Both the position numbers and the translations under genes were made by a program. From Lingula anatina (taxonomy: Eukaryota; Animalia; Brachiopoda): a stretch of 64,000 nt of DNA. Every line of letters starts with the position of its first letter. The first letter of the stretch is position 1. Below are positions 1 through 64,000 of this stretch, piece after piece. The stretch is from the NCBI GenBank assembly GCA_051362555.1, contig CM120640.1, positions 21,018,001 to 21,082,000 on the forward strand, read 5' to 3'. Under the pieces are notes generated by a model, which saw only the letters and a list, made by a program, of their open reading frames with translations, was not told the DNA's origin and searched no databases.

Positions 1-681
1 CGCATTATGGAACGACCCCGGATTATGGAACAAAACCGGAAGTTTGCCCTTTTTACCCAGCATGCAGAGCGTAAAAAATCCCCGTTGCCACGAAAGTTTC
101 AAGCGTCTGCTACAATGTATCAAACGCGCTATGCAGACGCATGTTACGACCTGAAAGTTCGTTGCTCTCAAATTTGATAAAATTAATAATGAACTTACGT
201 TTATTCAAGCAAGTTTTAAAGCCGTTTATCGTCCGCTTTCGTCTGCACGTGTTACTGTCAGTTTCCGATCTCGATTTCTAACCTTTTCATACTGACTACG
301 GGTAGATACATCGATCGCTGTGGACGTAAACACGGTCGTCTTTTACTGCTATAAGTATTGTAGCCTAACTTGTCTCATCCCTTAGCCTATTGTTTGTATT
401 TCTTGTTTTCGGCTTAATGAAACAATTTTAAAACATCCACTTTCAAGAGGTTGAAGTATTCCAAGATCTCATAAAAATGGCTTTGATGTTGGGCATAGCT
501 GTGGGTGCTTTCTGCTCACTGTAAACTGCCGCTAGAGGACGCTACGAGCGCTATTAGACTCAAGCGACTTGTGAAATAAATAAATTTGTTCTCACAAAAT
601 AACACTTAATGTTGACTTTTGTATTGACATTATGAGAGAAAAAATCGTTACTGACCTTTTTCATGCTCGATAAATTTCAGC

Positions 682-1247
682 ATGTCAAAGAGGAAATTAT
701 AGGCCCACTCTTATTCAATATCAGAGGCGGCACGTAGGCCTATAGGGCCTATTTGAGGTGCCAAAGACGATCATTTTAAATCATATTTCAGGTAGGCCTA
801 CACAAATGACACATGATTGATCTTTGTTGTGATGAAAAAAAATATTAGACTTATGAATCATTAAGGGCCTACTAGGTTTGCGCCTTTTCTGGGAGTTTTA
901 TCTTTAAAACTTCTTATTTCAACTATCTCTATCCAGTAGGCCTATCTTCTTCTTCTATTTTTCTTAATATACCACAGGTGCTCTCAAGGGAGGTGGTCAT
1001 GGGAAGTTGGCCCTCAGTCACTCTGATGAGGCAGCTCTAGTCCACTACTGCCTTATTATGAGTGACTGGGGGTTTCCCTCACCAAAGACTTGGAGTCTTC
1101 AAGTTTGCTCTGGCGGTGGGAAAACAAAGGGATAGGCCTATGGGCTTTTCAGCGTCTAACGGCTGGTGGGATCGGTTCATGAATCGACATCCCGAGTTGT
1201 CCCTTAGAAAACCGGGAAGGATAAATAGGTGCAATATAGTGAAATAA
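682..1247 (+). pseudogene. Degenerate spliced pogo-like transposase N-terminus (pipsqueak HTH + CENP-B/Tc5 HTH)
   Basis: ~712-791 reads YSISEAAR..FEVPKTIILNHISG (psq-type HTH) followed by a GT donor. After the acceptor at ~977 it reads ..LSHSDEAALVHYCLIMSDWGFP.. and FSASNGWWDRFMNRHPELSLRKP (CENP-B HTH). Stops and frameshifts are present. Confidence 0.75.
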
Positions 1248-1558
1248 AAAACATGCTAAATAAATGAAAAATAATGAGAAAATGAATTTTGTCTTCAAAT
1301 AAAGATTTGTTCTGACATCGGATAATAAGAAAGCATTATTTAAAAACTTGAAAGAAAGAAAGAAAGAAAAGAAGAGCTGTAGAAAAAATGAGAAAAGCCG
1401 AAGATGGCGCTAAGCGAAGAATGGAGAAAGAGGAGAAGAGAAGAGCGGGTGTGGAGAGGGAGAGGAAGAAGGCTGAGGTACGAGAGCGAAAGGCACAGAG
1501 GGCATTGGAGGTGAAACGTACGTAGAAAAGAAAAGAAGGAAGAAGAGAGAAAAAAGAA

Positions 1559-2058
1559 TTTTTACATTGCGTTGTTTGTAAAGCCTAGGTCCCAACCGAA
1601 CGTACGGGCTGCTACGTGTGGTCTACGGCCAAAAAAAATGGGAAAAATTTGGGGAGTTCGTGCGTGAGAACACATCCATCGTGCGACTTTTGGAAGACGC
1701 AAACAGCACATAGTAACTTTTCGACATGATCCACAGCCGCTACGTGCGATCTAGCTACGTCCTAGCCGGACGCAAGGAACTAAAAAACCGTGCGTGCAAA
1801 ACGTATTTGGGACCTAGACTTAACGCGCAAGAACATTTCACTTGCGCTTAAACCACTACATTTTTGGACGTTTTCCTGTGTTATATCTGCTGGAATTTAT
1901 CAACATTGGTTGAGTTCTTTTGTTTTATACATTTTTTAAAGATTTATATATATATATAGGACCTATATATATATATATTTTTTTTTTTTTTTACCGCAAA
2001 AGTACATGGGCCTACAAGTGATATGTTCTTGTGCGTTACAAACAACGCAACGTAAAAA
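1559..2058. repeat. 44-bp inverted repeat (small foldback/Helentron-like element) interrupted by a younger MITE
   Basis: 1559-1581 joined to 1824-1844 matches the reverse complement of 2015-2058 at 41/44 nt. Confidence 0.7.
1582..1820. mobile_element. PIF/Harbinger (Tourist-like) MITE, 239 bp
   Basis: TIRs AGCCTAGGTCCCA (1582-1594) and TGGGACCTAGACT (1808-1820) match at 12/13 nt. Flanked by TAA (1579-1581) and TAA (1821-1823), a 3-bp TSD typical of PIF/Harbinger. Confidence 0.8.
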
Positions 2059-3029
2059 TAAACATACATACGTACATAACACAAACGCACATTATTATTC
2101 CATATGGTGAACAGAGTTGCGAGACAGTATAATAATAGAATAAATTGCAGTGATTTCGTTTTATGGAGTTAAATGTTTAATGCATTTTATAAAGGTCAGC
2201 GATGTTAAAAAACTGAATACATTCATCTCTTTGTTAGGTCACAGCACTAGTCTGTTACATGAGTTCTCCGTCTTTTTTTTAAATTTTTTTATTTTTATTG
2301 TATTTGTCACACTTTCGATAAATTCTTTGTTGGTGGTGTGTGAGCTGTTAATGTTAATTGCTAGTTTTGTTATCATGGATTAAAGATTTTATTTTTAATC
2401 ATTACTGGTGTTGTTACCTGAAGGCTGGCCAAATGAATGATCGATGAGTTTTAAAATGAGAAATATCAATATTATTCTTTCATAATAATGAATACAGTAT
2501 TTTCAATTTTGCATTTTAAATGACCAGACTACTAAATATCGCTTCGATACTCCGACGTAGCGGCAACTTCTCGTTTTGTTCCATAATCCGAGCAGTGGTA
2601 AATGAGACTATTCCATATTTTAGCAATATTTGTGTTTAAAAGTAAAAGACCAACTAAATATGAACAACAACTGCTGTTATGTTCATTGATATTCGCAATT
2701 TAATGCGCATTTGCCGTTTTATTGTCTTTTATAGACCCCCTGCGCTACATATTGCCTTGCATCTTATCTAACAAACTCTGACGCAACGTTATCTGCGCAC
2801 TTCCGGTTTTGTTCCATAATCCGAGGTTTGAGAACAACACGAAGTTAACCATTATTTAAGCGTTTTTCTCCAAAAGTAACCCCAATCATTTGGATTAAGC
2901 TTTACAAGATAGTAAATAAAGCTCTATCGTAGCTACATGCAAAGTATTAGAGGTTAGTTTACGTTCATTTTTATACACAGACTGTGCAAAGCCGAAAAAC
3001 GTCAAATATCGTTCCATAATCCGGGGTCG

Positions 3030-3300
3030 AGACATAAAAAACTTTCTACAAAGAATATACAAAAACATGAATTCTATTAAGAAAGTAAATTAGATTAAAA
3101 AAAAAAAAAAAATTGTGGGCTACATCTGCATTTGGGTCCTTCCCAAAGTCTTAAAAGTGATTTAAACTCATTTGAATTGATGCTTTGTTTTAAGTCATTT
3201 GAGAGATCATTCCATATTTTTGGCCCAAGATATGATAAGGATTTTTTGCCATATGTCACTGCGTAAGAAACTTCAGCGAACTTTTTTTTCACCTTGAAAT
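3030..3300 (-). mobile_element. 3' fragment of an L2/CR1-group non-LTR retrotransposon ORF2
   Basis: Minus-strand peptide TYGKKSLSYLGPKIWNDLSNDLKQSINSNEFKSLLRLWEGPKCRC resembles the conserved C-terminal 'G..WN.L....K....F K' region of CR1/L2 ORF2. It abuts the right end of the pogo-like element. Confidence 0.6.
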
Positions 3301-4338
3301 AATAGATGTAACACTTCAGTACTATTGCAACGTTTAATGGCAGATATGGGAGTTTTTTTTTTTTACTTATTGAAAGTTTTTCCTCAGGAGGAGCAGATGG
3401 GGAATTCGAAGGGATAGGTGGCAGGTGCTCCCCCACCCCCTTTTGTTTCCAGTAGGGCAATGGTTCCAAAAAATGACAGCGAACCAAGCAATTTTCCATC
3501 TCTTCTCGCAGAAAATGATATCCAGCCAGGGGCATGGGGCATACCAGCACGTTTATAGATCTGTACAGTACATGTACAAGTCTAAAACGCGCTATAAGCC
3601 GTTTCCCCCATTTGTGGAAATTAAATTGATCTAAATTTGCAACCCATTTCAGTAGTATATACATGTGTTTTCCTTATAACGTTGCGCACCAGTCAGACCT
3701 GTCACGCGAATTAAGAAATTTAATAGAACGATATGGTACTAGTATGTCTACCTGAATAGATTGTTAGGAACTATCATTAAGATTTTCATCTAAATCATGT
3801 TAACAATTTAAAACGTTTGAATTTTGAATTCTTTGGTTTGAATAGGCTCTCGCTTTGAAATCCATTTACAGCCACCAATGGTTAACTCCATTAAAAAAAT
3901 TCATAGGCATTCATATAACTGAAAAAAGGCCATTTACCATTAATTGTTTCGGACATTTCTGTTCAGTACAAATATCATTTTGACTCAATTAACAGTGTAT
4001 TTCTTTCTTTTTATATTCATGCATTATTTAATATTTCTACAACTTTTTCTTTGATCTGCAATAAATGCCAGTAGTGGTAGATTTATCATGTTAAAATGAA
4101 CTAATCTAAGGTCTGTAGGCCTATCATAATTCTTTCGCCTCTTCACTTTTCAATCTTTGAAAAATGCACAATCAAGCTCGAATGCGGCTGCAATACAGTC
4201 ACTTTTCCCTGTTCGCTTCTAAAATCTACTGAGAAAATGTGATTTTTAGCAGTGTCAGTGACAAGATATTGCATTAGTTGCGACAAGTCGACGTCACACT
4301 GCACTGCACTGATCGCAGTGAGCAGGCGTGGTTGATTT

Positions 4339-4351
4339 CAAGATGGCCGAC
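4339..4351 (+). promoter_or_regulatory. YY1-like motif in the CpG-containing SLK promoter/5'UTR region
   Basis: CAAGATGGCCGAC ~260 bp upstream of the SLK ATG; YY1 core (AAGATGGC) is common near housekeeping TSSs. Motif match only. Confidence 0.3.
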
Positions 4352-4570
4352 GCAGGAAGCCAATGTTTTTCCATGCTGCAACGTATTTATTGACAACTCG
4401 GCCTTAGTTTAATACATTTGACTCTTACCCTTGCATAAGAAAGGGATTGCACAGATATAATACATCAGACGAACGTTTGAATTCTGTATCAATACCGTCC
4501 TCATGGCAAACGGGTAATCTACGACTTGCTCTGCACGACTGTGGACTTGTTGATGTTTTCATCGAAATAA

Positions 4571-36523
<31,953 letters not shown>

Positions 36524-37938
36524 TTTTATACAGCATATTTATTATTATTATTATCATTATTATCATTGCATATTATTCTCTGTACAGGCATAATGTTGAA
36601 CTGACTGAAATGCTGAAATAATCCAATCCACAAAGATGAAATTATGAATTTTGAGTTAACATGGATTTACATCTGCAGGAACAGAGACAGGGAGAGTTAC
36701 AACCCATGTATACAAAGGAATGTTATATTCAGAATGAACTGCAGATAATTATGAACCTCAAAGTTGTTCAAAATTTCATGATTAGTAAAAAAAAAAAATG
36801 GGTCACAAAAGCTGCAGGCCAATTCTTGCTGTAAACCCTACCAATGCCTTATTACAGAATGGCCAATATTCTGAATGACAACTCTATCATTTTGTGTGTT
36901 ATTGACATTGCATAAATCAGTGGAAAGAAATCCGTTTGTGAAACTTTTCTGGTTTCTGGAGTTATGATCACACATCATTTGTCTAAATTTCAAATTGATA
37001 TAAAAATGTCATGTTTTAAAATGCTTGAGGCAATGCATTTAATCACAAGGCAAGACATTATTGCATGTTAATTTAAATGGTATATCTACTTCCTGAACCT
37101 AAGAACAAGGGATGAATAGAAATAACTCCATTATCATTACCCATTTTTGCTTGTCACTGGGCTATATATTTATATATGTATATTGTCATGTTACCATGAC
37201 AATGCATTCTTGATTACAGGCACTGTTCTACTTCTATCAAGGTTTGATACATATCAAATTTGTTGCCAGGCAAGGAAAAGCATAATTTTTGTGAAAAGAC
37301 AATTTTTTTCTGGGTGTCACAGCAATAGATAATCAGGCTTTTGCTGCTTTCTGTACAAGCGATCTTCTCAAAGCTTTATTGGTTTCAACTATCTGAGATG
37401 TCTGCCTTTTTGAAAGTGGGGTCAGTAAGTGTGGCATATATTTGATAGTTTAGTTATTTCTTTTTTATAAAGATATGAAATTTTTCTCAGCTTGTCTGTG
37501 GAGTTAAACCAGACAAAATTGGTAAGTAAAAAGCAGCATAGCATGTTCAAGCCAACATGTTAAAACTACTTAAAAGATAAGTTTCATATTTTGGGCAAGG
37601 AATTAAGTACGTGTACATGTGGATACTTTGAATTCCTATAGAAGTGACTGAGCTTCAAATGTAACCCGTACAATGGCCAGGAGTCTGAAGTCAGAAGTCC
37701 AGAAACTTCAGCTGTGCTGGTGATTTACTAAATATTCAACTGACTGTGCACAAGGCAAAATACAACTAACAACTGTAACCAAGCACGATTTATGAAATTG
37801 TCTACATATATGATAATTATTATGAAGTAAACCAGCATTGCTGTATTGAATAATGTACAGATTATGTAAAAATCCATTGATATAATGATTAAACATTTTA
37901 AATATGTTACATATTGTGCTGAAATTCAGTTAATCTAA

Positions 37939-37944
37939 AATAAA
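37939..37944 (+). terminator. Candidate SLK polyadenylation signal
   Basis: AATAAA ~1.4 kb after the stop, followed by T/GT-rich sequence (TTGTGTTGTGTG). Confidence 0.45.
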
Positions 37945-38119
37945 AGCTTTGTTTTCTAAAAGAAAATTGTGTTGTGTGACAAACAAACCCAACTATCCAC
38001 TTCGAAACCACATGGACATATTTTAACGTATTCTAAACAAAATAATTAGATAATTGGTGGATTCGCCTGGTTAAGGTAATAAAACCTTTTTTTCTGCAAT
38101 GCACATCTCCATCAACACA

Positions 38120-38553
38120 AAAATGATAGCATTGAAATCCAACGTGTGGCCAGTCCTCTTGTATGTTTGTGAATGCTGGGATATCTCCAACAAAAATAAG
38201 AAGAAACTGGAAGACACCAAAATGTGTTGATTACATGTATTGTTAAGAATATCCTGGACAGTAAGAAAGGCCAATGAAGAAATGTTACAACTCACAGGAA
38301 TACAATACTCACTGATGAAAACAATGAAAAAAAGACATGAAGTCTCTAGGCCATACCATCAGTATAGACAGAATAGAAACACTTGTACTCTGTGGGGAAA
38401 ATTGAAGGAAGTAGTAGAGGAAGACAAAAAACGTCATACATTGATAATCTTAATGCATTTGTCCCAAGTCAACTGTACAACAAGGAGCTGAAAATAACTG
38501 GAGGACCGTGATAGTCGATGCCTACACCAGGCCTGACACTCGGTGATGATGAT
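38120..38553 (+). mobile_element. 3' fragment of an RTE-clade LINE
   Basis: Frameshifted peptides VWPVLLYVCECWDISNKNKKKLE, LRISWTVRKANEEML and GKIEGS.RGRQ match the conserved RTE ORF C-terminus; it ends in a (GAT)n tail at ~38545-38553. Confidence 0.75.
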
Positions 38554-39008
38554 CTGCAATGTACTATAGGTGTTGTTTTAAATCTATAAATGTTGCAAAT
38601 GTGTTTTTTTATATCAGCCCTATACAATTAAAACAGGACTGAAGTAAGACCAAAAAACAATAGGTAAGGATGCTTAACAAAAGTACAAATCCATTTTTTC
38701 ATTGAAAATATGCACATCCAGACTGAGCAACTGAAATGGATGAAATTGTAACTTTTCCAGCTGCCATATGCTACATATATTTATACATTCTAATGTCATT
38801 TTCGTCTATTACACTTACAGTGAATACAGTTACTTGCATATGAATGCTTTGTACAATTATATATAATTTACTGATCCCATATTACTATTATATCATTTAA
38901 AGTCTTTCAGAACTTGGTTTTAGACAAGCTGCAGGCGATATGTGATCTTCTTAAATCGGAAAACAATTAAAATCAATTCCGCTGAAAAAGAAACTTCACG
39001 CAGCTTTA

Positions 39009-42000
39009 TAGTCTAGTGAGATTTTTGAAAAAAGGCTCTGCATAAGAGGCAAGGGGCATTTTGGGGTAAAAGTTGGGAACCAGGCTTATTAGCATAATTT
39101 TGGGATGCTGAATCCGATTTACCCGGTTCCCAAGCGAAATTTTGCGTTTTTAACGGTCTAATTTGCAAAAAAACAAAATGGCCGCCAGATTTCCTATTTT
39201 CTGCAATACCTCTGGAACTAGACAGGCAAATATGACAAATGAAGTGTCTTTACCTATATTTTCAGGGTCGAGGAACATTATTAAGATGTTTCTGTTGGAA
39301 TTAGATTTACGCAATTTTCCTAAATATTCAAATTAGGATCGCCATTACTGAAAAACCGTTTTACTTCTGTATCTCTGTAGCTAGGCAAGCAAACATGACA
39401 AATGAAGTGTCTACACCTATGTTCTCAGGGTCAGGGAATGTGATAAATCAGATTTCTTGTCTGATGGGTAGCACTGACTATGTGAATCGTGTCCGAGTAG
39501 CATCTTTTATTGTTTCTTCCCTGTATCTGTCAAACACAAGTCAATCTGCTGATAGTTAGAACCTGCCTTCAGAACTGCTCTTACATACGTGTCAGCCAAA
39601 CTACCAAAGGTCACTGCATTGTCAGGCTTTCCCAGTGAAATTGTAAGTGCTTGCCAATCAATTATAAGGCAAGGTGAGCAGAGGCGGATCCAGGATTATT
39701 TGAAGGGGGAGTCCGCGGATGCAAAGCCCTCCCCCCCCCCCCCCCCCCCCCCCCCCCCCTTGGCAACGGGTTAGGGGCCTGTTGAAGGGCCACACAAAAT
39801 TTTGGTATTTAAGAGGGTGAACGGTGACATTTGGTATGGTTTACAACTATGATTCAGCTAGTCAAAATTATAATTTCAAGGGGGGACCAGAATTCGAAGG
39901 GGGGGGGGGGGGTCAGGGCCTGCCTTACGTAATATGTGGCAGTTTCTCTGAGCAGTCCTCTTTGGCTGGTTACAGAATGCGTATAAAAGGGCAGCAGTTC
40001 TGCAGAATAAGTCTCTATATTTCTATATGTCTCTATATTTTGCAGACTCTTAGCTGACCTTACGGTATGTGAACTAACGGCAGCAACTTGCCACACTATT
40101 GTTGCATTATGCCAGAATGGACAGAAGCAAACTGCTATTGCCAGACAGCTGAATGTGTCCCAGGGAGCAGTTTCTAACGTCTTACAGATACACGCCCAGA
40201 CTGGTGCATTAACACAGAGATCACGGCCAGGATGTCCTAAAGTCACCACCAGAAGGGAAGACCGCTTGCTTCTGCGGTTATGTTGCAACAACTGGACAAA
40301 GACAACTCTTGCTGTACAAAATGAGTGGCAAATTACCATTTAAAAGCATGTTTCTAGAACTCTAGTGAATGCAAGGTTACTTTTAGCTGGTTAACTCTAT
40401 GAACAGAGCAACATGGTGGGCTAGACGCCAATTGCGGTTCCAGGCACAGCAATGGGTTAATGTAGATTTTTACAGATGAGGCAGGGCTTGAGTTCCACCA
40501 CCGCGATGGCTGAATCAGAGTCAGTAGGTTTCCAGATGAGGATTGTGTCAAACTACAGTGACTTGTGGCCGTGGCAGTATCTGTGTACTGGCCGGTTTCC
40601 ACTCTGGAGCCAAAACACTATTGGTGGCAATTGACGGAAACCTCAACCAGATAAAATACAGGGACATTTTAGAGAATACTTGCTTGCAATTTGCAAGAAG
40701 ATACTTCCAGGACAACTTCATCCTGCAAGATGACAATGCCCGACCACACCATGCCCATGCAATAACTGCTTTTCTGCAAAACCAAGAGGTAAATTAGTTG
40801 CCTTGGCCGACGAAATTCCCCTGACATGAATTCTATAGAAAACCTGTGGGCATAAATCGCTAGCAGAATCAAGAGCTTACCCGTCCACGGTGGCACGGTC
40901 CACCCTACAAATCGGCACAAGCTTAAGCAAGCTCTGACTAATGCGTGTAACACAATATTGGATCATACTCTCAGAAACCTCTCTGCATGGAATGAGGGCT
41001 CTGGTTGCAGCTAGAAGAGGCTGCACGCGTTGTTATCAGTTTCCATTTTTCACATTTGTATTGATGATTCTTTTGTGTGAGAGAAAATCCTTACCAACTG
41101 ATATTCTTGATAATATCTAGTTCATAAGAATGTAATACCTCGTTATCAGCTATAAAATTATCCATGCGCTGTTTATAACGCTGATTTGAATATTAAATTA
41201 TTATTTAAATTAAATTTTTGATGATGTATTCACACGGGTTGATTTATTAAAGCCATATCGAACACGATAACAAGTGTTTTTTCATCCATTAATAATATAT
41301 GGGGAAAATTCAAAGAAAATATGTCTGAAAAAATTTCATTTTAAATGTGAAGTCTGTACATTGCATCACATGAATTACTTGGTTCAGCAAATCCCTCCAT
41401 TGCATTAATAAGGTAATCTTTTTTAAATCTAGGTAAAAGGGGCAGTTGTGTGATCCAATATGTTTACATCCCAATGGCAGCGCAGTATTTAACTGTAAAA
41501 TTAAATTCAGATTCGAATAATTGCTACAGTGTGACAGTGTAGCACTCATTGCTGATTTGATTATAGTGAAACTGTCTTAATCACTTTCCCTAACGCTGAA
41601 AACATGGGTGTGGGCACTTCATATGTCATGTTTACTTGCCTAGTTAACGTAAAAGCAGTTCTGAAGGCAGGTTCAAACTATCAGGAGATTGACTTGTGTT
41701 TGACAGATACAGGGAAGAAACAATAAAAGATGCTACTCGGACACGATTCACATAGTCAGTGCTACCCATAAGACAAGACATCGGATTTATCACATTCCCT
41801 GACCCTGAGAACATAGGTGTAGACACTTCATTTGTCATGTTTGCTTGCCTAGTTACAGAGATACAGAAGTAAAACAGTTTTTCAGTAATGGCGATCTTAA
41901 TTTGCATATTTAGGAAAATTACGTAAATCTAATTCTAACAGAAACATCTTAATAATGTTCCTCGACCCTGAAAATATAGGTAAAGACACTTCATTTGTCA

Positions 42001-42215
42001 TGTTCACCTGTCTAGTCCCAGAGATATTGCAGAAAATAGGAAATCTGGCGGCCATTTTGTTTTTTTGCAAATTAGACCGTTAAAAACGCAAAATTTCGCT
42101 TGGGAACCGGGTAAATCAGATTCAGCATCCCAAAATTATGCCAATAAGCCTGGTTCCCAACTTTTACCCCAAAATGCCCCTACTATTCATCTTTTGTGGA
42201 AATCCCACTAGACTA
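39009..42215. mobile_element. Academ-like non-autonomous DNA transposon with ~580-bp terminal inverted repeats
   Basis: Termini TAGTCTAGTG (39009) and CACTAGACTA (42215), with TTA on both sides (39006-39008, 42216-42218; 3-bp TSD). 39052-39587 is a highly similar reverse complement of ~41648-42181. TAG termini, long TIRs and a 3-bp TSD fit Academ. Confidence 0.75.
40071..41035 (+). pseudogene. Decayed Tc1-type (DD34E) transposase inside the Academ-like element
   Basis: IVALCQNGQKQTAIARQLNVSQGAVSNVL..RSRPGCPKVTTRREDR (paired-like HTH, GRPR-like motif), FTDE (~40469), FILQDDNARPH (~40717), WP..SPDMNSIENLW (~40804-40850) and ARRGCTR at the end. Several stops and frameshifts. Confidence 0.85.
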
Positions 42216-44909
42216 TTATTAAAAGCTTTATTAAAGCACTATTGCACCTTTAACAAAAGTTTGTTTAATATATTTTTATTTCATAATGCTTTTCTGCAAA
42301 TTATTAAACAGTACACTTTTTATTTACCTTAGTATGCTCGGGTTTTATCTCATTTCGCTATTTATACTGTTATGGGAATAGGAAAAGAAGGGGTAACCCC
42401 CAAAGGCGAGAGACGGGCACGTGCCCGCTTTGTCCCCCTTTCTCTCTGGATTCGCCATTGGATATCATTCCTGTTGTGTGGTGTGGTGTGTGTATATACT
42501 TAAAAGCTCTTCGTGTTATTATAAAAATTTAAGTAATATATCGATTTTCATAACTGTAACATGTACTCGGTGTCGTTTAATTGAAAAGGTGTAATGAACT
42601 GTTATAACTTTTTTTGTAGGAAACACGTCTTCGTCTTTTGCACATTATGGCGTCTTGAATAAGATGAAAAATTAAAACAGACAGATGTAACAAGCTATTA
42701 CTTTAATTCAATGCAATAATCTTCACTTCGCTTTATGTGTACTGTGTTTCGTGTTTCTGCTGTTCACGCACTAAATATAACAGCAAGCACTATACTGAGT
42801 GGATTACGAGCACGTGGTTGTGCTAGAGAAGACACAGTTTTGGCAAAAACCACAACACGCCTCGGAGGACGGAAGAACCGCTTTATAAACGCATTTTTCC
42901 AAAATAACATCACTAAAATGGAAAAGCATATAGATATTGTCACCCACGTGTGCATCTTGGATAGGGTAACACTGAAATACGGATTTAGATAGTTATGAAA
43001 ATAATCTTTATTTGCTTTTATATTTTATCTTACAAATTGGCGGTCATGTTGGATTCTGTAAAAAAGTTAAAAATTTTTGCGTTTTTTCAAGTTTCGACTG
43101 TGGAGCTATGTGGAAGCTATGAGAGTTGTAGGCCTAACTGAACAAGATGGTTTACCTTATGAAAAATGATAATTGGAAGGAAAGCAGTTTGTAACATCGA
43201 GCTCGAAACTACCAGTATAAGGTCTGAAGTCTTTATTCAAATTGAAAAGGAAAAAACCTATAATTGTTTAAAATGAACTCATGACCATGTCCTTGACCTA
43301 TGGCTTAATTCTCAGGAACAAAATCGTTTTCATCTAAATGAATGTTATAACATATAATGGTCAGTCACGTTTTGGTTTCCTGATGGGTTTCGGTTAAATT
43401 GAAACGCACTCTTTGATAAACATTGGCCACTGCCAATGACTCCAATCGCAACGATTCGTCAAGTATGGGCAGAGTACATCACTGGCACTTGCGTCCGAGA
43501 AATAAGTGATCGAGCAAGTAAAGCAAAGCCTCCTCTCGTCCAAGATGACGGTCTACAGGCATTAAACTGTATTAATAAGGAAAACCAGCCCAATATATAC
43601 AGTGAATTTCTTAATGTTAAAAATGGATCTTTGTTGGTCCTAGTGTCAAGGCTAGCAGTCCACTTCCTTGACTTGACAGCACTGCATATTTCATGCTTTC
43701 TGTTGGTTTTCTTGATTGACCTTTTCGTGCGGCCGGAACATTCACGTTTTCATAATGTACTATTAGGATGATCTCAGATGTCAATTAACTGGGAAAGTGA
43801 CACTTGGTCTAATGGAAAACCACATGTCTCCTCTTAGTTCTTTAAGCCCTACATGGTGTATGCCATTTAGATAAATATGTCAGGAAGAGAAGACAAAAAA
43901 AGAAAACAAAACTTCTGAATCATTTTTAGACAAAAACATTTTTGCGGAGAAATTACAATTAAAATCTGTTCGATTAAAATAAACTTGACATGTTCGGTTT
44001 ATTTTCTGCTCTGGCAAGAAGGGCCTAATAGTTTTACCAACAAAGTGAAATTCAAATTTCAAATAAGAGAATAAAATCTACCGCTGAAACAAAAATAAAG
44101 TTTGCTTGCATCTATAAACAGGAAATTCTCAAAAAGTTCATTCAGGAAGTGTTTTGATCTGAATTACAGCTCTACCCTCTTTTGTTTACTACAATTGGAT
44201 GTAATCCCAGATATTGGGCAAAAAATCAACGGCATGCGCCTGGAGCAAAAATGTAAATTTCATCCGGGGTTTCTGTGGTAAATCAAAATAAACATTGATA
44301 GAAAAATATTGTCCTTATAAGCGTAGAGGCAAAATTTTGCAATTCTACAGGGGAGTCTTAAGGACTATCAATCACAATAGAATTGCTTACCCCTATCCTT
44401 CATTAATGACGAAAAATAACTTTTCCATTTATGTGTGAAACTAGTCTGAATTAGTTTTAAATGCACGTAAGAGAAGGAGTCTGATGTTAATGAAAAAATC
44501 AACAAACATCAACCTGCAGCGGAGGCTTCAGTATGAGTTTGTTTACGCTGCGACACAGTGCGGAGAGGTGTCAGCGTGTGAATAACTTTAGCTAAGCGTT
44601 TGCCGCAAATATGAGCCGGAAGCCTGTGCGTCGCTATTGTTTTTGTGGAAATTCCTCTACTGCCTTGTGCCTGAATTTCTCTGGCTTACATTTCAGGACC
44701 CTGCTTTCAGTGCATACACGGCGACCTCTGCATATAAATCGACAAGTGGAACGCAGTAATAACACATACATCATACAAACACGGACACACGGATACTAAG
44801 TGCTACGCAGCCGAGGTCGGAAATCATTTCAAACACAACGCACATATAAAGAATTGCAGGAACATCGTGCTTGGGGATTTTTAGTTTGACTCATTTTTAT
44901 ACAATCGAC

Positions 44910-47900
44910 ATGAAGGAATTTAGGATTGTTTCTCTGGTGGTATTGTTTTGTTGCTTGGTGAGACTTGCAAGTGGATTAAATCTGTGTTTCAGACTGTGTA
45001 GCTGGGCTGAATGGGGGAATTGGAGTCAATGCAGCAGGTATGAATATAGCACATTGAAACTTTCTTTTTGACACACGTAGAAACAAGTTTTGTTTCAAAA
45101 GTTTACATGGGAAGGTGGACTTGTTTTGCACACCACTCCAACACCCCAAGAAACAAATAGAGAAAGGGCTGACGGTCACGTTGAACTTGGTTACCAGGTA
45201 TTGCAATTTCCTGGAATGCACATTGTATCAGTTTTATCTGTTTGGTGAGAACGAAAATTGCAAAGAGAAGATTGCATTTGGACCGTGAGCGTGTGGTATT
45301 TGACAAATATCAAATACTTCCTATTTTCTTTGAAAGGAACATTCGACCTCATAAAGTTTTGACTTACTTTAAAAGTAATTTGGGCCAATTAAACAGATAT
45401 TACATGTATGTAAGCCAATAAAGATACTAATCTGTGACGGGCATAAAACATAAACGAGATCAAATCCCGCATTTTACCAAAAATTTGCCCATGTTGCCTT
45501 TTAAGTAAAACAATAAAGGTCATTCTGGGTTACCCTGAGAGTGAATTCTTAGTGGGGGAACAAAACCTCTTTCGCGCTTTATGGTTATTTAATCTTTTTT
45601 ATTCTACTCTTAAAATTTTTCTTAGACCATCTACAGTGCATGTAGGCCAATCATCAAAAGAGCACAGTTAATTTTAAAGTTTCTCTTTCAAAAGGAATTA
45701 TGTTAGCTAAAATCTTGGAGAGGTTTGGCAATGGTTTTGTCATATCAAACAGTCTACTAACCACATATGTGGTACTGATTTATATACTCATAACAATTGA
45801 AGTATGTAAGCACATGTTCAGATATTCAATAGTATGTTTAAAAAAAGCTTTTCAGTAACTACGGATGACATCTGCTTAGTAATTCGAAAAAAATACTTCG
45901 TTATTTACCGAGTGCTGTAAATATTTAAAAAAAACATGTAAGGATTCGAATCAATGTAACGTCTGTTTTACATTACATTGTTTTGGATATGCTGGCTTCA
46001 CTGTATCTGTCGATTTTCTTTTTGAGCACGTGCGGAGGAGGCTCCAGAACTCGTTCCAGAGGGCTGTGTGCTTGGTTGTGGTTGGATTTTCACCAGAAAG
46101 TAAAGCACTGCAAAAAGTCAGCGTCAGATGCCTACGACAGCCAGCCATGCGGCCAGCTTTGCTACAGAGGCTCATGGTCGGACTGGCACAAGAGGTGCGA
46201 GTGCGACCAGGGTTTCAAAGGGCGATGCTGCAATGAAAGTAAGTAATCGCTTGCCTGGGGTAAGTATTCCGCATGAAACTGCTCGAAACTGCTTTGCATA
46301 TAAACAATACGGTATTAAGGATAGAGATCTGAAAAAAATACAGGATAACTCGTCGCTGATTTGTAGCTGAAGCTGACTGATCTGTAACATTCTTTTTTTT
46401 TTTTTTTCAAATTTTAGAGACCTCTGTGTGGTCAGGTTGGACTCCTTGGAGTCAATGTTCCCGGTCCTGCGGGGGTCGTGGTATGCGGAGGCAAACAAGA
46501 GTATGCCTTAACAGTGGACCAGAGGGTTCGGAAAATGTCTGCGAAGGAGAGTCGTACAGAGCTAGAGCTTGTGATGTTCCGCCTTGTCCAAGTATGTAAC
46601 TTAGGAAACAGGCTTCGTCAATACGGATTTAATATTGATATTGATTATATTTTAAAATAGAGATATGTAAGTTGATGGTCAGAAACTGTGCATAAAATAC
46701 ACGCCCTCTCTGCATCAATTCATTTTCAGCCCTCCAAATTCAGATTCAGAAATAGCATTGTTTTTAATTTTTTAAAATCTGTTATGATTACTTTCTTTTC
46801 TCACCAGCCACTACGACATCGTCAACCTCGATTCCGCCCACCTCGCCTCCAACCGCACTGGATTCAGCGTTTCGGTTTTTGAAGAGCATTCCAGGGAACA
46901 AGTCCGTCGCATTAAATGAACTGGCCGTGTTGGAATGTGACACTGAACCAGCCACGGGAATATCGTGGTACGTACACGTTAATTTCTAAATATCAACGTG
47001 GTAAAAAATAAACTGCGATATGAAAAAGAGAAAAGCGTATGTGAAAATTAGGTTAACAGCGATAAACACCATCTCTTTTCTAAAATTTCAGGTTCTTCGG
47101 AAAGGTTCCAATCATTCAGACTTCCAGAAAACACATTCTTCTACCGCATGGGGTGCTCCTTATTCCTGCCGTTGACGCGACCACAGTAGGGGAGTACACA
47201 TGTGTGGCGGAGTTAGACGGGGAGCGCCTGGAATCTACGGGCTGGATCACGTCTCCTGATATCAAACTGTGTAACCTAGGTCTGTGAGTTGGTAATCGTT
47301 TTTATTTGTGAAATGATGTTTTATTTGATGTGAAGCTATCGTGTCTTTTTCGTTCTTATTCATGTGTTTATAAATTTTTGTCTCTAAGAGCAATTTTAGT
47401 TGACAAAATTACAAGCTCTGGGTTACGAATTTCTGCAAAAATTTGATTCTTGCAATTTCAGTATTTTTACAGGTACAGATAAAATTGTGCCCAGCGACAT
47501 AATTGCAGATATATATATATACTTTAAGTAGCAAAAAGGGCAGTTAAAAAGTACAGACTTTTTTGAAATTATACTCGCTGGAGGAATTTTTTGTGAAAGA
47601 AGCGGACTTATCAGTACTTAAAAAATTCGAAAGTAAGCCTTTTTTTACCTTAGAACTATTTTTAACAATCTGATGCAGAAATAACTGAGGGGCCAACGAA
47701 CGTCACAGTGGCCGTAGGAGATCTTCATACATTTCCTTGTCTGGCATCACCAGCGGGACAAGTCACGTGGTTCAAGAACAACCAATCACTGCCAGCGGAC
47801 GGCCGAATCCAAGTTCTGGTGAATGGATACCTGTTGATTCGAGGGATAACCCACGAGGATGCCGGAGAGTACAAATGTGTTGCAACAGATAGATATGAGT

Positions 47901-49057
47901 GCAGGGTGGAGGCAAAAGCCGTTCTTACAGTTTTTGCAAATATCAACGAAAGTAGGTATTATTTCTACACGTATGATTTATCATCGTCATCACAAATACT
48001 GACGGATGCTTTAATTAGTGTTTGCAAATAAGGGTCACGATAAGGGTCAGTTGGCGCAGATGAAGAGACATGGTCAATGATGTAATTATATTAGTGGAAT
48101 AAAAATTATCTGTAACTGTTTTAGATTGTCAAAGTTTAGTGCTAGTTCCATATTTTTTTACATAAATGAATGCCTTTGTAGCACCGGAAAATATTTCAAG
48201 AATTACCTACCCTTGTATGCCAACATGTTTGATCGTTGATTGTTTCAGTTTGCGGGAGTCCAGTAATAGCCCAGCCCTGGTCAGCTACACCGGTGCAAAG
48301 GGGGTACATCGTTGGAGGGAGAGATGCTCGGATAGGCAGCGCCCCCTGGCAAGTTATGCTCTGGGAGGCGACTGCTCTAAATTTCTGCGGTGGAGTCCTA
48401 CTCAACGAGTTATGGGTGGCAACAGCAGCTCACTGCTTTTACGAATTCCAAACAAGGCACAGAAAAAGTTTGACGCCGAGTAATTTGGTTTTGAAGTTAG
48501 GCAAACATAGCCGTACCGGTAGAGATCCTCACGAGAAGTCTTACTCCATGCAGACGTATTTTGTGCACGAACAATTCGAGCGAATTACTTTCGATTTCGA
48601 CATAGCTTTGATAAAGCTTTCGTCTCGAGTGGAGTTTACGGACTACATCCGCCCAATATGCTTGTCCACTATTGACATGATCCAGCCCATGTTGGACGGA
48701 GAGGCACAGGGTTTTGGGACAATCACGGGGTGGGGGCAACTGTCACAAGGCGGCAGGTATCCCCTTTATCTCAACGAAGTGCGCCTGCCGTTAGTTTCCC
48801 ATTCAGTCTGTGAAAGCACGATGTCATATATCATTACGGATAATATGTTTTGTGCGGGTTACGCCAGGGAAGTAGTGGGGGACGCCTGCGTCGGGGACAG
48901 TGGGGGACCACTGGTCTTTCGAAATGGGACTCGCTGGTACCTAATCGGGCTGGTCAGTTGGGGCGAAGGATGCGCCGCTGATGGAAAATACGGCGTATAT
49001 AGCAAAGTGGCCAATTATCGAGACTGGATTGGTTTAAAAATGCGGTCGATACCATAA
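44910..49057 (+). CDS. Secreted modular serine protease: signal peptide, TSP1, EGF-like, TSP1, Thr/Pro linker, 2x Ig, trypsin-family (thrombin/coagulation-factor-like) domain; 7 exons, ~647 aa
   Basis: Exons 44910-45037, 46027-46238, 46418-46591, 46808-46967, 47092-47279, 47679-47951, 48249-49057 are phase-consistent (1944 nt). Hydrophobic leader MKEFRIVSLVVLFCCLVRLASG; WAEWGNWSQCSSTCGGGSRTRSR and WSGWTPWSQCSRSCGG (TSP1); CECDQGFKGRCC (EGF-like); GEYTC and DAGEYKC (Ig); IVGG, TAAHC, DFDIAL, DACVGDSGGP (intact triad, S1 Asp). Confidence 0.9.
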
Positions 49058-49497
49058 AATATGACGGACATGTTTTACATTATTTTTCATCTCATTTTTG
49101 TCGGAAAGATACCATGCATGTTGCTCTTATTACAAATGAAAATTTAGATGAAGATTTCATAACTTCTTGGCATCCATTAATGCAAATCCAGGGTAACACA
49201 GCGGGCAAAGTGCCTCCCCATCCGTCCGGAGGTACGTGCTTCCTTCTCCTAATTTCCTTTTAGAAAACGAACAATTTTTTTGTCCCTGTGCCTTACAGTT
49301 GGCACACACATCTACTGTTTTATAACCCCCACTCCAGGTCGGCCAAAGTCTTTTGAGGTTTTATTATCAAATTCCCTTTTTTTTAGAAGTTAATCAAAGA
49401 CGAAATTATAAGATGATGCCTTTTGAAACTGCGCGATCATGTTTTCTTTCGCATGATGCGAACACGGAGATCCGGTTGATACTACTGAATAAGTTTT

Positions 49498-49503
49498 AAT
49501 AAA
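49498..49503 (+). terminator. Candidate polyadenylation signal of the protease gene
   Basis: AATAAA ~440 bp after the stop, followed by a T-rich stretch. Confidence 0.4.
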
Positions 49504-50179
49504 TATCTATCGTCATTTCTTTTGACTGCTGTTATCACCCAAATCCAATATAGAGGTGCAATTGAGGTCACAGGTACCGTATGCACTTAAAATATAAAAT
49601 GCACAGATTAGAAACTATGTTTGGTAATTTTAGGGTCCCACATAAAGAGAGTTCATATCAGAGTTTCACTGCTGTAGAACCATAAACAAAAAATGCCAAT
49701 AATCTAACCCAAAAAGAAACATACGTTACTGTCACAAATGGAATACTTTAGCTACAGAAGTGTTTTACTCCCTTTGAAAATTCCATCAGCACTGGTTCCG
49801 TTCTTTAATTTATACCCTACAAGCATAACGTTGTAAAAATGAAAATCATCTGTATATATAGAGGGATTAATTTTTTTGCACGATTTTAGTATGTCGAACA
49901 CTGAATATCATAAAAAATGCAGTATACCGACAGTAAAGGAAGCATTAAATGAACTATTTTCTTTTCGTGGTGCAAAAAATTATTTCAAAAATGTCAAACT
50001 TTACAATACAGATGATTCAATTGACAACATAAAACCCCTGTTACTTATTGCACTAAGTGCTGAAAGTTACCTACGTTTAAGCCATAATGCAAAGAACCCT
50101 GAGTTACAGTTTAAATATTTATAAAGACGTCCTTTCGTCAGCTATAATTTACAACGAATGAATCATTACATGATATATT

Positions 50180-50468
50180 CAGTGGCGGTTTTAGAGGGGG
50201 GTCAGGGGGGTCCTGACCCCCCCCCCCCCCCTTTCGGTTTCTGATAAATATATTACACCAATATTCTCCTCTTGAAATTAGAAATCTAACTAGCTAAATT
50301 ATATTTCTAAACCGTACCAAAGGGCACTGTTTGCTCTCCAAAACACCAAATTTCTTTCGGGGCCCCTTGAGCAAGCCCCGAACCCCACACTAAGGGGGCG
50401 ATGGTCGGCTTCGCATCCGAGGCCTGTCGTTCCAGACCCCCTTCAAATAATCCTGGATCCCCCCCTGT
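50180..50468. mobile_element. Short G/C-tract MITE-like repeat; a related copy lies at ~39679-39790
   Basis: The reverse complement of ~50437-50461 (GGATCCAGGATTATTTGAAGGGG) matches ~39687-39709. Starts CAGTGGCGG and ends CCCCCCTG with poly-G/C tracts; no clear TSD. Confidence 0.5.
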
Positions 50469-51006
50469 ATATCGGAACACAATACAAAAAATAAAATGTA
50501 TGTGTCCAGAAACACGTTACCGGAACAACAAGATTCGACTATGCTTCTTACTAGTACATGTACATTATAATGGACCATGATAGAAATTACATGTGGATTT
50601 TTGTTCTATACGCATAAAGTATATTTTTTAAAATATGAATACAACTTCAAATTCTTTTATTTTTATTTTTCTGATAATGTCTTTCATGGAACATAGGAAA
50701 TCCGGCTTTGAAATATGCTATATTTAGGCAATAACTTGAGAACGCCTTTGTCAAATACTCTACCATACCGAGTCTGTTAGTATAACAGAAATAATACTGT
50801 TTTTTTCCTCTGTCAATTTTGGATTATAAACAATAATCGGGTGCTTTTGACGTTTGTGCTTCACATTAAAGTATACAAATACAGTGTAAAGCCTCTAGTA
50901 TTTAACTGTACTATTTGACAAAAGCCTTTGGAATTTTGGACTTCGACGTCAATCACTCTTGATCTCAAACTATCATGTGACACACTATTGAACAACTGGG
51001 CCATCA

Positions 51007-54000
51007 ATGGCTGAATTCAACCTCGTCGGTACAGGTAAGGTAATGTTTTGACGATAATGTGTACTCATATGTGTGTTTTAGATACAATACAAGTTATTGA
51101 GTTGTACATGTACGTGGAATACACGACTTCTTTGCGTGATTTGATTTTCAATAGAGCTAGCTATGTGGCAAGTGTTGTATCTGAGTTATACGTGTAACAC
51201 GGAAACAGGGTGTTGTGTGTGTAACGGGTAGTGAAAACGCTCAGAATACCTTAAGTGTATTAAAGTTTCGACTTTTACATCTGAAAGTGATCCGTGGTAT
51301 CCGGAGACATGGAATATCTGTCTGAACGAAGCCTACTGATGTTCCCTTTTATAAATATTCACACGGCCATTAGTATTTTAATACTTAAAAGCTCATTATA
51401 AGAGGGCTAGGACTATCTCAGATGTTATGTAGGACGTCTGTTTATTACATTTGTCGTATCCGGGTTAATATTACAAGGTACTGGGGAATGTTTAAAGGTG
51501 TACGATGTGGTTTCTTTTCATTTTACTAGAACCACGTACCACGAATACCAAACTCAATACTAAGACAGTAGCTGTTTGTATTGTTAAAAAAGTATACACT
51601 TTCTTTTATTTTCTACTTTTGCCATGTAGTGTGACTTCCTTAGCTATATTAAAATCCTTACTTAATTACGCTCTCCCTATTAAGAGTATTGATAAATGTT
51701 ACCTGTTGTTTGCAAAATGGAGATAACCTACATTGAGGTACATTCTACTATTTCTAGGCCTATGCCTGTTGTTATTGACTAACTCGAAATACCTAAAACT
51801 AGTTTAAAGGCATAGTGGCACCCCGGTCGAAATTTTTGCATAAGCCTACTTTACATGTATAAAAATAAAATATTTATGTATTTTATTTTTAGATCTTAGC
51901 CACTATATTAAGTTGTGCTGGTACAAAAGATAATAATTTAATTTACTAGTATAATAATAGATTTCTACAAATACTGCATCCGTAAGAACTTTCCTTTGCT
52001 TTATATAATAGTAGTTTAACTAACCCTTATAACAGGAAACATTTTTGGCATGTTTAAATATTAACGCAATCTAATCTTCAGCAGACCTTAATTTAAGTTA
52101 AGTAGTATGCGTGAAAACAAACTTAATGTTGGTACATGTATAACTGATAAATAGGCCTAAGTTGTCTATAGTTTCCAATGCAATTGATACTGCCGAATTA
52201 ACTTAAAAATTGCATGCTTTATATCTACAGGGTCTCAAAAGGAGACATTCGATGTTTACATCCCCGAAGCTACAGATACCGCGCACAAGAATAGTATCAA
52301 ATTTTACGAAACTTACATAGAAAAATATCTCCTTAAGTTTTTACGTGAAAACGGCATTTCGTACACGTATCCCCCTGAAAACTTCCCAGTTGGAGGAATC
52401 ACTCTAAGACACATAGAGAATGCGATCCAAAACAGCAAATTTGTCCTAGTTCCAATTTGCAACGCCATATGCACTGATTATTATGATACAATATTTCAAC
52501 CTGATTTGTGCCCCGAAAAATACATCTGCATTGCAATCGAAGAAGGGTCTTCTGCAATTCTTGTCGCATTTCGTAAGTTTCAAATATTGGATTTAAAAAA
52601 GACATCCGGAAAACGAATCAAGGAAAACGAACAACGATTATTGCGGACTCTTAGGGGACCAGCTCCACCGACACTAGCTGTTTCAGAGACATGGCAGACA
52701 GTGGAAAGAAGATGCGAAGCGGAAGGGAGCATTTCAAGTAATCTATTTTATTTATCTGTAATTTGCTTTTTAATGATTACACGGTGAAACATTTTCAGTA
52801 TCGTAAAGATATGAATTTTTATTTTAAAAAATGTGAAAAAACCGACATCATAGTTGGCGAGAAATGTAATATTCATCTATGTGTAGGCCTATGTCTGTCG
52901 TTCAATGATTCTTGTAACAATGATTCATGTAACATAATTATACATGCTATTTTTGACCAATTATATATTTAAGCACTTTCTACTGCCCGTATGGATGTCC
53001 CAAGCGTCGTACACTGTGCCAGTGAATCCGAATGTGTTTCAAATTATGCTGATGACGTTACAACGGGACATGTGTCAGAGAAAAAACAAGGTAAATTTTA
53101 TTTTTTTCAAGCCAACACGAAAAGCTTAATAATACTGCATTTTGCATTGTTTTAAATCACACACACACAAGCAAGTACATAAATATATACAGTCGAAACT
53201 AGACTGCAAAAATCGATTTACGGTTACGTTAATATAGCCACTGTATTTTCAATATTATATTTACATGGTTCAATTTCTAGAAGGATCGATTTTATACTAA
53301 TATTCCAAGAATTCCAAAAACAAAAATAGTCTTCGTGACACAGCATAATAACTACATATAGTAAAATAAAGCTGTTGTTTGGATTTTGCTTGTATATGTA
53401 CCCATTTTAAAAAATTGTTGCAGCCAAATGGACGGCACCTATTTTTTCTGAAACGACCAGCACTGTAGACACGTTCGATTCCTTTCGATTGGAAAACAGT
53501 ATTCAGGTAATTTCTACCCTTTTGCTAATTTTCGAATACGAAGAACTATAAAATACTTTTTTTTCAGAAAAAACATTTTTTCTAAGATAATTTTTCGATG
53601 TAGATGTTACAAGAGCCTTCCTGTTCATTTAGGTTTTCAGCAACTGGTACTCATCGATATCTTTCCTTAAATGTCTTTTCAAAAGCTTTCTCAAGCAAAT
53701 TGGAGCACTGAGATTGTCTTAGAAGAAGAAACGCCCTTTAAAGATTTTTTGATGCCAACGCAGTCGAATTCATTCAGCACTGACAGATACTGGATCAAAA
53801 ACGAAGTAATGTGCCTTACCGGTAAGAAATTGACAGAGCGAGAGAGAGAGTGGGGGGGAAGCGGAGGGGTTATACGTCACATTTTTATCCAAGTCCACGT
53901 TGCATTAAGTATCCTGTTAAAACATTTCATTACCTGAAATATGCATTTATCTACAGGTTTTCACAAGATGTATGTACCTGTTTAAAACGTGATATTGAAG

Positions 54001-57000
54001 GTGAGAGAGGCAGTCGGGGAATGAAAAGCATTGAGAGTGGGAATGATTATACTGCAAATGGTCATTTCAGAACCTTCTTGTATGGGTATGGCGCCAAGTG
54101 AGTATCTAAAACATTTAAAAAAAGGCCAAGTTGGAAATCCAGACGCTCGTTTTCTCCTGCAATATGTCATACCTAAGGCAACAGAAAGCAGAGGTTTTTT
54201 GAGTCTAACATACCTATTCGCCTACATTAAGGACGAGCAGATACAACTGTTTGCACTGGAATCGCTTAATTCTTTACTGAAAACATACAACAAGATCACC
54301 TCTGAAAAATTTTCAAAAACTTTGCTGGAAATAGAAAAAATTATGCGACAACCCATTCAAGAGTGCAAAATGTTCAGCAGCATCCCTTTGACAGAGAAAC
54401 TGCTTTTAACATACACGCGGATTATCACCATGATGTATTTTTTGTATTTGGGTGATTTTGTTAATTTGAAAAGTCATGAGGTGATGCCAGTGGAAAATGT
54501 GAATTACTTTGTAAACAACAATAGTTCAAAGTTCCCTACCTCGGCACAATACAAACTTGCCAACTTGCAAAAGTTGTCTTGTAAGTGCCTTCAAAGACTG
54601 CTCCAAACCACCAAGTTAAGAAGACGCTGGAAGCGACAACGAACGGACGAGTACCGCCAGACACTACGCAGAGTTGTAACACTATGCAGCGGAGATGCCA
54701 AAGACCACAAGGAGCTTCAAAGAGTGATTGGGGGCACCAGTTGGATAAATGGGACTGCCAGACACGGCTGGCTTGAAAAGCACACAATATTGCATTACAT
54801 TGCTCTCAAGGTATTGTTTTATTTGTCACTTCCCCTATTAGTTACGTATAATCTCTAATTGTACTATCGCACTTTCAATAGTGTATTCAAATGGAAAAGA
54901 GCGCCATAATGCATTTTTGCCTTCTTTAAGCGTTGTTGCAGTGTCTAAAAACTGCAAGCAATTTTCTAGGTGTCGGAAAACCCAGACCTGTACTCTGTCG
55001 TGGAAAGCATCGTGAAAAACCACATGTCTAATGCCAATATGTCCGATCGTGATGCTGCCTCTTGGATCATGCTTTATGAGCGCATGCTGACAAACTCCAC
55101 GTCAAGTGAGTTATGGCGGAATCTTCAAACCAAAATTGAATATTTAAACTTAAAATGTTAGTTTGTTGAAAATTGCTATAGAATTGTACATTTCATTACA
55201 TTTTGAATGCATTGACATGCTGTGTTACACTTGACTCATTTTTTCAGCTGTGTTACATCCAGTTACAGACGGTCTCGTCAATTTGCTGCGATATCTTAAC
55301 AAACAGGCCGGCGTTCGATCAAATCTTCGACAAGTGTTGTTAGACAACGCAGCTAAATTGCTATTTCATGAAGATTCGTCTCTCAGAGAAAGTGCTATGA
55401 AGCACGTATTTGGGTTGGACATCAGAGGGCACGTGAGACCTGATGTCATGCCCGACATGCAAGCTCAGGTGAGGGAATATATCATGTCACTACACCAGCA
55501 CCTTGGGTTGGAGGTAGATAGATATCAAACTCAACTCAGCAGGCACACGGGAGAGAGCTGTAGCACCAGATGGAAAGGAAAGTTTGCCAAAACTGCTGTT
55601 TTTGTATCCCTGAAAGCATGGCTGCCACAGGATTTGGATTCACTAGGCACCAGGCTTGACGTCGCTAAAGAACAGCTCTCCAAAGAAATCGAAGTTCTTA
55701 AAACTTTATCTTGTTCACCAGAATGCCGCTCCGTTGCCAGATTGCTAGGGTACCACGATTTGTCGTTCCCACTGTTCTACATTTTAGAGAGTACCAGATC
55801 AGACCAGACCTTGTCTCAATGGCTGCTTTACAGGGACCAAAGAATGAGGGCACCGCTTTCGCTTTTTCAGCTACTCACAGGACCAGTGAAGGATGTACTC
55901 TGTGCGGTTCAGTTCTGCGAAGACCATGCGATCGTACTACGAGATATAACGGCTAGTAACTTCTTACTGGATGAAAGCAGTGCTAGTCACATAAGGTGTA
56001 TTTTGTTTGGTTTTGACTTAGCGAGAGTGATGAAATCAACCACCACAAACAAATCCATGGATAATTTGGACACACTTGCCAGTGACACCAGTGGTCTTGT
56101 CTATTATGGTGAGCAGACTATACATTCGTAAGAGAACTTGGGTAAAATCACTAAAACATTTTTGCCCTTTCACATGTTTGCAATCAAACATGTAAACATC
56201 TCGGTATCATTATGTTAAGAATTCTAATCATTATTGGACTTTGTCAGGTTGTAGGGCTATGCAAATCCTTTAATTAGTACGCTACCAGATTTTTGACCGA
56301 GAGTGATTTAACCGTGTGTACAATTACTCCATACAGGCCAAATTTAAAGGCTTTTGTACTCCTTTTCAGGTTCCAAAGGGACGCAGGTTGCCAAACTTTG
56401 GACAGCGCCAGAATCTTTCCTGCACAATGTGTACACTATGAAATCTGACATGTACATGACAGGGCACACTCTGATTGAGGTTATGACTCATGGCCGGTTT
56501 CCTTACAATGAACTGACCACACTCAAGGCCGACGACAAAATATTCCAGGTGGGTGGCCAGTCAATACAGTTGGTTACCCTAATAGCTGGTGGCGAGATAC
56601 ATCGATAGTCTACTCACAAACTCACAAACCATTGCTTGAACCGTCCCTCCACTAGGATTTGGTTTTTAAGTCGTTTGTAATTCAGTAATAGGCCTATTTT
56701 TAAACGCCTGGCCATTCATTTAGACCGTTCTTTATATTTCAGAAAGAAGCATCGTAATCAGGTGCTCATGTTTGAAGGGGGTTCATTGTTTTTAAGGTCT
56801 GAATTAAGGCCTGAATTAGGGAAAAGTAGTAGTATGGAGACAGAAAATAAAATCGATGAAAATGACTTTGCAACGTTTTTAAACGCGGATAGTAGAACTA
56901 TGCCTTTAATTTCGGGTGGAATGGAAGTCCGAGGTCCCATATGATTAGTACAGGTTAGTTGGAGCATGGAAGTCAAAGTGGATTTCCTTCAATGAGCGTA

Positions 57001-58906
57001 TTCAGAACAGATGATCCGCGGAATAACTTATCCACCCAGTAAATATAGCCGATCGAACTTAAAAGCAGCGCCGCTTAATCCTCTGATGGTCTCCCCGCCT
57101 CCACACTCGCCATTAAACGGATTAAATCTCAGCTCCGAGGTTTAATATTGCAAGGCCCCTGCAACACACTTACCCCAAGCTGTATGAAATCAAAAGATTG
57201 TGGACTTTCTATTACATGGACATATTTATTTAAAAGTTATGGAGTAAAATTTAGTTCGCAGCAGAGGTACATGTAATGTCATGTGCACATGTAGTAGTAT
57301 AATGTGGGAATTTCTTTACTGTACCTACGCTGCAGCAGTTATTTTATTTATTTATCTTTTGATACATTAAAGGGATAATAACTCTTCGTATGAAATCTAC
57401 ATTTCACAATAAAAACATTGTGAATAACTCATAGAAATATAATATATTCTGTTTTACCACAAAAAACGGCAGTTATAGCTATTATTCTGATATCTGAGCT
57501 TGTCTTTAGACCACGTGACCTCCATTGATGGCTATACTCTGTTAAAATCTCTTAAGAGATTTTAACAAAAAACCAAACTTTTTAGAAAAAAACCAGGGAC
57601 TAACTTTGAATGTAAAAATGGATTCGTTAACCATTGGTAAGTATGGGAAAATTGTTGTTTACTCCAGGAAAAATTCATTTTTTGGCCGAAACTAAGAGTT
57701 ATTATCCCTTTAAGATACATTTTTCAGATTGTTATCAACTTCAGCCGTATCTTCCTGATCTTCTAGGTGTTGCGTTATGGACTAAAACCTACTCACCCAC
57801 CTTGTATACCACAGATCATCTTCGTACCGCTGTTGAAATGTTTCCTGACGACTCCAGAGAACCGTCCAAAGATAGACGATTTGCAAGAGATGTTCAGAGA
57901 TTTTCTTTCGCGAAGAAAACAAGACGGTTCGTTCCTTTCTCAGATTGTGCTTTTTAAAATGAGATTTGTTTCAGATCTTGTGAGGCTTCAATTATATTGT
58001 AGTTGAATGCAATTTGTTGATTGTCATTAGTCTCATCATCGGTCGCCTTGTTACCAATTGAAACAATACTTCAAAATTATCCGTCAAGATATATATGTAC
58101 CGCATGGAGGGGGGGGGGCTGAAAATGTAGGCCTATTATAATTACAGCCTTTGAGACTCATTGGAAAGGAACTTGTGAGACCCTGTTACGCAATATTACA
58201 TGCCCATTGCGTTTAAGTGAACTGGAGGAGATCAGATTGTGCCAGAGGTGTTCGTCGTAGGGGGTCAAATGGTGCAAGACGGAATGGAATGTCGATGCAG
58301 CAAGTTTTAAGAAAACTGGTTGACTGAAAAATCAGCTCGACTTTCCACCTTCAGGCTCCTTCATACGTTTTTATATCATTTACCCAGTATTTCTACAAGT
58401 ATTCTCTGCTCAAAATACCAATAGAAAAAAGTGCGATTCCCTGAGACCAAAGTAGGCCAAAAACCTGTCTCTGGCCCTGAACTTGTGCCCTCTTGTTCCT
58501 GCATACAGATACCAATAGTGATATGAGTAAATTCAAGTTGATAATAGTAGCATTTACGAATTTAAGGAAAATTTCATTTCAACATGATTAATAACTTTTG
58601 ATTAACCTATCATTGGTGAATTATACAATTTGTTGCCTGACATTGAATATTCTTGCACCTTTCGGATTTTCAGGTGTGAAATATCGAGACGAGCCACCCC
58701 CGACCCTTGACCCGTATCAGCCTCAATTTCCAGAGAAGGTATCTCAAATATGTAAAATGCTTTTATGCAATAATGTAATTGCTAATTTTAAATTCATTTA
58801 GATTTTTTAGTGATTTAGTTATAACAGTTTTCTTGATTTATATTTGTTGTTTATATTTGTTATTAGGGTTTTCCCAAATTCCTCCTCAATGTGAAGAACT
58901 TTGAAG
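51007..58906 (+). CDS. TIR domain - alpha-helical/HEAT-like region - tyrosine-kinase-like pseudokinase fusion protein (>1000 aa; 3' end not resolved)
   Basis: Phase-consistent exons 51007-51034, 52231-52737, 52974-53090, 53424-53506, 53686-53821 (uncertain; alternative 53787-53821 + 53957-54000), 54071-54810, 54970-55105, 55248-56108, 56370-56548, 57767-57926, 58674-58738, 58867-58906. TIR motifs: TFDVYI, ENFPVGG, IENAIQNSKFVLV. Kinase motifs: VSLK, KEIEVLKTL, IVLRDITASNFLL, LFGFDLAR, LWTAPES, KSDMY, EVMTHGRFPY, PENRP. Confidence 0.82.
56840..56960 (-). mobile_element. Short L2/CR1-like ORF2 3' remnant in an intron
   Basis: Minus-strand GPRTSIPPEIKGIVLLSAFKNVAK resembles the LINE C-terminal 'GP..WN.LP.EIK....L..FK' motif. 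Confidence 0.4.
57371..57709. mobile_element. Kolobok-type TTAA MITE, 339 bp
   Basis: Perfect 16-bp TIRs AGGGATAATAACTCTT (57371-57386) and AAGAGTTATTATCCCT (57694-57709), flanked by TTAA (57367-57370, 57710-57713). Purine-purine termini distinguish it from piggyBac (CCY). Confidence 0.85.
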
Positions 58907-59628
58907 GTGAGATTCTTTTATTTTTATTTTGTATATTTAAGTGCTCAATATGTTTAACCATGATACAAGGCCAAATGGGCCAAAATTTTGTAAAAAAGTA
59001 TTTGTTTATGCCGAATTGCTTTGATATTATGGTGGGAAGTTGCACCTGGGTTCTCCTTTCGTCATCCTGAGTCTGGGGTCAATTGGTGCATTTTCAGTAA
59101 AGAAACAGCCATTAGACGGTAAAATAGAAAAGTCTTTGTAATTTTTGAACCCCAAAAGTCACAGACATTTTGTTTGTAGCACTTTGTAGAACTTGTCAAG
59201 TGCAACACTGAAAGTGGATTTTTTTTTTACATATGGTTTACGAGTCGGCAAACGCAATCCGAATTTCCATGGTTCGTGTCAAATTTGCGTAAAGTTGCTC
59301 CAATAAAACCCAAGGGCACTTAAGATATTAATTACGAAGGCTTATATCCCAATTTCTTATGAAAGGGGGATCCAGTGTTGCACTATTTCGCGGTACATAC
59401 CAGTACAAATCTAAATTACTCAAACATTGCGCAAGTCCACTCGCGTTATATAATTACATGTAAAACCATGAAGTGCACAAGCAAGCGATTTCATTAAATT
59501 AATTTACAAGGCTTACGATTATTTTTGTGAATTGAATAGGATGCTCAATGATGAAAATATTCCAAAACTAGCAGAGATACGCCCATAGTTACAATTGAAC
59601 TTGAATAATCATATATTGGTAATCTTAA

Positions 59629-62600
59629 GGCCGGTGATAGGGTTAAATACGCTTAAAATCATGTTTTTGAGTTTTTTGTGTGTTTATATTAATCAAAAAA
59701 GTATCTAACGTTGGATGTAATAATTTTTATGAATTTGCATTGCAAAATGCGTCTTTTGATGAGTTTTTCAACCGGCACGCGCCCCAGTCAGGCTGACAAC
59801 TAAGCCACGCCTCTGTTACTAAGGGCCGTTGCCATGAGGGGGTCGGAGCACAGTTAATGAGTTATAAGCCGATTACGTGTGCGGTAATAGGTCATAAGTC
59901 TTACATCAGCTTAGCAGCGAAGAAGTCTAGCTAGTACACTATGGGGAAGAGAAAAGTTCGTGTTAAAAGTCCCTTTCCAGAGGAAAGAAGGAAAATTTTG
60001 AGAGTAAGGCCTATGCGTGGCGGTTGGGGAAAACCGGCCCTATTTGTTCAGTCGGATGACTGATTTCTGTATACCTAATAAATTGGTGAAAGAGTTAATC
60101 GAAACGTCTAAATTAATTGACAAATGAAAGAAAAATCGATAAATACATAAATAAAAAAAGCTAAAAAAAGGATACTTTTAGCCTAGCCTTTAATTTTTGC
60201 GATATATATCGTCGAGCGTATCTGAAACACGTTACGAAACCGGAAATGATTGTTGGTCGCCGTTTGCAAAAGGTAAATCTAATGTTGACAAAATAAATTT
60301 TTATTCTCCAAGATATGATATCATGGAGCTTGAGAGAGACGCGAAAAATTGTGATTTGAATGGCCAAACAAGAGAAATCCAAGCAAAGGTTGACAGCATG
60401 ATTAAAACAATAAAAATAAAAACGCATGTTAGCGGCTTTGCATTTTGCGATATTTGGAGAAAAACAATTTCAAAATCACTGATCAAGCGGGAAGAAAGAG
60501 TTCAAGTGTCCAAAAATGAAAATCACAAAAAGACCCCGAGAATAGTCAAGGCTAGCAGGTAAAAAGCAAATAGGGTCTAAGTGTCATGTGTGTAAAAATA
60601 AAATATTTATTCAAAAGCCTTCTCTCAGCCACTTTTACCGCTGAATCTTGTGCAGCTGAGCGTCTCCCCTTTATCTTAGCTGGCATTTTGAGCGAGACCG
60701 CTCTGAAGTAATCACTGGATTTTTCCGTTGATCTGACGACTACCAAGTGCCGTGCAAAATAATCCTGCAGCGTTACCCGTCAAAAAACTCGTATCAACAC
60801 AAGTGACGGACACTTGCTCTCGACACAGTTTTATCTGATCACTTTGCCGATAACAAAGAAGGAATCTCTCAGGTAAAATTACTCGATTGCCGAGGAAGAG
60901 CCATTGAAACGTTCAAATGCAACTTCACACCTCTTAATTGCGGCTAAACGTAATCGCCTTTGTTAGCGCTTCCTTCTACATATCCTTGACACCCTACGGG
61001 GCATCACTAGGCTAGGGCCCTCTCCAGAGCTGTCAATCAAAATGGCGGCACGCTTACATGCCTAACGAGTGGTCGGAAAATGTAACAAAAGCACGATTTT
61101 CTGCCCCTTCAAAGCACCCAAACAAAATATTTTTAGATGACAATAAGCAATGGTTCCATCTGATCGTATAACCGATAACAGGTAAATTTGCCAGCTAAGC
61201 ATTTGACTAATAAGCCCTGTTAACCAACCTGTGAACGTTTTTGGCTGTTTTAACAGCTTTCTATATTGACGAGATAAGTGAATCGCTGCCAAGTATATCT
61301 CACTATCTGAGCAACCTATCGTTACAAAAGTTGCACCTATTGTTGTTAGGAATGTGGACTACAGCATGATATCAGGGGTTTAAGAGGAAATTGTTTGTTT
61401 GAAAGTTATTGCCTTTTGAAGTGAATAACCCATTGAAATATGGGCTGATTTAACGTAAAAGATGATAAAATCAAAAGTAAATAGTTTAAGACAATTCCCT
61501 GGTACCCCGCTGTAGTGCTTTCACACAGCTTTATGAGGCCTTTTGAATCACTTGAATAGCTGTCTTGGTTATAGAGAAAATCCCAATACCGAAAACGGCA
61601 TTTTTCCCCTCAAATTGGCGCCAGAGCGTCATCCGTTGGACACTGTACTTAATCCCCGTCTTTAATAACCTTGCGCGCGTTATACGTCACAGGTCTTGCG
61701 TAACTACCCACGTGCTACGATTTTTCCCTTGGGGGGGCAGCAAGCGGACATTTTGTACAGGAGCAATGCAAAGATGGGTGAAAACGATACGTTGTTTTTA
61801 ACCGAAAACGATGTCCCCGGGGCGAAACTGCCAACACCAAAAGTAAAGGAGCATACCAACGTTGTTTTGAAACGATGTGGTTAGCCTGTCAGTGGCGAGT
61901 TGGGGAGAAAAGAGCAGCACTGATAGCAAGGTACTGTGTACACGTGAACCGGCAAAGTTAATGATAATTTCATGTTGCAAAAGCATAATTAAATCAGTTA
62001 GTTATTTTCCAAACGATATTATTTGAATAGCAGATACATAGATCAAACTAACAACAATAAAAATTTTTGATGACATTGAAAATCAAAACCTGCGGTGCAC
62101 GATAGGTTGAGGAGGACACTGCCACAGCAAGTAATGCATGAATTTTGTTACATAACACCATACATGTATGCTTGTGTCGTTGTTAACTCTGTGGTATTAT
62201 TACTGCTCAAATTAATACATGATACTATTTCTCAGGCTACCAAGTACAAATCAACTAATTTTGTGGCAATTGACCTCCATGTTCCATCATGTGTGCAGGT
62301 TGTTTATTATTATTATTATTTGTTCAAGCACATTTTGATAAAGTGGCTATGCTTTAACAAGAGAAAGTCAAAATTTATGCTGAAGTTTAAAAGATTAAAT
62401 CATCAGTAGTATATACAATTAAAGCTATTTGATTATGCATATTTGATTTTCAGTTATCTTGATTATGATACGCGGTTGCTGCCTTTTTCTTTTGCCCTCA
62501 AATCAATATATAACAAGTAAATTGATAGTGCTTTATTACAATTTTGGCTTTATACTTTCAGATGTAAAAAATGTGTAGCTGTTGGTAAAGTTGTAGAGAT

Positions 62601-64000
62601 TGATGTGAGCATAGATCAGGGGAAATGGTATTAGAGAAACTAGGAGGACAAGACATAGATACTAGTAGATCGATCATCACAGCAAGGGTAGATGGTGTGA
62701 TCTTGTCCCTGAAGCTGTGCCTCAAGTTTTCAACTGGTGTGAATTGCAATATGTACCTTCAGGTTATACGTGGCAGATTCATGACAAAAGAGACCTTCAC
62801 AATATACTTCAAAGGAGTTATTCTTGCATCTATGCCTCATCAAAAGTACACAGTTGAAGTGACTAGATCATTGTCTGCCAATAGTGAGGCAGTGAAGGCT
62901 GCAAGATGCCATTGTTTTTTGAGTATTAAGACTGACAGTATCTGTTTTTATTATTATTTTTGTATTATTCATTTTTAATGGGAGGGAGATTCACTTTGTT
63001 CTTTCTATGCCCATTCAGTTTAGGGTTGGTGGCAATATATGGTAAATCCGTCATGCCTGTATGTAGAATTTCTTTTGCTCAAATTTCTACATTTATTAAA
63101 TGCATTATGAAGTTTCCAGAGTGATTAATGAGCTTACTTGTAGAAATATCTTGCCTACACGCATTTTGTGATATTTTTACTGCTTTATACGTATGATTAT
63201 TCACATTTCATCAGTGGTGTGTGAAATGTATTTGCATTTTAGAACTGTAGATCTGTGTACCAGCAGGGTTATATTTCAGTAATATCTGTTAATGTTTCTA
63301 AAAATAAGCTTCATGTTTGATAATTAATTGGTTTTAAATAAATAAATAAATAATAACCCAAATAAAATTAATTCATTTTATATTTCACATAATCTGTTCT
63401 TATTATTTCTTCTAAGCATTTAATCATAACATCTCCCACCATTATACTGTTATTGTGTAATAACATTGAAAGTTTCCAAGATTTTATTAACAGGTTGATG
63501 CTAACGTATTACAAATAAATATAAGCATCAAAGCATATTTCCTTACTCAAATGTAGCAAACGTACCACTGGCATAATACCGGTAAAGATACAGGTAAAGA
63601 TGACAGCATTGATAACTGGGTTTACAGTGCTGTTAGTGCAGCATACATGTAGTTAGTGTCAGATTGTTATCTGATAAAGTTTGCTACTAGTACCTGGGAA
63701 CAAAAGGTCTGGCACTTGACAATCAAGTTGATAAAATCACAAAACGCCTGTAGAAAATAGAGCATACCTGCCCAACATTGATTTGTTCAGATTCTTGACT
63801 AAGGGGTGCGTTACTGATGTCAAGGGCCAAGACTTGAACTTAGAAGTTTGGCATGTCACTGGACATTACTCTCGATTTCTGCCCAAATCTAATAAAGCCT
63901 CAGTTGCTTAACTTTTACCAAATTTCCAATATCTACAGGTCGTGTTGTTTAATGCTTGGGGTCTTTTCTCTGGCGGCGGTTAATTGGGAACACCTGTGCG
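59629..64000. mobile_element. Probable large Kolobok-like DNA transposon (decayed); right end not seen in the window
   Basis: TTAA|GGCCGGTGATAGGG start at 59625-59642, a CpG-richer interior, and degenerate SAP-like and SWIM-like coding pieces. The boundaries are inferred. Confidence 0.45.
61774..62915 (+). pseudogene. Degenerate SAP-like + SWIM-zinc-finger ORF of the type found in Kolobok/YqaJ-nuclease elements
   Basis: MGENDTLFLTENDVPGAKL..KEHTNVVLKR(frameshift)WLACQ..GEKRAALIAR then a GT donor (SAP-like). Later IYFKGVILASMPHQKYTVEV..AVKAARCHC (start of a SWIM finger). Confidence 0.5.

Follow-up and report, generated by a model that had tools for sequence, protein, structure and literature searches.

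The window analysed here, a stretch of 64,000 nucleotides from the brachiopod Lingula anatina (contig CM120640.1, forward strand), carries a gene in which a TIR-like domain and a kinase-like domain are encoded in one chain of exons. The model runs from 51007 to 58906 on the plus strand and consists of 12 GT-AG exons that hold 1017 codons without a stop, so that the phase consistency claimed for the chain in an earlier note, made from the letters alone, holds throughout. A TGA lies in frame 18 nt 5' of the ATG at 51007. The exons are:

51007..51034, + strand: exon 1, start codon and aa 1-9; upstream in-frame TGA; loose ends of 3 reads join to exon 2
52231..52737, + strand: exon 2, divergent TIR domain (approximately aa 12-152, by Pfam TIR_2 and family profiles) and start of the linker
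52974..53090, + strand: exon 3, Ser/Thr-rich linker; joints of 9 and 3 reads
53424..53506, + strand: exon 4, linker; joints of 3 and 8 reads
53686..53821, + strand: exon 5, linker; joints of 8 and 6 reads
54071..54810, + strand: exon 6, bulk of the Leu-rich region that is specific to the family and presumably helical, aa 291-537; four-relative profile E 4.7e-17
54970..55105, + strand: exon 7, helical region; joints of 18 and 16 reads
55248..56108, + strand: exon 8, end of the helical region, kinase N-lobe, catalytic loop (LRD for HRD), GFD for DFG; Pkinase E 9.5e-6, 22 phmmer hits
56370..56548, + strand: exon 9, kinase P+1 loop to helix G, tyrosine-kinase type; PK_Tyr_Ser-Thr E 6.7e-10; 6-read joint
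57767..57926, + strand: exon 10, kinase helices H-I, alignable to relatives; loose ends of 10 reads, 7-read joint
58674..58738, + strand: exon 11, Pro-rich linker motif that in relatives stands just before a second kinase-like domain (from alignment); joints of 7 and 6 reads
58867..58906, + strand: exon 12, ends at a phase-1 donor; read matches stop at 58906

All 11 introns are supported by short RNA reads, from runs chosen by species label (n=9). Joints were found at 52737>52974 (9 reads), 53090>53424 (3), 53506>53686 (8), 53821>54071 (6), 54810>54970 (18), 55105>55248 (16) and 56108>56370 (6) and, in run X7, at 57926>58674 (7) and 58738>58867 (6); introns 51034>52231 (3 reads) and 56548>57767 (10 reads) were seen as loose ends matching the next exon. 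The six joints that lead from the TIR exon to exon 8 are all present in a single run, X8, so that the path from 52737 through 54071 to 55248, along which the earlier note asked for RNA evidence, is unbroken in that run. A direct 52737>54071 joint is absent from the listed joints, as three small Ser/Thr-rich linker exons intervene. A nine-exon form without these linker exons was considered and set aside: its frame stays open, yet no matching RNA joint is listed. The gene is real, and one spliced transcript joins the TIR-like and kinase exons.

Expression was seen in three of seven RNA runs, from one study, with next to no reads in the other four. At 138 listed positions the reads do not match the window, and their source is therefore either diverged animals or a close paralogue; the former is favoured by the X7 reads, which, unlike those of X4, depart from the window in the adjacent protease gene too. 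At 53744, in exon 5, three of the eight X8 reads carry a 1-base insertion. Among the 40 of the 138 differences on which the synonymy counts rest, 18 are synonymous where 11.2 would be expected (P 0.013), and because of this excess we consider the reading frame to be under constraint. In the TIR domain, 9 of 14 differences are synonymous, and in the helical region 12 of 18 change the residue, near the neutral expectation.

The TIR motifs quoted in the earlier note lie in exon 2, at 52245, 52380 and 52440. Pfam TIR_2 matches this exon with E 0.003 and 18.5 bits; the match that the earlier note anticipated is thus there, but below the gathering cut-off of 28, as is a second TIR/TIR_2 score of 19.3 bits. 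When 3484 six-frame pieces were ranked with a profile of three relatives, exon 2 came first (E 9.7e-6), and in a search of PDB with a four-sequence family profile, 13 of 14 matches were TIR proteins, the best being TLR2 (E 3e-4), with matches spanning the BB-loop to strand C region. Residues 20-160 of the relative P0006, used as the Atlas query, retrieved TIR-named clusters in 30 of 30 cases (best score 0.92), with a feature overlap of 141-159 of 256, below the 170 typical for same-family hits. The lone TIR exon gave a single, chance-level match in PDB. Structure models had pLDDT 40.2 (single sequence) and 49.9 (best model); the latter, low-confidence model shows a TIR-like order of five strands alternating with helices, and Foldseek returned no match at E 0.001 for either. 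In fold searches with the weak best model, prolyl-tRNA synthetases came out on top (Z 8.1; 116 aligned, rmsd 4.6), and SEFIR (Z 6.5) scored lower, as did TIR-STING (Z 6.1). By sequence homology to known TIRs, exon 2 is a divergent TIR domain. The catalytic Glu of helix C, by alignment to the Glu of TLR2, is replaced with Phe98, and in an ungapped count only one of four family TIRs, that of P0014, has Glu at this position.

The Ser/Thr-rich exons between the TIR domain and the helical region would form a linker, presumably flexible. The Leu-rich region that follows is internal and approximately 375 aa long (aa 291-665), and presumably helical. It matched no family in Pfam or PDB, and profile self-comparison gave no off-diagonal match (probability 0.1), that is, no internal repeats; the designation "HEAT-like" is accordingly unconfirmed. 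In the Atlas, P0006 lies near STKLD1 clusters, in which 48% of members have ARM_LRRK2, and near ULK4 clusters, at 0.91-0.93. The highest 19-residue hydropathy in the window protein is 1.29, without a transmembrane-type segment, in agreement with the predicted cytosolic location. A membrane receptor was also considered and dropped, given the absent hydrophobic segment and the in-frame stop upstream.

The kinase fold with a tyrosine-kinase-type C-lobe noted earlier is recovered by Pfam, with the Pkinase match in exon 8 and PK_Tyr_Ser-Thr, above its cut-off, in exon 9. The best 60 of 844 PDB matches of a five-relative kinase profile are all tyrosine kinases, and ALK is among the top PDB matches of the window kinase. 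The catalytic signature is eroded across the family. The GxGxxG glycine loop is absent in 16 of 16 sequences covering the site; the strand-3 Lys is present in 6 of 17, the window having Ser in the aligned column and Lys two residues later; the HRD Asp, kept in the window as LRD, occurs in 10 of 19; and at the DFG site, GFD in the window, Asp is found in 5 of 19 and full DFG in one of 19. The Lys and both Asp occur together in none of the 17 sequences covering strand 3. Judged from these motifs, the domain is a degenerate tyrosine-kinase derivative without glycine loop and DFG, as are nearly all its relatives, consistent with the earlier pseudokinase call. Residual activity of the window kinase is possible, because it retains the Asp and Asn of the catalytic loop as well as the Glu of helix C.

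The earlier note recognised the architecture from no named animal gene. No named family was matched here either, but the gene is not a one-off: three uncharacterised RefSeq proteins of acorn worms (hemichordates), XP_070563230.1 of Ptychodera flava and XP_077866880.1 and XP_077862405.1 of Saccoglossus kowalevskii, have a TIR-like N-terminus, a homologous helical region, a degenerate tyrosine-kinase domain and the Pro-rich linker in the same order. They are 25-29% identical to the window protein over the best stretch, and Pfam detects only kinase domains in them. The proteins in which TIR-like, helical and kinase parts follow in this order are P0006, P0010 and P0014. Four of the 22 phmmer hits, P0004 (pim-like), P0005 (repetitive), P0007 (bacterial) and P0017 (unrelated), were left out of the counts. 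The exon-8 relatives are 19-28% identical among themselves, and word searches did not extend the family: exon 8 against longer proteins gave none of 2841 candidates, residues 1-640 of P0006 found only P0006 itself, and the TIR alignment found only its 3 members. The TIR-like segment is absent from two of the five long hits (P0015 and P0016) and from P0028, for which reason the family core may work without it.

In the three hemichordate proteins a further degenerate kinase follows, and then a long tail; neither was found in the window. Tandem degenerate kinases occur in four of the five long hits, and the second kinase-like domain of the relatives has RLG or RWG for DFG. The position 58906, formerly taken as the end of the gene, is not its end: reads over the last joint stop matching exactly there, at a phase-1 donor (shorter side 42 letters), and the model is open at the 3' side. 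The next exon was not found within the 64-kb window, and a second-kinase profile gave no exon over 58907-64000 (best E 23). The same profile does detect exon 9 (E 0.002) as well as an upstream kinase gene (E 4.6e-7), and any exon missed after 58906 would therefore have to be small or very divergent. By analogy with its relatives, the window gene may also have a second degenerate kinase.

Our preferred reading, to which we give even credence, is that the gene encodes a predicted cytosolic, non-enzymatic TIR adaptor or brake with a pseudokinase scaffold, acting in TIR-based innate immune signalling. The TIR domain, lacking the catalytic Glu, would attach to the TIR of a Toll/IL-1-type receptor or adaptor that has been activated, and the Ser/Thr linker, through its flexibility, would allow clustering of the helical-pseudokinase body at the docking site. 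The pseudokinase, which probably comes as a tandem pair like that of most long relatives, would bind an active kinase or tune it while phosphorylating nothing itself. The immune role, also proposed earlier, is predicted from the TIR domain only.

Among the alternatives, a signalling scaffold or atypical low-activity kinase that serves development, nerve or stress instead of immunity is unlikely; its TIR would be either a docking module of general use or a decaying relic. The TIR-less P0015, P0016 and P0028, the catalytic Asp and Asn retained in the window kinase and the restricted expression across runs would suit such a protein, but the TIR domain has its own synonymous excess, and three further proteins, which come from two species, retain it.

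Quite unlikely is a pathogen sensor of the sort proposed for plant kinase-pseudokinase receptors. Here microbial enzymes directed against host kinases would be baited by the pseudokinase or pseudokinases, and the TIR would be freed to signal once the bait is bound. Very fast divergence, apparent in the low identity among exon-8 relatives and the fruitless P0006 word search, is consistent with this, as are the degenerate tandem kinases and the residue-changing differences in the helical region; plant tandem kinases are described as immune regulators in the text consulted of PMC8761531. The helical-region share, however, is near neutral and may reflect relaxed constraint, with 40 of the 138 differences visible, and the bait role is putative.

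We consider an MLKL-like death executor very unlikely; in that case the TIR would be a recruitment tag, and the helical region would damage membranes after its release by phosphorylation of the pseudokinase. The helical region does lie immediately N-terminal to the pseudokinase, and the DFG site, GFD in the window and GFE in P0015, recalls the GFE of MLKL. But MLKL is not among the best 60 PDB matches in either profile search, and the helical region has no Pfam match and is internal and larger than the N-terminal four-helix killer bundle of MLKL.

It is highly improbable that the TIR is an NAD+-cleaving enzyme held off by the pseudokinase: many animal TIRs make cADPR, according to the parts consulted of bioRxiv 10.64898/2026.04.20.719644, and P0014 has the Glu, but the same source ties this activity to the glutamate, which is Phe98 in the window and missing in three of the four family TIRs (ungapped count). 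No more probable are separate transcripts for the TIR and kinase exons, or reads from a paralogue with the window copy silent; short reads, a weakest joint of 3 reads in one run, the 138 differences and the four nearly empty runs speak for this, against the unbroken X8 chain, the frame open over every junction, the X7 differences shared with the protease gene and the same fusion in three RefSeq proteins.

The locus points to a class of invertebrate TIR proteins, conserved but without a name, whose members standard annotation records only as "uncharacterized" kinases, and TIR inventories resting on Pfam cut-offs undercount. If the adaptor reading is true, Toll-type signalling would be linked to tyrosine-kinase-derived pseudokinases in one chain, offering a testable route for TIR signalling without the death domains of MyD88 and IRAK. 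A wider, tentative and rather unlikely reading is that an old bilaterian TIR-helical-double-pseudokinase family acts as a self-contained cytosolic immune sensor, with dead tyrosine-kinase domains as bait and the TIR as output, an animal counterpart of the plant kinase-pseudokinase receptors; TIR surveys would have missed this family since its TIR falls below the Pfam cut-off.

The combination of TIR and kinase in one animal chain is not new. The portions consulted of three articles describe TIR with Pkinase/Pkinase_Tyr in amphioxus (PMC2575513), an LRR-TIR-Kinase RIPK2-like protein in the lancelet (PMC11747288) and NG3 of a sea anemone, with kinase, SH3, Roc/COR, death and TIR domains (PMC5094078); like the window protein, these join TIR and kinase in one marine-invertebrate polypeptide. 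Unlike NG3 and the LRR-TIR-Kinase protein as described there, the window protein and its relatives have no LRR, Roc/COR, SH3 or death domain by Pfam. The amphioxus table gives partner domains only, in the part consulted, and its members may overlap with the present family. The category is therefore not new, but of this family the literature searched has no description; Gerdol 2017, the 2019 pseudokinome survey or the supplements of the bioRxiv TIR paper may list it. The consulted parts of PMC8662601 (a supplement file of which has no kinase hit) and PMC8195603 do not mention a TIR-helical-pseudokinase family, nor do those of papers citing Gerdol et al. 2017 (ecTIR-DC families) name a kinase family.

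The likeness to MyD88 and IRAK drawn in the earlier note is sound in that TIR and kinase fold are coupled, but loose, since the window protein is one chain whose kinase has its matches among tyrosine kinases, and death domains did not turn up: a death-clan Pfam match is lacking in the 8 of 12 exons scanned (exons 1, 4, 11 and 12, below 30 aa, were left out, and the 3' end of the gene is unseen) and in four whole relatives. MyD88 with IRAK/Pelle, including the pseudokinases IRAK-M and IRAK2, couples a TIR docking module to a kinase-fold protein that is sometimes catalytically dead. SARM1, too, is cytosolic and combines a TIR domain with a helical region of some length; the window TIR differs in being N-terminal and without the catalytic Glu, and the protein has no SAM match and has a pseudokinase. 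MLKL, ULK4 and STKLD1 share a helical region beside a pseudokinase, but the helical region of the window protein has no sequence match to theirs, its kinase is tyrosine-kinase-like and, to our knowledge, none of the three has a TIR. In JAK kinases, FERM-SH2 precedes tandem kinase domains, a pseudokinase and an active kinase; the present family has no FERM/SH2 match and the second kinase domain of the relatives is also degenerate, but its long members share with JAK the tandem arrangement of tyrosine-kinase-type domains.

The gene model at 51007-58906 (+) comprises 12 exons with GT-AG borders throughout, which together encode 1017 codons with no stops; its ATG is preceded, 18 nt upstream, by an in-frame TGA. 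All 11 introns are supported by RNA reads, nine as listed joints (9, 3, 8, 6, 18, 16 and 6 reads, plus 7 and 6) and two, with 3 and 10 reads, as loose read ends whose sequence is that of the following exon. The six joints that chain the TIR and kinase exons together are all present in a single short-read RNA run, X8, which upholds the claim of the earlier note that both lie on one transcript. The TIR domain and the middle region are joined via three small Ser/Thr-rich exons, and no joint bypassing these was found among the RNA-read joints listed. At 53744, in the T run of linker exon 5, three of eight X8 reads contain a 1-base insertion, which reflects either a sequencing error or an allele with a frameshift.

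Three of the seven RNA runs, all from one study (P3), give coverage of the gene; in X1, X3, X4 and X5 next to no reads fall on it. Relative to the window, the P3 reads show differences at 138 listed places. Run X7 departs from the window in the neighbouring protease gene as well and X4 does not, so that diverged animals are a more likely source of these reads than a paralogue. Among the 40 differences visible of the 138 listed, 18 are synonymous (expected 11.2, P 0.013), including 9 of 14 in the TIR and 6 of 18 in the helical region.

Neighbouring features in the window
About 11700-27500: gene of several exons for an active-type kinase, with a Pkinase match and a coiled-coil tail
39854-40343: Paired-box/HTH match
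47666-49057: upstream neighbour gene, in which an Ig I-set exon precedes a trypsin-type serine protease domain encoded by one exon
57367-57713: 347-bp element in intron 9, with 23-bp inverted ends, 96% complementary
60022-61524, - strand: transcript reads in stranded runs X1 and X3
About 61700-62980, + strand: spliced transcript, joints 61930>62236 and >62562 in X1, X3 and X4

The element in intron 9, which has very high depth in every RNA run, is likely a MITE, the Paired-box/HTH match is likely a Tc1/mariner transposase fragment, and the upstream neighbour is a possible clotting- or complement-type protease. The active-type kinase resembles SLK/LOK STE20 kinases; a 459-aa open frame within its gene (23950-25329) has no Pfam match. 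The transcript at about 61700-62980, unspliced in X7, may lie inside a long intron of the TIR gene; Pfam gives no match to its 124-aa frame, which ends in a Cys pattern resembling that of SWIM-finger mobile elements.

The domain encoded by exon 2 is very probably a TIR. The TIR exon of the earlier note holds at the profile level, although not in Pfam: exon 2 alone matches TIR_2 at E 0.003, under the cut-off, and with three relatives added, 13 of 14 PDB matches are TIR proteins, among them TLR2 (E 3e-4), TLR6, TLR15, TLR1 and TIR-STING. With the three-relative profile, the alignment of which was originally built with the window TIR included, this exon ranks first among 3484 six-frame pieces (E 9.7e-6). 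For the corresponding region of P0006, a hemichordate relative, all 30 Atlas clusters are TIR-named, with feature overlap under the usual same-family level. The AlphaFold model has the expected strand-helix order at a pLDDT of 49.9; fold searches with it place tRNA synthetases on top, with domains of the SEFIR and TIR types trailing by 1.6 to 3 Z units.

The middle region spans about 375 aa, 13% of them Leu. It is homologous to that of the relatives (profile, E 4.7e-17), with z of 4 to 12 against four of them and no match to P0016, a relative lacking the TIR-like start. It yielded no Pfam, PDB or internal-repeat signal, so that the label 'HEAT-like' found no backing; both this and 'helical' are predictions. 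As a lead only, P0006 resembles the STKLD1 and ULK4 clusters in the Atlas.

Judging from its sequence, the kinase domain is tyrosine-kinase-derived and degenerate, as had been proposed: the glycine loop is missing, Ser occupies the strand-3 lysine column with a Lys two positions further along, LRD replaces HRD and GFD replaces DFG, with the catalytic Asp, Asn and helix-C Glu retained. DFG is intact in 1 of 19 family sequences, and none of the 17 that cover strand 3 combines the three catalytic residues. Degeneracy characterises the family, and this favours a retained non-catalytic role.

A phmmer search gave 22 matches, of which 18 were retained. Of these, 13 are fragments, either unnamed or unchecked, most of which terminate near the intron after exon 8; this suggests that they have an exon in common. 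Four of the five long relatives are from hemichordates and the fifth is from a snail; of the five, three have a TIR-like start, and two kinase-like domains are present in four, as well as in the snail cluster member P0028. Family members are labelled uncharacterized in RefSeq, and Pfam misses their TIR. P0028, from Biomphalaria pfeifferi, is titled 'Abelson tyrosine-protein kinase 2', yet belongs to the family and carries a 7tm_1 region N-terminal to the family part; the gene model is thus misnamed, and it may be a fusion.

Reads spanning the last joint cease matching at 58906, a phase-1 donor; hence at least one further exon lies beyond it, which was not found among the joints listed. No second-kinase exon was detectable in 58907-64000, and the remainder of the gene is either beyond the window or a short final exon, for the start of which the acceptor at 60680 is a candidate. 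Because the Pro-rich linker encoded by exons 11-12 is common to all long two-kinase relatives, a second pseudokinase downstream of the window is slightly favoured.

The favoured reading, to which we give about even odds, is a cytosolic adaptor: its TIR would dock onto another TIR, and its helical-pseudokinase body would serve either to recruit an active kinase or to hold one in check. It is unlikely that the protein is instead a non-immune scaffold or an atypical kinase, and a little less likely still that it is a bait sensor for pathogens; an MLKL-like executor is improbable. A gated NADase is highly improbable: Phe occupies the catalytic glutamate position of the window TIR, and Glu is found there in one of four family TIRs. 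Equally improbable are silent or separate transcripts, the latter failing, within short-read limits, because X8 carries the TIR-to-kinase joints.

The TIR-pseudokinase family is real and apparently undescribed: our literature search, which did not extend to two surveys that possibly list it, found no account of a TIR-helical-tyrosine-pseudokinase family. The combination of TIR and kinase in one animal chain is already published. Supplementary file 4 of PMC2575513 places Pkinase and Pkinase_Tyr among the partner domains of amphioxus TIRs, with no detail for comparison with the present family. A lancelet LRR-TIR-Kinase (PMC11747288) and the sea-anemone TIR and kinase protein NG3 (PMC5094078) have also been reported; the two carry LRR, Roc/COR or death domains, whereas none of these was found in the TIR-pseudokinase family.
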